Assembly: GCA_964399915.1 (NCBI GenBank)
Contig: CAYNRN010000003.1
Coordinates: 2,064 to 66,063 of the forward strand
Direction: 5' to 3'
DNA length: 64,000 bases
From: an uncultured Planctomycetales bacterium
GTDB taxonomy: Bacteria > Omnitrophota > Gorgyraeia > Gygaellales > Profunditerraquicolaceae
Shown here one piece after another: positions 1 to 64,000 of this stretch (position 1 is its first letter; every line of letters begins with the position of its first letter). The notes beneath the pieces were generated by a model. It was not told where the DNA came from and did no database searches. It saw only the letters and a program-made list of their open reading frames with translations. A program made the position numbers and the translations under genes.

Positions 1-99
1 AGGTTAAGGAAGTTAGCAGAAGAAAGCGGCAGAAGCATAAGCGAATTAACAAGAGAAGCAATTGTCGGTTTTTTGAGAATGAGAGATATGTTGGCATAA
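1..99 (+). CDS. 3' end of a ribbon-helix-helix (CopG/Arc-type) DNA-binding protein; partial, gene starts upstream of the window
   Basis: Frame-1 translation ...RLRKLAEESGRSISELTREAIVGFLRMRDMLA* ends at TAA 97-99. The pattern (LxxLAEExGRSxSELxREAI) is typical of CopG-family RHH regulators/antitoxins. Confidence 0.45.
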   Translation, partial: RLRKLAEESGRSISELTREAIVGFLRMRDMLA

Positions 100-233
100 G
101 TTTCTATTTTTTCGTATACCGGCAAGACCCTATTCAAAAATTGACTTGAAATTTTATTGTAACCCGTTAGCTTATAAAAACATGCAGACTGTAGTCTGTT
201 CCAAGGCACATAATCGCGATTTCCGGCTTTAAT

Positions 234-983
234 GTGGGTATCGTCGCTTTTATAATCTTATTAATCATGAAGATAATAAGGATTCCCAGGAAGGCGCGGT
301 ATATCTTTGCGATATTTCTCTTAGTTGTTTACTGCATTCTAACCGGCTCAAATACGCCGGTAGTACGCGCAACCGTTATGGCGGTAATTTTTCTTTGCGC
401 CTGTCTTTCTGAAAGAGAGGTTAATATTTATAATTCCCTTTCGTTTACTACGCTGCTGATCCTTTTGGTCAACCCTCAGCAGCTTTTTGAGATTAGCTTT
501 CAGCTTTCATTTTTAAGCGTAATCTCGATTATATGGCTTTCTCCTAAAATAAAGTCTATCTTTCCGGATAAGGCCGATAAAATACCGCTGGTTCGTTTTT
601 TAATCATAACCTTTTCTGCTTCCAGCGCAGCCTGGATCGGCCTGATGCCCTTAATTGCCTATTATTTTAAGACCTTTACAACCATTACTGTGTTGGCAAA
701 TATGATCGTTGTCCCTTTTTCAGCCGTGATCACGGCTTCTGGCTTCAGTTTCGTGCTGATTGGCCTATTAATTCCTCCCCTGGCTGCAATATTTGCGGTA
801 AGTAACGAGATACTGATTTTAATATTATTTAAGATTCATAGCCTTTTAATCGGCCTGCCCGGGGCATACTTTAAATTACCCGAAATCCCTTTCGCTTATA
901 TCCTGCTTTATTATGCCGTGCTTATTTCCGTCCTGAACCTGCCTGAAATTCGCGCCTACGCAGAGCGCAGGTTTTTTAGTTAA
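234..983 (+). CDS. ComEC/Rec2-family competence-domain membrane protein (short; lacks the DUF4131 N-terminus and the metallo-beta-lactamase C-terminus)
   Basis: GTG start. Polytopic membrane protein with a ComEC competence-domain-like motif (PVVRATVMAVIFL) and multiple TM helices. Only 249 aa versus about 700-800 aa for full ComEC. Confidence 0.5.
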   Translation: MGIVAFIILLIMKIIRIPRKARYIFAIFLLVVYCILTGSNTPVVRATVMAVIFLCACLSEREVNIYNSLSFTTLLILLVNPQQLFEISFQLSFLSVISIIWLSPKIKSIFPDKADKIPLVRFLIITFSASSAAWIGLMPLIAYYFKTFTTITVLANMIVVPFSAVITASGFSFVLIGLLIPPLAAIFAVSNEILILILFKIHSLLIGLPGAYFKLPEIPFAYILLYYAVLISVLNLPEIRAYAERRFFS

Positions 984-1056
984 GGTAGCCTCCCCGGCCG
1001 CAGCAGAGGCGTGAATGTATTGACAAAGCCCCGCCGGTATGTTAATTTAATCTATT

Positions 1057-2019
1057 ATGAAACGGGTAATACTAATCATGCTGGCGCTGGGTTTGTTATT
1101 CTGGGCTACTCCACCGGCTTATCCCTACTGGATCTGGACCCCTAAGACCAAGAAATTCATTAATCCCAAGGCGATGCCTAAGGATACCCCCGGCGAGCAA
1201 TTTGCCTTTGCCAAGAGCTTGTATGACCTGAAGAAATACGAAGATGCCAAGAGGGAATTCAAGAAGCTCCTGAAGGCGTATCCAAAGTCAGCGGAAGCTG
1301 CGGAAGGCCAGTATTACCTGGGGAGATTGGAAGAGGGCCAGGGCAAGATATATGAGGCGTACCTGGCTTATCAGAAGGTTATCGATAAATACCCTTTTTC
1401 AGAAAGGATCCAGGAGATTATAGAACGTGAATATAAGATCGGCGAGCGTTTCATGGCCGGAGAAAAGCGGGAAGTGATGGGATTTGCGCTCCCGGTAGAA
1501 AACCCCGCTATCGAGATTTTTACTAAAGTGGTAGAAAATTCTACTTATGGCCCGCTGGCTCCGGTAGCCCAGTATAAACTGGGGTTAGTACTTAAGGGGC
1601 TGATGAGATATTATGAGGCAGAGGATGCTTTTAATAAGGTGATCGTCAATTATCCCACCAGCGAATGGGCGGACGCGGCCAAGTTCCAGATCGCCGCCTG
1701 CCGTGCCGCAGTTTCCCGCAGCCCGGCCTATGACCAGTGGGCGACCATGGAGGCAAAGGAGAAGTTTGAAGAGTTTGTCAGGGAGCATCCTGATGCCGTG
1801 CTCTCGCAAGAAGCCGAGAAGAATATCGAAAGGCTGCAGGAGAAAGAAGCCGAGGCGAATTTTGACATCGCCGTCTTCTACGAAAAGCAGAAGGCATATG
1901 ATGCGGCAGTGATTTATTACCGGGATGTGGTTGCCAATTACGCGGATAGCCAGTGGGCCGGCAAGGCGGCGCAGCGGCTTAAGGCGCTTGAAGAGAAGCA
2001 GGAGAAGGTGAAGAAATGA
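1057..2019 (+). CDS. TPR-repeat periplasmic protein (BamD/YfiO- or YbgF-like); no lipobox Cys
   Basis: N-terminal signal peptide. Repeated TPR-like helices (AKSLYDLKKYEDAKREF..., YKLGLVLKGLMRYYEAEDAFNKVIVNYPTSEWADAAKFQIAAC). Confidence 0.45.
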   Translation: MKRVILIMLALGLLFWATPPAYPYWIWTPKTKKFINPKAMPKDTPGEQFAFAKSLYDLKKYEDAKREFKKLLKAYPKSAEAAEGQYYLGRLEEGQGKIYEAYLAYQKVIDKYPFSERIQEIIEREYKIGERFMAGEKREVMGFALPVENPAIEIFTKVVENSTYGPLAPVAQYKLGLVLKGLMRYYEAEDAFNKVIVNYPTSEWADAAKFQIAACRAAVSRSPAYDQWATMEAKEKFEEFVREHPDAVLSQEAEKNIERLQEKEAEANFDIAVFYEKQKAYDAAVIYYRDVVANYADSQWAGKAAQRLKALEEKQEKVKK

Positions 2020-2567
2020 AGAAAACTTTAGGTTATCGGTTATCGGTTATCGGTTTGGGGTTTATGCTGCTTGCGGCAGGCTGCGGTTATACTACCCGTT
2101 CGGCAATCGCTAATAAATACCGGACTATCTATATCGATCCTTTTATCAACAAAATAGACATTACCAGCGATGCGAACGTGGGAAGCAAATACCGGCTTTA
2201 TCGTCCCCTGCTGGAGACAGACATCACTAAAGAGGTGGTAAATAAATTCCTCTTTGACGGCAATTTAAAGCCGGTAAAAACCGGCAGTGCCGACCTTACC
2301 CTTAAGGGGGAATTAATCGAGTTCCGTAAGGAGCCGTTAAGATACGATGATAACGATAATGTCACCGAATACCGCGTTGATATGGTGGTCAATATCGGAC
2401 TCTGGGATAACCTGGAAAACCGCCAGCTCTGGAAAGAAGACGGATTTACCGGAGAAACCAGTTACTTTACTACCGGCAATCAGACAAAAAGCGAAGCCCA
2501 GGCGATTAACGACTCGATTTCCGATTTAGCGCGCAGGATCGTGGAACGGGCAGTAGAAGAATGGTAA
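2016..2567 (+). CDS. lptE: LPS-assembly lipoprotein LptE-like
   Basis: Signal peptide with lipobox LAAGC followed by GYTTRS (LptE-like GCG[YFW]xLR context), about 180 aa. Immediately upstream of a holA-like gene, matching the proteobacterial lptE-holA arrangement. Confidence 0.5.
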   Translation: MKKTLGYRLSVIGLGFMLLAAGCGYTTRSAIANKYRTIYIDPFINKIDITSDANVGSKYRLYRPLLETDITKEVVNKFLFDGNLKPVKTGSADLTLKGELIEFRKEPLRYDDNDNVTEYRVDMVVNIGLWDNLENRQLWKEDGFTGETSYFTTGNQTKSEAQAINDSISDLARRIVERAVEEW

Positions 2568-3217
2568 CAGCAAAAGAACCCGCCGTCTACCTTTTCCTCG
2601 GGCAGGACAGCCTATCAAAAGAGGTAAAATTAAAGAAGCTCAGGCAGGAGTATTTGAATCCTGCGGTTGAGCATTTCAACCTTGATATCCTCTATGCCAA
2701 GGAACTCGACCTGCATAAAATACAGGAAAGGTTCCTCGCCCTCCCGGTTGGAGCAAAAAAACGCCTTATCGTAATCAAAGACGCGCAGCACTTAAAAGAA
2801 GAGGCCAAAGATTTTATCCTTGCTTTCGCAAAGAAGCCGTCTGCCCCGGTTGTCCTTTTCCTTGATTTTTACAGGCACGACTTAAAGGACTTATTTTTAA
2901 ATTCGCTTAAGAGGTACTCGGTCGTTTTTTATTTTAAAGAGGAGATTAAGGCGACATCCTTTACGTTGAGCCGCTCAATTAATATGAAAAAGGGCGCTTC
3001 CGCGCTTAGGCTCCTGAACAGATTATTGAGCGACGGAGAGGAACCGACAATGATACTCGGGGGGTTAAGGTACGGTGTCGAAAAAGATGCCTTGCGCCCG
3101 CAAGAGAAGAGGAAAAGGCTGCGCCTGCTCCTTGATTGCGATAGAGAAATAAAAACCGGAAAACTAAAAGCCCCCTTTGCGCTGGAAAAGCTTGTTGTCA
3201 GCCTCTGCAGGGTTTGA
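2561..3217 (+). CDS. holA: DNA polymerase III delta subunit-like (short, 218 aa)
   Basis: N-terminal HolA-like domain (VYLFLGQDSLSKEVKLKKLRQEY...KRLIVIKDAQHLKEEAKDFILAFAKKP...VVLFLDF). Synteny with the lptE-like gene. Shorter than the typical ~340 aa. Confidence 0.5.
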   Translation: MVTAKEPAVYLFLGQDSLSKEVKLKKLRQEYLNPAVEHFNLDILYAKELDLHKIQERFLALPVGAKKRLIVIKDAQHLKEEAKDFILAFAKKPSAPVVLFLDFYRHDLKDLFLNSLKRYSVVFYFKEEIKATSFTLSRSINMKKGASALRLLNRLLSDGEEPTMILGGLRYGVEKDALRPQEKRKRLRLLLDCDREIKTGKLKAPFALEKLVVSLCRV

Positions 3218-3478
3218 TCAGGCCGATTTAAGCTTTTTGCTTAAGCGGGATTTTCTGCGGCTTGCTAAGCTGGGATGGATAACTTTCTTTTTGGCGGCTT
3301 TATCCAGTTGAGAAAATACTTTATTCAGGAAAGCCTTGGCTTCATCGAGCTTTTTTTCCGAAATCAGCGCCTGGAACTTCTTTAAAGTCTTTTTAAGTTC
3401 TTTTTTGACCTTAAGGTTGCGCAGGCGTTTTTTCTTATCTTTGCGCTGCTGTTTTAGCGAAGTCTTTCGTCTAGGCAT
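3218..3478 (-). CDS. rpsT: 30S ribosomal protein S20
   Basis: 86-aa basic protein MPRRKTSLKQQRKDKKKRLRNLKVKKELKKTLKKF...ASRRKSRLSKKLKSA, a textbook S20. Confidence 0.9.
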   Translation of the reverse strand: MPRRKTSLKQQRKDKKKRLRNLKVKKELKKTLKKFQALISEKKLDEAKAFLNKVFSQLDKAAKKKVIHPSLASRRKSRLSKKLKSA

Positions 3479-3536
3479 ATCTTCTCCTTGTTTTTTTATC
3501 CGTTTCGTTTATAACATAATTAATTTGCAATGTCAA

Positions 3537-3582
3537 CCCCGTTACAAATACGATTCTTATCATAGCATAATTTGTAACGGGG
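3537..3582. repeat. Inverted repeat CCCCGTTACAAAT-N20-ATTTGTAACGGGG flanked by direct GTCAAC; copy 1, upstream of murJ
   Basis: Arms at 3537-3549 and 3570-3582 are exact reverse complements. A second copy with the identical 20-nt spacer length is at 57604-57649. Confidence 0.8.
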
Positions 3583-3595
3583 TCAACAAACAAAT

Positions 3596-5155
3596 ATGGA
3601 AAAATATTCCAATCGAAGTATAGCCAAATCTGCCGGCGTAATCGGCATAGCCACTTTCGCCAGCCGCTTACTGGGTTTTGCCCGGGATATCGTCATTGCC
3701 CGGCTTTTCGGAATCCGCATATATGCCCAGGCCTTTGTCATCGCTTTTAAGATCCCCAACCTCCTGCGCGACTTCTTAGGCGAGGGCGCTACCAACGCCG
3801 CTTTTGTTCCGGTCTTCAGCGACTACGCAGTGAAACATTCAAAAGAAGAATTCTGGCATCTGGCCAATGTCGTGCTGAACCTTCTGCTGATTGTACTTTC
3901 TTTATTGACTTTGGCAGGAATGTTGTTTTCTCCCCTGATTGTGCGCTTGATCGCTCCCGGTTTCATCGCCGATGCGGAAAAATTACAAGCCACGGTAAGG
4001 CTGACCAGGATAATCTTTCCCTATATCATGCTTATCGGTTTGGCCGCCTATTCAATGGGGATACTGAATTCGCTTAAACATTTCAGTGTCCCGGCGTTTG
4101 CTCCCTGCCTGCTGAACATCTCGATAATTATCTTCGCCAATATTTATTCGCAGGGGATAACCGGCCTTGCCTTGGGTGTTTTAGTCGGCGGATTCCTGCA
4201 GCTTGCGGTGCAGATCCCGGTTTTATACAGCAAAGGGATGCGCATCAAACTTTTTAAATCTTTCCGTCATCCGGCGGCTTTTGCCATCGGCAGATTAATG
4301 CTGCCGCGTGTTTTCAGCAGCACGATCTACCAGCTGAACAATTTCGTAGATTCTATATTCGGTTCTTTGGCTTTTATAGTCGGAGAGGGCGGTGTGGCGG
4401 TCTTATATTTCTCTTATCGGCTGATACAGTTTCCCATCGGGATATTCAGTAATGCCCTTTCTCAGGCGATGCTGCCCAGCCTCTCGGCGCAGGCAGCGCA
4501 GGACGAAAGGAAAGATTTAAAGCATACGTTTTCTTTCGGGCTGCGCGCGACTTTTTTTATGATGCTGCCGGCTTCCTTTGGTTTTATGGCATTGGCAAAA
4601 CCGATTATTTCGGTGCTTTTTCAGGGAGGCGAGTTTGATGCGGCCTCCGCAAAAGTCACTTCCAATGCCTTATTCTTTTACAGTATAGGCCTTTTTGCCT
4701 TCGGCGCCAAGAAAGTGATTCAAACGGTATTTTTCGCGCTTAAAGATACGGTTACCCCTGCCAGGGTCGCTTTTATTACCCTGATTATCAATATCGCTTT
4801 AAACGCTTGCCTGATGTTTCCCTTAAAGATTGCCGGGCTTGCTTTGGCGACTTCAGTATCGGGTATTATCGGTTTTCTGATTCTCTTTGCGGATTTAAAA
4901 AAGCGCTTGAGCCCCATTAACAGCGGAGAAATCATTGTTTCTTTCCTGCGGATCTTCTTGGCGAGTGCGGCGATGGCCCTTGTCTGTTACGCTCTGTCTT
5001 TAAGGCTTGCCCTGACCGGCAGCGTCATAAATAAAGCCCTCGGTTTAGCGGTGTTATTACTAAGCGGGGCAGCCTCGTATTTATTTTTCTGTTTTATTTT
5101 AAGGGTGGGAGAGTTAAAGGAGTTGTGCAGGTGGATAATCGCAACAAGGCGCTAA
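3596..5155 (+). CDS. murJ: Lipid II flippase MurJ (MviN)
   Basis: 519-aa polytopic protein. N-terminus SIAKSAGVIGIATFASRLLGFARDIVIARLFG is the MurJ signature. Confidence 0.9.
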   Translation: MEKYSNRSIAKSAGVIGIATFASRLLGFARDIVIARLFGIRIYAQAFVIAFKIPNLLRDFLGEGATNAAFVPVFSDYAVKHSKEEFWHLANVVLNLLLIVLSLLTLAGMLFSPLIVRLIAPGFIADAEKLQATVRLTRIIFPYIMLIGLAAYSMGILNSLKHFSVPAFAPCLLNISIIIFANIYSQGITGLALGVLVGGFLQLAVQIPVLYSKGMRIKLFKSFRHPAAFAIGRLMLPRVFSSTIYQLNNFVDSIFGSLAFIVGEGGVAVLYFSYRLIQFPIGIFSNALSQAMLPSLSAQAAQDERKDLKHTFSFGLRATFFMMLPASFGFMALAKPIISVLFQGGEFDAASAKVTSNALFFYSIGLFAFGAKKVIQTVFFALKDTVTPARVAFITLIINIALNACLMFPLKIAGLALATSVSGIIGFLILFADLKKRLSPINSGEIIVSFLRIFLASAAMALVCYALSLRLALTGSVINKALGLAVLLLSGAASYLFFCFILRVGELKELCRWIIATRR

Positions 5156-6396
5156 AAGAAAAAATCAACTCGCTTCCCGATGCCTGCGGGGTATACCTGT
5201 TTAAGGACGCAAGCGGAAAAATTATTTATGTCGGCAAGGCCAAATCCTTAAGGAAAAGGGTGCGTTCATATTTTGGCCGCCTGCTGGACGCTAAAACCCA
5301 GCTCTTAGTAGCCAAGATAGAAGATTTAGAATACCGGCTTACTTCTTCAGAGAGCCGGGCCGAGCTTTTGGAAGCTTCCCTGATCAAGGAGCATCTGCCG
5401 CATTACAACGTCAGCTTCAAAGACGATAAATCATTCCCCCTGATCAGGATTTCAGATGAAAAATTTCCTCTCCTTTCCGTGGTAAGGAATAAAAACAGGC
5501 CGGCGCACGATCGGAGCGTTTATTTCGGCCCTTATACCGACCCGCGGCTCTTGCGGCAGGCGATAAAGATGATCCGTAAGGTTTTCGGTTTCCGTTCTTG
5601 TAAGGCTTTGCCGAAGCAGCCCTGCCTGTATTACCGCCTGAAGTTGTGCCCTGCGCCCTGCGCCGGAAAAATTTCTCCCGGGCAATACAAAAGCATCATT
5701 AAACAGATCAGGATGTTTTTGGAATCCAAGTACGAAGAGTTATCTGACCAGTTACGCCGGCAGATGCATTCGGCTGCGCAGGAAAAGAGGTATGAAGACG
5801 CTGCTTCTTTACGCGACCGCATAGAAGCGCTGGCGATGTTTAGAGGGGAAGAGGCTTTTGACAGCAGGGAAGAATTAAACATCCTTAAAAGAGCGCTGCA
5901 ATTAAAGAAGCTGCCTGAAAGGATCGAGGCATTTGATATCTCCAACATCAGCGGCAAGGAAGCCTGCGGTTCAATGGTCGCCTTTTATAGGGGCAAGCCG
6001 GATAAAAATAATTACCGCCGCTTTAGAATTAAGGGTGTTGAGGGCATTGATGATTACGCGATGCTTCGCGAGGTAGTGCGCAGGCGTTATCGCAGGGTCA
6101 TAGAAGAGGGGCTGCCCTTTCCCGACCTGGTATTAATCGACGGGGGGAAAGCACACCTTGCTGCCGCCTCAGGCCAGATCAGTACGCTGGGGATTGATTT
6201 GGAGATTGCCAGTATCGCCAAAGAAAGAGAGAATATTTATACCACGGGCCGGCGCGCGCCGCTGAATCTTCAAAAGTATCCGCAGGCTTTAAATTTAATC
6301 CGCAGGGTCCGCGATGAGGCGCATCGGTTTGCGATTAATTATCATCATCTGCTACGCAAAAAAGCAATATTTAAAAATGAGGGACGTAACTCGTAA
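5125..6396 (+). CDS. uvrC: Excinuclease ABC subunit C (UvrC) lacking the C-terminal (HhH)2 domain
   Basis: GIY-YIG motif (GVYLFKDASGKIIYVGKAKSLRKRVRSYF), UVR domain (YEDAASLRDRIEAL) and the RNase H-like endonuclease domain are present. The protein ends at 423 aa with no HhH tail. GTG start at 5125, or alternatively 5131. Confidence 0.75.
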   Translation: MQVDNRNKALKEKINSLPDACGVYLFKDASGKIIYVGKAKSLRKRVRSYFGRLLDAKTQLLVAKIEDLEYRLTSSESRAELLEASLIKEHLPHYNVSFKDDKSFPLIRISDEKFPLLSVVRNKNRPAHDRSVYFGPYTDPRLLRQAIKMIRKVFGFRSCKALPKQPCLYYRLKLCPAPCAGKISPGQYKSIIKQIRMFLESKYEELSDQLRRQMHSAAQEKRYEDAASLRDRIEALAMFRGEEAFDSREELNILKRALQLKKLPERIEAFDISNISGKEACGSMVAFYRGKPDKNNYRRFRIKGVEGIDDYAMLREVVRRRYRRVIEEGLPFPDLVLIDGGKAHLAAASGQISTLGIDLEIASIAKERENIYTTGRRAPLNLQKYPQALNLIRRVRDEAHRFAINYHHLLRKKAIFKNEGRNS

Positions 6397-6485
6397 GCTC
6401 GTAACTAGTAACTCGTAATCAGGATAGTCCTTTTAAAACCTAACAAATTTCTAAAAATTACTAGTTACGAGTTACTAATTTACTA
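6384..6485. repeat. Inverted array of GTAACT hexamer repeats (about 5 forward copies, AT-rich spacer, about 4 reverse AGTTAC copies)
   Basis: cGTAACTcGTAAGctcGTAACTaGTAACTcGTAATc ... ttACTAGTTACgAGTTACtaatttACTAGTTACtaaac. Overlaps the uvrC stop codon and ends 10 nt before the next start. Confidence 0.75.
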
Positions 6486-6495
6486 GTTACTAAAC

Positions 6496-6795
6496 ATGAC
6501 TTCTTTCGCCGTAAAAGTCTATAAGGTAGTGCTAAAAATACCGCTGGGCCAGACGCGCACCTATAAATGGGTTGCAAAGAGGGCCGGTAGCCCTGGCGCA
6601 AGCCGCGCAGTCGGGCAGATCATGAAAAAGAACCCCTATCCTTTATTAATCCCCTGCCATAGGGTTGTTGCCTCTGGCGGAAAAATCGGAGGTTATAACC
6701 GGGGGGTCAAGGTTAAAAAAATGCTCCTGGATATTGAGAAACAGATAAAATCATGCCTGGAAAGCAGCGCTTGTGGTATAATTAAGAAAAAGTAA
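6496..6795 (+). CDS. Methylated-DNA--protein-cysteine methyltransferase (MGMT/Ogt) C-terminal domain protein
   Basis: Active-site motif PCHRVV (LLIPCHRVVASGGKIGGY). 99 aa, matching stand-alone MGMT DNA-binding/alkyl-acceptor domain proteins. Confidence 0.75.
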   Translation: MTSFAVKVYKVVLKIPLGQTRTYKWVAKRAGSPGASRAVGQIMKKNPYPLLIPCHRVVASGGKIGGYNRGVKVKKMLLDIEKQIKSCLESSACGIIKKK

Positions 6796-6814
6796 AATCA
6801 GCGGAGGTGGCGCG

Positions 6815-7888
6815 ATGAGTATAAAAAAGATGCTCGAGGAAATGGTCAAAAGGGACGCTTCCGACCTTTTTTACCGGGCCGGAGGAGTACCGCGGCTGAG
6901 GATCGACGGCAAGGTAGTGCCTTTATCGCAGGATAACCTTAGCACCGATGACGTTTTAAGAACGGTAGAGGAATTGACCCCCACGCGGCAGAAGGAGGTA
7001 TTTGAAAGTAGGTTCGATATAGACTTTGCGCTTTATCTGGAGGATTTTGACCGCCGTTTCCGCGTAAGCATCTTCATGCAGAGGAATTCTCCTTCTATAG
7101 TGATCAGAAACGTAATCCCCAAGGCAAAAAAGTTTGAAGAACTGAATCTGCCGGCGGATACTTTAAAGAAACTTTCACTGGAAACCAGAGGCCTGGTATT
7201 ACTGACAGGAAGCGCCGGGAGCGGCAAATCCACCACCATTGCCAGCATGATCGATTACATCAATGAAAACTGCCAGAAGCACATCCTCACCGCCGAAGAG
7301 CCGATTGAAGTAACGTTCAAGGATAAAAATTCGCTAATCAACCAAAGGGAGCTGGGTCTGGATGTCAGTTCTTATCAGGTAGCGCTGCGTTCATTCACCT
7401 TGCAGAGCCCGGATGTAATATATATCGGCAATATCAGGGATTTAGAAACTATGCAGGCGGCGCTGACTGCGGCAGAGACGGGCGTCCTGGTCTTAAGCAC
7501 CCTGCATACGATAAACGCCGCGCAGACCGTAGAGAGGATAATTAATTTTTTTCCTCCCTACCAGCATGAACAGGTGAGGCTGCAGCTTTCTTTTCTGCTT
7601 AAAGGCGTGATTTCGCTGAGGCTGGTTCCCATGAAGGATAAGCACGGCAGGATTCCCGCTTATGAATCTATGCTTTTAAGCCCGACGATCAGCCGCCTGA
7701 TCCGAGAGGGAAAAACCTGGGAGATCCCGCGTTATATAGAGGACGGCGCGGTTTTCGGGATGCAATCTTTTAACCAGTCATTGATCAAGTTGGCAAAGGA
7801 AAGCATGATTTCAGAGGAAGAGGCAGCTAATTTCGCGGATAACCGCGATGAATTTATGCTTTCTCTCAAGGGCATAAGAAAATCATAA
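6815..7888 (+). CDS. pilT: Type IV pilus retraction ATPase PilT/PilU family
   Basis: Walker A LLTGSAGSGKSTTIASMIDYINE and PilT-type architecture (357 aa). Confidence 0.8.
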   Translation: MSIKKMLEEMVKRDASDLFYRAGGVPRLRIDGKVVPLSQDNLSTDDVLRTVEELTPTRQKEVFESRFDIDFALYLEDFDRRFRVSIFMQRNSPSIVIRNVIPKAKKFEELNLPADTLKKLSLETRGLVLLTGSAGSGKSTTIASMIDYINENCQKHILTAEEPIEVTFKDKNSLINQRELGLDVSSYQVALRSFTLQSPDVIYIGNIRDLETMQAALTAAETGVLVLSTLHTINAAQTVERIINFFPPYQHEQVRLQLSFLLKGVISLRLVPMKDKHGRIPAYESMLLSPTISRLIREGKTWEIPRYIEDGAVFGMQSFNQSLIKLAKESMISEEEAANFADNRDEFMLSLKGIRKS

Positions 7889-7908
7889 TCGTCTTTTGAG
7901 GAGGAATA

Positions 7909-9010
7909 ATGCTGGATAATATTAAGTCGGAACTCTCGTCGATCCAGGCGCGGCTTGAGCAACTAAGAGGTTATCTTTGACGTCGATAAAACCCTAAAAG
8001 AAATTGAAGCGCTCACCGCTCAGATGTCTAATCCGCGTTTTTGGGATAATCAGGAATATTCCGCGCAAGTCGTTAAAAAGCTTAAATTTTTAAAGAGCAG
8101 GGTCGAGCCGTGGCAGGCAGCCTGGGATAAATCCCGGGAGCTTGCGGAATTATCAGGCATACTCAGCGAAGGCGAAACAGCTTTAACGCAGGAAGTGGCA
8201 GGCGGCTTAGGGGAACTTTCGCAACGCATTGAAAAACTGGAATTCAATGCCTTACTTTCCGGCGAATTTGATAAAAACAGCGCTATCTTAAGCATTAATT
8301 CCGGCGCCGGAGGCACTGAGTCCTGCGATTGGGCAGCGATGCTTTTGAGAATGTATTCCCGCTTCTGCGAAAAGCGTAATTGGAGCGTAAAAACTCTGGA
8401 TATCCTGGAGGGCGAAGAAGCGGGGATTAAGAATGTCACCCTGCTGATCGAAGGCCATTTTGCATACGGATATCTTAAGGCAGAGCGGGGAGTGCACCGC
8501 CTGGTGCGCATTTCTCCCTTTGATGCCAATAAGCGCCGCCATACCTCTTTTGCTTCAGTTGACGTAATACCCGAAATAGAGGAAGACGACGGTATCAAGA
8601 TCGAGGAGAAAGACCTGCGCATAGATGTCTACCGTTCAAAAGGGGCCGGCGGACAGAGCGTTAATACTACGGATTCGGCGGTAAGGATTACGCATATACC
8701 CAGCGGCCTGGTTGCCCAGTGCCAGAACGAGCGCTCGCAGCATCAGAATAAGCAGACCGCGCTTAAAATCCTTAAAGCGCGCCTTTATGAGCTGGAAAGA
8801 GAAAAAAAAGAGCAGGAACTGCTTAAACATTACGGTTCAGATAAGAAGAAGATAGAATGGGGCAGCCAGATCCGTTCTTATGTGATGCATCCGTATAATA
8901 TGGTCAAAGACCACCGTACGGCTCAGGAAACAGGGGATGTGGGAAAGGTGATGGACGGCGGACTCGATGAGTTTATAGAGGCGTATTTGAAATTGAAAGC
9001 TAACAGCTGA
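7909..9010 (+). CDS. prfB: Peptide chain release factor 2, with programmed +1 ribosomal frameshift at 7978
   Basis: ATG 7909 with RBS GAGGAGG. Frame 0 encodes [23 protein letters not shown] and then in-frame UGA at 7978-7980. The +1 frame continues [24 protein letters not shown]... (the ORF track's 8024-9010 ORF) and carries the RF2-family SPF motif region. Combined length is 366 aa, typical for RF2. Confidence 0.9.
7965..7981 (+). promoter_or_regulatory. prfB autoregulatory +1 frameshift site (SD-like AAGAGG, 4-nt spacer, CUU UGA C)
   Basis: The sequence aAGAGGttatCTTTGAC is near-identical to the E. coli prfB recoding site (AGGGGGUAUCUUUGAC). Confidence 0.85.
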
Positions 9011-9020
9011 TAGGAAAAAC

Positions 9021-11930
9021 ATGTTCGGATTTATAAAAAAACAACTTCTGCTGCAAAAACAGAATGCCATAAACAAGAAATATCCTTCGGTCAAGATGTC
9101 GTTGCACGCAGACCTGCCTAATCCGTCGGCAAATAAGATGGTTGAGCTTGCCGCTATCGTAGATAAAGTGAACGCTCTCGAACCTAAGATCAGTATGCTC
9201 TCCGACGCGCAGCTCAGGGGCAAGGCCGATGAATTCAGGCAGTTTGTACAGCGTAAGTCCCAGGAGTATAGCGGGCAGATAGAGGATTTAAGGGCCGCCC
9301 TGGAAGCAGCTGCGATCCAGGAGGAGAAGGACAGGATAAAAGATAAGTTGAAAGGCGCTACAAATAAAATTTTTGAGGATATCTTACCGGAGGCCTTTGC
9401 CGTAGTCAGAGAGGCGGCGAAGCGCTCGATTGGCATGAGGCATTTTGATGTACAGATTGCCGGCGGCATAGTCTTGCATGAGGGTAGAATCGCCGAAATG
9501 GCTACCGGTGAAGGCAAGACTTTAGTCGCTACCCTTCCGGCATACCTTAACGCGCTTTCCGGCAGGGGGGTGCATATAGTTACCGTTAACGATTACCTGG
9601 CGCGCAGGGATAGAGAATGGATGGGGCCGGCCTACGAGATGCTTGGCCTTACTGTCGGGGTAATCCAGCATGAGATGTCCGACGAAGAGAGGAGGATAGC
9701 TTATAACTGCGATATTACCTACGGCACTAATAACGAGTTTGGGTTTGATTACCTGCGCGACAATATGAAATACGATGTCCGGGACTTAGCGCAGCGGCCG
9801 TTTTCTTACGCTATCGTCGACGAAGTAGATTCGATTCTTATCGACGAGGCGCGTACGCCTTTAATCATCTCAGGCCCTGCCGAAGAATCCACAGATAAAT
9901 ATTATACCGTGGATAAAATCATTTCCCGGCTAAGCGTAAGAAAAATTCTCGAGAAAGAACAGATTGAGGCAAAATATAAAGGCGAAGACCTCTCAAAAGG
10001 ATTTGATGCCCTCGTTGATGAAAAGGCGCATACTGCCCATCTTACCGAAGAAGGGGAAACCAAGGCCTGCTCAATACTAGGCGTAGCCAGCCTCCATGAT
10101 ATTGAAACCATGGATTGGCGGCACCATATTATCCAGGCACTGCGCGCGCATCATCTCTATAAGAAAGATGTTGATTACGTAACCAAAGACGGGCAGGTTG
10201 TAATTGTGGACGAATTCACCGGAAGGATGATGCCGGGCAGGCGCTGGTCAGACGGTTTGCATCAGGCAGTAGAAGCAAAAGAAGGGTTAAAGATAGAGCG
10301 GGAAAATCAGACCCTGGCAACGGTTACCTTCCAGAATTACTTCAGGATGTACGAGAAGCTTGCCGGGATGACCGGAACCGCTTTCACCGAAGCAAACGAA
10401 TTCAAGGGGATTTATCAGCTTGACGTAGTAGCGATTCCCACCAACCAGCCGCTTGTGCGCACCAACTTCTCCGACTGCATCTATAAGACGGAAAAAGAAA
10501 AGTTTACTGCCGTAGTCGAAGAGATCGCTGAAATGCATAATGCCGGCAGGCCCGTGCTTGTCGGCACGATATCTATTGACAGGTCGGAACACCTCTCCGA
10601 GCTTTTGAAGAGGCGCGGTATACCTCACCAGGTGCTTAATGCCAAGTATCACGAGATGGAAGCGCAGATTGTCGCCCAGGCAGGGAGGTTTAAGGCCGTG
10701 ACTATCGCTACCAACATGGCAGGCAGGGGAACGGACATACTTTTAGGCGGTAATCCTGAATTTACGGCGCGCAGCGTAGCAAAGGCGGAGATCAAAGATG
10801 ATGATCCCGGATACGAAGAGAAATATAAAAAGATATTCGACGGGTTTAAGGCTCAGACGCAGGCCGAGCACGATAAAGTCGTTTCTCTGGGCGGGTTGCA
10901 TGTCTTAGGTACTGAGAGGCATGAGGCGCGCAGGATAGATAATCAGCTGCGCGGCCGCTGCGGCAGGCAGGGCGACCCGGGATCCTCAAGGTTTTACGTG
11001 GCGCTGGAAGATGACCTGATGCGTTTGTTCGGTTCGGATAAACTTGTGGGGGTGATGGATCGGCTGGGGTTGGAAGAGGGGCAGGTAATCGAACACCCCT
11101 GGGTTTCTAAATCCATAGAGATCGCCCAGAGGCGCGTAGAGCAGCATAATTTTGAGATCAGGAAACAACTCTTAGAATATGACAACGTGATGAATAAGCA
11201 GCGCGAAGTGATTTATGCTCGGCGCCGCCAGATACTTGCGGGAGAGTCATTAAAAGAGGATATTTTAGCCGCGGCGAGGAATTTGGCAGAAAGTTTAGTC
11301 AGCGAATATGCGCAGGATAACCTCCCGGCAGAAGAATGGAACTTTGCCGGTTTAGTTCAACAGGTCAAGCTGATCTTCGGAGTGGATTTAGGGGGCAGCT
11401 TATCCGGGATGAAGAATAAAGAAGAATTATGGCAGCTTATCGGCGCAAAGGCCGAAGAGTTCTACCGGCATAAAGAAGAGCAGCTCGGCAGCGACTTAAT
11501 GCGGCATATGGAGCGCATGGTTTTCCTGCAGGAGATAGATAGTAAATGGAAGGATCATCTTTACGCGATGGATAATCTGCGTGAGGGTATTGGTTTGCGC
11601 GCCTACGGCCAACGCGACCCGCTGGTCGAATACAAACGCGAAGCATATCAGATGTTCAGCCAGATGATCTCCGGCATTGAAGCAGAAGCAGTAGAGATGG
11701 TATTTAAACTGCAGCCCGCCCGCCCTGAAAGATTCAAAGGCGTATTCAGTTCTGTTTCTCAGCAGCTTCTGCATCCGCAAGCCAACACACCCGATATCTT
11801 AAGGCAGGAAGAGCCTTCGCAGGTGCCCGAAGTAAAACAAACCCCCCAGACCAGCGGTCCCAAGGTTGGACGTAATGACCCCTGTCCGTGCGGTTCCGGT
11901 AAAAAATATAAGAGATGTTGCGGAAGATAA
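9021..11930 (+). CDS. secA: Preprotein translocase ATPase SecA
   Basis: DEAD-like motor domains and the C-terminal zinc-binding motif [15 protein letters not shown] 40-aa N-terminal extension relative to canonical SecA suggests the real start may be the internal M of MVELAAIV... Confidence 0.93.
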
Positions 11931-13429
11931 GAGAGCTGACAGCTCATAATTCAAAACTGACCGGACGGGATTTTATCTATGCTATCCTCTCCGGGATACT
12001 TTTAACCCTTGCTTTCCCCCAAGCGGACTTCTGGCCTTTGGCCTGGGTGGCGTTTGTTCCGCTCTTTTTCGCTGCTCATAATAAAAGCGCAGGCAAAGCA
12101 TTTTTGTTGGGATATATTACAGGGATCGTCTTCTGGGCAGGGACAATTTACTGGTTAATCAACGTTACCCTGCCGGGATTAGTAATATTAGTAATCTACT
12201 TAGCGTTTTTTTTAGCCATATTCGCGGCGATCTTTTCCATATTGGCGCGCCGGCAGCTTCCCTACATCTTCATGTTTGTTTCCTCGGCATGGGTCCTCTT
12301 GGAATATATCCGCAGCCACTTATTCACCGGCTTTCCCTGGGCGCTGTTGGCCTACTCTCAATATACCAACCTCGAGCTGATCCAGGCCGCTGATATCAAC
12401 GGAGTCTGGGGAATTTCTTTTATCGTGATGACCGGCAATATCGTAGCCTATAATTTAGTGCGCCGTAAGTTTAACAAAAGGCTGCTTGTGCCGCTGGCAT
12501 TTTTGCTGATTGTTTTGTCTTACGGGCATTACAAGATTAATCACTGGCAAAAAATGTTAAACGGCCCGTCGGTCAGAATCGCCGTAATCCAACCCAACAT
12601 AGCGCAGGCGCTCAAGTGGCAACCCGGTTTGGAAGGCTTTATTATGGACAGGCAGATTTCTTTGACTATGGTTTCCCTGAAGCATAACCCTGACCTGGTA
12701 ATCTGGCCTGAAGCGGCACTGCCTTCTGTATATGGCGAGGATGAGCGTTATTATGCTGAGGCAATTGATTTATCCGCAAAAATAAAAAAGCCCCTGCTTT
12801 TAGGTGCGGTAAATAAAAGAGGAGACGATTATTATAACAGCGCTGACCTTATTGACGCGCAGGGCAGGTTTATCCTGCGATATGACAAGCTTCATCTGGT
12901 CCCGTTCGGAGAGTATATTCCTTTAAGAGGGCTATTCCCCTTTCTGGAAGGCATAGTCCCGATTGCCGATTTTACCGCCGGTAGCGAGTATACCGTATTT
13001 TCGCTGAGGGAAGGACGATTCGCGGTTTTGATTTGCTTTGAAGACTTATTTCCCGAGCTGGCGCGCCAATTCAGCCGCAGGGGCGCTCAGTTTCTGGTGA
13101 ACATTACCAATGATGCCTGGTTCGGCAGAAGCAGCGCTGCCCGGCAGCATTTGGCAGCTTCGGTTTTCCGGGCAGTAGAAAACCGCACTTTTGTCGTGCG
13201 TGCGGCGAATACCGGAATCTCCGGTTTTATTTCTCCCTACGGAAAGATCTCTTCTTTGGTAAGCGATAGTTCCGGGAAAGATATTTTTATATCCGGTTAT
13301 GGCCTAAATGAAGTATTTTTGCCGCAGAAAAGCCCTACGGGATACCAGCGCCGCGGAGACATCGCAATTATTATTTGCATACTTCTATTAGTTTATGCTA
13401 TATTCTTGCTTCGCAGGGCTAGCCGATGA
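11915..13429 (+). CDS. lnt: Apolipoprotein N-acyltransferase
   Basis: N-terminal multi-TM region plus a CN-hydrolase domain ([15 protein letters not shown]). 504 aa. Confidence 0.85.
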
Positions 13430-13914
13430 AAAAAATATTCCCGCTTATCTTTGTAAGTTTCCTGATATTCGCCTCTCTAAGCCTTTATTTCCTGGATAAG
13501 CAGTATTTTATTTCTCCCATAGCTTATAAGTGGGATATGCTTATCCGTACGGATATCCGCGGAGACGGCGTATTCGGCGCCCCGCGTAACGGCAGCCGCC
13601 TACATCAGGGAGTTGACCTTTTAGCCAGGCTCGGCACGCCGGTCTTAGCTGCCCGTTCAGGAATAGTAGTTGCTGCCCGCTCCAGCCGCGGCATGGGTAA
13701 CTACGTAATTATCGCCCACCGCGGGGATATCAAAACTATCTACGGGCATCTTTTAAAGATTTCTGTAAGAGAAGGTAGTTTTGTACGGCAGGGGCAGCTA
13801 ATCGGTTTGGTAGGTAAGACCGGTAACGCCAATCACCGCGCGATAAAGCCGCATTTACATTTTGAAGTGCGCAAGTCGAATGTTCCCCAGGATCCGCTCC
13901 GGTATCTGGATTAG
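13426..13914 (+). CDS. M23 family metallopeptidase (LytM-like)
   Basis: Signal/TM segment. M23 motifs HQGVDLLA...GTPVLAARSG and PHLHFEV. Confidence 0.8.
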   Translation: MKKIFPLIFVSFLIFASLSLYFLDKQYFISPIAYKWDMLIRTDIRGDGVFGAPRNGSRLHQGVDLLARLGTPVLAARSGIVVAARSSRGMGNYVIIAHRGDIKTIYGHLLKISVREGSFVRQGQLIGLVGKTGNANHRAIKPHLHFEVRKSNVPQDPLRYLD

Positions 13915-14804
13915 CCGATTTTTTCCTTAGGCTCGATATGCACGATTACGTCGTTAGCCTGCGGGATCCCTTTCTTAATCGCCTCTTCGATTTCATAACT
14001 TATCTTATGCGCTTTATCGACATGCATATCCGGATTGACCTGGACATGCAGGTCGATATGAATATCGTCCGGCCGGCCGCGCGTCCTGATTTTATGGCAG
14101 GCCTTTACCCCCCTGACTGCCAATACGATTCTGACAATCTCGTTTGGGTCGGTGATTATTGTGCTATCGCAGAGTACGCGCGAAGCTTCTTTAGTGATGC
14201 GGATTCCGCTGTAGGCGATAAAGCAGGAAATCAAGATAGTGATGATCGGGTCAATTAGGGGATACCCTATTTTTATCACTACTAGCGCTGCGATAACCGA
14301 GAGGCTGGTGAGAATATCGGCGCGGGTGTGCAGAGAATCAGAAACCAGTATATCGCTTTGCAGGGCTTTGCCTTTTGCGTATTCATATCTGGCAACCGCG
14401 ATATTCACCGCCAGGGTAGAAAACATAACCGCAAAACTAAAAATATCGACGCGGGGTAAACTTGCGCCATGCAGGCGGTTGATGCCTTCTTTTGCCAGGT
14501 TAAACGCTACAATAAAAAGAAGAAACGCTATCCCTAAGGAATAGAGAGTTTCATATTTGCGGTGGCCGTAAGGGTGGTCTGAATCTGTGGGTTGAGCGGC
14601 AAGCCGGATGCCTACTAATCCGATGATATTGGAGGCGCCATCGGAAAGAGAGTGGAAACCGTCGGCAGTGATGCTTGAGCAGTTGCTGAATAATCCATAG
14701 ATGATCTTAGCAAATGCAATTGCCCAGTTAAGCGCCAGTATTGCTATGAGGATTCTTTTTATCCTGAGGTAATGGTTTTTTAAGCCGAGCGGTTCCAGTT
14801 CCAT
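13911..14804 (-). CDS. Cation diffusion facilitator family transporter (CzcD/FieF-like)
   Basis: CDF signature region ADGFHSLSDGASNIIGL. Six TM helices plus a C-terminal cytoplasmic domain. Confidence 0.8.
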   Translation of the reverse strand: MELEPLGLKNHYLRIKRILIAILALNWAIAFAKIIYGLFSNCSSITADGFHSLSDGASNIIGLVGIRLAAQPTDSDHPYGHRKYETLYSLGIAFLLFIVAFNLAKEGINRLHGASLPRVDIFSFAVMFSTLAVNIAVARYEYAKGKALQSDILVSDSLHTRADILTSLSVIAALVVIKIGYPLIDPIITILISCFIAYSGIRITKEASRVLCDSTIITDPNEIVRIVLAVRGVKACHKIRTRGRPDDIHIDLHVQVNPDMHVDKAHKISYEIEEAIKKGIPQANDVIVHIEPKEKIG

Positions 14805-14889
14805 AAGGTTATTATATAACTAAATATAATTAGGTCAAGGCTAAGGATGCTTGATTCGGCAATCCTAGTGTGATAGAATACGCTTAATT

Positions 14890-16299
14890 ATGAGAAATAA
14901 AATTATTTTTTCATTTTATTTTTTATGCCTAAGCTTTGTATTGTGCGTTAGTGCTTACGCTTCTGACGGCAGCGTTATCAGACAGCTTGAGCCTTTTAAT
15001 CGGCATGACCGGATTCTCATCCTGGCGCCCCATCCCGACGACGAAACTATCGGCTGCGCGGGGATTATCCAGAAGGCCCGCGCTGCCAAAGCCAGGATAA
15101 AGGTAGTCTATCTGACTAACGGCGACCATAATGAATTCGCTTTTATCGTCTACGAAAAAAGGATGACCTTTAGAAAAGGCGAATTTCTTTATATGGGCGA
15201 GGTGCGTAAACAGGAATCCCGCAGGGCAATGGATTTCTTAGGCCTTAAGGATAAAGGCCTTGTTTTTCTAGGCTACCCGGACTTCGGGACGTTTACGATG
15301 TTCCGCCGTTATTGGCAGCAGAAGAGGCCGTTTCGCACTCTCTTGACCCGCGTCCAGAAGGTCCCCTATAAAGACAGCCCGTCGTTTGATGCCTCTTATT
15401 CTTCGGAGAATATCCTTGAGGATTTAAAAAGGCAGGTCTTAAGTTTTAGGCCGAATAAGATTTTTGTTTCGCATCCGGCAGATGTCAATTCCGACCATAA
15501 GTCGTTTTATCTCTTCCTTGAAGTTGCTCTGGCTGACCTGCGGTTTTTTATGCGCCGGCCAAAAGTCTATCCGTATCTTATTCATCATTCAGGCTGGCCA
15601 TTGCCGCGCCATTATCACCCTGATTTAATCCTGACTCCGCCGGAAAGATTTCAAAACTCTTCCATATCCTGGGTTCAGGCCGGGCTTAACAGGGAAGAGA
15701 CAGAGAATAAAGCCAATGCTACGCTTTGTTACAGGAGCCAGACTGCTTCCAGCGCGTTTTACCTCTTAGCTTTTGCCAGAGAGAACGAGTTATTCGGTGA
15801 TTATCCGGAATTGGACTTGAGGCCGAAGATTTCTGAATCGTTGCCTGAGATTTCAGCGACGTCGGTAATTAACCTTTTCCGCGGCATAAACGATTATTAT
15901 GCCGGGAGGTCTCAGCGCTATAAAGCGCAGGCAGAAGATAAGGCGCAGGGAGTATATTCCCTGAAGGACGGGGCTCTTTTAATCAGCATAAAAAAAGCAG
16001 GCGGGTTAGGCATCAATTCCAGCGTCAGAATTTATCTCTTCGGTTATAATTACGGCACGCCCTTTGCCTATATGCCGAAGGTCTGCATTATTGCCCAAGG
16101 CAGTAATTTTAAGGCATTCGATAAGAATAAGGTAATCCGCCCGCCGGGAATAATCTTGACCAGGACGCGCGATGAAATGCTTTTGAAGATTCCCCTGGAA
16201 GTGCTGGGTGAGCCGGATTTTGTAATTGCCCAGATCCAGGGGCATGCCGCGGTTTTGCCGGCGGATGTTACGGGTTTCAGGAAAATCCTGATCAGGTAA
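14890..16299 (+). CDS. Secreted PIG-L/LmbE family N-acetylglucosaminyl deacetylase with a ~200-aa C-terminal domain of unknown function
   Basis: Signal peptide. LmbE motifs LILAPHPDDETIGCAG and VSHPADVNSDHKSF. The C-terminal half has no recognisable similarity. Confidence 0.7.
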   Translation: MRNKIIFSFYFLCLSFVLCVSAYASDGSVIRQLEPFNRHDRILILAPHPDDETIGCAGIIQKARAAKARIKVVYLTNGDHNEFAFIVYEKRMTFRKGEFLYMGEVRKQESRRAMDFLGLKDKGLVFLGYPDFGTFTMFRRYWQQKRPFRTLLTRVQKVPYKDSPSFDASYSSENILEDLKRQVLSFRPNKIFVSHPADVNSDHKSFYLFLEVALADLRFFMRRPKVYPYLIHHSGWPLPRHYHPDLILTPPERFQNSSISWVQAGLNREETENKANATLCYRSQTASSAFYLLAFARENELFGDYPELDLRPKISESLPEISATSVINLFRGINDYYAGRSQRYKAQAEDKAQGVYSLKDGALLISIKKAGGLGINSSVRIYLFGYNYGTPFAYMPKVCIIAQGSNFKAFDKNKVIRPPGIILTRTRDEMLLKIPLEVLGEPDFVIAQIQGHAAVLPADVTGFRKILIR

Positions 16300-16307
16300 A
16301 TGAAGGC

Positions 16308-16407
16308 GAGACTTACGGAGCGAAGCGAACGTAAGTCTCTGCCTGAATTTATCCCGCACCCAGATAAGGAATGAGCCTGAATCATTGTTGTATTCTGGGT
16401 GCGGGAT
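16308..16407. repeat. Two consecutive perfect stem-loops (10-bp stem/12-nt loop at 16308-16339; 14-bp stem/29-nt loop at 16351-16407)
   Basis: GAGACTTACG/CGTAAGTCTC and ATCCCGCACCCAGA/TCTGGGTGCGGGAT. Neither is followed by a U-tract. Confidence 0.75.
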
Positions 16408-16451
16408 TCAATTCGCAGGCGCTTGAATAGACAACTGAAACGATGAACGCT

Positions 16452-16484
16452 ATAATACTTGACATTGAAAATGTCAAGTATTAT
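16452..16484. promoter_or_regulatory. Perfect 33-bp palindrome (15-bp arms, 3-nt spacer) overlapping TTGACA and TATTAT promoter-like hexamers; candidate operator
   Basis: ATAATACTTGACATT-GAA-AATGTCAAGTATTAT, 24 bp upstream of the 16508 start. Confidence 0.7.
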
Positions 16485-16507
16485 CTGCTCATTGAAGGAG
16501 GCAAAAG

Positions 16508-16990
16508 ATGGAATTTAAATCTGTGAAGATAAATAAACCGGATGATGTCAATTTGATCCTGGGGCAGAGCCATTTTATCAAGACCGTCGAAGATATATAC
16601 GAGGCAATGGTGAACAATGTCCCGGGTATAAAATTCGGCCTGGCGTTTGCGGAGTCCTCCGGCGCCTGCAAGGTAAGGTCTGAGGGTAATGATGCCGAGC
16701 TTAAAAGATTGGCGCAGGATAATGCCCTGGAGATAGGGGCAGGACATAGCTTTATCATCTTTATGAGGAATGGGTTTCCGATTAATGTTTTAAACGCGAT
16801 AAAGGCGGTTCCCGAAGTCTGTACGGTTTATTGCGCTACCGCCAATTCGGTGGAGGTAATCATCGCCGAAAGCGGTTCCGGCAGAGGGATAATGGGAGTG
16901 ATTGATGGAGCAAGGCCGTCCGGCAGGGAAGAGCAGCAGGATATTGCCTGGCGTAAGGATTTCCTGCGTAAGACCGGTTATAAGTTGTAA
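16508..16990 (+). CDS. Conserved hypothetical protein (possibly the PF04008 'adenosine-specific kinase'-like family)
   Basis: 160-aa soluble protein with good RBS GAAGGAGG. The family assignment is from memory and weak. Confidence 0.3.
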   Translation: MEFKSVKINKPDDVNLILGQSHFIKTVEDIYEAMVNNVPGIKFGLAFAESSGACKVRSEGNDAELKRLAQDNALEIGAGHSFIIFMRNGFPINVLNAIKAVPEVCTVYCATANSVEVIIAESGSGRGIMGVIDGARPSGREEQQDIAWRKDFLRKTGYKL

Positions 16991-16997
16991 TTTTTTC

Positions 16998-17025
16998 TTG
17001 AAAAAGCAGGCTGATTTGTTATAAT
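16998..17025 (+). promoter_or_regulatory. Sigma70-like promoter TTGAAA-16-TATAAT for the lpxL-family gene
   Basis: Hexamers at 16998-17003 and 17020-17025. Confidence 0.5.
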
Positions 17026-17039
17026 TCTCCGAGGGGATA

Positions 17040-17951
17040 ATGGATTTTAAAGCCATACGTAAAAAGACCGGGCGTTTTTTCGCCTGGGCGAGTTTGAATA
17101 TCAGTTCTTTGATTATTAGGGTATTGCCGGAACGTTGGCTGTATGGGTTTGCCAATCTGATTGCCGCAATCGGTTACCGCATTGCCGCTAAACAGCGCAG
17201 GATTGCGATGGAGAGCCTGGAAATAGCTTTTACCGGGGAGAAATCGGCTGAAGAAAAGAAGCGGATTGCCAGGGACTGCGTTACTTTTATGGCAAAGGGA
17301 GCGGTAGAATTGATGTTCTTGTTGGACCGGCCAGCCGCCCTGAGAGAGAGCGTGCATATTGAGGGCAGGGAGATTCTTGATACTGCATTAGCCCGCGGCA
17401 AGGGCGTGATCCTGGTAAGCGCCCACTTTGGAAATTTTCCTTTGATGATGGCGCGTATCGGCCTAGAAGGGTACAAGATATCCGGAATAATGCGGGCGAT
17501 GCGCGATGAAAGGGTTGAAAGATTCTTCTTTGGAAAACGCAGCCGTTTCAATATCAAGACGATTTACACCCAGCCGCGTAAGGCATGCGTGGAAGAATCC
17601 ATACGCGTATTAAGGGATAACGGCGCGCTCTTTATCCCGATAGACCAGAATTTCGGCACCGGGGGGGTATTTGTAGATTTTTTCGGCCATCAGGCGGCAA
17701 CTGCTACCGGGCCGGTAGTTTTAGCCAGGCGCACCCAGGCGGCGCTGATCCCCTGCTTTATCATCAGGCAGCCTGATGATACGCACCGGATCGTCTTTGA
17801 GCCGCCGATTGATATAAAAGAGGGCGCCAGCGACGAAGAGACAATAATTATTAATATCCAGAGGCTTACCGATATTATCGAGTCATATATCAGGCGTTAT
17901 CCGGCGCAGTGGGGGTGGATTCACCGCCGATGGAAGACAAAACCAAGTTAA
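17040..17951 (+). CDS. Lipid A biosynthesis lauroyl/myristoyl acyltransferase family (LpxL/LpxM/HtrB)
   Basis: N-terminal TM anchor. Catalytic-site context VSAHFGNFP (HxxxxD/HFGN-type acyltransferase motif). 303 aa. Confidence 0.7.
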   Translation: MDFKAIRKKTGRFFAWASLNISSLIIRVLPERWLYGFANLIAAIGYRIAAKQRRIAMESLEIAFTGEKSAEEKKRIARDCVTFMAKGAVELMFLLDRPAALRESVHIEGREILDTALARGKGVILVSAHFGNFPLMMARIGLEGYKISGIMRAMRDERVERFFFGKRSRFNIKTIYTQPRKACVEESIRVLRDNGALFIPIDQNFGTGGVFVDFFGHQAATATGPVVLARRTQAALIPCFIIRQPDDTHRIVFEPPIDIKEGASDEETIIINIQRLTDIIESYIRRYPAQWGWIHRRWKTKPS

Positions 17952-17963
17952 GGAGGTGTAGCA

Positions 17964-18176
17964 ATGGCAGAAGAGATTAAACAGGAAGAGAAGAAGTGTT
18001 CGGCTGCGAAAGCTTCTTCAGCAGTGATCAAGGTGGTCCTGGGGCTGGTATTTTTGGCTTTAGGCGCTCTGGCGATCATTAGCTGGTGGGGCGACCTTAT
18101 TATGGTAATAAAGGGATGCCTTGGGCCGTTCTTGCTTTTAGCCGGCGTGATTACTCTGGCAATAGCTAAAGAATAG
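17964..18176 (+). CDS. Small membrane protein (70 aa, 2 TM helices), unknown function
   Basis: Strong RBS AAGGAGG 7 nt upstream. Hydrophobic segments VIKVVLGLVFLALGALAII and LGPFLLLAGVITLAIA. Confidence 0.5.
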   Translation: MAEEIKQEEKKCSAAKASSAVIKVVLGLVFLALGALAIISWWGDLIMVIKGCLGPFLLLAGVITLAIAKE

Positions 18177-18198
18177 GCGGTTTCCAATACAGTTAGGA

Positions 18199-18240
18199 AT
18201 ACGGGGCTAGTCAGGTTGCACCGACTGCCCCCGTATTTTC
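18199..18240 (+). terminator. Putative intrinsic terminator (8-bp GC-rich stem ATACGGGG/CCCCGTAT followed by TTTTCTAAT)
   Basis: Hairpin plus a short U-tract directly downstream of the small membrane protein gene. Confidence 0.4.
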
Positions 18241-18330
18241 TAATAGCCGGGTGGTGAGTTTTCGGGTATAATACTACAATATATTTCATTGCTAAAGGGT
18301 AATTAGGTAAGTTATAAGAAAGGGGAGGAT

Positions 18331-18894
18331 ATGGAGGCAATATTAAGGAAAGAGGTCATTTCAGGCAGGATTGCCGTACGCTTAACCGGGTTGTCGGTAT
18401 TCATTGTATTGACTACCTTGGGTGCTTTTGTGCGCATACCTCTGCCTTTTAGCCCGGTTCCGGTTACCCTGCAGACATTCTTTGTCCTCCTGGCAGGGGC
18501 AAGTCTCGGCAGCGGGCTGGGAGCGCTTTCTCAGGCAGGATACATGTTATTAGGCGCTGCCGGAGTAACGGTTTTTACCGGAGCAGGCAGCGGCCTGCTT
18601 TATCTTAGCGGCCCTACCGGCGGGTATCTGGCAGGATTCATTGCCGCAAGTTTTTTCATCGGCTGTTTCATCGGGCGCGCAAAGAATTTAATTTCTGTCT
18701 TTGCATTATTCTGCCTGGCTTCGGCGACTATATTGGCCTGCGGCGTGCTTTGGTTGAAAGTGGTCCTGGGGTATTCGTTTCTTAAGCTGATGCTGATTGG
18801 ATTCCTGCCTTTTGTTCCCGGCGATATGCTTAAGGCGCTGTTTGCCGCTGCGATTTACATGAAACTGCGTACTCGCCTTAAGGAAATTTTTTAA
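18331..18894 (+). CDS. bioY: Biotin transporter BioY
   Basis: BioY signature PVPVTLQTFFVLLAGASLG. 187 aa, 5-6 TM helices. Confidence 0.85.
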   Translation: MEAILRKEVISGRIAVRLTGLSVFIVLTTLGAFVRIPLPFSPVPVTLQTFFVLLAGASLGSGLGALSQAGYMLLGAAGVTVFTGAGSGLLYLSGPTGGYLAGFIAASFFIGCFIGRAKNLISVFALFCLASATILACGVLWLKVVLGYSFLKLMLIGFLPFVPGDMLKALFAAAIYMKLRTRLKEIF

Positions 18895-18917
18895 ACTCCG
18901 CTTAAAAGGAGAGCTCT

Positions 18918-19367
18918 ATGAAGATAAAAGAGATTATGCGCAGGGATGTGGTCAGCGTTAAGCCCGATGATATTGCTTCAGGCGCTCTGGAGATGTTATT
19001 CAAGATGAGGATCAGCGGGTTGCCGGTCATAGACTCAGAGGGAAAACTTGTAGGGATGTTTACTGAGAAGGGGGTTTTGAGGTTTATCCTGCCCAGCTAT
19101 GTTGAAAAGGTCGGCAGGTTCATCTACGAAGAAAACCCAAAATCTACGAAGAAGAAATTCCACGACTTAAATAACGCTAAGGTTTCGCAGCTGATGCGTA
19201 AGGAGGTGGTGACTGCTTCCCAAGAGATTACCCTTTGTGAAGCAGCCAGAATTATGCTTACCCAGCATGCCCGGCGCCTGCCGGTAGTGGATGCTTCCTT
19301 AAAGGTAGTGGGCATCGTTGCCAGAGAGGATATACTTAAGGCACTGGCTAAGGAGGCGCAGGTTTAA
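18918..19367 (+). CDS. CBS domain pair protein
   Basis: Two CBS motifs (RDVVSVKPDD...GLPVIDSEGKLVGMFTEKGV; RKEVVTASQEITL...RLPVVDASLKVVGIVARED). Confidence 0.7.
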   Translation: MKIKEIMRRDVVSVKPDDIASGALEMLFKMRISGLPVIDSEGKLVGMFTEKGVLRFILPSYVEKVGRFIYEENPKSTKKKFHDLNNAKVSQLMRKEVVTASQEITLCEAARIMLTQHARRLPVVDASLKVVGIVAREDILKALAKEAQV

Positions 19368-20749
19368 TGTTAAAGAAGTTATCCGCCCTCATCTTTATTA
19401 CGGTTCTCGTAAATTTATTCAGCAGAGGCGTAGGCTTTAGCCCGACTCAGGCCTTAGCCCTTTCTATTTTTTCGGCTTCCATCTTAGGCACGCTTTTCTT
19501 CTGGGATTTCCGGCTTACCTTTGTATTTCTCGGTACCTCTATCCTGCTGATAACCCGGACCATTGATTTAGAGCATGTGATAAAGTTTTCATCGCTGGAA
19601 GTTATCCTCTTCCTAGTCGGGATGATGGTGCTGGTAGGCCAGCTTAAAAACGCCGGCGTCTTTGCCTGGATAGTCAGCCTAATCCTGCGCATCAAGAATC
19701 TCACCGCGAACAAATTCCTTCTGTTCATCTGTATAATATCGGCGCTTCTAGCCTGCGCCGTAGATGAAGTCACTTCTATAATTTTCATCGTCGCCGCGAT
19801 ATTTGAAATCTGCGATTACTTTGAAGTTGATCCCACGCCTTTTCTGATTATGTCCGTCCTCTCCACGAATATCGGTTCAAGCGGCACAGTGATGGGGAAC
19901 CCCATCGGTATATTAATCGCCTCAAAATCCGGACTGACTTTTGAAGATTTTATCTTAAAGGCCTTTCCGGTGATGCTGGTCTGCCTGATAACCGTAATAG
20001 TAATTTTCAGATTCTGGTACCGCAGGCAATTGGCTGAGTTCAATAAGAGAATAGGGGAGCTCGGGGATAATGAAATGCTGGTTAAGCTCATCTCCGTGCC
20101 TCCGGAGAAAGAGTTGAAAGTCAGCCTGCTTATCTTTGCAATAACTCTTGTCTTTATATCCTTACACCACCGCCTGGAACTGCTCCTGAACCTGGAAGGC
20201 AATACTATCCTTTTAACTATACCGCTTATCTCAAGCGGCCTGGTGATGGCATGGAAGTGGAAGAAGGCCAGAGAATTTATCGAGAAAGATGTAGAGTGGT
20301 GGACTTTATTATTCTTTATGCTCCTCTTTGCCCAGGCAGGGACGCTTAAATATACCGGAGCAACCGATGTAATAGCCAGAAGCCTTGCCAACCTTGCCAA
20401 TAATAGCTACGCTGCCTTAACCGGCATAGTGCTCTGGGTTTCTACAATAGGCTCAAGTGTCCTGGACAATGTGGTGTTGGTAGCAGCTTTTATTCCGGTA
20501 ATCCAGAGTTTTACGGGATTAAGCGTGAACCTTAAGCCGCTCTGGTGGGCATTGCTTTTCGGAGGATGTTTAGGCGGGAATATTACGATTGTCGGCTCAA
20601 CTGCCAACATCGTTGCTCTGGGGATTTTAGAGAAGGAAAAGCGGATCCATGTAAATTTCTTCAGCTGGCTGGGGATAGGGCTTATAGTCGGGATAATTAC
20701 TACCTCAATAGTCTGGCTGGCACTGGTACTGCTGCCTTTTTATAATTGA
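19367..20749 (+). CDS. ArsB/NhaD-superfamily (CitMHS/SLC13-like) anion permease
   Basis: 460-aa polytopic membrane protein with a duplicated hairpin-containing topology and Gly-rich re-entrant motifs (NIGSSGTVMGNP, GGNITIVGSTAN). Confidence 0.55.
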   Translation: MLKKLSALIFITVLVNLFSRGVGFSPTQALALSIFSASILGTLFFWDFRLTFVFLGTSILLITRTIDLEHVIKFSSLEVILFLVGMMVLVGQLKNAGVFAWIVSLILRIKNLTANKFLLFICIISALLACAVDEVTSIIFIVAAIFEICDYFEVDPTPFLIMSVLSTNIGSSGTVMGNPIGILIASKSGLTFEDFILKAFPVMLVCLITVIVIFRFWYRRQLAEFNKRIGELGDNEMLVKLISVPPEKELKVSLLIFAITLVFISLHHRLELLLNLEGNTILLTIPLISSGLVMAWKWKKAREFIEKDVEWWTLLFFMLLFAQAGTLKYTGATDVIARSLANLANNSYAALTGIVLWVSTIGSSVLDNVVLVAAFIPVIQSFTGLSVNLKPLWWALLFGGCLGGNITIVGSTANIVALGILEKEKRIHVNFFSWLGIGLIVGIITTSIVWLALVLLPFYN

Positions 20750-20764
20750 CAAACTTTAGATTCT

Positions 20765-21325
20765 GTGGCAAAATGCTTCCCAATAGACAGGAGGTGTCCG
20801 ATGGGGCACGCTAAAAGAATATTTTTGGCGCTGGGTATCACAGCGCTGGTTTTATTAGTTTCGCAGTCCGCTTTTTGCCAGGAGGCAGGCCCCGCGCAGC
20901 AGGCGGTTGGCCAGGACCAGACGCAGTGGGTCTGGGGGGAAGTGAGCGCCGTAGACACTGATAAAGGCGAACTCTCCGTAACTTACCTTGATTATGACAC
21001 TGATCAGGAGAAAAAAATAACTATCTCAACAGACGAGAAGACCGTTTATGAGAATATCAAAGCTTTGTCTGAGATAGAACAGCAGAACGCGGTAAGTATA
21101 GACTATGTGGTTTCCGGGGAAAAGAATATTGCCAAGAATATCAGTGTGGACAAAACCGACGAGATAGAGCCTCCGGAGACAGTTGCTTCTGAAGAGTTGC
21201 CGCAGGATGCGCCGGAAACAGTCTCTTCTGAAGAGTTGCCGCAGGATGCGCCGGCTGAGATTGCCAAAGAGGAAGTAGAAGGGGCAGCGGCAGGGCCGGC
21301 AGTAGAAGGGCAGAAAAAAGAATAA
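20765..21325 (+). CDS. Secreted acidic protein with a tandem ETV(A/S)SEELPQDAP repeat; unknown function
   Basis: Signal peptide (start more likely at the internal M of MGHAKRIFLALGITALVLLVSQSAFC). C-terminal 15-aa repeat x2. Very acidic tail. Confidence 0.45.
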   Translation: MAKCFPIDRRCPMGHAKRIFLALGITALVLLVSQSAFCQEAGPAQQAVGQDQTQWVWGEVSAVDTDKGELSVTYLDYDTDQEKKITISTDEKTVYENIKALSEIEQQNAVSIDYVVSGEKNIAKNISVDKTDEIEPPETVASEELPQDAPETVSSEELPQDAPAEIAKEEVEGAAAGPAVEGQKKE

Positions 21326-21354
21326 TCTGCGTTAGATTTAGCCAGCGGTTTTTA

Positions 21355-21387
21355 CGGCAGGGGCAAAACCCCTGCCGTTCTTTTTCC
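21355..21387 (+). terminator. Rho-independent terminator (CGGCAGGGG-caaaa-CCCCTGCCG followed by TTCTTTTTCC)
   Basis: Perfect 9-bp GC-rich stem with a 5-nt loop and a U-tract after the 20765 gene. A TTGAAG-17-TATAAT promoter follows. Confidence 0.8.
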
Positions 21388-21438
21388 GGAGGTTTGGCTT
21401 GAAGCGGCTAAGCTTTATTGTTATAATATCCCCATAAG

Positions 21439-22104
21439 ATGAAAAGATATTATTTAAATCTGGTTTTATTTTTCTACCTTGCGCTATCGGCAGGGTGCGC
21501 TTCTTCGGCCCACCCTAAGATTGAGCCGGCAGATAACTTGAACTCAGGTGTGCTTGCGGCTTATTCGGGAGCGAAAGCCCAGATACTTGTACCTGACTTT
21601 GGGATTGAATCAACCAAAGCCAATAACCAGGTCGGCGCAGGCTTACGCCAGATGCTCATCGAAGCGCTGAATACTGCCAACCGTTTTTCTGTCTCTCAGA
21701 AGCAGGATTCAGGCCCTCAGGCCGCAGACTTAATTATCAGCGCTACGGTTAGGGAGTTTGAGCCGCAGTCCTCAGGCGGCCGCGGCGGGTTAGGCGGAGG
21801 AGGAAGCGCAGCTAGCGGGATGCTGGGCGGGCTTCTGGGAGGAATTTTGAATAAGGCGCACATTGCTTTGGAGATACGCATTATTGACGCATCAACTTCT
21901 AAGGTGATTGCTTCAAGCAAAGTGCAGGGCCAGGCATCCGATACCAACGGCGGATTAATGACCGGTTCGCTTGGCGGCTGGGCCTTAGGAGCGCAGTTAT
22001 CGGTTTATTCCAATACGCCTATGGAAAAAGCGATTCGCATTTGCATTATAGAAGCCGCGCGTTTTATATCTCAGGCAGTACCGGCCGAATATTACAAATA
22101 TTAG
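21439..22104 (+). CDS. CsgG-family lipoprotein (curli-secretion-channel-like fold) with a Gly-rich insertion
   Basis: Lipobox LSAGC. Segments AQILVPDFGIESTK..., GAGLRQMLIEALNTANRFSV..., ADLIISATVREFEPQSSGGRGG... and ALEIRIIDASTSKVIAS align in pattern with CsgG (KIFVSVYNIQDET.../ATAMLVTALKDSRWF.../ANIMVEGSIIGYESNVKSGG...). Confidence 0.55.
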   Translation: MKRYYLNLVLFFYLALSAGCASSAHPKIEPADNLNSGVLAAYSGAKAQILVPDFGIESTKANNQVGAGLRQMLIEALNTANRFSVSQKQDSGPQAADLIISATVREFEPQSSGGRGGLGGGGSAASGMLGGLLGGILNKAHIALEIRIIDASTSKVIASSKVQGQASDTNGGLMTGSLGGWALGAQLSVYSNTPMEKAIRICIIEAARFISQAVPAEYYKY

Positions 22105-22222
22105 CCAGAGAATAGTTAGAAAGCAGGAGGGGGCATGGGAAAAAGAAAACGTAGAGGGAAATTGAATTGGCGTTCTAAGAAGGCGAATAAAGGCAGGAAA
22201 CCCTGTCTGGGGTAGCAAGGGG

Positions 22223-22978
22223 TTGCCTGGGGAGACTATGACGCTTGTCTGGATTATCATAAGCACATTTACGGTCAGCCTGATTTCTTTTGTCGGAGTA
22301 TTTGCCCTTGCCCTCAAGGATAAATTACTGCATAAAATCCTTTTTGGCCTGATCGGATTCTCTGCCGGGGCATTAATCGGAGGCGCTTTTCTGCATATCC
22401 TGCCTGAGAGCCTTGAGAAGATGCCCAGCATGCGGGTTTTTTCCTATCTGATCATCGGGATCACCCTATTTTTCATGATGGAACGGTACCTGCATTGGCG
22501 CCATTGCCATGAGGGAAAGTGCGATGTGCATCCGGTGACATACCTGAATCTTTTCGGCGACGGGTTCCATAATTTTATTGACGGCATGATCATCGCGGTC
22601 AGCTTTATAACTTCGCTGAAACTGGGCATAGTTACAACTATGGCGGTAATATTACATGAGATACCGCAGGAGTTGGGGGATTTTGGGGTATTAGTCTATG
22701 GCGGATTCACCAAGAAAAAAGCCCTTATCTGCAACTTCCTCTCGGCGCTTACGGCGATAATCGGCGCAATAATCGCTTATCTGATATCGGATGCCGTCAG
22801 TGGTTTTTCTAATTTTATCCTTCCTCTTACCGCAGGCGGATTTATCTATATCGCCACCTCCGATCTTATCCCCGAAATACACAAAGAGAGGGACCTCAGG
22901 CGCTCGACGCTGGCATTTGTCTCATTTTTGCTCGGTATAGCTTTTATGGCCGCGGCGCGCTTCTTTTTTGAGGTATAA
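22223..22978 (+). CDS. zupT: ZIP family metal (Zn/Fe) transporter ZupT-like
   Basis: ZIP motif HEIPQELGDFGVLV and His-rich loop HWRHCHEGKCDVH. 251 aa. Confidence 0.75.
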   Translation: MPGETMTLVWIIISTFTVSLISFVGVFALALKDKLLHKILFGLIGFSAGALIGGAFLHILPESLEKMPSMRVFSYLIIGITLFFMMERYLHWRHCHEGKCDVHPVTYLNLFGDGFHNFIDGMIIAVSFITSLKLGIVTTMAVILHEIPQELGDFGVLVYGGFTKKKALICNFLSALTAIIGAIIAYLISDAVSGFSNFILPLTAGGFIYIATSDLIPEIHKERDLRRSTLAFVSFLLGIAFMAAARFFFEV

Positions 22979-22980
22979 GA

Positions 22981-23217
22981 ATGAAAAAAATTCCTCTTAC
23001 TCAGGTGAAAACAAACCAAAAGGTGAAAGTGGCGGAAATTACCGGCGGCGGGCAGCTGCGCGATAAGCTGATGAGCCTAGGCATCTACACGGGGATAGAA
23101 ATCACAAAGCTTAGCCATTTTATGATGAAAGGCCCCGTGACTATAAAATCCGGCAGGAGCGTATTGGCCTTAGGCCATGGAATGGCGGCTAAGATTTTTG
23201 TTGAGAGCCATGATTAA
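22981..23217 (+). CDS. feoA: Ferrous iron transport protein A
   Basis: 78-aa SH3-like FeoA (KVKVAEITGGGQLRDKLMSLGIYTGIEI). Stop overlaps the feoB start. Confidence 0.7.
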   Translation: MKKIPLTQVKTNQKVKVAEITGGGQLRDKLMSLGIYTGIEITKLSHFMMKGPVTIKSGRSVLALGHGMAAKIFVESHD

Positions 23218-24940
23218 GAAGATATTTTTGATCGGGAATCCCAATGTGGGCAAGAGTGTGGTATTCTCCCGGCTTACCGGGGTAAGGGTAATGTCCTCTA
23301 ATTATCCCGGCACAACCGTAGAGATCACTAAGGGGTTTCTTGTTCACGGCCGGGAGAGGATAGAAGTCGTTGACCTGCCGGGGGCCTATTCTTTGAACCC
23401 GGCTTCGCAGGCAGAGGAGGTAGCGGTATCCTTACTTAAAGATTTTCCTAAAGAAGATTCCGTAGTAATAAATATCTTAGATTCCACAAACCTGGAAAGA
23501 AACCTCTATTTGACCCTGCAATTGATCGAAGAAGGTTACCGCGTCATCGTCTGCCTGAATATGTGCGATGAAACCGGGCACCGCGGCATAGAATTAGATA
23601 TAAAAAAATTAGAATCACTTTTGGGTGTGCCGGTTGTATCTGCCTGCGCGGTTACCGGCGTAGGGATTAAGTTTTTAATCGAAAGGATAGGGGAGGCCCG
23701 GGCAAAGCCCGCAAAGGCTACAGGCCACCTTGAGCGTTGGAGAGAGATAGGCCTGATTATAGAGCAGGTACAGCGTTTATCGCACCGGCATCATACCTTC
23801 AGGGAGATCTTAGAGGATGTTTCAGTCAGGCCTTTCACCGGGTTCCTTATCGGGGGTTTGGTGATATATCTTTCTTTTAAAATCGTGCGTTTTATCGGGG
23901 AATTTTTAATCAACAGCATCTCTGACCCTGTCTTTTATAATATTTATGAACCCCTATTGATGAGGTTAAGCCGGGTTTTCGGGCCGGAAAGTTTCCTGCA
24001 TCATCTTCTTATCGGAGATTTAATTAACGGGAAAATAGATTTCCAGCAGTCTATGGGAGTGCTTACTACTGCTCCTTACATAGAGTTTGCGATGGTCCTT
24101 CCTTATGTGCTGGCTTTTTATGTCATCCTTAGTGTTTTGGAAGACGTCGGTTACCTCCCGCGCCTGGCGATTCTGCTGGATAATCTGATGCATAAGTTAG
24201 GATTGCATGGCTACGCGATAATCCCGGTATTGCTTGGATTCGGCTGTAATATCCCCGGCATACTCTCTACAAGGATACTGGAATCAAGGCGGGAGAGGTT
24301 TATTACCTCAACGCTAATTTCTATAGGCGTACCCTGTGTCGCGCTGCAGGCGATGATTTTTGCGCTTCTCGGCCGCTTCTCCGGTTTTTACGTCGGAGGC
24401 GTATACTTGGTACTCTTCTCGGTATGGTTAATCTTAGGGGTGATTCTGAATAAAACCCTTAAGGGCTATAGCCCCGAGCTTCTGATTGAGATACCGCCTT
24501 ACAGGCTGCCGCCGGTTGGGGTGCTTTTCAGGAAAATATTCTACCGTGTATGCGGGTTCATCTTTGAGGCCGTGCCGATTGTATTATTAGGTGTTTTGGC
24601 GGTGAACCTGCTTTTATATTTTCATCTTTTTGATTTCATCTCCGCGATATCCGCCCCGGTGATTCATGGATTGTTCGGCTTGCCTAAAGAAACCGTGATT
24701 GCCCTGGCAATCGGATTTATCAGGAAAGATGTGGCTGCCGGAATGCTTATTCCGCTTGGGTTAAGCGCAAGGCAGATGTTCATCGCCGCTACGCTCCTGG
24801 CTGCGTCTTTTCCATGCGTAGCGACGTTCGTAATCCTGCTTAAAGAACTAGGCATCAGGGATTTTATCAAATCACTCTTAATCATGATTGCCACCGGATT
24901 CATTTTAGGGGCAGTACTCAACTTTTCCCTGTTAAGATAG
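23210..24940 (+). CDS. feoB: Ferrous iron transport protein B
   Basis: G-protein domain IFLIGNPNVGKSVVFSRLTG...DLPGAYSL followed by a polytopic Gate/nucleoside-recognition membrane domain. Start taken at ATG 23210 (MIKKIFLIGNPN...) rather than the ORF-track 23177. Confidence 0.85.
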   Translation: MIKKIFLIGNPNVGKSVVFSRLTGVRVMSSNYPGTTVEITKGFLVHGRERIEVVDLPGAYSLNPASQAEEVAVSLLKDFPKEDSVVINILDSTNLERNLYLTLQLIEEGYRVIVCLNMCDETGHRGIELDIKKLESLLGVPVVSACAVTGVGIKFLIERIGEARAKPAKATGHLERWREIGLIIEQVQRLSHRHHTFREILEDVSVRPFTGFLIGGLVIYLSFKIVRFIGEFLINSISDPVFYNIYEPLLMRLSRVFGPESFLHHLLIGDLINGKIDFQQSMGVLTTAPYIEFAMVLPYVLAFYVILSVLEDVGYLPRLAILLDNLMHKLGLHGYAIIPVLLGFGCNIPGILSTRILESRRERFITSTLISIGVPCVALQAMIFALLGRFSGFYVGGVYLVLFSVWLILGVILNKTLKGYSPELLIEIPPYRLPPVGVLFRKIFYRVCGFIFEAVPIVLLGVLAVNLLLYFHLFDFISAISAPVIHGLFGLPKETVIALAIGFIRKDVAAGMLIPLGLSARQMFIAATLLAASFPCVATFVILLKELGIRDFIKSLLIMIATGFILGAVLNFSLLR

Positions 24941-24988
24941 TTTTTCCTTCCTACGGCAATACTGGTTAAAAATAGATAAGGACCTCTG

Positions 24989-25957
24989 ATGAAAGCTGTA
25001 GCTTTGATTTCAGGCGGGCTGGATAGTCTATTGGCCGCAAAGCTTATACAAGGGCAGGGGGTAGAAGTATTAGCCCTGCATTTTCAGATGCCCTTTTGTG
25101 CAAGCAATGTTAAGGAAGCCGTAGCTGCCCTGGGGCTGTCCTTGAAGGAGGGAAGTATTGACGAGGAATTCATCGGCCTTATTCTTAAGCCTAAGCACGG
25201 CAGAGGTTCGCATATGAACCCTTGTATTGACTGCAAAATCCTGATGTTGCGCCGGGCAAAGGAGATGATGGCTTCTCTGGGGGCAGATTTTATTATCACC
25301 GGAGAGGTCCTGGGGCAACGTCCGATGTCGCAGCACAGGCAGAGCCTTGAGGTTATTGAGAGAGAATCAGGCCTGGAAGGCTTATTGCTACGGCCTTTAT
25401 CCGCGCGGCTGCTTGCGGAAACTCTCCCCGAAAAAAAAGGGTGGGTGAAGAGGGAGGAATTGCTCGCTTTTAACGGCAGGGCCCGTAAGCCACAGATTGA
25501 CCTTGCCGATAAATTAGGGATTCGTAATTACCGGCAGCCGGCAGGAGGCTGCCTGCTTACCGACGCAGCTTTTTCAGGCAGGATAAAAGATCTGATAAAA
25601 TATAACGAGCTTACACTGGATAACATTGAGCTTCTTAAAATCGGCAGGCATTTCAGGTTAAGCCAAACAGCCAAGCTGGTAGTAGGGAGGAATGAAATTG
25701 AGAATGGCCGCCTGATCCGCCTGAAGCAGAAAGATGACCTGATATTCATGCCTGAGATATTGGCAGGGCCTACGGCTTTAGGCAGAGGGACTTTCGATAA
25801 TGATTTGATAGAATTATCCTGCTCTATAGTCAGCCGCTACTGCGATTTAAACGGGGAAGCGGCAGCGGATATAATCTGTGAGAACGTATCCTGCGGCCAA
25901 AAAGTTTATAGCATTGCTGCGGCCAGAGAAGAACAGCTTGCTGCTTTAAGGAGATGA
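24989..25957 (+). CDS. PP-loop superfamily ATPase, ThiI/MnmA-like sulfurtransferase family (exact orthology uncertain)
   Basis: PP-loop ALISGGLDSLLAA. ThiI-like TGEVLGQRPMSQ and a CIDCK cysteine pair. Adjacent to thiM/thiE. Confidence 0.45.
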   Translation: MKAVALISGGLDSLLAAKLIQGQGVEVLALHFQMPFCASNVKEAVAALGLSLKEGSIDEEFIGLILKPKHGRGSHMNPCIDCKILMLRRAKEMMASLGADFIITGEVLGQRPMSQHRQSLEVIERESGLEGLLLRPLSARLLAETLPEKKGWVKREELLAFNGRARKPQIDLADKLGIRNYRQPAGGCLLTDAAFSGRIKDLIKYNELTLDNIELLKIGRHFRLSQTAKLVVGRNEIENGRLIRLKQKDDLIFMPEILAGPTALGRGTFDNDLIELSCSIVSRYCDLNGEAAADIICENVSCGQKVYSIAAAREEQLAALRR

Positions 25958-26006
25958 ACCCCGTTAGAAATTTTCATAACGGGAAATCGGAGGCGTTTCT
26001 AACGGG

Positions 26007-27020
26007 ATGAAGGAAGCCCTTTTTTATGAGAAACTGGATAGTCAGAGGGTGCGTTGTTTTCTCTGCGCCCACCGCTGCCACATAGAGCCGGATAAATTCG
26101 GTTTCTGCGGGGTGAGGCAGAATGTCAACGGTAAACTCTTTACTTATGCTTACGGAAAAGTCATTGCCGCTAATATCGATCCGATTGAAAAGAAACCGCT
26201 CTACCATTTTCTCCCCGGCTCAAAGAGTTTTTCCATAGCTACTATCGGCTGTAACTTCCGCTGCGGATTCTGTCAGAACTGGGAGATATCGCAGGCGTCT
26301 TTCAGGGCGCTGGATGTTTCGGGCGGCGGCCAGCTTTCTCCGGTTGATATAGTAAAACAGGCAACCGAAAATAAATGTGCCAGCATCTCTTATACCTATA
26401 CCGAACCGACGATATTCTTTGAATACGCGTATGACACCGCAAAAATAGCTAAAGAGAAAGGCCTGTTCAACAATTTCGTGACTAACGGATTCATGACAAA
26501 AGAGGCGCTGGAGATGATCAGGCCTTATCTGGATGCGGCTAACGTCGACCTTAAGTTCTTTAAAGAGAGTTCTTATCAGGAGGTTTGTTCGGGTAGACTG
26601 CAGCCGGTGCTTGACACTATACGCCTGATGAAGCGATATGGCATCTGGATTGAAGTAACTACCCTGGTTGTGCCCGGCAGTAATGACTCGCCCGAAGAAC
26701 TAAGCGCGATTGCCCGGTTTATCGCCGAGGTAGATAAAGGTATCCCCTGGCATATCTCAAGGTTTTATCCGGATTATAATTTTTCCGATAGGCAGGCTAC
26801 CCCATTGGGTAAATTAAAAGAAGCCGAGTCGCTCGGCCGCAAAGCCGGGCTAAACTACGTATACATAGGCAATGTCATAGGCGAAGGCAATGATACATAT
26901 TGCCCCAATTGTAAAAAATTATTGATTAGAAGAGAAGGCTTTTCGCTTTTAGAGTATAATATATCAGGAAACAAATGCCCCTATTGTAAGGTAGCTATAC
27001 CCGGAAGGTTTCATGGTTAA
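26007..27020 (+). CDS. Radical SAM enzyme, AmmeMemoRadiSam-system type (PFL-activase-like)
   Basis: CNFRCGFCQNW radical SAM cluster motif characteristic of this subfamily. C-terminal CPNCKK...CPYCK zinc-ribbon-like pairs. Confidence 0.6.
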   Translation: MKEALFYEKLDSQRVRCFLCAHRCHIEPDKFGFCGVRQNVNGKLFTYAYGKVIAANIDPIEKKPLYHFLPGSKSFSIATIGCNFRCGFCQNWEISQASFRALDVSGGGQLSPVDIVKQATENKCASISYTYTEPTIFFEYAYDTAKIAKEKGLFNNFVTNGFMTKEALEMIRPYLDAANVDLKFFKESSYQEVCSGRLQPVLDTIRLMKRYGIWIEVTTLVVPGSNDSPEELSAIARFIAEVDKGIPWHISRFYPDYNFSDRQATPLGKLKEAESLGRKAGLNYVYIGNVIGEGNDTYCPNCKKLLIRREGFSLLEYNISGNKCPYCKVAIPGRFHG

Positions 27021-27813
27021 GGCAAAAATCAACTCCTATACGCTGCTGGAAAGGATACGCCGGCAAAAACCCGTAATCCATCATCTGACCAACTGGGTAA
27101 CTATCTATGATTGCGCCAACATCGTCAAGGCCCTGGGGGCTTCCCCGGTAATGGCGCATGCCCCTGAGGAAGCGGCGGAGATGTCTGCTATTGCCTCGGC
27201 ACTGGTATTGAATATCGGCACACTCACAACAGATTTTATAGAGTCAATGAAGATAGCAGCTAAAAGCGCTAACAAGCATGGCATCCCGGTTATTCTTGAC
27301 CTCTGCGGCTGCGGAGCCACGCAATTACGCAATCAGAAGAGCCTTGAGCTCTTGGATCAAGTCAAAATTAATATTATCAAAGGCAATTCCTCCGAAGCGG
27401 CGAGAGCAAGCGGGGCAGATGTCAGGACTAAAGGCGTGGACGCGCTTGAGGTGAAACATAATTTGCGGGAATTAGCCGCTGCCTTTGCCCGCAAAAGGGG
27501 CTCTACGGTAGTGATAACAGGCAAAGAGGATATTGTTACAGACGGCAGAAAGGAATATATCGTAAAAAACGGCTCAGCGATGATGACGCATGTTGTGGGG
27601 ACCGGCTGTATGGCAGCTTCCGTAATCGGTACCTTTGCGGCAGTAGAAAAAGATTTAGCGCTCGCCGCAGCCTCAGGCCTATCCTGTTACGGTATTGCCG
27701 CAGAACTCGCCGCAAAGTTATCCAATGGCCCGGGTACTTTTAAGGAGAAATTATTTGATTGCATATTTAACCTGGATAAATCCGCTGTTTCTAAGATGCA
27801 AAGGATAGCATGA
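27013..27813 (+). CDS. thiM: Hydroxyethylthiazole kinase
   Basis: ThiM family pattern HHLTNWVTIYDCANIVKALGASPVMA and C-terminal GTGCM. Confidence 0.75.
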   Translation: MVKAKINSYTLLERIRRQKPVIHHLTNWVTIYDCANIVKALGASPVMAHAPEEAAEMSAIASALVLNIGTLTTDFIESMKIAAKSANKHGIPVILDLCGCGATQLRNQKSLELLDQVKINIIKGNSSEAARASGADVRTKGVDALEVKHNLRELAAAFARKRGSTVVITGKEDIVTDGRKEYIVKNGSAMMTHVVGTGCMAASVIGTFAAVEKDLALAAASGLSCYGIAAELAAKLSNGPGTFKEKLFDCIFNLDKSAVSKMQRIA

Positions 27814-28421
27814 TTAGCGGTTTTTATTTTATTACCGATGCGGTTTTAAGCAGAGCGGGTAACTACAACGATGTCAGAAGCGCTTTACAGGCAGGGGTAA
27901 GAGTTATTCAGTACCGCAATAAAAGCGCCAATACCAGAGAGATGTTTGAAGAGGCGCTGCGCCTGAAAAAAATCTGCGCTAAGGCGGTCTTCCTGGTCAA
28001 TGACCGTATTGATATCGCAATGGCAGTAGGCGCTGACGGCGTCCATATTGGTGAAGACGATATTCCTTATCCCGCCGCCAGAAAATTATTGGGGAGGAAG
28101 AAGATAATCGGAGTTACGGTGCACTCGCTGGAAGCTGCCAGGAAGGCGCAGGCAGCGGGAGCGGATTATCTGGGGGCATCTCCGATATTCGCCACAAAAA
28201 CTAAAAAAAACGCCGGCAGGCCGGTAGGCACTGTTCTGATTAAAAAGTTAAAAGAAGAACTTAATCTGCCGGTTGTCGCAATCGGAGGAATAAATTTAAA
28301 GAATGCGCCTGAGGTTATCCGCGCCGGAACTGATGGTTTATGCGCGATATCTGCGGTTGTGACTAAGCCAGATGTAGAAAGAGAAATAAAGAAATTCCAG
28401 GAGCTTTTTAATGGCTGTTGA
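27810..28421 (+). CDS. thiE: Thiamine-phosphate synthase
   Basis: TMP-TENI fold motifs GADGVHIGEDD and VVAIGGIN. 203 aa. Confidence 0.8.
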   Translation: MISGFYFITDAVLSRAGNYNDVRSALQAGVRVIQYRNKSANTREMFEEALRLKKICAKAVFLVNDRIDIAMAVGADGVHIGEDDIPYPAARKLLGRKKIIGVTVHSLEAARKAQAAGADYLGASPIFATKTKKNAGRPVGTVLIKKLKEELNLPVVAIGGINLKNAPEVIRAGTDGLCAISAVVTKPDVEREIKKFQELFNGC

Positions 28422-29529
28422 TCCGGTCTGCGGGATGCAGGTTGATGAAAAAACAGGGATCAGGGTTAGCAAGGGCGGAAAAGACTTATTTTTCTGCAGC
28501 TCAAATTGCAGGGATAGATTCACAGGAAAGCCTTTCTATAAAAATAAACTTTTTTTGCTATCCGGCATCTGCCTGCTGCTTCTGGGTTTTTCGTTTGTCT
28601 TCGCTATCCTGGAGCCTTTCAGGGAATCTTTCCTGAGCTATCTGAGATCTATCTGGTGGGCGGTGCTTTTAGGGCTGCTACTGGGAGGCGTCATCGATCA
28701 TTTTGTCCCCAGTGAGTATGTATCTAAGATCTTAGCCCGCAAGGGCGCGCGGACAATCTTTAATTCCGTATTTTTGGGGTTTTTAATGAGCGCCTGCAGC
28801 CACGGGATACTGGCGCTTTCCATACAGCTGCATAAGAAGGGTGCGTCGAACCCGGCAGTGGTAAGCTTCCTCCTGGCAAGCCCCTGGGCTAATTTTGCGG
28901 TTACAATGATGATTTTAAGCTTATTCGGCATCAAGGGGTTATTCATCATTATCGCCGCTTTGGTTATCGCGCTTAATACCGGATTTATCTTTATTCTGCT
29001 TGAAAAGAATAACCTTATAGAGAAAAATAAGAATATTACCGAAGTGCCTGAGAATTTTTCGATTATCAGAGATTTCAGGAGGCGCAGCGGGGATTATAAG
29101 TTTAACCTGTATACGCTGATCAACGATATTAAGGGGATCAGGGCAGGCGCGGTATCTCTGGCAGATATGGTTTTATGGTGGATTATCCTGGGAATGTTGC
29201 TGGCAAGTTTAGCCGGGGCATATATCCCGGTGCACTTTTTCCATAAGTTTATGGGGCCGACAATGCTCGGATTACTGGTGACGCTGGGTATCGCTACGGT
29301 TATAGAGGTTTGCTCCGAGGGGTCATCGCCTTTAGCTTTTGAGATCTACCGCCAGAGCGGAGCGTTGGGAAACAGTTTTACATTTCTTATGGCAGGAGTA
29401 GTAACGGATTATACCGAAATCGGGCTTCTCTGGACGAATGTCGGTAAAAAAACCGCGCTTTGGATGCCGGTAGTGGCTGTGCCGCAGGTGATTATCCTGG
29501 GATACCTGGCTAATCTATTCCTTAAATAA
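28411..29529 (+). CDS. YHS (TRASH-like metal-binding) domain fused to a DUF318/ArsP-type permease
   Basis: N-terminus DPVCGMQVDEKTGIRVSKGGKDLFFCSSNC is a YHS domain. The membrane body has two repeated halves with an MSACSHG motif resembling the ArsP TMCSCG region. Confidence 0.55.
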   Translation: MAVDPVCGMQVDEKTGIRVSKGGKDLFFCSSNCRDRFTGKPFYKNKLFLLSGICLLLLGFSFVFAILEPFRESFLSYLRSIWWAVLLGLLLGGVIDHFVPSEYVSKILARKGARTIFNSVFLGFLMSACSHGILALSIQLHKKGASNPAVVSFLLASPWANFAVTMMILSLFGIKGLFIIIAALVIALNTGFIFILLEKNNLIEKNKNITEVPENFSIIRDFRRRSGDYKFNLYTLINDIKGIRAGAVSLADMVLWWIILGMLLASLAGAYIPVHFFHKFMGPTMLGLLVTLGIATVIEVCSEGSSPLAFEIYRQSGALGNSFTFLMAGVVTDYTEIGLLWTNVGKKTALWMPVVAVPQVIILGYLANLFLK

Positions 29530-29546
29530 ACCCAAGGAGGGGCTCT

Positions 29547-30620
29547 GTGCCTAAAATTAAAAAAGTTCTTACAGTTTTTATCGCCGTATTTGCGTTGTTT
29601 TTTATTGCTTCGGCAGTATCGGTTGCCATGTTCGGCAAGAAGTTCGCCGAGGAACAGCTTGCAAAAAACCTAAAAGAAGAAGTCAGCTTAGGCGGCATCG
29701 GCCTGAGCCTGCCCTTTAATATCCGCATTGCAGATTTAAAAATCGGGGATTTATTCAGCGCAGAAAGGGTCTCTTTTATCCCTAACCTTGCGGGGTTATT
29801 TTCAGGCAGGATAGTTTTAAGCGGGGTCTCCCTGATAAATCCCGTAGTTAATTTTGTGCAGAACTCAGACGGGAGCAATAATTTACCCGCCCTAGATAAA
29901 GGGGGGAAACAACAGCAGATAATCCTCACCGGCCTTTCCGTAAAAAACGGAAAGTTCATTTATAATGATAAGAAGATCGCGCCGCAGGGTTTTGTAACCG
30001 AGGTCGACCAGATAAACATAGAGCTTTCCAGGGCAATGCTTCCCCTTGCCGGGCTGAAGGCCAGTTTTAAGATGAGCGCGCTGGTTTTGCAGCCCGACGG
30101 GGAAGTGCTGGGAGCGCTTAAGTTTAATGGGTGGGCTGATTTTATTTCTAAAAATATGGATGCAGCTCTCACAGCCACCGACCTTAACGTCGGTTATTTT
30201 GCTCCGTATTACGGAAACTTTATCTCCGAAAAAAAGCTCGTTTCGGCTAAGCTGAACTTAGAATCAAAACTTAAGTCAAAAGACAACGCCCTTGATATCA
30301 ATTCGAACCTGGTGCTTTCAGACCTGGTTTATGCCCGGCAGGAGGCTGCCGAGCCTCAGCAGGTCGACCTTAAGGAATTATTCAGCAATACCCTTGATTT
30401 ATTTGCCGATGAACGAGGCAATATCAAGCTGAATTTTGTGATCAAGACAGATTTCGATAATCCCCGCATAACAATAGCCGCATTAAAGAAAGCAGCGTTT
30501 GAGGCAGCAGCAAAGAACCTTATCTCTCAAAGGCCGAGCCTCCTTCAGGAAAAAGTCAACACCCTAATCGGTCAATTTAAATCCCTGCGAAAAGGCGCAG
30601 AAGCGGAACAGGCGCAATAA
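29547..30620 (+). CDS. AsmA-like/DUF748-like envelope protein, N-terminally anchored (tentative)
   Basis: N-terminal TM anchor followed by a beta-rich periplasmic region (VSLGGIGLSLPFNIRIADLKIGDLFSAERVSFIPNLAGLFSGRIVLSGVSL). Confidence 0.3.
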   Translation: MPKIKKVLTVFIAVFALFFIASAVSVAMFGKKFAEEQLAKNLKEEVSLGGIGLSLPFNIRIADLKIGDLFSAERVSFIPNLAGLFSGRIVLSGVSLINPVVNFVQNSDGSNNLPALDKGGKQQQIILTGLSVKNGKFIYNDKKIAPQGFVTEVDQINIELSRAMLPLAGLKASFKMSALVLQPDGEVLGALKFNGWADFISKNMDAALTATDLNVGYFAPYYGNFISEKKLVSAKLNLESKLKSKDNALDINSNLVLSDLVYARQEAAEPQQVDLKELFSNTLDLFADERGNIKLNFVIKTDFDNPRITIAALKKAAFEAAAKNLISQRPSLLQEKVNTLIGQFKSLRKGAEAEQAQ

Positions 30621-30645
30621 AACATTCTAAAAAATAAAAAAACTC

Positions 30646-30675
30646 TTGACAAATGATACTATTATGGTATCATTT
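30646..30675 (+). promoter_or_regulatory. Promoter (TTGACA-16-TATCAT/TATTAT) with a 9-bp-arm palindrome AAATGATAC-N7-GTATCATTT bracketing the -10; candidate Rrf2 operator
   Basis: Palindrome at 30651-30675 encloses the TATTAT at 30660-30665. It lies upstream of an Rrf2-family regulator gene. Confidence 0.55.
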
Positions 30676-30704
30676 ATGTAATCGAAAAGAAAGGAGAAGA
30701 AAAG

Positions 30705-30788
30705 ATGGATATTACCGTCAGATACATGCTTAGGCCGGTAGCCCACTGTAAAGAAGGCTGCCAGTTTTTGCCCCGGGCAAGGCGTTAA
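30705..30788 (+). CDS. Possible 27-aa leader/small ORF (MDITVRYMLRPVAHCKEGCQFLPRARR) upstream of the Rrf2 gene; speculative
   Basis: AAGGAG RBS 8 nt upstream of the ATG. Two Cys. A GC-rich hairpin TTGCCCCGGGCAA lies within its 3' end. Confidence 0.2.
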   Translation: MDITVRYMLRPVAHCKEGCQFLPRARR

Positions 30789-30821
30789 ACTGCCCATTTG
30801 TTTTTATTTTAAGGAGTATTT

Positions 30822-31226
30822 ATGAAACTGATTACCAGGGATACTGATTATGCGTTGAGGGCGGTTTGTTTTATCGCCGGTCAAAAGGAGAGGGTTGTTG
30901 CAGCCTCCGAATTAGCCGAGGCACTGAAAGTCCCGCGCCCTTTCTTGAGAAAACTGCTTCAGGTTTTGAACAGGAAGAATGTGCTTATATCTTTGCGCGG
31001 CATAGGCGGAGGATTCTTATTAGCCAGGACGGCAGATAAGATTTATCTAACTGAATTGATAAAGATATTCCAGGGGCCGTTTTCCCTGAACGAATGTTCC
31101 TTAAAGAAAAAGCCCTGCCCCGAAAGAAAAATCTGCCCTTTGAGAAAGAAAATATGCAGGATAGAACGCTATCTATTAAGGGAATTAAGCGCCGTCAGCG
31201 TAGGTTCTTTATTAAAGAGAAAGTAA
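30822..31226 (+). CDS. Rrf2 family transcriptional regulator (IscR/NsrR-like; three clustered Cys, likely Fe-S sensing)
   Basis: Rrf2 wHTH N-terminus (MKLITRDTDYALRAVCFIA...SELAEALKVPRPFLRKLLQVL). C-terminal CSLKKKPCPERKICP. Confidence 0.8.
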   Translation: MKLITRDTDYALRAVCFIAGQKERVVAASELAEALKVPRPFLRKLLQVLNRKNVLISLRGIGGGFLLARTADKIYLTELIKIFQGPFSLNECSLKKKPCPERKICPLRKKICRIERYLLRELSAVSVGSLLKRK

Positions 31227-31230
31227 TTCA

Positions 31231-32064
31231 ATGAACAAGAGGAAGATTATAAAAATAAACGAAGAAAAATGCAACGGCTGCGGCCTTTGCATCCCAAATT
31301 GCCCGGAAGGGGCATTACAGATTATTGACGGCAAAGCCCGGTTAATCAGCGACCTTTTCTGTGACGGCTTAGGGGCCTGTATCGGGCATTGCCCAGAGGG
31401 CGCCATTACTATAGTGGAGCGGGAGGCCGGAGAATACGAAGAGAAAAAGGTAATGGCCAATATCGTAAAGCAGGGTAAAAACGTGATCAAAGCCCATCTT
31501 AAGCACCTTAATGATCATAACGAAACCCGATATTTAAATCAGGCGCTTGCCTATTTGAAGGAAGAGGGCATTGAAAATCCTCTTGCTGATGAATCTAAGG
31601 GGAAGCCTGTTTTGCCTTGCGGTTGCCCCGGGACTAAAGTGGTTGACTTCAGGAAAGAAGGCGCCGCTAAAAAGCCAGAATCATCCCCGCGGCAGGAATC
31701 CGAATTAAGGCAGTGGCCGGTGCAGACCATGCTTGTGCCGGCGCACGCTCCTTATCTGGACGGCGCGGATTTACTGATTGCCGCAGACTGCGTGCCTTTT
31801 GCTTATGCCGGCTTCCATAATCAGCTGCTAAAGGATAAGATCCTGCTTGTGGGCTGCCCGAAGCTTGATGATATCGGCATATATGCGCAGAAGCTGAGAG
31901 AGATATTTAAGGGGCGCGATATCAAATCAGTAACCTACGCCCATATGGAAGTGCCTTGTTGTTTCGGCTTGGTAGAGACGATTAAATCGGCGATTTCCGA
32001 CTCCGGAAAAGCAATACCTTTCAAAGAAGCGATTATCAGCATAAAAGGAGAGAGGATTAAGTGA
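31231..32064 (+). CDS. 4Fe-4S dicluster ferredoxin-domain protein with a Cys-containing C-terminal domain of unknown function
   Basis: CNGCGLCIPNCP and CDGLGACIGHCP motifs. The C-terminal 180 aa (LVGCPKLDD...EVPCCFG) is unassigned. Confidence 0.6.
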   Translation: MNKRKIIKINEEKCNGCGLCIPNCPEGALQIIDGKARLISDLFCDGLGACIGHCPEGAITIVEREAGEYEEKKVMANIVKQGKNVIKAHLKHLNDHNETRYLNQALAYLKEEGIENPLADESKGKPVLPCGCPGTKVVDFRKEGAAKKPESSPRQESELRQWPVQTMLVPAHAPYLDGADLLIAADCVPFAYAGFHNQLLKDKILLVGCPKLDDIGIYAQKLREIFKGRDIKSVTYAHMEVPCCFGLVETIKSAISDSGKAIPFKEAIISIKGERIK

Positions 32065-32312
32065 TATTCAAGTGCCCGGGGCAGGACAGCAGGAATATAA
32101 AGGGAGAGGCAATAAAATGCCCCAAGTGCGGATATAGGGCAGAGATTTTCTCTGACGAGATAAAGGTCAGGTGCCCGGAGTGCAAGATTTTAATCTCCAG
32201 GCAGAGGCTGCCCTCATGCATTGACTGGTGTAAATCCGCCCGGGCGTGCCTTGGGCAAGAGAGGTGGAACAGGTTAAGCAAAGGTGGTATAATTGAAAAC
32301 AAGGGAGGATAA
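32061..32312 (+). CDS. Small Cys-rich zinc-ribbon protein
   Basis: CPGQ...CPKCG...CPECK...C..C..C pattern. 83 aa. Confidence 0.4.
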
Positions 32313-32317
32313 TTCAG

Positions 32318-32476
32318 ATGGAAAAATATAAGTGTACCGTCTGCAGTTATATCTATGACCCGGCAAAGGGCGATGATACTCAAGGGATTAAACCCGGAAC
32401 ACCATTCGCGGACTTACCGGATAGCTGGGTGTGCCCTGATTGCGGCGTGGGCAAGGACTTATTCGAAAAGCTATAA
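32318..32476 (+). CDS. rub: Rubredoxin (52 aa; not in the ORF track because it is <60 aa)
   Basis: [52 protein letters not shown], with canonical CxxC...CPxCG rubredoxin knuckles. RBS GGGAGG 8 nt upstream. Confidence 0.9.
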
Positions 32477-32485
32477 GAGTTCAAG

Positions 32486-33193
32486 ATGATAAAAGAATTA
32501 GAGGCCAGGATAAAAGAGATAATCCCGCGTACTTATAATGTGATAAGTTTCCGTGCAGAGGCTTCAGCCGGAGCCGATTTTAAAGCCGGACAGTTCATGG
32601 AGGTTTCCCTGAAAACAAAGCCGGTTTTAAAGAGATATCTGTCGATATCCAGTTCTCCTACCGAAAAGGGGTATCTTGAATTCACCAAAAAGATTACTCA
32701 GAGCGATTTTTGTAAGGCCCTGCAGAATTTAAAACCTGGAGATTTTCTGAATTTAAGATATCCGCTGGGTAAGTTTACCTTATCGGGAGGCGAGAAAAAG
32801 ATCGCTTTTTTATCGGGCGGCATAGGAATTACGCCGATCAGAAGCATAGTAAAATTTATTGTGGATACGAAATTAGGGCTTGATATGGTGCTGTTTTACG
32901 CCAACCGTTCAGCAAAAGATATCGCTTTCTGGGAAGATTTTGAGGATATGCAGCGTAGCTACGCCAAACTTAAAGTTATACATGTCATCAGCGAATTTTC
33001 CCAGGGCTTGACTGGCTGTAAATCCGGGATGATTAACGCAGAAATGATCAGAGAGTGCCTGTCGGATTACGCAGAGCGTAAATTCTATCTCTGCGGGCCT
33101 CCGGTAATGGTAAGCGCGATGCAGGCAATACTCTCCAAAGAGCTAAGCCTGCCCTACAGCCAAGTTATTACAGAGAATTTTCAAGGTTATTAA
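32486..33193 (+). CDS. FNR-like FAD/NAD(P)H oxidoreductase (candidate NAD(P)H:rubredoxin oxidoreductase)
   Basis: FAD-binding RYLSISS and NAD-binding AFLSGGIGITPIRS motifs. C-terminal YLCGPPVMV. Confidence 0.65.
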   Translation: MIKELEARIKEIIPRTYNVISFRAEASAGADFKAGQFMEVSLKTKPVLKRYLSISSSPTEKGYLEFTKKITQSDFCKALQNLKPGDFLNLRYPLGKFTLSGGEKKIAFLSGGIGITPIRSIVKFIVDTKLGLDMVLFYANRSAKDIAFWEDFEDMQRSYAKLKVIHVISEFSQGLTGCKSGMINAEMIRECLSDYAERKFYLCGPPVMVSAMQAILSKELSLPYSQVITENFQGY

Positions 33194-33203
33194 GGAGGTA
33201 AAT

Positions 33204-34397
33204 ATGCCGGTGCTTAAAATACTCCCCAATATTTATTCTGTGGGCGCAATAGACTGGGATGTGCGTAATTTTCACGGCCATACTTATACTACAAAAAGAG
33301 GCACTACCTATAATTCTTATCTTATAGTAGATGAGAAGATCGCCTTGGTAGATACGGTTTACGGGCCTTTCGCCGATGAACTGATTGAGAATATAAAGAG
33401 TATCGTCCTCCCGGAAAAAATAGATTTTGTGATTGCTAATCATGTGGAGACGGATCATTCAGGGGCGCTGCCTGCGATTATGAAGCTTTGCCCCAAAGCT
33501 AAAGTAATCGGGACTCAGAAATGCAAGGAAGGTTTATATAAGCATTATTACGGCAATTGGGATTTTCAGGTGGTAAAGACAGGCGATAAGATTAAACTCG
33601 GCTCGCGCAGCCTTACCTTTATGGAGGCGCCGATGATCCACTGGCCGGACAGTATGTTTACCTATTGTCCCGAAGAACAGCTGCTGCTTCCCAATGATGC
33701 TTTCGGGCAGCATTATGCCACAAGCGGGCGGTTTGACGACGAGGTAGACCAATGCGCGCTTATGGATGAGGCAAAAAAATATTACGCCAATATACTCTGG
33801 CCGTTAAGTTCCCTGATCCAGAGGAAGATTGAGGAAGTGCAGAAGTTAAATCTAGCGATCAAAATTATTGCCCCGAGCCACGGGGTGATCTGGCGCAAGG
33901 ACCCGATGAAGATTGTCAAGGCGTATCTGGCATGGGCTAAAAACGAAACTGTCCCTAAGGCGGTGATTGTTTATGAGACGATGTGGGGGGCAACCGAAAA
34001 GATGGCCCGCAGGATCACTGACGGCATAGTTGATTCCGGTGCCGAGGCTAAGGTTTATAATATCGCAACAAGCGACAGGACAGAAGTATTAAATGATATG
34101 CTTGACGCAAAAGGATTTTTGTTCGGCTCTTCTACTCACGATAATGATATGCTGCCTTCGATAGCAGCGTTTATGGAGCTTTTTAAAGGGTTAAAGCCGA
34201 AAAACCGCATTGCCGCTGTTTTCGGCTCGCATGGCTGGGCCGGCGGGGCAGTGAAAGAAATAGAGGCGGTAGCCAGGGAAGCGGGAGCCGAGGTTATCCA
34301 GCCCGGGCTTGCGCTGCAATACGTTCCGGATGCCCGGGAACTGGAAAACTGTTATGAATTCGGGAAGAGTTTTGCGCAAAGAATAAAAGGAGGATAA
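33204..34397 (+). CDS. Flavodiiron protein (rubredoxin:oxygen/NO oxidoreductase, FprA/ROO family)
   Basis: Metallo-beta-lactamase-like diiron domain (HVETDHSGALP) fused to a flavodoxin domain (AVIVYETMWGATEKMA). 397 aa. Confidence 0.8.
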   Translation: MPVLKILPNIYSVGAIDWDVRNFHGHTYTTKRGTTYNSYLIVDEKIALVDTVYGPFADELIENIKSIVLPEKIDFVIANHVETDHSGALPAIMKLCPKAKVIGTQKCKEGLYKHYYGNWDFQVVKTGDKIKLGSRSLTFMEAPMIHWPDSMFTYCPEEQLLLPNDAFGQHYATSGRFDDEVDQCALMDEAKKYYANILWPLSSLIQRKIEEVQKLNLAIKIIAPSHGVIWRKDPMKIVKAYLAWAKNETVPKAVIVYETMWGATEKMARRITDGIVDSGAEAKVYNIATSDRTEVLNDMLDAKGFLFGSSTHDNDMLPSIAAFMELFKGLKPKNRIAAVFGSHGWAGGAVKEIEAVAREAGAEVIQPGLALQYVPDARELENCYEFGKSFAQRIKGG

Positions 34398-34398
34398 G

Positions 34399-34839
34399 AT
34401 GAATACTTTTATCTGCGGTAAATGCGGGTACTTGGCTTTTGATCAGGCGCCGGATATCTGTCCGGTTTGCGGCGCTAAGAAAGAGGCCTTTGAAGCCGAT
34501 CCCTCTGCGATTAAAAAACCGGCCGATCCTAAAAGCCTTAATGATCTGGAGAAAAAGCATATCCCGGCTATAACGTTAGTCAGGAAATGCGGGCTGGTAC
34601 CTCAAGGCTGTATAGACGTACATATTAAGGTAGGGGAAATCCTGCACGTAATGGAAGCCAAACACTTTATTATGTACATAGATGTCTATCTGGATAAAAA
34701 TTTTATTGCCCGCTACCATATGACACCCGATAAATTAAACCCGGTTTTAAGCCTGCATCTTAAGGCCGACAAGGGAGAGTTGCTGGCGCTGGAAAATTGT
34801 AACCTCCACGGCAGGTGGGTTGCCGGGGCAACAATCTGA
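34399..34839 (+). CDS. Superoxide reductase (desulfoferrodoxin/neelaredoxin family) with N-terminal rubredoxin-like zinc ribbon
   Basis: N-terminal CGKCG...CPVCG. SOR-domain ligand pattern EKKHIPAI...H....H...C..H (CNLHGRW). Confidence 0.7.
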   Translation: MNTFICGKCGYLAFDQAPDICPVCGAKKEAFEADPSAIKKPADPKSLNDLEKKHIPAITLVRKCGLVPQGCIDVHIKVGEILHVMEAKHFIMYIDVYLDKNFIARYHMTPDKLNPVLSLHLKADKGELLALENCNLHGRWVAGATI

Positions 34840-35309
34840 TGGTTGCTTTAAGTGGCAGTATAATTAATTTTTTTCAGGATCAGGGGTGCGTTCTGGTCAA
34901 TAGTATCGATGAAAACGGCACGCCGCACAGCGCCTGTAAGGGGATAGTCGAGATAACGAAAAACGGGCGCGTTTTTCTATTCGACCTTTACCGGCAAAAG
35001 ACCCATAATAACCTACTGCTCAATCCTAAAATAAGTATCACCGCTTTCAACGAGCATAAGTTTATCGGTTATTGCCTTAAAGGCAGGGCCTCTGCTGTTA
35101 CCGCCGGAGAGATTAACGCCGACCTGATCAAGGCTTGGGAGGAACGGATTACCAGCAGGCTTACGCAGAGGTTATTAAAGAATATTCACGAAGAAAAGGG
35201 CCATCCGTATCATCCGGAAGCGCTCTTGCCTAAGCCGCAATATCTTATTGCAATGGATGTCGAAGAGATAGTGGATTTGACGCCGCAGCATATTAAAGAC
35301 AGGGGGTAG
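34839..35309 (+). CDS. Pyridoxamine 5'-phosphate oxidase-like FMN-binding split-barrel protein (tentative)
   Basis: Start chosen at ATG 34839 (overlapping the SOR stop as TGATG) instead of 34815. About 156 aa with an FMN-binding split-barrel-like pattern. Confidence 0.35.
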   Translation: MVALSGSIINFFQDQGCVLVNSIDENGTPHSACKGIVEITKNGRVFLFDLYRQKTHNNLLLNPKISITAFNEHKFIGYCLKGRASAVTAGEINADLIKAWEERITSRLTQRLLKNIHEEKGHPYHPEALLPKPQYLIAMDVEEIVDLTPQHIKDRG

Positions 35310-35312
35310 AAG

Positions 35313-35789
35313 ATGGGGAATATCTTTGCAGCCAGCGAGATCGTAGAGATAGGGATTCAGATCGAAAGAAACGGCAAAGATTTTTACGAAACTCTCAGCC
35401 GTAATAGCAAGGATCTCAAAGTGCAGGATACCTTCAATTTCCTTTCCGGCGAAGAAGCGAAACATATCGCTGCTTTCCAGAAGATACTCGGTTCGATAGG
35501 AAAATATGAGCCGCAGGGGCTGGATTCGGATGATTACTACGCCTATATGAATGCCTTATCTGCTGACAGCGTGTTTACCCAGAAAGATAAGGGAAGAGAA
35601 CTGGCAGCTAAGGTTAAAAACAATACCCAGGCGATTGATATGGGTATTCAGGCGGAGAAGGATTCAATTGTCTTTTATGAAGGGATAAAAAAGGCAGTAC
35701 CGGATTATGACCACAAGGCTGTAGATGAGATAATCCGTCAGGAGCAGGAACATTTAGGCATGTTATTGGGTTTAAAGAGAAAAATCTAA
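35313..35789 (+). CDS. Rubrerythrin-family ferritin-like diiron protein (no rubredoxin domain)
   Basis: Paired ExxH motifs (EEAKH; EQEH) plus E residues (IQIERNG, QAEKDS) of a four-helix-bundle diiron site. Confidence 0.6.
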   Translation: MGNIFAASEIVEIGIQIERNGKDFYETLSRNSKDLKVQDTFNFLSGEEAKHIAAFQKILGSIGKYEPQGLDSDDYYAYMNALSADSVFTQKDKGRELAAKVKNNTQAIDMGIQAEKDSIVFYEGIKKAVPDYDHKAVDEIIRQEQEHLGMLLGLKRKI

Positions 35790-35802
35790 GAGGAGGCTCT
35801 TA

Positions 35803-36039
35803 ATGGCTAAGTCGGTAAAAGTATACTCTACGCCAACTTGCCCCTGGTGCATTAAAGTTAAGCAGTTCCTTTCCGAAAATAATATCGCTTTTGAGAACTT
35901 TGATGTATCAAGCGATCAGGATAAAGCCCAGGAGATGATTAATAAAACCGGGCAGATGGGCGTGCCGGTTATCGACGTTGAAGGCGAGATCATCGTCGGG
36001 TTTGATAAAGATAAGATAAAACGAACCTTAGGAATATGA
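35803..36039 (+). CDS. Glutaredoxin-like protein (NrdH/YruB family)
   Basis: CPWC active site (VYSTPTCPWCIKVKQFL). GVPVI cis-Pro motif. 78 aa. Confidence 0.8.
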   Translation: MAKSVKVYSTPTCPWCIKVKQFLSENNIAFENFDVSSDQDKAQEMINKTGQMGVPVIDVEGEIIVGFDKDKIKRTLGI

Positions 36040-36953
36040 CCTACGATTTAGTCGTCATCGGCGCCGGGCCCGCTGGTATTACCGCAGCGATTTATGCAGC
36101 CAGAAAACGTTTAAATACCCTGGTGATTACCAAGGATATCGGGGGACAGGCGGCGTGGAGCGGGGATATCGAGAATTACATCGGATACCAATTTATCACT
36201 GGTCCTGACCTGGTAGAAAAGTTTGAAGAGCACCTGCGTAAATATGATATCGTTTTAAAAGAAAACGAAGCTGTTCAGACAGTAGAGAAACAAGGGAATA
36301 AAATTAAAGTCAAGACAGACAAGGCTGAATATGATTCCCGTACCGTGATTATTGCCTGCGGAAAGCGCTCTCGCGAATTGAATGTCCCGGGAGAAAAAGA
36401 ATTTAAGAATAAAGGCCTTACTTACTGCGCCACCTGTGACGGCCCGTTATTCAGCGGCAAAGATGTAGCGGTTATCGGAGGAGGTAATTCCGCCCTGGAT
36501 GCGGCACTGCAGTTAGCCAATATCGCTAGAAAAGTATATATTATCAATAATACCGTGCAGTTGGTAGGCGATGAAATAATGCTTGAGAAATTAACCGGTA
36601 ATACCAAAGTCGCGGTATTTAATGATGCCCGGGTTTTGGAGGTCTTTGGGGATAAATTTGTTAGCGGCCTGAAGATAAAACAGCAGGGTAGGGAGCAGGA
36701 ATTAACTGTTCAGGGCGTCTTTGTTGAAATCGGGCTCCTGCCTAACTCAAGGATCGTTCCGCAGGCGGCTAAGAACGTTTCTGCGGAAATTAAGGTTAAC
36801 TTTGCCAACGAAACCAGTATCCCGGCAGTATTCGCCGCCGGAGACGTAACCGATGTGCCGGAGAAACAAATCATTATTGCCGCCGGAGAAGGTGCTAAGG
36901 CCGCATTAAGCGCGTTCCGATATCTTGCCAGAAACAGGTTCAACCAGGAGTAA
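36036..36953 (+). CDS. trxB: Thioredoxin-disulfide reductase
   Basis: FAD motif VVIGAGPAG, redox-active CATCDG, NADPH motif GGGNSA. 305 aa. Confidence 0.8.
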   Translation: MTYDLVVIGAGPAGITAAIYAARKRLNTLVITKDIGGQAAWSGDIENYIGYQFITGPDLVEKFEEHLRKYDIVLKENEAVQTVEKQGNKIKVKTDKAEYDSRTVIIACGKRSRELNVPGEKEFKNKGLTYCATCDGPLFSGKDVAVIGGGNSALDAALQLANIARKVYIINNTVQLVGDEIMLEKLTGNTKVAVFNDARVLEVFGDKFVSGLKIKQQGREQELTVQGVFVEIGLLPNSRIVPQAAKNVSAEIKVNFANETSIPAVFAAGDVTDVPEKQIIIAAGEGAKAALSAFRYLARNRFNQE

Positions 36954-36966
36954 TTTTCAAAACCTC

Positions 36967-36995
36967 TTGCTAATTCTTTAAAGCGGTAATATAAT
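36967..36995 (+). promoter_or_regulatory. Sigma70-like promoter TTGCTA-17-TATAAT upstream of yggT
   Basis: Hexamers at 36967-36972 and 36990-36995. Confidence 0.5.
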
Positions 36996-37049
36996 AAAAA
37001 TGGGTCAGGTTTTTCCCCGGAGGGATTCGTCTAAGAGCCAATTAGCCGC

Positions 37050-37355
37050 ATGTCTATCTTCTCTAATCTAGTCTTTGCGCTGGCGCAGATAGTCAATATA
37101 CTCCTAACCGTGCTTTACTGGCTGATTTTGATCCGCGCTTTAATCAGCTGGGTAAACCCGGATCCCTATAACCCAATAGTCCAGTTTCTTTACAAGAGCA
37201 CCGAACCGATACTTTCTCCCATCCGCAGGCTGCTGCCTGTATCTTTGAAGTTCGGCATAGATATTTCTCCAATCATCGCGTTTTTCGTAATATTATTTTT
37301 TAAATCGTTTATAGTAAATAGCTTATTTGACCTTGCGTTACGGCTGAAATCATAA
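37050..37355 (+). CDS. yggT: YggT family membrane protein
   Basis: 101 aa. LIRALISWVNPDPYNPIVQFLYKSTEPILSPIRRLLP is the YggT signature. Confidence 0.75.
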   Translation: MSIFSNLVFALAQIVNILLTVLYWLILIRALISWVNPDPYNPIVQFLYKSTEPILSPIRRLLPVSLKFGIDISPIIAFFVILFFKSFIVNSLFDLALRLKS

Positions 37356-37443
37356 AAAAGGAGATAATGATTCTTGGATATAGCCATCGAAGAAGCGATG
37401 AGAATGATGGTTTCCGTCGGGTTGCTTAATCCGGGGAGGTAAG

Positions 37444-38889
37444 ATGCTGCAATATTTTATGGGGATGTTCAGGAGTATCCGGGTCATCGATTTTATTGAT
37501 ATTGCGATTATCGCGATTATGATTTATTTAGTGTTATTGTGGTTGAAAAAGGCCCGGGCGCGTTTTATCCTCATCGGCATGATCATTATCGGGCTGATCT
37601 ATGTTCTAGCAAAGATTTTCAGTCTTTATATGACAACCATGTTTTTCCAGGGGTTCTTCGCGATCCTGTTAATTATGGTGGTAATAATCTTCCAGGATGA
37701 ATTCCGCCACTTCTTTGAGAGAGTAGCGGTATTGGGGACGCAGAGAAGGCGCCGGGGCGTATCCTACGGGCAGGATATTGAAATTTTAAGCAGCGCTATA
37801 GCAAATCTGTCACGTAAACAAATCGGCGCACTGGTGGCTATCCGGGGCCGGGATCCGCTAGACCGCCACCTGGAAGCCGGTATCCGCGTTGACGGGCTTC
37901 TCAGCCAGGTATTGCTTGAAAGCCTGTTTGACCCGCATGCCCCGAGCCATGACGGGGCAGTGATTTTAGACGGCGGCAGGGTAGGGCGCTTTAGCGCTTA
38001 TCTCCCTCTTTCTACCAACGTCAATGAAATCGGCAGGTCCGGGACACGTCATGCCGCGGCCTTAGGCTTAACCGAGCGCTCGGATGCGCTTTGTATAGTA
38101 GTTTCCGAAGAGCGCGGCACAATTTCCGTTGCCGAAGCCGGACGTATCCGGGAATTATCCGATCCGGCCCAGCTTAATAGTATCTTGGCAGATTTTTACC
38201 GCAGCCGCTATCCGGAGAAAAAGGGGTCTACCCTTACGGATTTATTGGCCGGCCATCTTTCTGAGAAGATACTGGCAATTATATTGGCAGCGGCAATCTG
38301 GGCGATCTTCGGATATCAGAAAGACATCATCCGCCGCGATTTTGTGATTCCGGTAGAATACCGGAATCTTTCGCAGGATAGAATAATTGGCGAACCTAAA
38401 CCCAAAGAAGTAACTATTACTCTCAACGGCGCAGAGCGGGCCTTTAATATGGTCGACCCTAAAGAGCTTAAGCTTTCCCTGGATATGTCCAAGGTCCAAG
38501 ACGGAGAGAATAATATTATATTGAATGAGGAAATGGCACGTTACCCTGCCGGCTTCTCGGTATTAAACATTGAACCCGAACGAATCAAACTTAAGATTGA
38601 AAGGATGGTTACATTTACCGTTCCCGTAGAAGTAAAGACGCAAGGGACGCTTCCCGCGGGGTTGTCTTTAGTCCAGATAAAGGTTGAGCCTAAAGAGATA
38701 CAGGTAGTAGCCCCCAGCACGCTTCCTACGGGAAAAATCAATATCACTACCGACGTTATCGACTTAAAAACCATAACAGCAACCACAACGTTTACTCCTA
38801 AACTGATAGTCCCGCCGCAGGTGACTTTAACCGCGAATAAATATCTGGATATCAAAGTCACTGTCGAAGTGGAAACCAAGGAAAAATAG
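37444..38889 (+). CDS. cdaA: Diadenylate cyclase CdaA fused to a YbbR-like (CdaR regulator-type) C-terminal domain
   Basis: Three N-terminal TM helices. DAC domain (HDGAVILDGGRVGRFSAYLPLS...GTRHAAALGLTERSDALCIVVSEERGTISVA). Then a fourth TM and about 200 aa of beta-rich YbbR-like repeats. Confidence 0.7.
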   Translation: MLQYFMGMFRSIRVIDFIDIAIIAIMIYLVLLWLKKARARFILIGMIIIGLIYVLAKIFSLYMTTMFFQGFFAILLIMVVIIFQDEFRHFFERVAVLGTQRRRRGVSYGQDIEILSSAIANLSRKQIGALVAIRGRDPLDRHLEAGIRVDGLLSQVLLESLFDPHAPSHDGAVILDGGRVGRFSAYLPLSTNVNEIGRSGTRHAAALGLTERSDALCIVVSEERGTISVAEAGRIRELSDPAQLNSILADFYRSRYPEKKGSTLTDLLAGHLSEKILAIILAAAIWAIFGYQKDIIRRDFVIPVEYRNLSQDRIIGEPKPKEVTITLNGAERAFNMVDPKELKLSLDMSKVQDGENNIILNEEMARYPAGFSVLNIEPERIKLKIERMVTFTVPVEVKTQGTLPAGLSLVQIKVEPKEIQVVAPSTLPTGKINITTDVIDLKTITATTTFTPKLIVPPQVTLTANKYLDIKVTVEVETKEK

Positions 38890-38907
38890 CACGAGCAGGG
38901 AAGAATT

Positions 38908-40386
38908 ATGTGGACAAAAGAAAGCCTGCAGGCATTGATTAAAGAGAAGCTGGAAGATTACCTCTTTGTGGTTGTTTCTAACCGGCAGCCTTATGTGCAT
39001 ACTTTTAAAAGAGGCAGGGTTGAATACCGGAGAGGCGCCGGCGGAGTAGTTACTGCCCTTGACCCGGTAATGCAGGCCTGCCACGGGCTTTGGGTAGCGT
39101 TCGGCAGCGGAGACGCTGACAGGAAGGTAAGCGACGCGCAGGGTAAGTTAGGAGTTCCCCCTGAAAGCCCCAACTATACCCTCAGGAGAGTATGGCTTAC
39201 TAAGGAGGAAGAAAACGGTTATTATTTCGGGTATTCCAACGAGGCACTCTGGCCGCTTTGCCATATGGCATTTCAGCGCCCGGTGTTCCGCAAAGAAGAC
39301 TGGGAATATTATGTCAAGGTAAATAAAAAATTCGCCCAGGCAGTAGCCGAAGAGGTAAATCATAAGAAGGCATTTATCTGGATACAGGATTACCATCTTT
39401 GCCTACTGGGAAAATTTTTAAAAGAGCTCCTGCCGGGCAAGATCATTGTTTCGCACTTCTGGCATATTCCCTGGCCGAATTATGAAACTTTCCGCATCTG
39501 TCCGCAAAAGAAAGAGATACTCGAGGGGCTCCTGGCGAATGATTTGATGGGTTTTCATATCCGCAACCACTGCGCTAATTTTATCGAGGCAATAGACAGA
39601 GAGATAGAAAGCAAGATAGACCGCGAACGTTTTTCCGTTATCCGCGGCGGGCACGAAACCATTGTCCGGCCGTATCCGATCAGCGTAGATTTTGAAGGGA
39701 TCAGCAGTTTTTCTGCTGCCGGAGAAGCGGATAAAATAGGGCAGGCGCTGATTGAAGAATTCAGCCTCAGCGGTCTAAAAGTTATGCTGGGCTTAGACCG
39801 CATAGATTATACAAAAGGTATTCCGGAGAGGTTACTGGCGATAGACGCGCTTTTTGAGGCGCACCCGGAGTTGAAAGAAAAGATTGTTTTTCTGCAGATG
39901 GGGGAGATCAGCCGTATCCATATACCTAAATATAAGGAATTGAACGATGAAATTAACGCTCTGGTCGAACAGATAAACTGGAAACACTCTACCGGTGAGT
40001 GGAGGCCGGTAATTTTAGTAAGGAGGCACCTTTCATTCAAGGAACTGGCGGGTTTCTACCGGATGGGGGAGGTATGTATTGTCAGCTCTTTACATGACGG
40101 CATGAACTTGGTAGCTAAAGAGTTTATTTCCTCGCGTTCGGATGAGAATGGCATGCTGGTCTTAAGTCAATTTACCGGCGCTGCGCGCGAATTGACCGAC
40201 GCGATACTGGTTAATCCCTTTGACCGCCATCAGTTCAGTGAAGGCATCTACCAGGCATTGAATCTGCCTTCGGAAGAAAAGCAGAAGAGGATGAATAAGA
40301 TGCGCGCCATAATCCAGCAGAATAATATCTTCCGTTGGGCAGGCAAGGTGCTTTCAGAACTTTTAAAGTTTGAGTTTAAGGAATGA
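38908..40386 (+). CDS. otsA: Alpha,alpha-trehalose-phosphate synthase (GT20)
   Basis: GT20 family motifs (LWVAFGSGD, IWIQDYHL, HFWHIPWP, SLHDGMNLVAKEF). 492 aa. Confidence 0.85.
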   Translation: MWTKESLQALIKEKLEDYLFVVVSNRQPYVHTFKRGRVEYRRGAGGVVTALDPVMQACHGLWVAFGSGDADRKVSDAQGKLGVPPESPNYTLRRVWLTKEEENGYYFGYSNEALWPLCHMAFQRPVFRKEDWEYYVKVNKKFAQAVAEEVNHKKAFIWIQDYHLCLLGKFLKELLPGKIIVSHFWHIPWPNYETFRICPQKKEILEGLLANDLMGFHIRNHCANFIEAIDREIESKIDRERFSVIRGGHETIVRPYPISVDFEGISSFSAAGEADKIGQALIEEFSLSGLKVMLGLDRIDYTKGIPERLLAIDALFEAHPELKEKIVFLQMGEISRIHIPKYKELNDEINALVEQINWKHSTGEWRPVILVRRHLSFKELAGFYRMGEVCIVSSLHDGMNLVAKEFISSRSDENGMLVLSQFTGAARELTDAILVNPFDRHQFSEGIYQALNLPSEEKQKRMNKMRAIIQQNNIFRWAGKVLSELLKFEFKE

Positions 40387-41186
40387 AGTATCTCTTACGC
40401 TATTGGCGCGTTTTGCCCGGGAAGGCCCGCGCTAAATATAAAGTTTTATTTTTAGATTTTGACGGTACTCTGGCGAAGATTGTAAAAAGCCCCCGTAAGG
40501 CCAGGATTGAGCCGTCAATTAAACTTTTATTGCTCCGAATAACGCAGGATAAGGCATACAGGGTTGCAGTTATCAGCGGTAGGGCGCTTGGCGACATCAA
40601 GAAGAGGGTCGGGATTAAAGGCATTGTTTATATCGGGAATCACGGTTTGGAAATTGACGGCTCCAAGATCAGGTTCTCTGGCTTTCAAATTGATAAATTC
40701 AGGTTAACGCTCAAACGGCTGAAGGCAAAACTGAAACAGAGGTTAGATCCGATAAAAGGGATTTTTATAGAAGATAAAGGATTAAGCTTGAGTGTACATT
40801 ACCGCTTGGTTAAAAAAAAGGACTTGGCCTTTTTTAAAGCCGCTTTTGCACAGATAACTGCTGAATATGCCTCCGGCAATAAAATAAAAATCCATCCGGG
40901 GAAGAAAGTTTTTGAGATCCGCCCTCCTCTGCAATGGGATAAAGGCAAAGTTGCGCTCTGGCTTTTAGCCAGATGGAAGTCCGCTTTTGCGGATAAGGAG
41001 GTATTGACGGTTTACATCGGAGATGATCTCACCGATGAAGATGCTTTCCGGGCTCTCGCGGGTAAGGCTATAACGGCGGTAGTGGGTAAAAGGAAAGATT
41101 CGGCAGCCGCTTACTATTTAAATAACGTAGGGGAAGTAGCAAGATTCTTAAACGTTCTGGGGCCGGCAAAATGCCTAAAATTATAA
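40383..41186 (+). CDS. otsB: Trehalose-6-phosphate phosphatase (HAD-IIB)
   Basis: HAD motif I FLDFDGTLA, motif IV GDDLTDEDAF. Start overlaps the otsA stop (ATGA). Confidence 0.8.
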   Translation: MKYLLRYWRVLPGKARAKYKVLFLDFDGTLAKIVKSPRKARIEPSIKLLLLRITQDKAYRVAVISGRALGDIKKRVGIKGIVYIGNHGLEIDGSKIRFSGFQIDKFRLTLKRLKAKLKQRLDPIKGIFIEDKGLSLSVHYRLVKKKDLAFFKAAFAQITAEYASGNKIKIHPGKKVFEIRPPLQWDKGKVALWLLARWKSAFADKEVLTVYIGDDLTDEDAFRALAGKAITAVVGKRKDSAAAYYLNNVGEVARFLNVLGPAKCLKL

Positions 41187-41842
41187 AAGCTAAAGAGCCG
41201 TTTAGGTTTTACACGCGTTTGCATTTATCAGAACTGACCGGATTAAAGGCGGTTAATCTCTCTCAACTTCTGGGAATCTTAAAAGAAGTTCCCGGTTCAA
41301 GCATATACCATCATACGCACAGGTTCCTACAGCAGCACCAATATCTTTCTCCCGAGCCTCCGAATGATTTTGCCTACTGGGTTTCCAGCGTCCTTGCCGA
41401 AGATGCCCTTGCCGAAGAACTGGCCAGTATCGATACCATCCAGTATTCTAATATCCGCAGCCTCAGGGAGAAGATAATCCAGACTATAGAAGATTACCTT
41501 AAAGAACACCCTATGGCAAAGTTGAAATTCGCCAACGAAGAGGAAGCTTTTTATTTTATCAAATCAATCAGTTTCGTTGTGCCGACAAAATACGTGGCGC
41601 ATGATTTAAAAGAGTTCATCAGCATCCTGGAAAGAGTGACCGTAGATTCGATATATTTCCATATCTTTGAGGCCCGCCTGAGGCTTGAGAAGCAGACTAA
41701 TGACTTCTCTTTATGGATCGAGACCTCTTTAGGCGATAAGCCGCTGGCGGATAGAATCGCCAATATTGACCCATATACGCGCACGCTTGAAGACTTACGC
41801 AGAACCTTAATCCGCATAATCGAAAGGAAGGTTTCATCATAA
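41171..41842 (+). CDS. Hypothetical protein conserved in the trehalose locus (223 aa, soluble)
   Basis: No recognisable catalytic motif. Overlaps both the otsB end and the treT start, implying co-translation with them. Confidence 0.4.
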   Translation: MPKIIKAKEPFRFYTRLHLSELTGLKAVNLSQLLGILKEVPGSSIYHHTHRFLQQHQYLSPEPPNDFAYWVSSVLAEDALAEELASIDTIQYSNIRSLREKIIQTIEDYLKEHPMAKLKFANEEEAFYFIKSISFVVPTKYVAHDLKEFISILERVTVDSIYFHIFEARLRLEKQTNDFSLWIETSLGDKPLADRIANIDPYTRTLEDLRRTLIRIIERKVSS

Positions 41843-41845
41843 AGC

Positions 41846-43057
41846 ATGGCACGCATCGACGAATATATCCCAATTGTCGGAGAATCAATTATCGATGACC
41901 TTCGGCTGATCGCCGAAAAGCTTAAAGGTAAAGTCATCCAGCATATAAATTCTACACCGGTAGGCGGAGGGGTCGCCGAGATTCTCAATTGCATGGTCCC
42001 GCTCCTAAAGGAGCTTGGCGTTGATACCCGATGGGATGTGATTAAGGGGGGTGAACAGTTTTTTAGTACGACTAAGAAATTCCATAACGCCCTGCACGGA
42101 AGGCGCGAAAACATTACTGACAGGGATTTTGAGGTTTTTCTTGAAACGAGCAACCACAATATTGAAGAAGTAAATACTTACGGGGATATTGTCTTTGTGC
42201 ACGACCCCCAACCGATTGCGCTGATAAGGAAGAAGGCCGAAAACAAATGGATCTGGCGTTGTCATATCGACGTATCAAATCCTGACAGTAAAGTCTGGAG
42301 TTTTCTCCGCGATTTCGTGGTTAAATACGATTCAGCGGTATTTTCAGCGCCCGGATTTTCACAGCCGCTGCCGATCAGGCAATTCCTGATTTCGCCTTCC
42401 GTCGACCCTTTAAGCGATAAAAATAAGGAATTGCCTCAAGCTGATGTTGAAGCAGTGATGAAGAAGCACGGGATACGTAAAAATAAGCCGGTAATCACTC
42501 AGATCTCGCGTTTTGACCGGCTAAAGGATCCGCTGGGGGTAATCCAGACATATAAACTGGTAAAAAAATATACCGATTGCCAACTGGTGCTTGCCGGAGG
42601 CACTGCTTCTGATGACCCGGAAGGGGCGCAGGTCCTGGAAGAGGTAAGGGAGGCAGCTAAAGGGGATTCCGATATCCATATTTTACTCTTACCGCAGAAC
42701 GACCTGGAGATAAACGCACTGCAAAGGGGCTCTACGGTTATCATGCAGAAATCCCTGAGAGAGGGGTTTGGCCTTACGGTTTCAGAGGCGCTCTGGAAGG
42801 CAAAACCTGTGGTTGCTTCCCATGTCGGAGGCATCCCGCTTCAGATAAAGCATAAATATTCCGGGCTTCTCTGCCATTCTATAGAAGGCGCCGCCTTTGC
42901 CCTCAAACAACTTTTAAACAGCCCGGAATACGCAAAGAAGCTGGGCGCAAACGGGAAGGAGCATATCCGCAATAACTTTTTGATCACCCGGCACCTGAGG
43001 GATTATATACTTTTATTTCTCTCGCTTTTTCATCCCGAAGACATCGTTAACCTTTAA
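41846..43057 (+). CDS. treT: Trehalose glycosyltransferring synthase TreT-like GT4 glycosyltransferase
   Basis: The N-terminus (IPIVGESIIDDLRLIAEKLKGKVIQHINSTPVGGGVAEILNCMVPLLKELGVDTRWDVIKGG..FF..TKKFHNALHG) closely mirrors archaeal TreT. GT4 C-terminal EGFGLTVSEAL. Confidence 0.65.
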   Translation: MARIDEYIPIVGESIIDDLRLIAEKLKGKVIQHINSTPVGGGVAEILNCMVPLLKELGVDTRWDVIKGGEQFFSTTKKFHNALHGRRENITDRDFEVFLETSNHNIEEVNTYGDIVFVHDPQPIALIRKKAENKWIWRCHIDVSNPDSKVWSFLRDFVVKYDSAVFSAPGFSQPLPIRQFLISPSVDPLSDKNKELPQADVEAVMKKHGIRKNKPVITQISRFDRLKDPLGVIQTYKLVKKYTDCQLVLAGGTASDDPEGAQVLEEVREAAKGDSDIHILLLPQNDLEINALQRGSTVIMQKSLREGFGLTVSEALWKAKPVVASHVGGIPLQIKHKYSGLLCHSIEGAAFALKQLLNSPEYAKKLGANGKEHIRNNFLITRHLRDYILLFLSLFHPEDIVNL

Positions 43058-43077
43058 TCGGGATTACAATAAAAAAA

Positions 43078-43105
43078 CTTGACAAATACGCTAAATTGTG
43101 TATAC
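43078..43105 (+). promoter_or_regulatory. Promoter TTGACA-16-TATACT upstream of the second Rrf2 regulator; it shares its -35 context (AAAAAcTCTTGACAAAT) with the first Rrf2 promoter
   Basis: cTTGACAAATacgctaaattgtgTATACT. Confidence 0.5.
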
Positions 43106-43136
43106 TCTACTAAGATAATAGAGATTATAGGATAAT

Positions 43137-43577
43137 ATGAGGATAACCTATAAAGGGGATTACGCCTTAAAAGTTATTTTGAATTTAAGCCTGCATTACG
43201 GCGGCGGCCTGGTGACGATTCATGATTTAGCCAGGCGACTGGACATACCGGTCAAGTTCCTTGAGCAGATACTGCTGGATTTAAAAAGAGGCGGTTTCCT
43301 CCAGAGCAGGCGCGGTAAAATCGGAGGTTATTCTTTGGCTAAAGCCCCGGCTAAAATAAAGCTGGGGGAGGTAATCAGGTTTATTGACGGGCCGGTCAGC
43401 CCGGTTGCCTGTGTAGATAAGAGTTATAAGGGGTGCAGTGATATCACCACCTGCGTATTCAGGGAAATCTGGCAGCGCATCGCCGCTTCAACTGCCGCGA
43501 TAATCGATAATATCACTTTTGAAGACCTGACGAAGAAGATCAAAAGGGCGGGCAAGGCACTGGTTTATCAAATTTAA
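43137..43577 (+). CDS. Rrf2 family transcriptional regulator, CymR-like (cysteine-metabolism repressor type)
   Basis: Rrf2 wHTH ([23 protein letters not shown]...[42 protein letters not shown]). Directly precedes cysK, as in the Firmicutes cymR-cysK arrangement. Confidence 0.7.
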
Positions 43578-43581
43578 AACT

Positions 43582-44505
43582 ATGCGCATAGCTAAAAATA
43601 TTACAGAATTAATCGGCAATACTCCTTTGGTGAGGTTAAACAGGGCCACTGAAGGCTGTGTTGCAGAGGTGGTCGCGAAATTAGAGTCCTTTAATCCCTG
43701 CTCTTCGGTGAAGGACCGTATCGGCCTGAGTATGATTGAGGCAGCGGAAAAGGAAGGCAGGATTAAAAAAGGCGCTGTGATCATAGAGCCCACCTCCGGT
43801 AATACCGGCATTGCCTTGGCTTTTGTCTGCGCGGTGAAAGGCTATAAACTGATCCTGACTATGCCCGAGACGATGAGTACGGAGCGCAGGCAGCTTTTGA
43901 CCGCTTTTGGCGCGGAGATTATCTTAACGCCCGGGGCGGAGGGGATGTCCGGGGCAGTCAGGAGAGCGGAAGAACTGGCAAAAAAAGAAAAGAACTATTT
44001 TATATTACAGCAATTCAGGAATCCGGCTAACCCAGAAATCCACCGGAAAACCACAGCCGTTGAAATCTGGCAGGATACCGGAGGAAAAGTTGATATTCTG
44101 GTAGCGGGAATCGGCACAGGAGGCACAATCACCGGCGTATCAGAAGTAATCAAGAGGAAAAAACCTTCACTTAAGGTAATCGCCGTAGAGCCGAAAGATT
44201 CTCCGGTGCTTTCCGGAGGCAAGCCCGGCCCCCATAAGATCCAGGGTATAGGCGCGGGGTTTGTTCCTGAAATCCTGAATAGCAAAATAATCGATGAAAT
44301 TATTCAGGTCTCTAATGAAGAAGCGATAGAGGCATCCAGGCAGCTTGCCAAGAAAGAGGGGATTTTGGCGGGTATTTCTTCCGGGGCGGCTGTCTTTGCG
44401 GCGCTTGAAGCCGCCCGCAGGAAAGAAAACAGAGATAAACTGATAGTAGTCATTCTTCCGGATACCGGAGAGCGCTATCTCAGCACTGAATTATTCAAAG
44501 AATAG
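43582..44505 (+). CDS. cysK: Cysteine synthase A (O-acetylserine sulfhydrylase)
   Basis: PLP-lysine motif [25 protein letters not shown]. Confidence 0.9.
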
Positions 44506-44517
44506 AAAGGAGATCCC

Positions 44518-44745
44518 ATGGCCATAAAAGATAAGGTTGAGCAAGCGTTGAACAAAGTGCGCCCGATGCTGGCAGCCGACGGCGGCAACGTAGAGTTAGT
44601 AGATGTCAGCGCAGACGGAGTCGTAAAATTAAAGCTTACCGGAAGCTGCGGCTGTTGCCCGATGTCGCAGATGACGCTGAAGATGGGGGTAGAAAAGATA
44701 ATCAAAAAAGACGTGCCGGAGGTAAAAGAAGTAATCGCTATCTGA
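44518..44745 (+). CDS. NifU-like Fe-S cluster carrier domain protein (Nfu)
   Basis: 75 aa with GSCGCCPMS (CxxC cluster-binding) and the NifU C-terminal-domain pattern. Confidence 0.75.
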   Translation: MAIKDKVEQALNKVRPMLAADGGNVELVDVSADGVVKLKLTGSCGCCPMSQMTLKMGVEKIIKKDVPEVKEVIAI

Positions 44746-44798
44746 AATTGAGGGCAGGAGCTACCATATAGATCATCCAAGAGTTTACGGGAGAGTCC

Positions 44799-46001
44799 AT
44801 GAAAACAATTAAAGAAATCAATGATAAGATAAAGAAGGGCCAGGCGGTAGTGGTTACGGCCGAAGAGATTATAGATCTGGTTGATAAGAAGGGGCCAAAG
44901 AAGGCCGCTGAAGAAGTCGACGTAGTCACTACCGGCACCTTCGGCCCGATGTGTTCTTCCGGGGCATATTTTAATATCGGGCATTCGAAACCCAGGATAA
45001 AGTTAGGAGGAGGAAGCTGTAAGCTTAATGATGTTCCGGCTTACTGCGGATTCGCCGCGGTAGACATTTATCTGGGAGCGACTGCCGTGCCGGATGACGA
45101 CCCTTTGAACAAGGTATTCCCCGGTGAATTTAAATATGGCGGCGCCCATGTGATAAATGAGATTGTCGCAGGGCGCGATGTGCGCCTTCAGGCAACGGCA
45201 TACGGGACAGATTGTTATCCCAGGAAGAAACTGGAAACCATGGTCAATATCAGGGATTTAAACGAAGCAGTATTATTTAATATCCGCAACTGCTATCAGA
45301 ACTATAATGTGGCGGTAAATCTCTCGGATAAGATAATCTATACCTATATGGGGGTATTGAAGCCTAACCTGGGTAACGCCAACTATTGCTCAGCAGGGCA
45401 GCTTTCCCCGCTTTTGAAAGACCCTCACTATAAAACAATCGGCATCGGGACAAAGATATTTCTAGGCGGGGGTATCGGATATGTAGCATGGCAGGGGACT
45501 CAGCATAACCCAAGCGTAAAGAGGAAAGAAAACGGGATACCTCAGGCGCCTGCCGGCACACTTGCGGTAATCGGCGACTTGAAACAGATGAAACAGGAAT
45601 GGCTTACGGGAATCAGTATGCTTGGTTACGGAGTTACGCTAACCGTGGGCATAGGGGTCCCTATTCCGGTGCTTGATGAGGAGATAGTTAAATACGCGGC
45701 GGCAGGTGACGAACAGATATTCGCGCAGGTAGTGGATTACGGCAAGAGTTATCCGGAGTGCGTACCGGGGTCGTTGGCAGAAGTCAATTATGCCCAGCTG
45801 AAAACCGGCAAGATTACCGTTCAGGGTAAAAGTATCCCTACAGGCAACTTATCCAGCTATTCCAAGGCGCGCGAGATCGCCGAGGAGCTGAAGTCATGGA
45901 TTAAGAAAGGCGATTTCCTGCTTAGCGAGCCGGTAGCAAGATTGCCCGGCGCAGAATCCGGGTATACCTTTAAGATGCTCAACGAAAGGCCGATAGTATA
46001 A
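44799..46001 (+). CDS. DUF39/COG1900 homocysteine-biosynthesis protein (MA1821-type L-aspartate-semialdehyde sulfurtransferase family)
   Basis: 400 aa with a characteristic N-terminus (KTIKEINDKIKKGQAVVVTAEEIIDLV...VDVVTTGTFGPMCSSGAYFN). Immediately followed by an NIL-ferredoxin partner. Confidence 0.6.
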   Translation: MKTIKEINDKIKKGQAVVVTAEEIIDLVDKKGPKKAAEEVDVVTTGTFGPMCSSGAYFNIGHSKPRIKLGGGSCKLNDVPAYCGFAAVDIYLGATAVPDDDPLNKVFPGEFKYGGAHVINEIVAGRDVRLQATAYGTDCYPRKKLETMVNIRDLNEAVLFNIRNCYQNYNVAVNLSDKIIYTYMGVLKPNLGNANYCSAGQLSPLLKDPHYKTIGIGTKIFLGGGIGYVAWQGTQHNPSVKRKENGIPQAPAGTLAVIGDLKQMKQEWLTGISMLGYGVTLTVGIGVPIPVLDEEIVKYAAAGDEQIFAQVVDYGKSYPECVPGSLAEVNYAQLKTGKITVQGKSIPTGNLSSYSKAREIAEELKSWIKKGDFLLSEPVARLPGAESGYTFKMLNERPIV

Positions 46002-46028
46002 CCTATTGCGGTATTTAAGAGGTGAGAA

Positions 46029-46436
46029 ATGACCCGTAAAAGAATTGTTTTGCATTTCCCCCACAGATTGGTTGATCAGCCGATTATCTATAAGTTGGTC
46101 AAAGAGCATGACCTGCAGTTTAATATCCTCAAGGCCTATGTTACGCCGCAGGAGGAAGGGCTGATGGTCCTGGAACTATCCGGCAAAAAAGAGAATTTTG
46201 AAAAGGGGATACAATATCTGGAATCCTGCGGGGTAAAGATTCAGCCTCTGAGCCAGGATGTGATCCGCAATGAAACCAAATGCACCGATTGCGGCGTATG
46301 CGTGCCGATCTGTCCGACGGCAGCCCTGGCCATCGATCCGATAACCCGCAAAGTGCACTTCTACGATAATAAATGTATCGCCTGCGAGCTCTGCGTAAAG
46401 GTTTGCCCTGCCCGCGCCATGGAAGTACGCTTCTAA
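46029..46436 (+). CDS. NIL domain + 2x[4Fe-4S] ferredoxin protein (MA1822-type partner)
   Basis: N-terminal NIL-like domain (IVLHFPHRLVDQPIIYKLVKEHDLQFNILKAYVTPQEEGLMVLEL). C-terminal CTDCGVCVPICP and CIACELCVKVCP. Confidence 0.65.
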   Translation: MTRKRIVLHFPHRLVDQPIIYKLVKEHDLQFNILKAYVTPQEEGLMVLELSGKKENFEKGIQYLESCGVKIQPLSQDVIRNETKCTDCGVCVPICPTAALAIDPITRKVHFYDNKCIACELCVKVCPARAMEVRF

Positions 46437-47273
46437 ATGAATAAACTGAAAAAATTAAGGTCGATAATCAGAAACGCGGGTTCTCTGCTGATTGCTTTTT
46501 CCGGCGGCGTTGACAGCACATTCCTGCTTAAGGTTGCCTCCGAAGTTTTGCCTCGAGACAAGCTACTTGCTGTTACAGCCGATTCCGCTACTTATCCGGC
46601 CGAAGAATTATTATCCGCTAAATGCAGCGTAAAAAGATTAGGCGTAAGGCATAAAATTGTAAAGACAAAAGAGCTCAAGGATAGTAGATTTTCGGCAAAT
46701 CCGGTAAATCGCTGTTATTTCTGTAAAAGCGAACTTTTTCTCAGGCTAAAAAAGCTCGCTAAAGAAGAAAAATTAAATTTTGTAGCCGATGCCAGTAATA
46801 CCTCGGATAAATTTGATTTTCGTCCGGGCGCTAGAGCGAAAACTGAGCTGAAGATACGCTCTCCGCTGGCTGAGGCAGGGTTGGCCAAGAGAGATATCCG
46901 CATGCTTAGTAAAAAGATAGGGTTAGATACCTGGGATAAGCCGGCATTGGCCTGCCTGGCCTCAAGGGTTCACTACGGAATCAAAATAGACCAGCGGCTT
47001 TTAAACAAGATAAATCAGGCAGAGAATTTAATACGCAGGGACGGTTTCAGGCAGGTGAGGGTTAGGCATTATAATAACGGGCTTTGCCGGATAGAGGTGC
47101 CTAAGAAAGAGGTCGGCCTGTTGATTAAGAGGGGTAATTTGCTGGTAGAAAAGCTCAAAAAATTAGGATATAATTATGTAACCGTAGATTTAGAAGGTTA
47201 TCGCACGGGAAGCATGAATCCAACCCTTCCTAAGGCAAGGGCCGGGTTCATTAAGAGAGGAAGGACTGGGTGA
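46437..47273 (+). CDS. LarE-like PP-loop ATPase (COG1606 ATP-dependent sulfur transferase family)
   Basis: PP-loop AFSGGVDSTFLLKVA, CYFCK, and an ACLASR conserved-Cys region like the LarE Cys176 context. Confidence 0.6.
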   Translation: MNKLKKLRSIIRNAGSLLIAFSGGVDSTFLLKVASEVLPRDKLLAVTADSATYPAEELLSAKCSVKRLGVRHKIVKTKELKDSRFSANPVNRCYFCKSELFLRLKKLAKEEKLNFVADASNTSDKFDFRPGARAKTELKIRSPLAEAGLAKRDIRMLSKKIGLDTWDKPALACLASRVHYGIKIDQRLLNKINQAENLIRRDGFRQVRVRHYNNGLCRIEVPKKEVGLLIKRGNLLVEKLKKLGYNYVTVDLEGYRTGSMNPTLPKARAGFIKRGRTG

Positions 47274-48436
47274 AAAGAGTATATTTAGATTATTCGGCTA
47301 CTGCGCCGACTGACCCGCGGGTAATTAAGGCGATGCAGCCTTACTTTTTTGAGGCCTTCGGCAACCCCGCCAGTATCCATTCTTTCGGACAGGAGGCAAA
47401 GAAGGCGATAGAAGATGCGCGGGAGAAGACGGCCGGATTCCTCGGCGCTAATCCCGCTGAGATAATCTTTACTTCCGGAGGCACCGAATCGGATAATTTT
47501 GCGCTTTTTGGGGTAGCCCGCGCCATGAAAGGCAAAGGCAACCATATTATTACCAGCGCAATCGAACACCATGCTGTCAGCGAACCCTGTAAATTCCTGC
47601 AGAAAGAGGGTTTTCAGATTACCGCTGTTAAACCGGATACCAGCGGTATAGTTTCTCCGGATGATGTCAAAAAAGCGATTACCGCAAAAACTATCCTCAT
47701 CTCGGTGATGCATGCTAATAATGAAATCGGCACAATCCAACCGATAGCAGAAATAGGAAAAATTGCCAGGGGCAAAGGCATCTATTTTCACAGCGATGCC
47801 GTGCAGAGCGTAGGGCATATTCCCGTAAACGTTGACGAGTTAAACGTCGACCTGCTGTCGCTTTCCGCCCATAAATTTTACGGCCCTAAGGGCGTAGGCG
47901 CATTATATATAAGGAAAGGCACGCGCATAGAGGCTTTTTTACACGGCGGAGACCAGGAAAAAGGCAGAAGGGCCTCGACGCAGAATACGCCCGGTATCGC
48001 CGGCCTGGCAGAAGCCCTGGTTATCTGTTCGAAAGAGATGGAGCAAGAAGCGCGTTTCCAGTCCGGCCTGCGCGATAAATTAATCAAAGAAATACCAAAA
48101 AGGATTAGCGAAGTTATTCTAAACGGGCATCCCGTAAAGCGCCTTCCTAACAACGTCAACTTCTCGATGAGATATATTGAGGGCGAGTCGATTCTGCTTA
48201 ATCTTGATCTGCTCGGTATCGCCGCTTCTACGGGGTCCGCCTGTACTTCTACCAGCCTTGAGCCTTCACACGTCTTGCTGGCGATAGGGCTTACTGCCGA
48301 TGTAGCTCATGGTTCCCTGAGGATCACCATGGGCAGATGGACCAAAGAAAGCGATATTGATTATCTCCTGGAACAGCTGCCGCCGGTTGTGCAGAAACTG
48401 CGTTCAATGTCGCCTCTCTACGAAAAGAAACAATAA
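47270..48436 (+). CDS. nifS: Cysteine desulfurase (NifS/IscS class)
   Basis: PLP-lysine SAHKFYGPKGVGALYIRKG. Active-site loop STGSACTS. 388 aa. Confidence 0.85.
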   Translation: MKRVYLDYSATAPTDPRVIKAMQPYFFEAFGNPASIHSFGQEAKKAIEDAREKTAGFLGANPAEIIFTSGGTESDNFALFGVARAMKGKGNHIITSAIEHHAVSEPCKFLQKEGFQITAVKPDTSGIVSPDDVKKAITAKTILISVMHANNEIGTIQPIAEIGKIARGKGIYFHSDAVQSVGHIPVNVDELNVDLLSLSAHKFYGPKGVGALYIRKGTRIEAFLHGGDQEKGRRASTQNTPGIAGLAEALVICSKEMEQEARFQSGLRDKLIKEIPKRISEVILNGHPVKRLPNNVNFSMRYIEGESILLNLDLLGIAASTGSACTSTSLEPSHVLLAIGLTADVAHGSLRITMGRWTKESDIDYLLEQLPPVVQKLRSMSPLYEKKQ

Positions 48437-48438
48437 TC

Positions 48439-49395
48439 ATGCAGGAAAAGATCATTGATTTCCTAAAATCCAAACAGGGCTATGCCTCAGGCGAAGAGAT
48501 CAGCCAGCGCTTGAGAATCAGCAGGCAGGCGCTTTGGAAGCATATACAACACCTTAAAGACTCAGGTTACGGCATCGAAGCAGTCCCGCATCTGGGATAT
48601 CAGCTTTGCGGCCTTCCTGACAGGTTATTCCCCTTGGAGATTTCAAGTTCTCTTCAGACAAAGATTATCGGTAAAAAGATTTATTACTTTGACCTGGTGC
48701 ATTCTACTATGGATAGCGCGGCAGAATTGGCCCGGAAAAATTGCCCCGAGGGCACGCTGGTGGTGGCGGAATCCCAATCTAAAGGCAGGGGGAGGCTGGG
48801 CAGAGAATGGTCTTCCCCAAAATATAAAGGCATATATATATCTTTGATCCTGCGCCCTAAAATCTTGCCTTCTCAGGCCCCGGTATTCACTCTCCTATCG
48901 GCAGTAAGCGCCTGCGAAGCGCTGAAGGAAGCCTGCGCTTTAAGCGCGCAGATAAAGTGGCCTAATGATTTAATGGTAAACAATAAAAAGATCGGCGGAA
49001 TTCTCACTGAACTTAATGCCGAAACCGACGAAGTGCATTCTCTGATTATCGGCATCGGCATTAATGTGAATAACGATAGAAAATCTCTGCTTAACCAGGC
49101 TACCTCCGTAAAAGAGGAGAAGGGCCAGGCAGCCAGCAGGATAGGCCTGCTGCAGGAATTGCTGCGTAAACTGGAAGTTAATTATCTAACGCTGCAGGAA
49201 GAGGGCACGCAGCCGATTATTGAGAAATGGCGCCTGCTCAATATTACTTTAGGCAGAAGGATAAAGATATCCTCCCACAACCGGCTGATAGAAGGAGAGG
49301 CTTCGGACATAGATGCCGACGGGGCGTTATTATTAAGAAAGGATTCCGGGTTAACCCAGAGAATAACTTCCGGCGATGTAATGCATTGCCGATAA
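48439..49395 (+). CDS. birA: Bifunctional biotin--[acetyl-CoA-carboxylase] ligase / biotin operon repressor BirA
   Basis: N-terminal HTH (YASGEEISQRLRISRQALWKHIQHLKDSGYGIE), BPL catalytic domain (GRGRLGREWSSP) and C-terminal SH3-like domain. Confidence 0.8.
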   Translation: MQEKIIDFLKSKQGYASGEEISQRLRISRQALWKHIQHLKDSGYGIEAVPHLGYQLCGLPDRLFPLEISSSLQTKIIGKKIYYFDLVHSTMDSAAELARKNCPEGTLVVAESQSKGRGRLGREWSSPKYKGIYISLILRPKILPSQAPVFTLLSAVSACEALKEACALSAQIKWPNDLMVNNKKIGGILTELNAETDEVHSLIIGIGINVNNDRKSLLNQATSVKEEKGQAASRIGLLQELLRKLEVNYLTLQEEGTQPIIEKWRLLNITLGRRIKISSHNRLIEGEASDIDADGALLLRKDSGLTQRITSGDVMHCR

Positions 49396-49419
49396 TGTCA
49401 ACTTTTAATAAAATATTGG

Positions 49420-49448
49420 TTGACGATTGAACCGCACCGGATTATAAT
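49420..49448 (+). promoter_or_regulatory. Near-consensus sigma70 promoter TTGACG-17-TATAAT for the TonB-dependent receptor
   Basis: Hexamers at 49420-49425 and 49443-49448. Embedded in the loop of a terminator-like hairpin (AACCGCAC 49430-49437 / GTGCGGTT 49472-49479 + T7). Confidence 0.55.
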
Positions 49449-49589
49449 TATTCAGCTTAGATTATGAAAAAGTGCGGTTTTTTTATACATTCGCGGCCCA
49501 AGAACCCCATCCCGGAAGAGGAGGGTAAAAAAGGGCCGCTCAGTATCAACCATAACAGGTCTCGGCTTAAAATCCGAGGGAGCTATTGG

Positions 49590-51362
49590 TTGATTTTTAT
49601 TTTTCTTTGTTGCTATCGGTGCCTCTGGGCGCAGGATAATAGCCTAGAAGACTTAGAGCGCATCGTGGTTACTAAAAGCAAAATCCACCTCTATAAAACC
49701 TACGACCTCGATCAAGACGACCTAAAGGACCTCCCTTTTAATTCCCCTCTGGAAACCCTTACTTTAACCGAATTAGATTTGCAGGCGCGCGCGGCCAAGG
49801 GCGCGATTCAGGATGATTTTTCTCTGCGTGGCTCGACCTTCCAGGGGGTCTTAGTATTATTTAACGGACAGCGTATTAATGATCCCCAGACCGGACACCA
49901 CAATAGCGATATCCCGCTTACCCGCGCAGATATCAAAAGGATAGAAATAACTCCGGGTGTCAGTTCCGCGGTATTCGGGCCCGATGCAATAGGGGGGGCG
50001 TTGAATTTTATCCTGAAAAAACCCGAAGAAAATAAGCTCCTTCTGGAGTTTAGCGGCGGCCAGCATACCAGCCACTCTTCGCTTTTCAGTATTACCCGCA
50101 GAATCGATCAGGCAGGAATCAGGGTTTCCGTCGAGAATAACCAGTCCGACGGATACCGCGAAGATACCGATTTCAAAAAGTTTAATGCGACAGCGGATTC
50201 AACTATCGGTATACCGTTAGGAGAAATCCGGGCAAGCTACGGATATCAGGAGAAAGAGTTCGGCGCCCCGGACTTTTATACTCCCGGCAGCAACTATCTT
50301 TCGCAGGAATGGACTAAGACGCATCTTTTAAACGCCGGAGCAAATATCATCAAGGAAGGATTGTTGATCAGGCCGAATTTTCTCTGGCGCCGGCACTTTG
50401 ACAAATTTTTACTGGATAAGACGCTGATACGCAGCAGTTATCTGAATCATCACCGCACGGATATGCTGACACCCAATATTTACCTGCAAAAAGAGCTTGT
50501 CCCTCTAGGCAGGGTAGGGTTTGGCCTTGAATACGGCCAGGAGCTTATAAACTCTACTAATCTGGGAAAGCACGGCAGGGCCCATACAAGCGTTTACCTT
50601 GACCAGAGCAAAGATTTAATGCAGGGTTTCTCTTTTGGCTTGGCTGCGCGCAGCGACGATTTTGAAGGGTTTGACCGCAAGTTCTCCGGCTCCGGTAGCC
50701 TGCGCTACAGTTTTTTAACCGCCAGTTCCCTTACTTTAGGGTTATCCCGCAGCATCCGCGTTCCCTCTTTTACTGAGCTTTACTACAGCGATCCTACTAC
50801 CGAAGGAAATCCCGATCTCAGCGCGGAAAAATCCGTCAATTACCAGCTGGAGTATAATTACGCAGGAGAAGATTTTTCTTTCTCTCTGGCGGCTTTTTTA
50901 CGCGATGAAGACGAATTTATAGATTGGGTAAAACGCGCGCCCTCCCAGAGCAAGTGGGTGGCGGAGAATATCGGCGAGGCGTATGTTTCGGGATTCGAAA
51001 ACAACTTATCCCTGAAGATAAATCAATACCTGGAATTGAAGGCAAACTATACCTATACCGATAAGAATATCCGCGAGAAACAATATCTTTATAAATACGG
51101 GCCTAATTATGCGCGCCACCTATTGAATAACCTGCTTGAATTTAATCTGCCTTTCGGCAGGCAGGTGGTTAGCTACAGCTACAAGAAAAAAGACGGCCGC
51201 GGCGGCTGGTCGCTGTTAAATTTATCCCTTTCCTATGGCCTCCTTAAGCATTCCCGCATCTTTTTTAAAGCCACGAATATCCTGGATAAACGCTATGAAG
51301 AGATACTCGGCGTGCCGCAGCCCGGCCGTTGGCTTGAAGGCGGCTTAAGCTTTGAGTGGTAA
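49590..51362 (+). CDS. TonB-dependent outer-membrane receptor
   Basis: Plug-domain motifs (TonB box-like DLERIVVT; LRGSTFQGVLVLFNGQRINDP), 22-strand barrel length, C-terminal aromatic GLSFEW. Start is uncertain: TTG 49590 follows RBS GAGGGA and gives a short signal peptide, whereas the ORF-track ATG 49464 lies inside the terminator hairpin. Confidence 0.8.
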   Translation: MIFIFLCCYRCLWAQDNSLEDLERIVVTKSKIHLYKTYDLDQDDLKDLPFNSPLETLTLTELDLQARAAKGAIQDDFSLRGSTFQGVLVLFNGQRINDPQTGHHNSDIPLTRADIKRIEITPGVSSAVFGPDAIGGALNFILKKPEENKLLLEFSGGQHTSHSSLFSITRRIDQAGIRVSVENNQSDGYREDTDFKKFNATADSTIGIPLGEIRASYGYQEKEFGAPDFYTPGSNYLSQEWTKTHLLNAGANIIKEGLLIRPNFLWRRHFDKFLLDKTLIRSSYLNHHRTDMLTPNIYLQKELVPLGRVGFGLEYGQELINSTNLGKHGRAHTSVYLDQSKDLMQGFSFGLAARSDDFEGFDRKFSGSGSLRYSFLTASSLTLGLSRSIRVPSFTELYYSDPTTEGNPDLSAEKSVNYQLEYNYAGEDFSFSLAAFLRDEDEFIDWVKRAPSQSKWVAENIGEAYVSGFENNLSLKINQYLELKANYTYTDKNIREKQYLYKYGPNYARHLLNNLLEFNLPFGRQVVSYSYKKKDGRGGWSLLNLSLSYGLLKHSRIFFKATNILDKRYEEILGVPQPGRWLEGGLSFEW

Positions 51363-51402
51363 AAAGCGTTGGAAATTTAATTTTTGGTAGTATAATAGCG
51401 CT

Positions 51403-51693
51403 ATGTTTATTCATACGGTTTTATTCAAAATACAGCCTTCCCAGGTCAATGCCTATAGGAATGACAGCAAAATGTGGGCGCGTAGGGCCAGGGAAGCGAA
51501 GGGTTTTGTCGCTTATTTTACGATGAAGCGGATAAACGGCAAAAACGAATATGCTTCGGTTTATGAGTGGAGATCGCAATCCTTCCATAGCCGCTTTATG
51601 AAAAAATACCACGAAGAGCTGGTAGCAAAATCCCGCGCCAAGGTGAAAGTTCTGGGTTATTTTAACCTCAAGACAATCGACAGGCTGAAATAG
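51403..51693 (+). CDS. Small alpha+beta-barrel protein (ABM/Dabb-like, tentative)
   Basis: 96 aa, (beta-alpha-beta)2-compatible pattern. Weak call. Confidence 0.3.
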   Translation: MFIHTVLFKIQPSQVNAYRNDSKMWARRAREAKGFVAYFTMKRINGKNEYASVYEWRSQSFHSRFMKKYHEELVAKSRAKVKVLGYFNLKTIDRLK

Positions 51694-51706
51694 GATTTTA
51701 AAACAA

Positions 51707-52798
51707 ATGAACAAACGCGCAGTCGTTGCGATGAGCGGAGGGGTAGATTCTTCAGTTGCCGCGGCGATTTTAAAAAGCAAGGGTTTTGAAGTAATCGGGA
51801 TGACAATGTGTTTTGGATTAAGCGAACAGGCGCGCCGTAAACCTTCCTGCTGCGGTATCAGGGGCATTGAGGATGCCCGGCGTGTTGCCGATAAGCTGGG
51901 CATCAGGCATTATGCCGTGAATATGCACAGGCACCTGGAAAAATTCGTGATCAGCGATTTTTGCCATGAATATCTTTCCGGGAGAACGCCGAATCCTTGC
52001 GTACGCTGCAATCAGTTCTTGAAATTCTCAATTCTTCTGGATAAGGCGCGCGCCCTGGGAGCGGATTTTCTTGCCACGGGGCATTACGCCCGTATAGCAA
52101 AATCCCGGGCCGCAAACCGCAAACCGCAAACTTATTTACTCAAAAAAGCCAGGGATAAAAGCAAAGACCAGTCGTATTTTTTATACCGCTTAACCCAGAA
52201 ACAGCTAAAACAGGTACTATTCCCGCTGGGAAATTATACAAAACCTCAGGTCCGCCTCTTGGCAGGGAAGTTTGGCCTGCCGGTAGCTGATAAAAAAGCA
52301 AGCCAGGAGATATGTTTTTTGGGGGACGATGATTACCGTAATTTTTTGCGTAAGCAGATGGGAAGGCAAATCTATCCCGGCGAAATCTTAGACAGCGCAG
52401 GAAAACCGCTCGGCTGCCATAAAGGGATCGCTTATTACACCATCGGGCAGCGCCAGGGTTTAGGCATAGCTTTCGGAAAACCGGCATACATCAGCCGTAT
52501 TGACGCTGCTAATAACCGTATTACTATCGGCCCGAAAGAGGAGGTGGTCAGCTCTGATTTTCTGGTTAGAGAAGTTAATTTTGTCTCTGAGCCGATAAAA
52601 AAGAAAATTGTGCTTAATGTTAAAATACGCTATAATCATAAAGAAGCGCCTGCAGAAGTTTCATCTGCCAGGGGCGTACTAAAAGCGCATTTTAAAATTC
52701 CGCAGTTTGCGATTACCCCGGGCCAATCAGCGGTATTCTATAAATCCGACAGGTTAATCGGCGGAGGGATAATAGAGAAGGTGTTAAACCATGATTAA
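51707..52798 (+). CDS. mnmA: tRNA-specific 2-thiouridylase MnmA
   Basis: PP-loop VAMSGGVDSSVAA and catalytic-Cys contexts (PNPCVRCN, EICFL). 363 aa. Confidence 0.85.
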   Translation: MNKRAVVAMSGGVDSSVAAAILKSKGFEVIGMTMCFGLSEQARRKPSCCGIRGIEDARRVADKLGIRHYAVNMHRHLEKFVISDFCHEYLSGRTPNPCVRCNQFLKFSILLDKARALGADFLATGHYARIAKSRAANRKPQTYLLKKARDKSKDQSYFLYRLTQKQLKQVLFPLGNYTKPQVRLLAGKFGLPVADKKASQEICFLGDDDYRNFLRKQMGRQIYPGEILDSAGKPLGCHKGIAYYTIGQRQGLGIAFGKPAYISRIDAANNRITIGPKEEVVSSDFLVREVNFVSEPIKKKIVLNVKIRYNHKEAPAEVSSARGVLKAHFKIPQFAITPGQSAVFYKSDRLIGGGIIEKVLNHD

Positions 52799-53714
52799 GA
52801 AAAAGAATTGGGGAGGGCTGGAGGATAAAATCGCCGCTTTAAAAAAGAAGCGCGATGCCGTGATCCTGGCGCATAATTACCAACTGCCCGAAGTGCAGGA
52901 TGTGGCTGATTACCGGGGCGATTCGCTGGAGTTAAGCCGTATTGCCGCCAAGACAGATGCCAAGGTAATCGTCTTCTGCGGCGTGCATTTCATGGCGGAA
53001 ACTGCTTCCATACTCTGCCCGAAAAAGAAAGTCATCATGCCGGATATCCATTCCGGATGCCCGATGGCAGATATGATTACCGCCCAGCAATTAAGGGGGC
53101 TTAAAGAGGAACATCCCCGGGCAGTGACCGTCGGCTATGTAAATACCTCCGCCGAAGTAAAGGCGGAACTCGACGTCTGCTGCACGTCTACCAATGCCGT
53201 AGCCGTAGTCAACGCTTTTAAGGCAAGCGAAGAAATTATTTTCGTTCCTGATAAATATTTGGCGGATTACGTCTCTAAACAGGCCGGAAGAAAACTTATC
53301 TCCTGGAGAGGCTTCTGCCCCACCCATATTAAAATCCTGCCGCAGGATATCGAAAGGGAAAGGAAATTTCACCCTTTTGCCAAGGTGGTTGTCCACCCTG
53401 AATGCCTGCCGGCGGTAGTGGCTTTAGCTGATGCCGCGCTTTCTACCAGCCAGATGTCCAAATACGCCCGGGAGAGCGAGGCCAAGGAATTCATCGTCGG
53501 CACAGAAGTCGGCCTGATCTACCGCCTGAAGAAGGATAATCCGGCAAAGGAATTTTACCCGGCAAGCGAGGCAGCAGTCTGCCCTAATATGAAACGGACT
53601 ACCCAGGAGAAGATCGTCTGGGCGCTTGAAGAGCTGAAGGAAGAGGTCAGGGTATCCGATGAGCTGCGCAGGCGCGCCAAAAAAGCAATAGACAGGATGC
53701 TGGAAATAATCTGA
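52791..53714 (+). CDS. nadA: Quinolinate synthase A
   Basis: NadA pattern ILAHNYQ, three-fold repeat with conserved Cys (FCGVHFMAE, CCTSTNA, VCPNM). 307 aa. Confidence 0.85.
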   Translation: MIKKKNWGGLEDKIAALKKKRDAVILAHNYQLPEVQDVADYRGDSLELSRIAAKTDAKVIVFCGVHFMAETASILCPKKKVIMPDIHSGCPMADMITAQQLRGLKEEHPRAVTVGYVNTSAEVKAELDVCCTSTNAVAVVNAFKASEEIIFVPDKYLADYVSKQAGRKLISWRGFCPTHIKILPQDIERERKFHPFAKVVVHPECLPAVVALADAALSTSQMSKYARESEAKEFIVGTEVGLIYRLKKDNPAKEFYPASEAAVCPNMKRTTQEKIVWALEELKEEVRVSDELRRRAKKAIDRMLEII

Positions 53715-54337
53715 TGCCGGAAGTTGTTTACGAAGATGATTGGCTGATAGTCCTGAATAAGCCGGCAGGCCTTTTAACCATCCCTACGCCGAAGAAAGAA
53801 AGCCGCACCCTCGTAAGCATCCTCAATGATGGAATTAAAGCGCAGGGCGCGCCTTACCGCCTGCATCTCTGCCACCGGTTGGATAGGGAAACTTCCGGAT
53901 TGATCATCTTCGCCAAGGGTAAATCCCCGCAGAAGAAGATGATGGAACTCTTCAGGCAACGGAGAGTAAAAAAGACCTATATTGCATTCGTGCAGGGTAT
54001 GCCTAAGCCGAAGGCATCCCGTATAATCAGCCGCATAGAGGGCTTAAGCGCAATAACCGAGTATAGGGTAATAGAGAGGAAAAGCAGTTTTTCCGTGGCA
54101 GAGGCGCGGCCTCTGACCGGCCGCACCAACCAGATCAGGATACATTTTAAATCTATCGGGCATCCTATCGTCGGGGAGGACAAATATGCCTTTCGCAGGG
54201 ATTTCCCGCTTAAGGCGAAGAGGCTTTGCCTGCATGCTGCGGGGCTTGAATTTGAGCATCCCGTAACCAGAGAGAAGATCAGGCTTGTTTCGCACCTCCC
54301 CTCTTATATGAAGGAGTTTCTCGCCAAACATGCTTAA
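53714..54337 (+). CDS. RluA-family pseudouridine synthase
   Basis: Catalytic motif HRLDRETSGLIIFAK. 207 aa (no S4 domain). Confidence 0.8.
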   Translation: MPEVVYEDDWLIVLNKPAGLLTIPTPKKESRTLVSILNDGIKAQGAPYRLHLCHRLDRETSGLIIFAKGKSPQKKMMELFRQRRVKKTYIAFVQGMPKPKASRIISRIEGLSAITEYRVIERKSSFSVAEARPLTGRTNQIRIHFKSIGHPIVGEDKYAFRRDFPLKAKRLCLHAAGLEFEHPVTREKIRLVSHLPSYMKEFLAKHA

Positions 54338-55073
54338 ATATATTATTCTGGGGATAATACAGGGATTAACCGAGTTTCTGCCGGTAAGCAGCTCAGGCCA
54401 TCTGGTCGTCTTGCAGAGGATATTCGGGATGACAAACGGCCAGGTAGCAACTTCGGTTATCTTGCACATGGGTACGCTTATGTCCCTGTGTATTTTCTTC
54501 TTCGGCGATATCTTGGCCCTGTTGCGGGATTTAAAGTCATTGCTGCTGATATTTATCGCGACCTTTATTACAGGCGTCATCGGTATCTGCGGCAAAGGGT
54601 TTTTTGAGGAATTATTCTCAAGCCCTGAATTTGTGGCCTTTGCCTGGCTTGTGACAGGCGCGGTACTTATATTGAGCAAAAAATTTATGCAGGCAAAAAG
54701 GCATACAGTGAGCCTTAAAGACGCCTCGATGCTTGGAGCAACCCAGGGGCTGGCGATTATTCCGGGGCTTTCCCGTTCGGGTATCACCATATCAACGCTC
54801 TTATTCAGGGGAATAGACAGAGAAACGAGTTTCCGCTTTTCTTTTCTGGCTTCCGTCCCGGCAATTGCCGGAGCCGCGTTTGTTGAAGCAAAAGATATCC
54901 ATTTTATTTTTCAGGGGGATACGAAAAATTTTATCATTGGTTTTTTCTGCAGCCTGATCGTCGGCTTAATCTCTCTGAAGTTTCTGCGCTCTATTATACA
55001 CAGGTCGAAATTTCATTATTTCGGGTATTATTGTATATTTGCCGCAACAATTACGTTGATATTACTGAGATAA
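54330..55073 (+). CDS. uppP: Undecaprenyl-diphosphatase (BacA/UppP)
   Basis: QGLTEFLPVSSSGHL signature and PGLSRSG second motif. Confidence 0.85.
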   Translation: MLKYIILGIIQGLTEFLPVSSSGHLVVLQRIFGMTNGQVATSVILHMGTLMSLCIFFFGDILALLRDLKSLLLIFIATFITGVIGICGKGFFEELFSSPEFVAFAWLVTGAVLILSKKFMQAKRHTVSLKDASMLGATQGLAIIPGLSRSGITISTLLFRGIDRETSFRFSFLASVPAIAGAAFVEAKDIHFIFQGDTKNFIIGFFCSLIVGLISLKFLRSIIHRSKFHYFGYYCIFAATITLILLR

Positions 55074-55074
55074 A

Positions 55075-55974
55075 ATGAGCATTCTTGTTTTAGGCACCGT
55101 AGCCCTTGATTCGGTAAAGACCCCTTTCGGGTTAAGGAAGGACATTTTGGGGGGCTCGGCGGTGCATTTCGCCATGGGCGCCCGGATTTTTACCAGGGTA
55201 AACCTTGTGGCAATAGTCGGGAAAGACTTTCCTGAAAAACATATCCGTTTCCTTCATAAGAAAGGCATTATCCTTACCTCATTGGCCAAAGAGCACGGCC
55301 ATACCTTCAGGTGGGAGGGAGAATATAGAGGCAACCTTGACTGCGCCCTTACCTTAAATACGGAACTGGGGGTACTCTCCGCATTCAGGCCTTCAATTCA
55401 GCGCAGCCAGCGGGATATAGGTTATATTTTTCTGGCAAACGTTGACCCGGATATACAGAGGCGCCTTTTAGAAAATATGCGTTTGCCTAAACTCATAGGG
55501 CTGGATAGCATGAATTACTGGATTAAGCATAAGCGGCGCAGCCTGCTTCGGCTTTTGAAGAGAGTCGATATTTTTGTGGCTAACGAAGAAGAGGCCAAGA
55601 GCCTTACCGGGGAACACTCTTTGATCAATGCCGCAAAAGGGCTTCATTGCCGCGGAGCGCGGATGGTCCTGATCAAAAAGGGCGAACACGGAGTGCTTTT
55701 ATATGCCGATAATTTTATTTTTTCCGTACCGGCATATCCTACGGCCCGGGTAATTGACCCGACCGGAGCAGGCGATACTTTTGCCGGAGGGTTTATGGGG
55801 TATCTGGCAATGAAGGGAAAAGTGAATCAGGCAAATATTAAAAAAGCGGCGGCATACGGCACAGTTGCCGCATCATTTAATATAGAGGGTTTCGGCGTGG
55901 AACGCAGCGCCCGCCTTGGCAGAAGAGATCTGGAGCAGAGGCTGAAGAAGCTTAGAAGCTTTACCTCGTTCTGA
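55075..55974 (+). CDS. PfkB-family carbohydrate/nucleoside kinase (ribokinase-like)
   Basis: DPTGAGDTFAGGF anion-hole/ATP motif. N-terminal GG di-glycine region. Confidence 0.7.
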   Translation: MSILVLGTVALDSVKTPFGLRKDILGGSAVHFAMGARIFTRVNLVAIVGKDFPEKHIRFLHKKGIILTSLAKEHGHTFRWEGEYRGNLDCALTLNTELGVLSAFRPSIQRSQRDIGYIFLANVDPDIQRRLLENMRLPKLIGLDSMNYWIKHKRRSLLRLLKRVDIFVANEEEAKSLTGEHSLINAAKGLHCRGARMVLIKKGEHGVLLYADNFIFSVPAYPTARVIDPTGAGDTFAGGFMGYLAMKGKVNQANIKKAAAYGTVAASFNIEGFGVERSARLGRRDLEQRLKKLRSFTSF

Positions 55975-55988
55975 TAAAGGAGGCAATT

Positions 55989-56441
55989 ATGCTTGAGGAA
56001 AAAATACTTAATGATTATAAGGCGGCAATGAAAGCCAAAGACGCCTTGGCGACTTCAGTTTTAAGCTTCCTGCGCGCGGAGATGATTAACACGGCGATTG
56101 CCAAAAAGAAGAAACAGCTTGATGACCCCGAAGTTGTTTCCGTGATCAGAAAACAGATAAAGGCCCGCCAGGACGCAATCCTGCAATTTGAAAAGGGCAA
56201 TCGCCAGGACCTTGCCCAAAAGGAGGCTTCTGAGATAGAATTGCTTAAGAAATATCTCCCCGCAGAAATAACGCCTGAAGAGATAAAAAAGATGATTGAA
56301 GAGGCGGTTATTGCCTGCGCTGCCTCCGGCATTAAGGATATGGGCAGGGTGATGAAAGAGCTTGGCAGCAAAGTCGCAGGCCGCGCTGACGGCAAGCTGT
56401 TAAGCGATTTAGTCAGGGAAAGGCTCTCAAAAACCACCTGA
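55989..56441 (+). CDS. yqeY: GatB/YqeY domain protein
   Basis: 150-aa all-helical protein. LNDYKAAMKAKD...LSFLRAEM pattern of the YqeY family. Confidence 0.7.
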   Translation: MLEEKILNDYKAAMKAKDALATSVLSFLRAEMINTAIAKKKKQLDDPEVVSVIRKQIKARQDAILQFEKGNRQDLAQKEASEIELLKKYLPAEITPEEIKKMIEEAVIACAASGIKDMGRVMKELGSKVAGRADGKLLSDLVRERLSKTT

Positions 56442-56493
56442 TTTCTTCTTGACAGGGCAGCCAAATTATAGTATTTTATTGTATCTTTTACTT

Positions 56494-56545
56494 TTCAGGA
56501 AATATCGTATCTTTACGATCTAAATCCCTCCTGAAATCGTATTCC
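56494..56545 (+). promoter_or_regulatory. Direct repeat GGAAATATCGTAT / TGAAAT-CGTAT plus ATCGTA-N4-TACGAT palindrome between a TTGACA promoter (56449) and the hydrogenase operon start
   Basis: tcaGGAAATATCGTATctttACGATctaaatccctccTGAAATCGTATtcc. Confidence 0.4.
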
Positions 56546-56555
56546 CTTTTAAGAA

Positions 56556-57602
56556 ATGCTCAAAACTTATTATTGCGAATCCGCCCAACTCAAGACTTTC
56601 TATAACCTCTTAATAAAGAGTTTCCGCGTATTTTCGCCCGCCCCCAAAGAGTCCGTAAAAGGAGAAAAAGATTATTATTACCGCTTGGCCTCAGGCGAAG
56701 AGGAGCTTGTCTTTAACCCCTACAGGGTAGTTGAGCCGCTGAAATCGTTTTTTACCGCCCCCTTAGAAAAAGTAACGGATTATTTTACCCCCCAGGAAGA
56801 TGCCTCCCGGATAAATGAGAGAACAATCATCTTCGGGGTAAAGAGCTGCGATCTCCACGGCCATAAAATCCAGGATTATGTTTTTCTTGAAGGCGTGGAG
56901 GTAGATTCTTTATACGCCTTACGCAGGGAAAACACAATCCTCATCTCTTCCGATTGCACAGATTATAAGCAAGTCTGCCATTGCCTTGCCTGGTCGGTAA
57001 TGCCTTATCCCACGGAGGGATTTGATCTAAACCTAAGCCCCCTCAACGACGGATTCCTGGTTGATCTGGGTAGCTCCAAAGGGGAAGAGCTAATTGAGAA
57101 ATATAAAGAATTCTTTATGCTTGCTAAAGACAGCCAGATAGCCGCGCGCAAGGTCAAGCGACAGAATCTGGTAGAATGCCTCAAGAGGCACCTTTTGCCT
57201 CAAGGCCTGGTGGCGCAGGATAAAGCCCAGGAGGTCGTACGTTCGGGCTTTAGTTCCGAGACATGGAAAAAGTTTATGCTTACCTGCGTTGAGTGCGGAG
57301 GGTGTAACCTGATTTGCGACACCTGCCATTGTTTTCTGCTTGGCGACGCAAAGGCAGGCAATATAAACAAGAAGCTCAGGGTTTGGGATTCGTGTCTTTA
57401 CGCTAATTATGCCCGGGTTGCAGGAGGCGCAAACCCATTAAAAACCAGGGCGCAGCGTTTAAGGAACCGCTTTATCAAGAAGTTTGATTTTTTCGTGGAT
57501 AATATGGGTATTCCTGCCTGTTGCGGATGCGGCAGGTGTATCGAAGTCTGCCCGGGCAAGATCGATATCAGGGAAGTTTTGAAGGATTTAGCCAAGAAAT
57601 GA
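56556..57602 (+). CDS. Fe-S subunit resembling anaerobic sulfite reductase AsrA / sulfhydrogenase beta (HydB)
   Basis: Cys clusters CVECGGCNLICDTCHCF and CCGCGRCIEVCP. 348 aa, matching AsrA/HydB size. Confidence 0.6.
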   Translation: MLKTYYCESAQLKTFYNLLIKSFRVFSPAPKESVKGEKDYYYRLASGEEELVFNPYRVVEPLKSFFTAPLEKVTDYFTPQEDASRINERTIIFGVKSCDLHGHKIQDYVFLEGVEVDSLYALRRENTILISSDCTDYKQVCHCLAWSVMPYPTEGFDLNLSPLNDGFLVDLGSSKGEELIEKYKEFFMLAKDSQIAARKVKRQNLVECLKRHLLPQGLVAQDKAQEVVRSGFSSETWKKFMLTCVECGGCNLICDTCHCFLLGDAKAGNINKKLRVWDSCLYANYARVAGGANPLKTRAQRLRNRFIKKFDFFVDNMGIPACCGCGRCIEVCPGKIDIREVLKDLAKK

Positions 57603-57603
57603 A

Positions 57604-57649
57604 CCCTGTTACAAATATGTAGCGGGGGAAGGAAGGATTTGTAACGGGG
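57604..57649. repeat. Inverted repeat CCCTGTTACAAAT-N20-ATTTGTAACGGGG, copy 2 (1 mismatch between arms), ending at the start codon of the next gene
   Basis: Same arm sequence and exact 20-nt spacer as 3537-3582. Confidence 0.8.
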
Positions 57650-58464
57650 TGAAAAATATCTACCGGCCGATAGAGGGGACAATCGAAGAGATCATTGTCG
57701 AATCGCCGACAATAAAGACCTTCGTGATCAGGCCGAAGGAGGGTTTTTCCTTCAGGACCGGCCAGTTCGTAGAACTTACGCTCCCCGGCTTAGGCGAAGC
57801 GCCGTTTACCCCTTCGTCCGATCCCAATATCAAGGATAAGATTGATGTGACAATCATGAAGGCCGGGCATGTCACCTCGCTATTACACGCTGCCTCAAAG
57901 AATATCTCAGTAGGAATCCGCGGGCCCTACGGTAAGGGCTATCCTCTGGAGAGTTTCCAGGGTAAGGACATCTTAATCGTAGGCGGCGGAGTGGGGTTAG
58001 CGCCCCTGCGCTCTCTATTATTCAGCCTGTTTGCTACTATCGACCTTTATAATAAGGTAGTGCTGCGTTATGGTTCACGTTCGCCTGCGGATATAATCTA
58101 TAAAGGGGCTATCCCGCAATGGGGCAAAATGAAGAAAGTGGATGTGGTTACCTCGGTTGATGTGGGTTCGCCCGAATGGAAGGGGAACGTCGGTTTGGTC
58201 ACCACGATTTTAAACGACCTGCCGGTAGACCTAAAAAAAGCGGTAGCGATAGTCTGCGGCCCGCCGATTATGATGAAATTCGTGACCTTGAAGTTACTGG
58301 ATGTAGGTTTTAAGCCGAAGGATATATATCTTTCTATGGAGAAGAGTATGTCCTGCGGATTAGGTAAGTGCGGCCACTGCCGTATTGGCAAATATTACAT
58401 CTGTAAAGACGGCCCGGTGTTTACTTACGAGCAGTTGAAGGATGTGCACGATATCTGGGATTGA
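57649..58464 (+). CDS. FAD/NAD(P)H-binding [2Fe-2S] subunit resembling AsrB / sulfhydrogenase gamma (HydG) / PyrK
   Basis: FNR-like N-terminus (TGQFVEL), NAD-binding ILIVGGGVGLAPL, C-terminal CGLGKCGHCRIGKYYICKDGPVF 2Fe-2S motif. GTG start. Confidence 0.65.
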   Translation: MKNIYRPIEGTIEEIIVESPTIKTFVIRPKEGFSFRTGQFVELTLPGLGEAPFTPSSDPNIKDKIDVTIMKAGHVTSLLHAASKNISVGIRGPYGKGYPLESFQGKDILIVGGGVGLAPLRSLLFSLFATIDLYNKVVLRYGSRSPADIIYKGAIPQWGKMKKVDVVTSVDVGSPEWKGNVGLVTTILNDLPVDLKKAVAIVCGPPIMMKFVTLKLLDVGFKPKDIYLSMEKSMSCGLGKCGHCRIGKYYICKDGPVFTYEQLKDVHDIWD

Positions 58465-58958
58465 TGAAAAGACTATTCGTTGACCTCGACGTCTGTAACA
58501 GTTGTAAAGAATGCGTGGTACTTTGCGATTATTTTTACCATCCGCAGAACAACGGCATTGCTTCGCTTCGGGAATATGCCACCTTTGCGACGATTTGCCG
58601 CCATTGCGACGAGGCGCCCTGCGTCAACGCCTGCTATCATAATGCCCTGGAGCGAGCCGCAGACGGACACCTTAAGAGGTATAAGATGCGTTGCACCAGC
58701 TGTAAGGCCTGCAGCCTGGCTTGTCCGTTCGGTATAATCTTCCAAGATTTCATACCTTATCTTGACTCGCGCTGCGATTATTGCATAGGTTCAAAAGGCA
58801 GGCTTCCTAAATGCGTAACCAGCTGTACGCACAAAGCGGTTGAAATAAGGGAAGTAGAAGAGAGCTTAGAGAATAATATCTTTTTTGTGGGAGAACATCT
58901 GGCAGTACATTCGCGTAAGTGGTTGCGCGAAGATCTACAGCTGCCCAGAAAGAAGTAG
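58461..58958 (+). CDS. Poly-[4Fe-4S] ferredoxin (EchF/HycB/NuoI-like)
   Basis: Motifs CNSCKECVVLC, CRHCDEAPCVNAC, CTSCKACSLACP plus an extra CDYC...C..C cluster. Confidence 0.65.
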   Translation: MMKRLFVDLDVCNSCKECVVLCDYFYHPQNNGIASLREYATFATICRHCDEAPCVNACYHNALERAADGHLKRYKMRCTSCKACSLACPFGIIFQDFIPYLDSRCDYCIGSKGRLPKCVTSCTHKAVEIREVEESLENNIFFVGEHLAVHSRKWLREDLQLPRKK

Positions 58959-59023
58959 CCAGGGATGAGTAGTGGGTATTGAGGGCGGCCCTAACCCCTC
59001 ACTACTGGCTACTCACTACTAAC

Positions 59024-59938
59024 ATGTTGAAATCATTTTTTTATTATTTTATATTTCCCGGTTTCCTCTTTGCCGCCTCTGTCGGCTTAATCGCCGGCTG
59101 GGTTGACAGAAAGGTCACCGCGCGGCTGCAGTGGCGTAAAGGCCCGCCATGGCATCAGAATTTTACTGATATTGTCAAGTTAATAGGCAAGGAAGTAATC
59201 GTGCCTGCCAACGGCAGGTGGGTATTTTTACTTGCCCCTTTTATCGGGTTACTGGCTGCTTCTCTTGTGGCTGCGCTAGTCGGGGTCTCTATAATTCATC
59301 CTCAGCAGAGTTTTGTCGGAGACTTGATCGTAGTGCTCTACCTTTTAACCATTCCGGCGATATCCATGATTATTGCCGCCTCGAGCTGCGGTAATCCGCT
59401 TGCTTCCGTAGGCGCTTCCCGGGAGATAAAGCTAGTCTTAGGATATGAATTACCTTTTATAATTTCTATAGTGGCGATGGCCATTAAATCATCCGGCGCC
59501 ATCCAGCTGGGTTCAATTCTTAATATCCAGGCTGCTTATGGTTCAAACATAGCCTCCTGGTCGGGATTCTTCGCCTTTATAGTTGTCATTTTCTGTATTC
59601 AGGCGAAACTTGGGTTTGTCCCCTTTGACGCTTCCGAGGCGGAGCAGGAGATTGTCGGAGGCGTTTTGATAGACTATTCCGGAGTACTGCTTGCGTTATT
59701 CAAGCTTACCAAGGCAGTGCTTCTATATACGCTGCCGCTCTTTATGATAATACTTTTCATGGGTAAAGATTTGAGCCTGTTGTTTCTGGCGCTTAAATAT
59801 ACGGGTATACTGGTAATCATTATCCTGATAAAAAATACCAATCCCCGATTGCGCATTGATCAGGCAATGAGGTTTTTCTGGGGGCCGGTAACGCTATTAG
59901 CGATAGCAGCATTAATACTGGCGTCAATTGGACTATAA
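59024..59938 (+). CDS. Membrane subunit of group-4 hydrogenase (NuoH/EchB/HycD family)
   Basis: NuoH-like pattern (RKVTARLQWRKGPP). 8 TM helices. Start taken at ATG 59024 (MLKSFFYY...); the ORF track extends to 58979 through an intergenic palindrome. Confidence 0.7.
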   Translation: MLKSFFYYFIFPGFLFAASVGLIAGWVDRKVTARLQWRKGPPWHQNFTDIVKLIGKEVIVPANGRWVFLLAPFIGLLAASLVAALVGVSIIHPQQSFVGDLIVVLYLLTIPAISMIIAASSCGNPLASVGASREIKLVLGYELPFIISIVAMAIKSSGAIQLGSILNIQAAYGSNIASWSGFFAFIVVIFCIQAKLGFVPFDASEAEQEIVGGVLIDYSGVLLALFKLTKAVLLYTLPLFMIILFMGKDLSLLFLALKYTGILVIIILIKNTNPRLRIDQAMRFFWGPVTLLAIAALILASIGL

Positions 59939-60010
59939 TATATAACCGCAGGTCAAGGTTAAGGTTGGGGTCGAGAAATAAAACCTAGACCTTGACCTAG
60001 GCCTTAGAAT

Positions 60011-60433
60011 ATGAATCTTACATCAAAAGCACTAACCAAATCAATCGGGGTATTCCACGCGGCCTGCTCTCCGTGCAATAACTGCGATATCGAGATACTG
60101 GATGCGCTCACCCCGAAACACGACCTTGAGCGGTTTGGGATTACCCTTGTGGGCAGCGCCCGCCATGCAGATGTGCTTTTAGTTACCGGTGTGCCGAACT
60201 ATAAAACCGCCGAGAGGCTGAAAAAACTTTATTTACAGACCGCAAAGCCGTGTCTGGTAGTTGCCGTCGGAGGCTGTGCCTGCGGGAGGATCATGTTCAG
60301 GGATTCATACAATAGCCCCTGCGCTGTTGACGAAATCGTGCCGGTAGACCTTTACATACCGGGTTGTCCGCCGAAGCCGGAGGCGTTGATTGCCGGAGTA
60401 GTGAAGTTACTCGCCAAGCTTAGAGGAAAATAA
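60011..60433 (+). CDS. [NiFe] hydrogenase small subunit (NuoB/EchC/HycG family)
   Basis: Proximal-cluster Cys (CSPCNNC, GGCACG, IPGCPPKPE). 140 aa. Confidence 0.75.
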   Translation: MNLTSKALTKSIGVFHAACSPCNNCDIEILDALTPKHDLERFGITLVGSARHADVLLVTGVPNYKTAERLKKLYLQTAKPCLVVAVGGCACGRIMFRDSYNSPCAVDEIVPVDLYIPGCPPKPEALIAGVVKLLAKLRGK

Positions 60434-60435
60434 AT

Positions 60436-60867
60436 ATGCAGGAAACAGTAGCGAAATTCCGGGAAAAATTCAGCAATCAGGTTATAAAGTCGCAAGAGAA
60501 ATCAACCCGCAGGCAGTATATAGAATTTTTACCACCGGATATTCCGGAGGCAGCGCGTTTTTTGTTCAAAGACCTCAATTGCCGTTTTGCCACTGCCAGC
60601 GGCATCGATACCCCCGAAGGAATAGAAATATTGTATCATTTCTCCGATGACCATACCGGAGAGGTGATCAGTCTGCGCACTATACTTACCGATAAAAAGG
60701 ACCCTCAGATACATTCCATCGCGACAATATTTCCGGCAGCGGAATGGATAGAGAGGGAAATCTGGGAATTGTTGGGAGTAAAATTTATCGGCCATCCCAA
60801 TTTGAAGCACCTGCTTTTAATTGACGATTGGCCGGAAGGAAAACACCCTTTGAGGAAGAAAGAATGA
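60436..60867 (+). CDS. NuoC/EchD-like hydrogenase subunit
   Basis: 143-aa NuoC-fold protein (IEILYHFSDDH...EREIWELLGVKFIGHPNL). Confidence 0.65.
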   Translation: MQETVAKFREKFSNQVIKSQEKSTRRQYIEFLPPDIPEAARFLFKDLNCRFATASGIDTPEGIEILYHFSDDHTGEVISLRTILTDKKDPQIHSIATIFPAAEWIEREIWELLGVKFIGHPNLKHLLLIDDWPEGKHPLRKKE

Positions 60868-62069
60868 GCCATAAAGTCATCGTACCCATAGGCCCGTACC
60901 ACCCTTTGCAGGAAGAGCCGGAATTTTTCCGCCTTTATGTGGAAGGGGAGAAGGTAGTTGATATTGATATCGTAATCGGATATATGCACCGCGGGATAGA
61001 GGAGCTTTCTGAGCATAAACACTTTGATCAGGTAGCTTTTTTAGTAGAGCGTATCTGCGGGATCTGTTCTTCGAGCCACCCCTATGCCTTTGTACTGGCA
61101 GTGGAAGATATTTTAGGAGGAGAGAGGAATGTCGTTCCGGAAAGGGCACTCTACATCCGCACCATAGTAGATGAGATGCAGCGTATCCACAGCCACCTGC
61201 TTTGGCTTGGGCTTGCGGGCCATTTTATCGGTTATAACACGGTATGGATGTGGGCATGGAAATACCGCGAGCCGCTGTTAGAGTGTTTTGAAGCGATCTG
61301 CGGCAACCGCAACCACTATGCGATGAGTAAGATCGGAGGCGTGCGCCGCGACATAGGAGAAGCGCATATACCGGTACTTGAAAAGACCTTAGATGAATTA
61401 AGCAGGGCAAGTGATATGTTCAAGGGCGCTGTGATGGATGACCCGGTGATTCAGGCGCGGCTTAAAGGCGTGGGGGTATTGACGCATAAGCAGGCAATTG
61501 ACTGGGGTACCGTAGGCCCTACTGCAAGGGCTTCCGGCGTAAACATCGACGTGCGCAGGGATGATCCTTACGGTGTTTACGACAGGGTAAGCTGGAATGT
61601 AATTTTACAGAAGGAAGGGGATGTCTTTGCCAAGACCATAGTCCGGATACTGGAGCTTTACGAATCGATCAGCATTATCCGCCAGTGCCTTAAAAAGATG
61701 CCTGCCGGAGCGATTGACGCCGATATTAAAGATATCCCTGCGGGAGAGGGGATAGGCAGGGTAGAGGCTCCGCGCGGAGAGTGCTTCCACTATATCAGGA
61801 GCGACGGCACAAACCGCCCGCTCAGGCATAAGATACGCGCCCCCAGCTACATGAACGTTGCTTCTAATAAAGTAGCGGCAATAGGCCAGACTATTTCCGA
61901 CACTACGATTACCTTAGCGGCAGTCGATCCCTGTTATTGCTGTACTGAGCGTGTAGCGGTATTGGATAAAGTCAACGATAAGAAGATCATGAACGGATGG
62001 GACCTGATTAAATTATCGCAAGGCAAGACAAAGCAGGTCCGGGAGAGCTTAAGTGCAAAACCTGAATAA
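60864..62069 (+). CDS. [NiFe] hydrogenase large subunit, group-4 type (EchE/NuoD-like)
   Basis: N-terminal Ni-Fe ligand motif RICGICSSSH (RxCGxCxxxH) and C-terminal DPCYCCTER (DPCxxCxxR). Start at ATG 60864 (RBS GAGGAAG, overlaps the upstream stop as ATGA); the ORF track's longer start is 60828. Confidence 0.8.
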   Translation: MSHKVIVPIGPYHPLQEEPEFFRLYVEGEKVVDIDIVIGYMHRGIEELSEHKHFDQVAFLVERICGICSSSHPYAFVLAVEDILGGERNVVPERALYIRTIVDEMQRIHSHLLWLGLAGHFIGYNTVWMWAWKYREPLLECFEAICGNRNHYAMSKIGGVRRDIGEAHIPVLEKTLDELSRASDMFKGAVMDDPVIQARLKGVGVLTHKQAIDWGTVGPTARASGVNIDVRRDDPYGVYDRVSWNVILQKEGDVFAKTIVRILELYESISIIRQCLKKMPAGAIDADIKDIPAGEGIGRVEAPRGECFHYIRSDGTNRPLRHKIRAPSYMNVASNKVAAIGQTISDTTITLAAVDPCYCCTERVAVLDKVNDKKIMNGWDLIKLSQGKTKQVRESLSAKPE

Positions 62070-62670
62070 TATAAAATCAGAGATTGTCGGCATGGCAAAG
62101 ATCGCGCTGGAGATGTGGAGGATAACCTTTCAATCCTTCATGGAGCATGACCCGGAACTCTTCCCGCAGATTACCGAAAGGGAGAATAAGCTCAATGACC
62201 TGGAAAAGAGCCTGACTCAGCAGCTGGTGGAACTGAGCAAGGCCACAAAGGATAAGGCCGAAAAAGAAAATATCGCGCTTTTTACGGGAATAGTCGGCGA
62301 TATTGAGCTGATCGGAGATTACTGCAAGGATATCCTTGAACGGATAGAGATCAAGGTTCAGGAAAAGCTGCTCTTTAGCGAAGACGCAGTAGCCGAATAT
62401 AAAGAATTGTACCAGAAAACAGCGGATGCCCTTGAGGAAGTAGTGCGTGCGCTTGAAAAGGGGCGCCTTACTTTGGCAAAAGAGATAGTCAGGGAATCCG
62501 CGGATATAGAGCGGCTCGTCGAACATTACCGTAAGCATCATAATCAGAGGCTGCTTGAAGGTATCTGCAGTCCGTTTGCCTGTAATATGTTTTTAAACAT
62601 GATAGATTTTACCGCGGCTATCTACTTCCATACTAAGAAGATAGCAGAGAATTTGACCAGGATAAAATAA
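62053..62670 (+). CDS. PhoU-domain-like protein embedded in the hydrogenase operon
   Basis: 205-aa all-helical protein with PhoU-like repeats (…DIELIGDYCKDILERI…). Overlaps the large-subunit 3' end by 17 nt. Confidence 0.4.
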   Translation: MQNLNNIKSEIVGMAKIALEMWRITFQSFMEHDPELFPQITERENKLNDLEKSLTQQLVELSKATKDKAEKENIALFTGIVGDIELIGDYCKDILERIEIKVQEKLLFSEDAVAEYKELYQKTADALEEVVRALEKGRLTLAKEIVRESADIERLVEHYRKHHNQRLLEGICSPFACNMFLNMIDFTAAIYFHTKKIAENLTRIK

Positions 62671-64000
62671 TGAATTATATGTTTTCGGCTATAGCGATTC
62701 CGCTTCTGGGGGCTTTTCTGATTATCCTGCTGCCCGGGAGGATTAAGGCTTATGCTTCGGTATCGGCTTTAGGTTTGAGCTGTTTTTTCAGCGTGCTTGC
62801 CGCCGTAAGCGTGCTTAAGCTAAAGGTATTCGTTTCCGAAAGATACATCACAGACTGGCTGAGCATATCTTTTGCCGCAGACGGTACGGCGGTTTTCATG
62901 GCGATAGTTTCATCGTTTGTAGCGTTTTTAATCTCTCTCTATTCCCTGGAGTACATGAAGGATTACGAAAACAGGGGAGAGTTCTATTTCTGGATGGTTT
63001 TATTCGTAGGCTCGATGATGGGGTTGATCTTCAGCGCCAACCTTATGCTCTTATACTGTTTCTGGGAGATTACCGCAGTCTGTTCTTGGAGGCTGATCGG
63101 GTTCTACAGGAAAGAAAAGGACCTTAAAGCGGCAGACAGGGCGTTTATGATTACCTTTTTCGGGGCATCGCTTTTGCTGGTGGGGATAGTTTTAACTTAC
63201 CTTAATTATTCAAGCACCGACATGTTTTTCTTAAGAGATAAGGCGCTGGTGAATACGGTCGCCTTTTTATTTTTAGCGGGGATAATCTCTAAGTCAGCGC
63301 AATTGCCGCTGCAGACCTGGCTTCCCGATGCCGGTGTCGCCCCGACGCCGGTTACCGCGCTTTTACACGCTGCAGTCCTGGTCAAAATCGGGGTTTATGT
63401 CTTTGCCCGGCTTTTTAACCTCACCTTTATTGCCTCTCCTTTATTTATGAACACCGCAATTTTTATCTCGGTATCCACGATAATCGTGGCAGGGGCTTGT
63501 GCCTTGATAGAGAATAATCTGAAAAAAATCCTGGCGTATTCTACGATCAGCCAGCTGGGCTATATCCTGCTTGCTTTGTCTTTAAACTCGGCGCTTTCCC
63601 TTAAGATCGCCCTGCTTTATATCCTGGCGCATTCTTTAGCTAAAGCCGGGCTGTTTCTTTGCGCCGGCATAGTTGAACACGAAAGCGGCACTAAGGATAT
63701 CAACGAGCTGGGAGGCCTGGCTAAGACCATGCCCCTTACTGCAACAGCCTTTCTTTTATCGGCTTTTTCTATCGTCGGAATCCCTCCTTTTTTAGGATTT
63801 TGGCCGAAGTTTATGGTAGTGGTTACGGCGCTGACAACCGGACATGCCATCGCCGGCGTATTTGCGATAATCGGGGCGCTCTTTACGCTGCTCTATCTTT
63901 TTAGGTTATTTGATAAGGTATTTTTAGGCGGTCAAAAGATCAGCGCCCGTGAAGGCAAAAACTCATTGATGGTATTAGTGGTGATGATTCTTGGCGTCCT
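62670..64000 (+). CDS. NuoL/NuoM/MrpD-family antiporter-like membrane subunit (EchA-like); 3' partial, runs off the window
   Basis: ATG 62670 overlaps the upstream TAA (TAATG). Motifs WLPDAGVAPTPVTALLHAAVLVKIGVY and ILAYSTISQLGYI are typical of NuoL/M/N. Not in the ORF track because no stop falls inside the window. Confidence 0.75.
   Translation, partial: MNYMFSAIAIPLLGAFLIILLPGRIKAYASVSALGLSCFFSVLAAVSVLKLKVFVSERYITDWLSISFAADGTAVFMAIVSSFVAFLISLYSLEYMKDYENRGEFYFWMVLFVGSMMGLIFSANLMLLYCFWEITAVCSWRLIGFYRKEKDLKAADRAFMITFFGASLLLVGIVLTYLNYSSTDMFFLRDKALVNTVAFLFLAGIISKSAQLPLQTWLPDAGVAPTPVTALLHAAVLVKIGVYVFARLFNLTFIASPLFMNTAIFISVSTIIVAGACALIENNLKKILAYSTISQLGYILLALSLNSALSLKIALLYILAHSLAKAGLFLCAGIVEHESGTKDINELGGLAKTMPLTATAFLLSAFSIVGIPPFLGFWPKFMVVVTALTTGHAIAGVFAIIGALFTLLYLFRLFDKVFLGGQKISAREGKNSLMVLVVMILGV

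Follow-up and report, generated by a model that had tools for sequence, protein, structure and literature searches.

A hairpin between two hydrogenase genes

The junction between the AsrA-like and AsrB-like genes of a hydrogenase operon carries an inverted repeat that runs into the start codon of the second gene. Is it a regulator belonging to this operon, or does it come from elsewhere? A sequence-only reading of the window (the whole 64-kb stretch of DNA analysed) had described a hairpin with two arms and a 20-nt spacer, a right arm whose final base is the G of the GTG start, and a Shine-Dalgarno (SD)-like run in the spacer, all of which were confirmed in the sequence. It had gone on to propose that the stem sequesters the start region and sets the ratio of translation between the AsrA-like gene and the rest of the operon, or else that it acts as an operator. 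The TGAA repeat on either side of the element and a third, sister-type copy were absent from that reading.

The element, hereafter copy 2, occupies 46 bp (window 57604-57649) and has the structure CCCTGTTACAAAT-N20-ATTTGTAACGGGG (Table 1). Its arms are not self-complementary individually; together they match at 12 of 13 positions as DNA, and in RNA a U-G wobble brings the number of pairs to 13. When the segment 57585-57675 was folded, the 13-bp hairpin was the minimum-energy RNA structure (-23.2 kcal/mol, z-score -2.7). The window contains the pattern GTTACAAAT-N10..30-ATTTGTAAC twice, as against no occurrence in 100 shuffles, and a window search with an extended 26-base pattern, allowing up to three mismatches, matched copies 1 and 2 alone. 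Rfam 15 covariance models gave no match in the whole window at the gathering threshold, and none in 57450-57800 at E values up to 1. A scan of the site found no promoter-like or terminator-like sequence; specifically, the stem is followed by GUGAAAAAUAUC, without a U tract, and the search for intrinsic terminators was silent there. Copy 2 is thus taken to be co-transcribed with the operon.

Table 1. Features of copy 2 and its surroundings, other copies in the window, and nuclease-bearing relatives from other loci (positions of the latter are those of their own loci).
Feature	Locus	Position	Strand	Remarks
Upstream gene, Fer4_22 / AsrA-like iron-sulfur protein	window	56556..57602	+	stop TGA at 57600-57602
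Direct repeat TGAA, left copy	window	57600..57603	+	includes TGA stop of Fer4_22 (AsrA-like) gene
Left terminal arm CCCTGTTACAAAT	window	57604..57616	+	family consensus CCCCGTTACAAAT
Loop/cargo ATGTAGCGGGGGAAGGAAGG, 20 nt	window	57617..57636	+	junction (SD-type) subfamily; related loops at unrelated ATGA gene junctions
Internal decoy GTAGCGGGG	window	57619..57627	+	copy of right arm's outer 9 nt
Purine-rich SD-like run GGAAGGAAGG	window	57627..57636	+	12 nt 5' of GTG
Right terminal arm ATTTGTAACGGGG	window	57637..57649	+	final G is first base of GTG start
Downstream gene, AsrB-like FAD/NAD-binding protein	window	57649..58464	+	start GTG at 57649-57651; ATG in empty-site orthologues
Direct repeat TGAA, right copy	window	57650..57653	+	gives TG of GTG start and first bases of codon 2
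Copy 1, same family	window	3537..3582	.	TCAA flanks at 3533-3536 and 3583-3586
Sister-family copy CCCCGTTAGAAAT-N23-GTTTCTAACGGGA	window	25959..26007	+	TGAA flanks at 25955-25958 and 26008-26011
Nuclease-bearing element	L164/L166	836-1112		terminal inverted repeat CCCCGTTAGAGAT, repeat TGAA, at ATGA overlap
Nuclease-bearing element	L003	5741-6065		repeat TGAG
Nuclease-bearing element	L135			repeat TAAA
Nuclease-bearing element	L124			further example
Nuclease-bearing element	L107			further example; no exact flanking repeat, a point against mobility

Copy 2 fills a site that is empty in orthologous operons

Nine orthologous hydrogenase operons were sampled, and the element is absent from seven of them, all from Omnitrophota and all with a plain ATGA overlap at the junction (L152, L032, L033, L034, L153, L154 and L156). 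The closest orthologue, L152, whose AsrB-like protein shares 90% amino acid identity with that of the window, is among the seven; the assembly index contained no entry for the window's exact AsrB-like protein. Its junction reads gctaagaaATGAGAAATATTTACCGG, against gccaagaaATGAA[46 bp]TGAAAAATATCTACCGG in the window, and its empty site, aagaaATGAGAAATAT, holds a single copy of TGAA. An eighth operon carries an unrelated palindrome at the same hydrogenase junction. Since the 46 bp are bordered by TGAA on both sides and the orthologues have a plain ATGA overlap, the site of copy 2 is the filled counterpart of the orthologues' empty site. The comparison shows that the 46-bp unit sits in what is an ATGA stop/start overlap in the orthologues and is bordered by a 4-bp duplication, TGAA. 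It also shows how the genes came through: the left TGAA preserves the upstream TGA stop, and the terminal G of the element together with the right TGAA makes a GTG start that keeps the original frame. In alignments, this GTG coincides with the orthologues' start, M-K-N-I-Y-R-P. Neither it nor the gap of 46 nt between the genes is an ancestral trait of the operon; both are by-products of insertion.

A second filled/empty pair was found at a BacA/PfkB junction, which reads ATGAG[CCCCGCCCTT...GCGGGG]TGAG in L033 and is empty (ATGAG) in L029, L032 and the window itself.

The sequence-only reading had held that absence of the element from orthologous operons would speak against its proposal, and such absence is what the seven operons display. 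Because orthologous operons, the closest one included, do without it, copy 2 is not a conserved control element of the operon, and the idea of a device setting the translation ratio fails in that form. Any regulatory effect of copy 2 would be lineage-specific.

Dispersed copies in Candidatus Omnitrophota

An unbiased scan of the window returned three family copies and one unrelated match; five shuffled windows returned none. The unrelated match (59628-59664, with a TTTG repeat) lies inside a NuoH-like coding sequence and was regarded as chance. Copy 1 adjoins the rpsT promoter on the minus strand (-35 TTGACA at 3536-3531, 17 nt, TATAAA at 3513-3508). The sister-family copy occupies the junction of two ORFs (24989-25957 and 26007-27020), and its last base, A, contributes to the ATG start of the second.

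A metagenome scan identified 117 copies, 92 of them non-redundant. Members of the family have CCCC...GGGG termini, loops of 14-30 nt and a total size of 44-60 bp. An exact 4-bp direct repeat flanks 59 of the 92 non-redundant copies, as compared to 2 in the inverted control and 0 in the shifted control, and the repeat conforms to YNNR in 82 of 83 distinct repeat-flanked elements when all loci are considered. A few flanking tetramers recur, every TTGA falling in a -35 box and every CGTG in tRNA-Pro, which could reflect targeting or selection and not simple duplication. Both arms change together among variant families (GTTAC/GTAAC, GTTAG/CTAAC, GTTGC/GCAAC and TCCC/GGGA), and a separate CCCCGCCC arm family also exists. 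Some copies are nested (L139, L150 and L005) and others are in tandem (L027, L059, L082 and L001). The contexts are unrelated to one another: tRNA-Pro leaders, positions just after stop codons, promoter -35 boxes and gene overlaps. A literature search on the motif, and on Omnitrophota together with inverted repeats, returned nothing relevant. Copies with identical arms are also present in Psychroflexus (Bacteroidota), amid fragments of IS110-like and IS91-like genes and with no flanking repeats.

We considered whether the loops supply a -10 box for transcription of the tRNA-Pro 5' end. The idea was dropped because the hexamers next to the right arm occur only as AT-rich sequence predicts and because a strong promoter (TTGAAA-N16-TATAAT or TTGATATAAT) lies 5' of the arrays.

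Terminal inverted repeats, a duplication of fixed length and filled and empty sites, three features of miniature inverted-repeat elements (MITEs), are found in copy 2 or its family. We consider it likely that copy 2 is a non-coding miniature belonging to a family of small palindromic mobile elements in Candidatus Omnitrophota, and that it landed in the ATGA overlap. Mobility is deduced here from sequence, no transposition event having been observed. Against this reading stand the recurrence of a few tetramers, the lack of an exact flanking repeat in about a third of the copies, and the differing loops of copies 1 and 2, which show no relation to each other, whereas classic MITE copies of one genome usually have common interiors.

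Larger relatives encode a GIY-YIG nuclease

Larger relatives, 277-325 bp in length, end in arms of the same kind and are likewise flanked by repeats; their sole gene encodes a GIY-YIG nuclease of 83-104 aa (Table 1). These ORFs match PF01541 GIY-YIG alone, with E values of 1e-15 to 1e-18; their catalytic residues are invariant at overall identities of 40-49%, and the nearest PDB chains are UPF0213 proteins (1zg2 and 1ywl). A GIY-YIG gene was not found in the 64-kb window, the relatives being known from other loci. A search of 1.1 Mb of retrieved loci for kilobase-scale elements bounded by these arms and a 4-bp repeat brought up nothing above 325 bp. In one locus, L168, an ORF-less unit has an interior identical to the final 36 nt of the ORF-bearing unit next to it and is visibly an internal-deletion derivative of that unit. 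The short copies in general may be deletion derivatives of nuclease-bearing elements, and the GIY-YIG nuclease would move them in trans by recognising their CCCCG...CGGGG hairpin ends.

We tentatively envisage that the small nuclease is itself the transposase, recognising the CCCCG...CGGGG hairpin or cruciform and making the 4-bp YNNR duplication, and that the miniatures are portable intercistronic cassettes. This is a possibility worth entertaining, short of being probable; to our knowledge, GIY-YIG enzymes are not established as transposases. If it held, the family would represent a class of prokaryotic DNA transposons without a DDE, HUH, serine, tyrosine or Cas1 enzyme. Miniatures consisting of a stop, an SD, a decoy arm (see below) and a start could then split overlapping genes without polarity.

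Alternatively, the palindromes might themselves be the basic unit, mobile or structural, and depend on another enzyme for their movement, with the GIY-YIG genes as mere passengers, for instance homing endonuclease genes that invaded the loops. GIY-YIG genes are classic free-standing homing endonucleases, the loops accept large insertions (compare the nested copies), and one tRNA-Pro-linked GIY-YIG copy, in the conserved synteny rph-rdgB-GIY-tRNA-Pro, lacks a left arm. We nonetheless find the passenger interpretation rather unlikely, given that the nuclease gene is the only cargo of every long element seen, beginning 6-25 nt past the left arm and finishing in or at the right arm. Furthermore, the type of arm follows the protein clade, GCACC arms going with ...YIG(Y/S)TK... 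proteins and GTTA arms with ...YTGFT... proteins, and an unsystematic look noticed no other transposase-like gene beside the elements.

The closest published system is that of the Ssn (SsnA) proteins, small GIY-YIG single-strand nucleases flanked by, and cutting beside, genome-wide NTS/SRM hairpin repeats, the IS-like architecture of which was remarked upon by the authors themselves (Chenal et al. 2025, Nat Commun, PMC11893778). In both systems a small single-domain GIY-YIG protein is encoded by a gene bracketed by inverted-repeat, hairpin-forming sequences, many copies of these repeats are dispersed over the genome, and repeat and protein seem to have evolved together. The architectures differ in that an NTS/SRM forms a complete, short hairpin by itself, with 0-5 nt in its loop, and two such hairpins flank the gene, whereas the Omnitrophota elements hold the gene, or a 14-30-nt loop, inside a single hairpin made of two arms of 12-15 nt. 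A regular-expression search with the published SRM motif (HGTCWY..YYVSBRH..WNVSBRG..RNCYNB) gave no match on either strand of the window or in its three elements. Single-strand cleavage of the Ssn type would not on its own lead one to expect a 4-bp duplication, and this counts against mobility by a GIY-YIG enzyme. Flanking duplications and empty sites are not reported in the Ssn paper, nor is mobility demonstrated there (PMC11893778). In the Omnitrophota family, the association with GIY-YIG genes that have ends of this type, together with clear flanking duplications and empty sites, provides evidence of mobility at the level of sequence. Were the nuclease a transposase, the recently described Ssn hairpin-repeat systems would gain a directly testable origin in transposition.

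A decoy arm in junction elements would relieve a possible block on translation

Sixteen distinct elements lie at ATGA[AG] junctions between genes that are unrelated from one junction to the next. Loops like that of copy 2 had at first sight suggested L055, L065, L072, L080, L085, L116 and L135 as orthologues of the hydrogenase junction, a candidacy rejected on the 6-9% ungapped identity of their downstream proteins; as these are different junctions with copy-2-like loops, a junction subtype was recognised. With loops judged by eye, an SD run in the orientation of the gene was seen in 13-14 of the 16 junction elements and a reversed one in none. A second trait of the subtype is an internal decoy able to pair with the left arm: pairing at 8 or more of 9 positions is found in 14 of the 16, as opposed to 1 of 84 other elements, and the sequence of the decoy changes with the arm family. 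The decoy of copy 2 pairs with 57604-57612 at 9 of 9 positions if G-U is allowed (p about 0.01); such p-values are not independent of one another, because element subfamilies have common ancestry. The alternative hairpin formed by the decoy leaves the start codon free. Its calculated energy in junction elements is -11 to -17.6 kcal/mol vs -18.5 to -26 kcal/mol for the full stem (-15.1 vs -18.7 kcal/mol in copy 2).

An effect on downstream translation is plausible, because the 3' strand of the hairpin ends on the start codon and the loop contains an SD run. In the transcript, the start codon would be blocked by the complete 13-bp stem. With a ribosome bound to the stretch from SD to start, the left arm could pair with the decoy, so that opening would cost a net 4 kcal/mol or so in place of about 19. 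Ribosomes that terminate on the UGA, which lies one base 5' of the stem, would melt the left arm as well. The reduced opening cost and the melting by terminating ribosomes may together be why the insertion is tolerated. The proposed sequestration thus stands in part: the hairpin is real, it lies within the operon and occlusion of the start is plausible, but the decoy arm of the junction subtype offsets most of it. Copy 2 would be at most a mild tuner of downstream translation or of transcript stability. One measurement fits our preferred explanation poorly, as the 12-nt spacing between SD and start in copy 2 is long.

The same data bear on whether copy 2 might be a cis-regulatory RNA dedicated to the hydrogenase operon, evolved to set the first gene/rest ratio by sequestering the start region. 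A 13-bp stem finishing on the start codon, an SD within its loop, co-transcription with the operon and an alternative hairpin that could in principle act as a switch are what such an RNA would have. Yet the element is missing from most of the sampled operons, elements of this type also occupy unrelated junctions between genes and sites that are not transcribed, and the decoy lessens sequestration instead of using it. We therefore judge a dedicated regulator quite improbable. The decoy architecture points to selection for neutralising the stem and not for exploiting it; alternatively, the decoy might work in DNA, as a subterminal repeat to which a protein binds. As a mobile miniature, copy 2 illustrates that very small mobile DNA can enter an ATGA overlap, where an operon leaves least room, and stay harmless, with both codons rebuilt from the duplication and the terminal G, a ribosome-binding site of its own and a decoy against its self-blocking stem.

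Comparison with other dispersed repeats

The family shares with MITEs terminal inverted repeats, a target-site duplication, lack of coding capacity and many dispersed copies polymorphic for presence or absence, as well as co-transcription with neighbours as an mRNA hairpin and, to go by L168, a probable origin through internal deletion of a longer coding element (general features in part from PMC3184786). Its members differ from MITEs in being far smaller (44-60 bp), in having interiors that are wholly different between subfamilies, and in that the coding relative is a GIY-YIG nuclease and not a DDE transposase. The duplication also differs, being 4-bp YNNR here and TA in Correia elements. Junction elements further resemble dispersed repeats that bring translation-initiation signals to a downstream gene; those repeats lack terminal inverted repeats, and the passages of PMC3184786 consulted here describe no decoy-arm architecture for them. 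We know of no report of translation-signal repeats inside ATGA overlaps.

Like REPINs mobilised by RAYTs (Bertels and Rainey 2011, PMC3116915), the Omnitrophota elements consist of conserved inverted ends around a variable, less conserved spacer, show compensatory changes, cluster beside a single-copy, vertically inherited nuclease gene and have suffered insertions into or next to their copies. A REP/REPIN-type element moved as single-stranded DNA by a RAYT or an IS200/IS605-like HUH transposase is a very remote prospect all the same: single arms are not palindromic, the conserved 5' GTAG-like tetranucleotide is absent, most copies are surrounded by a 4-bp direct repeat of variable sequence, and the associated gene is a GIY-YIG and not a member of the HUH Y1 superfamily. 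IS200/IS605-type transposition is not known to us to yield 4-bp direct repeats.

That copy 2 is an operator for a palindrome-binding transcription factor, as the sequence-only reading had also offered, is scarcely credible in spite of the dyad symmetry and of the location of copy 1 and 17 further copies directly upstream of a -35 box, because the spacing of the half-sites varies from 14 to 30 bp and copies occupy unrelated contexts, tRNA leaders and positions just past stop codons included, added to which copy 2 is intercistronic with no promoter there and the co-variation of arms and the flanking duplications are features of insertion. Operators of the Rex, Crp/Fnr, LexA and NikR types and integron attC sites were also considered and rejected on half-site order, consensus or spacing, the latter being variable in the family.

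The element family constitutes a useful marker in Omnitrophota genomes. It is also a source of annotation artefacts, in the form of duplicated tRNA-Pro 5' ends and of gene calls that run through the arms.

Copy 2 is an insertion into a gene overlap

The AsrA-like/AsrB-like junction was compared in nine orthologous hydrogenase operons (L numbers denote related loci fetched from metagenomes or relatives). In seven of them (L032, L033, L034, L152, L153, L154 and L156) the genes meet in an ATGA overlap with no intergenic DNA. One of these empty sites, L152, encodes the closest AsrB-like protein (90% identity). Its junction reads gctaagaaATGAGAAATATTTACCGGCCGATA and that of the window gccaagaaATGAA[46 bp]TGAAAAATATCTACCGGCCGATA; thus, TGAA stands as a direct repeat on either side of the 46 bp. 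The left TGAA preserves the TGA stop of the upstream gene, and the terminal G of copy 2 joins the right TGAA to give GTG-AAA in the original frame. In L029 (83% identity), the identical insertion point holds a palindrome whose arms (CCCCGCCCTTACTC...GAGTAAGAGCGGGG) are unrelated, with the same TGAA repeat. The BacA/PfkB junction provides a second filled/empty pair: ATGAG[CCCCGCCCTT...]TGAG in L033 versus ATGAG in L029, L032 and the window. Altogether, these comparisons show that in this lineage an ATGA overlap received copy 2 as an insertion, with a flanking duplication.

Features of the window (positions within the 64,000-nt stretch)
Feature	Position	Strand	Flanking repeat	Description
Copy 1, family copy	3537-3582		TCAA	Unbiased window scan
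Inverted repeat	6398-6480			GTAAC-containing units, CTCGTAACTAGTAACTCGTAA ... TTACGAGTTACTAGTTACGAG, ~46 nt apart; upstream of ORF 6496-6795
Third element, family copy (sister family)	25959-26007		TGAA	Unbiased window scan; 25955-26011 including repeats; between ORFs 24989-25957 and 26007-27020
Fer4_22 (AsrA-like) ORF	56556-57602	+		TGA stop, one base 5' of copy 2 left arm
Copy 2, family copy	57604-57649	+	TGAA	CCCTGTTACAAAT (left arm) ATGTAGCGGGGGAAGGAAGG (loop) ATTTGTAACGGGG (right arm); unbiased window scan
AsrB-like ORF	57649-58464	+		GTG start; its G is the final base of copy 2 right arm
Non-family match	59628-59664		TTTG	Unbiased window scan; inside NuoH-like coding sequence, unrelated arms
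Other palindrome	59939-60010			AGGTCAAGGTTAAGGTT-N15-AACCTAGACCTTGACCT

The sequence-only reading had described copy 2 correctly in every factual statement, from its arm-loop-arm sequence and its position after the AsrA-like stop to the right arm ending on the G of the GTG. The hairpin at the start codon is also real, the 13-bp stem (one U-G pair included) being the minimum-energy RNA fold of 57585-57675 (-23.2 kcal/mol, z = -2.7). The window has two occurrences of the core pattern versus none in 100 shuffles, and a CCC/GGG-extended pattern with three mismatches permitted again returned only copies 1 and 2; Rfam gave no family match for copy 2 or the window. As to function, that reading had proposed a regulator of the operon, to be refuted by absence from orthologous operons; with plain ATGA overlaps in seven of nine, L152 included, a conserved, operon-specific regulator is refuted. 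Its other proposal, an operator, is unlikely, since the arm spacing varies from 14 to 30 bp among copies.

The host operon encodes a hydrogenase-like complex of the membrane-bound group-4 type that includes an AsrA/AsrB-like module. In relatives, the AsrA/AsrB-like genes are followed by Fer4_11, NuoH-like, NuoB-like and NuoC-like genes, then by genes for a NuoD/[NiFe] large-subunit-like protein, a PhoU-domain protein and Mrp/Mbh antiporter-type subunits. AsrB-like homologues number in the thousands; the best are 78-90% identical, nearly all 271 aa long, and labelled Candidatus Omnitrophota/Omnitrophica by their sources. The other palindrome in the Table, which occupies the ~70-nt NuoH-like/NuoB-like gap, is probably another insertion into the same operon; L029, L033, L153 and L154 have only TAATATG or TAAATG there.

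A dispersed family of palindromes

Among species-representative genomes, the arms were found chiefly in Omnitrophota MAGs, plus some Planctomycetia-labelled MAGs. A metagenome scan yielded 117 copies on 116 contigs; their loops span 14-30 nt. Outside CCCC and GGGG, the four flanking bases form an exact direct repeat in 59 of 92 non-redundant copies and agree at no fewer than three of four positions in 66; in the same 92 copies, the controls gave 2 (inverted tetramers), 1 (5-bp flanks) and 0 (shifted tetramers). Across all loci, the repeat fits YNNR in 82 of 83 distinct repeat-flanked elements, and in 74 of the 83 it is T..A or C..G, adding one stem pair. An unbiased search of the window for stems of at least 10 nt with 4-bp flanking repeats found four matches versus none in five shuffled windows; three belong to the family, and the fourth is read as chance because its arms are unrelated and it lies within the NuoH-like coding sequence.

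Both arms vary jointly between variant families (GTTAGAAAT/ATTTCTAAC, GTTGCAAAT/ATTTGCAAC, TCCC.../...GGGA, GTCC.../...GGAC and CCAC.../...GTGG); CCCCGCCC represents an additional, separate family. In L139, L150 and L005, a GTTACAAAT element bearing its own CTAA or TTAG repeat is nested within the loop of a GTTAGAAAT element, and tandem elements in L027, L059, L082 and L001 are spaced by the 4-bp repeat alone. Flanking repeats, co-varying arms, nesting and tandem copies are hallmarks of mobile DNA. The window also contains a long inverted repeat of GTAAC-containing units (Table).

The repeats fall in recurrent contexts, which may reflect either targeting or survivorship. Elements with a TTGA repeat adjoin TTGAC(A/G/T)-N16-17-TAnnnT in 18 of 18 cases, the repeat forming the first four bases of the -35 box; this suggests either targeting of the -35 hexamer or selection for position. 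Copy 1 (3508-3586 with promoter) directly adjoins the near-consensus rpsT promoter TTGACA-N17-TATAAA on the minus strand. TAAA repeats coincide with stop codons, and TGAA or TGAG repeats with ATGA overlaps. The CGTG repeat corresponds to nucleotides 6-9 of tRNA-Pro, and together with the CGGGG end of the element it restores the tRNA 5' end. This end is an insertion hotspot (L027 7307-7413, L059, L082, L066, L158/L159 at about 1100-1225, L168 at 970-1050), with one to three elements, each followed by CGTG, between promoter and tRNA; the former 5' end, GGGGCGTG, persists upstream of the arrays as a remnant. One tandem unit distinguishes L158 from L159, which come from different samples and have identical GIY-YIG protein and flanks.

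The flanking tetramer appears to be correlated with loop type, and therefore the 4-mer could be specified by the element, not simply duplicated. A 27-nt loop subfamily, ACCAAAGCNCTTAGNGAAANAAACAAG, recurs in L075, L123 (6458 and 8278), L050 (5642), L068, L093 and L145, with both GTTACAAAT and GTTAGAAAT arms and mainly with TAAA repeats after stop codons.

Gene-junction elements carry an SD run and a putative decoy

Sixteen distinct elements from three arm families lie between ...ATGA[AG] and TG.... Reading of the loops placed a purine-rich SD run on the 3' side in 13-14 of the 16, and reversed in none. In all 16, a 9-mer located 3-9 nt past the left arm is complementary to that arm's outer nine bases. 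This decoy is an internal copy of the outer end of the right arm and varies with arm family (GTAACGGGG, CTAAYGGGG, GGGCTGGGG). Pairing at eight or more of the nine positions occurs in 14 of 16 junction elements versus 1 of 84 others (subfamilies share ancestry; p-values are not independent).

When the right arm is blocked, as expected under an initiating ribosome, the left arm-decoy fold has -11 to -17.6 kcal/mol versus -18.5 to -26 kcal/mol for the full stem (-15.1 versus -18.7 kcal/mol in copy 2). The decoy would thereby offset most of the energy cost of the terminal stem for initiation, and melting of the left arm would also be expected from a ribosome terminating on the UGA that adjoins the stem. 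The decoy and SD of copy 2 may thus act on translation; possibly, the decoy is instead a subterminal binding site at the DNA level.

Loci with copy-2-like loops were considered as hydrogenase-junction orthologues and rejected; since the proteins encoded downstream share 6-9% identity with AsrB (ungapped), these are different junctions. In the third element of the window, CCCCGTTAGAAAT-N23-GTTTCTAACGGGA, the loop contains GGAGG as its SD run, and the decoy, ATAACGGGA, is weaker; the final base of this element is A, and the downstream gene therefore starts with ATG.

Coding relatives encode a GIY-YIG protein

Coding relatives were sought through longer arm pairs with 4-bp repeats, then by tblastn. 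A long element in L003 (5741-6065, TGAG repeat) encodes a 90-aa protein, and homologous ORFs adjoin arms in L107, L135 (15-bp arms, TAAA repeat), L124/L074, L086, L042, L066 and L130, with a second one in L003. The clearest case (L164/L166, 836-1112), between methyltransferase and glycosyltransferase genes, reads ATGAA/CCCCGTTAGAGAT-6 nt-ATG...CTA ACG GGG/TGA AAA (slashes mark element ends): it has the architecture of copy 2 plus an ORF in the loop, whose stop codon is provided by the duplicated TGA. The GIY-YIG catalytic domain is the sole domain match of these proteins, and UPF0213 proteins are the nearest solved structures; the catalytic Tyr, Tyr-x-Gly, Arg, His-Asn and Glu are invariant at 40-49% identity. 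Several Omnitrophota share the order rph - rdgB - GIY-YIG - palindrome array - tRNA-Pro. In L168, an ORF-less unit, whose interior exactly matches the final 36 nt of the adjacent ORF-bearing unit, is therefore an internal-deletion derivative of that neighbour. A tblastn search of the 64-kb window returned no GIY-YIG gene.

Copy 2 is thus best explained as a miniature derivative, SD-bearing and self-neutralising, of a palindromic mobile element that is associated with GIY-YIG genes and that the GIY-YIG protein would move. Among published systems, the Ssn family (PMC11893778) comes closest, comprising small single-domain GIY-YIG nucleases bracketed by NTS/SRM hairpin repeats with hundreds of scattered copies, which cleave single-stranded DNA beside the repeat; its authors remark on an IS-like architecture, mobility not being demonstrated there. 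The published SRM motif has no match in the present elements, whose gene lies within one hairpin, whereas that of Ssn lies between two (PMC11893778), and which have flanking duplications, a feature not reported for Ssn. MITEs (PMC3184786) and REPINs (PMC3116915) share several features with these elements and differ in size and associated enzyme; REPINs also lack duplications. Our literature searches returned no paper describing these arms, Omnitrophota repeats, or GIY-YIG elements that have both TIRs and duplications.

Public gene calls at L164 801-1115 cross the element arms, the calls of three genes overlapping by 24-34 nt; the elements are therefore a likely source of systematic start/stop mis-annotation in Omnitrophota MAGs.

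The family may extend beyond Omnitrophota. Psychroflexus-like Bacteroidota (L009, L014, L017 5545-5585, L107 3860-3906 and 4198-4490, other Antarctic-lake contigs) carry identical 13-nt arms in several copies with a conserved 21-nt loop and without 4-bp repeats, among IS110-like and IS91-like ORF fragments; in L107, a GIY-YIG ORF lies between CCCCGTTAGAAAA/...TTTCTAACGGGG.
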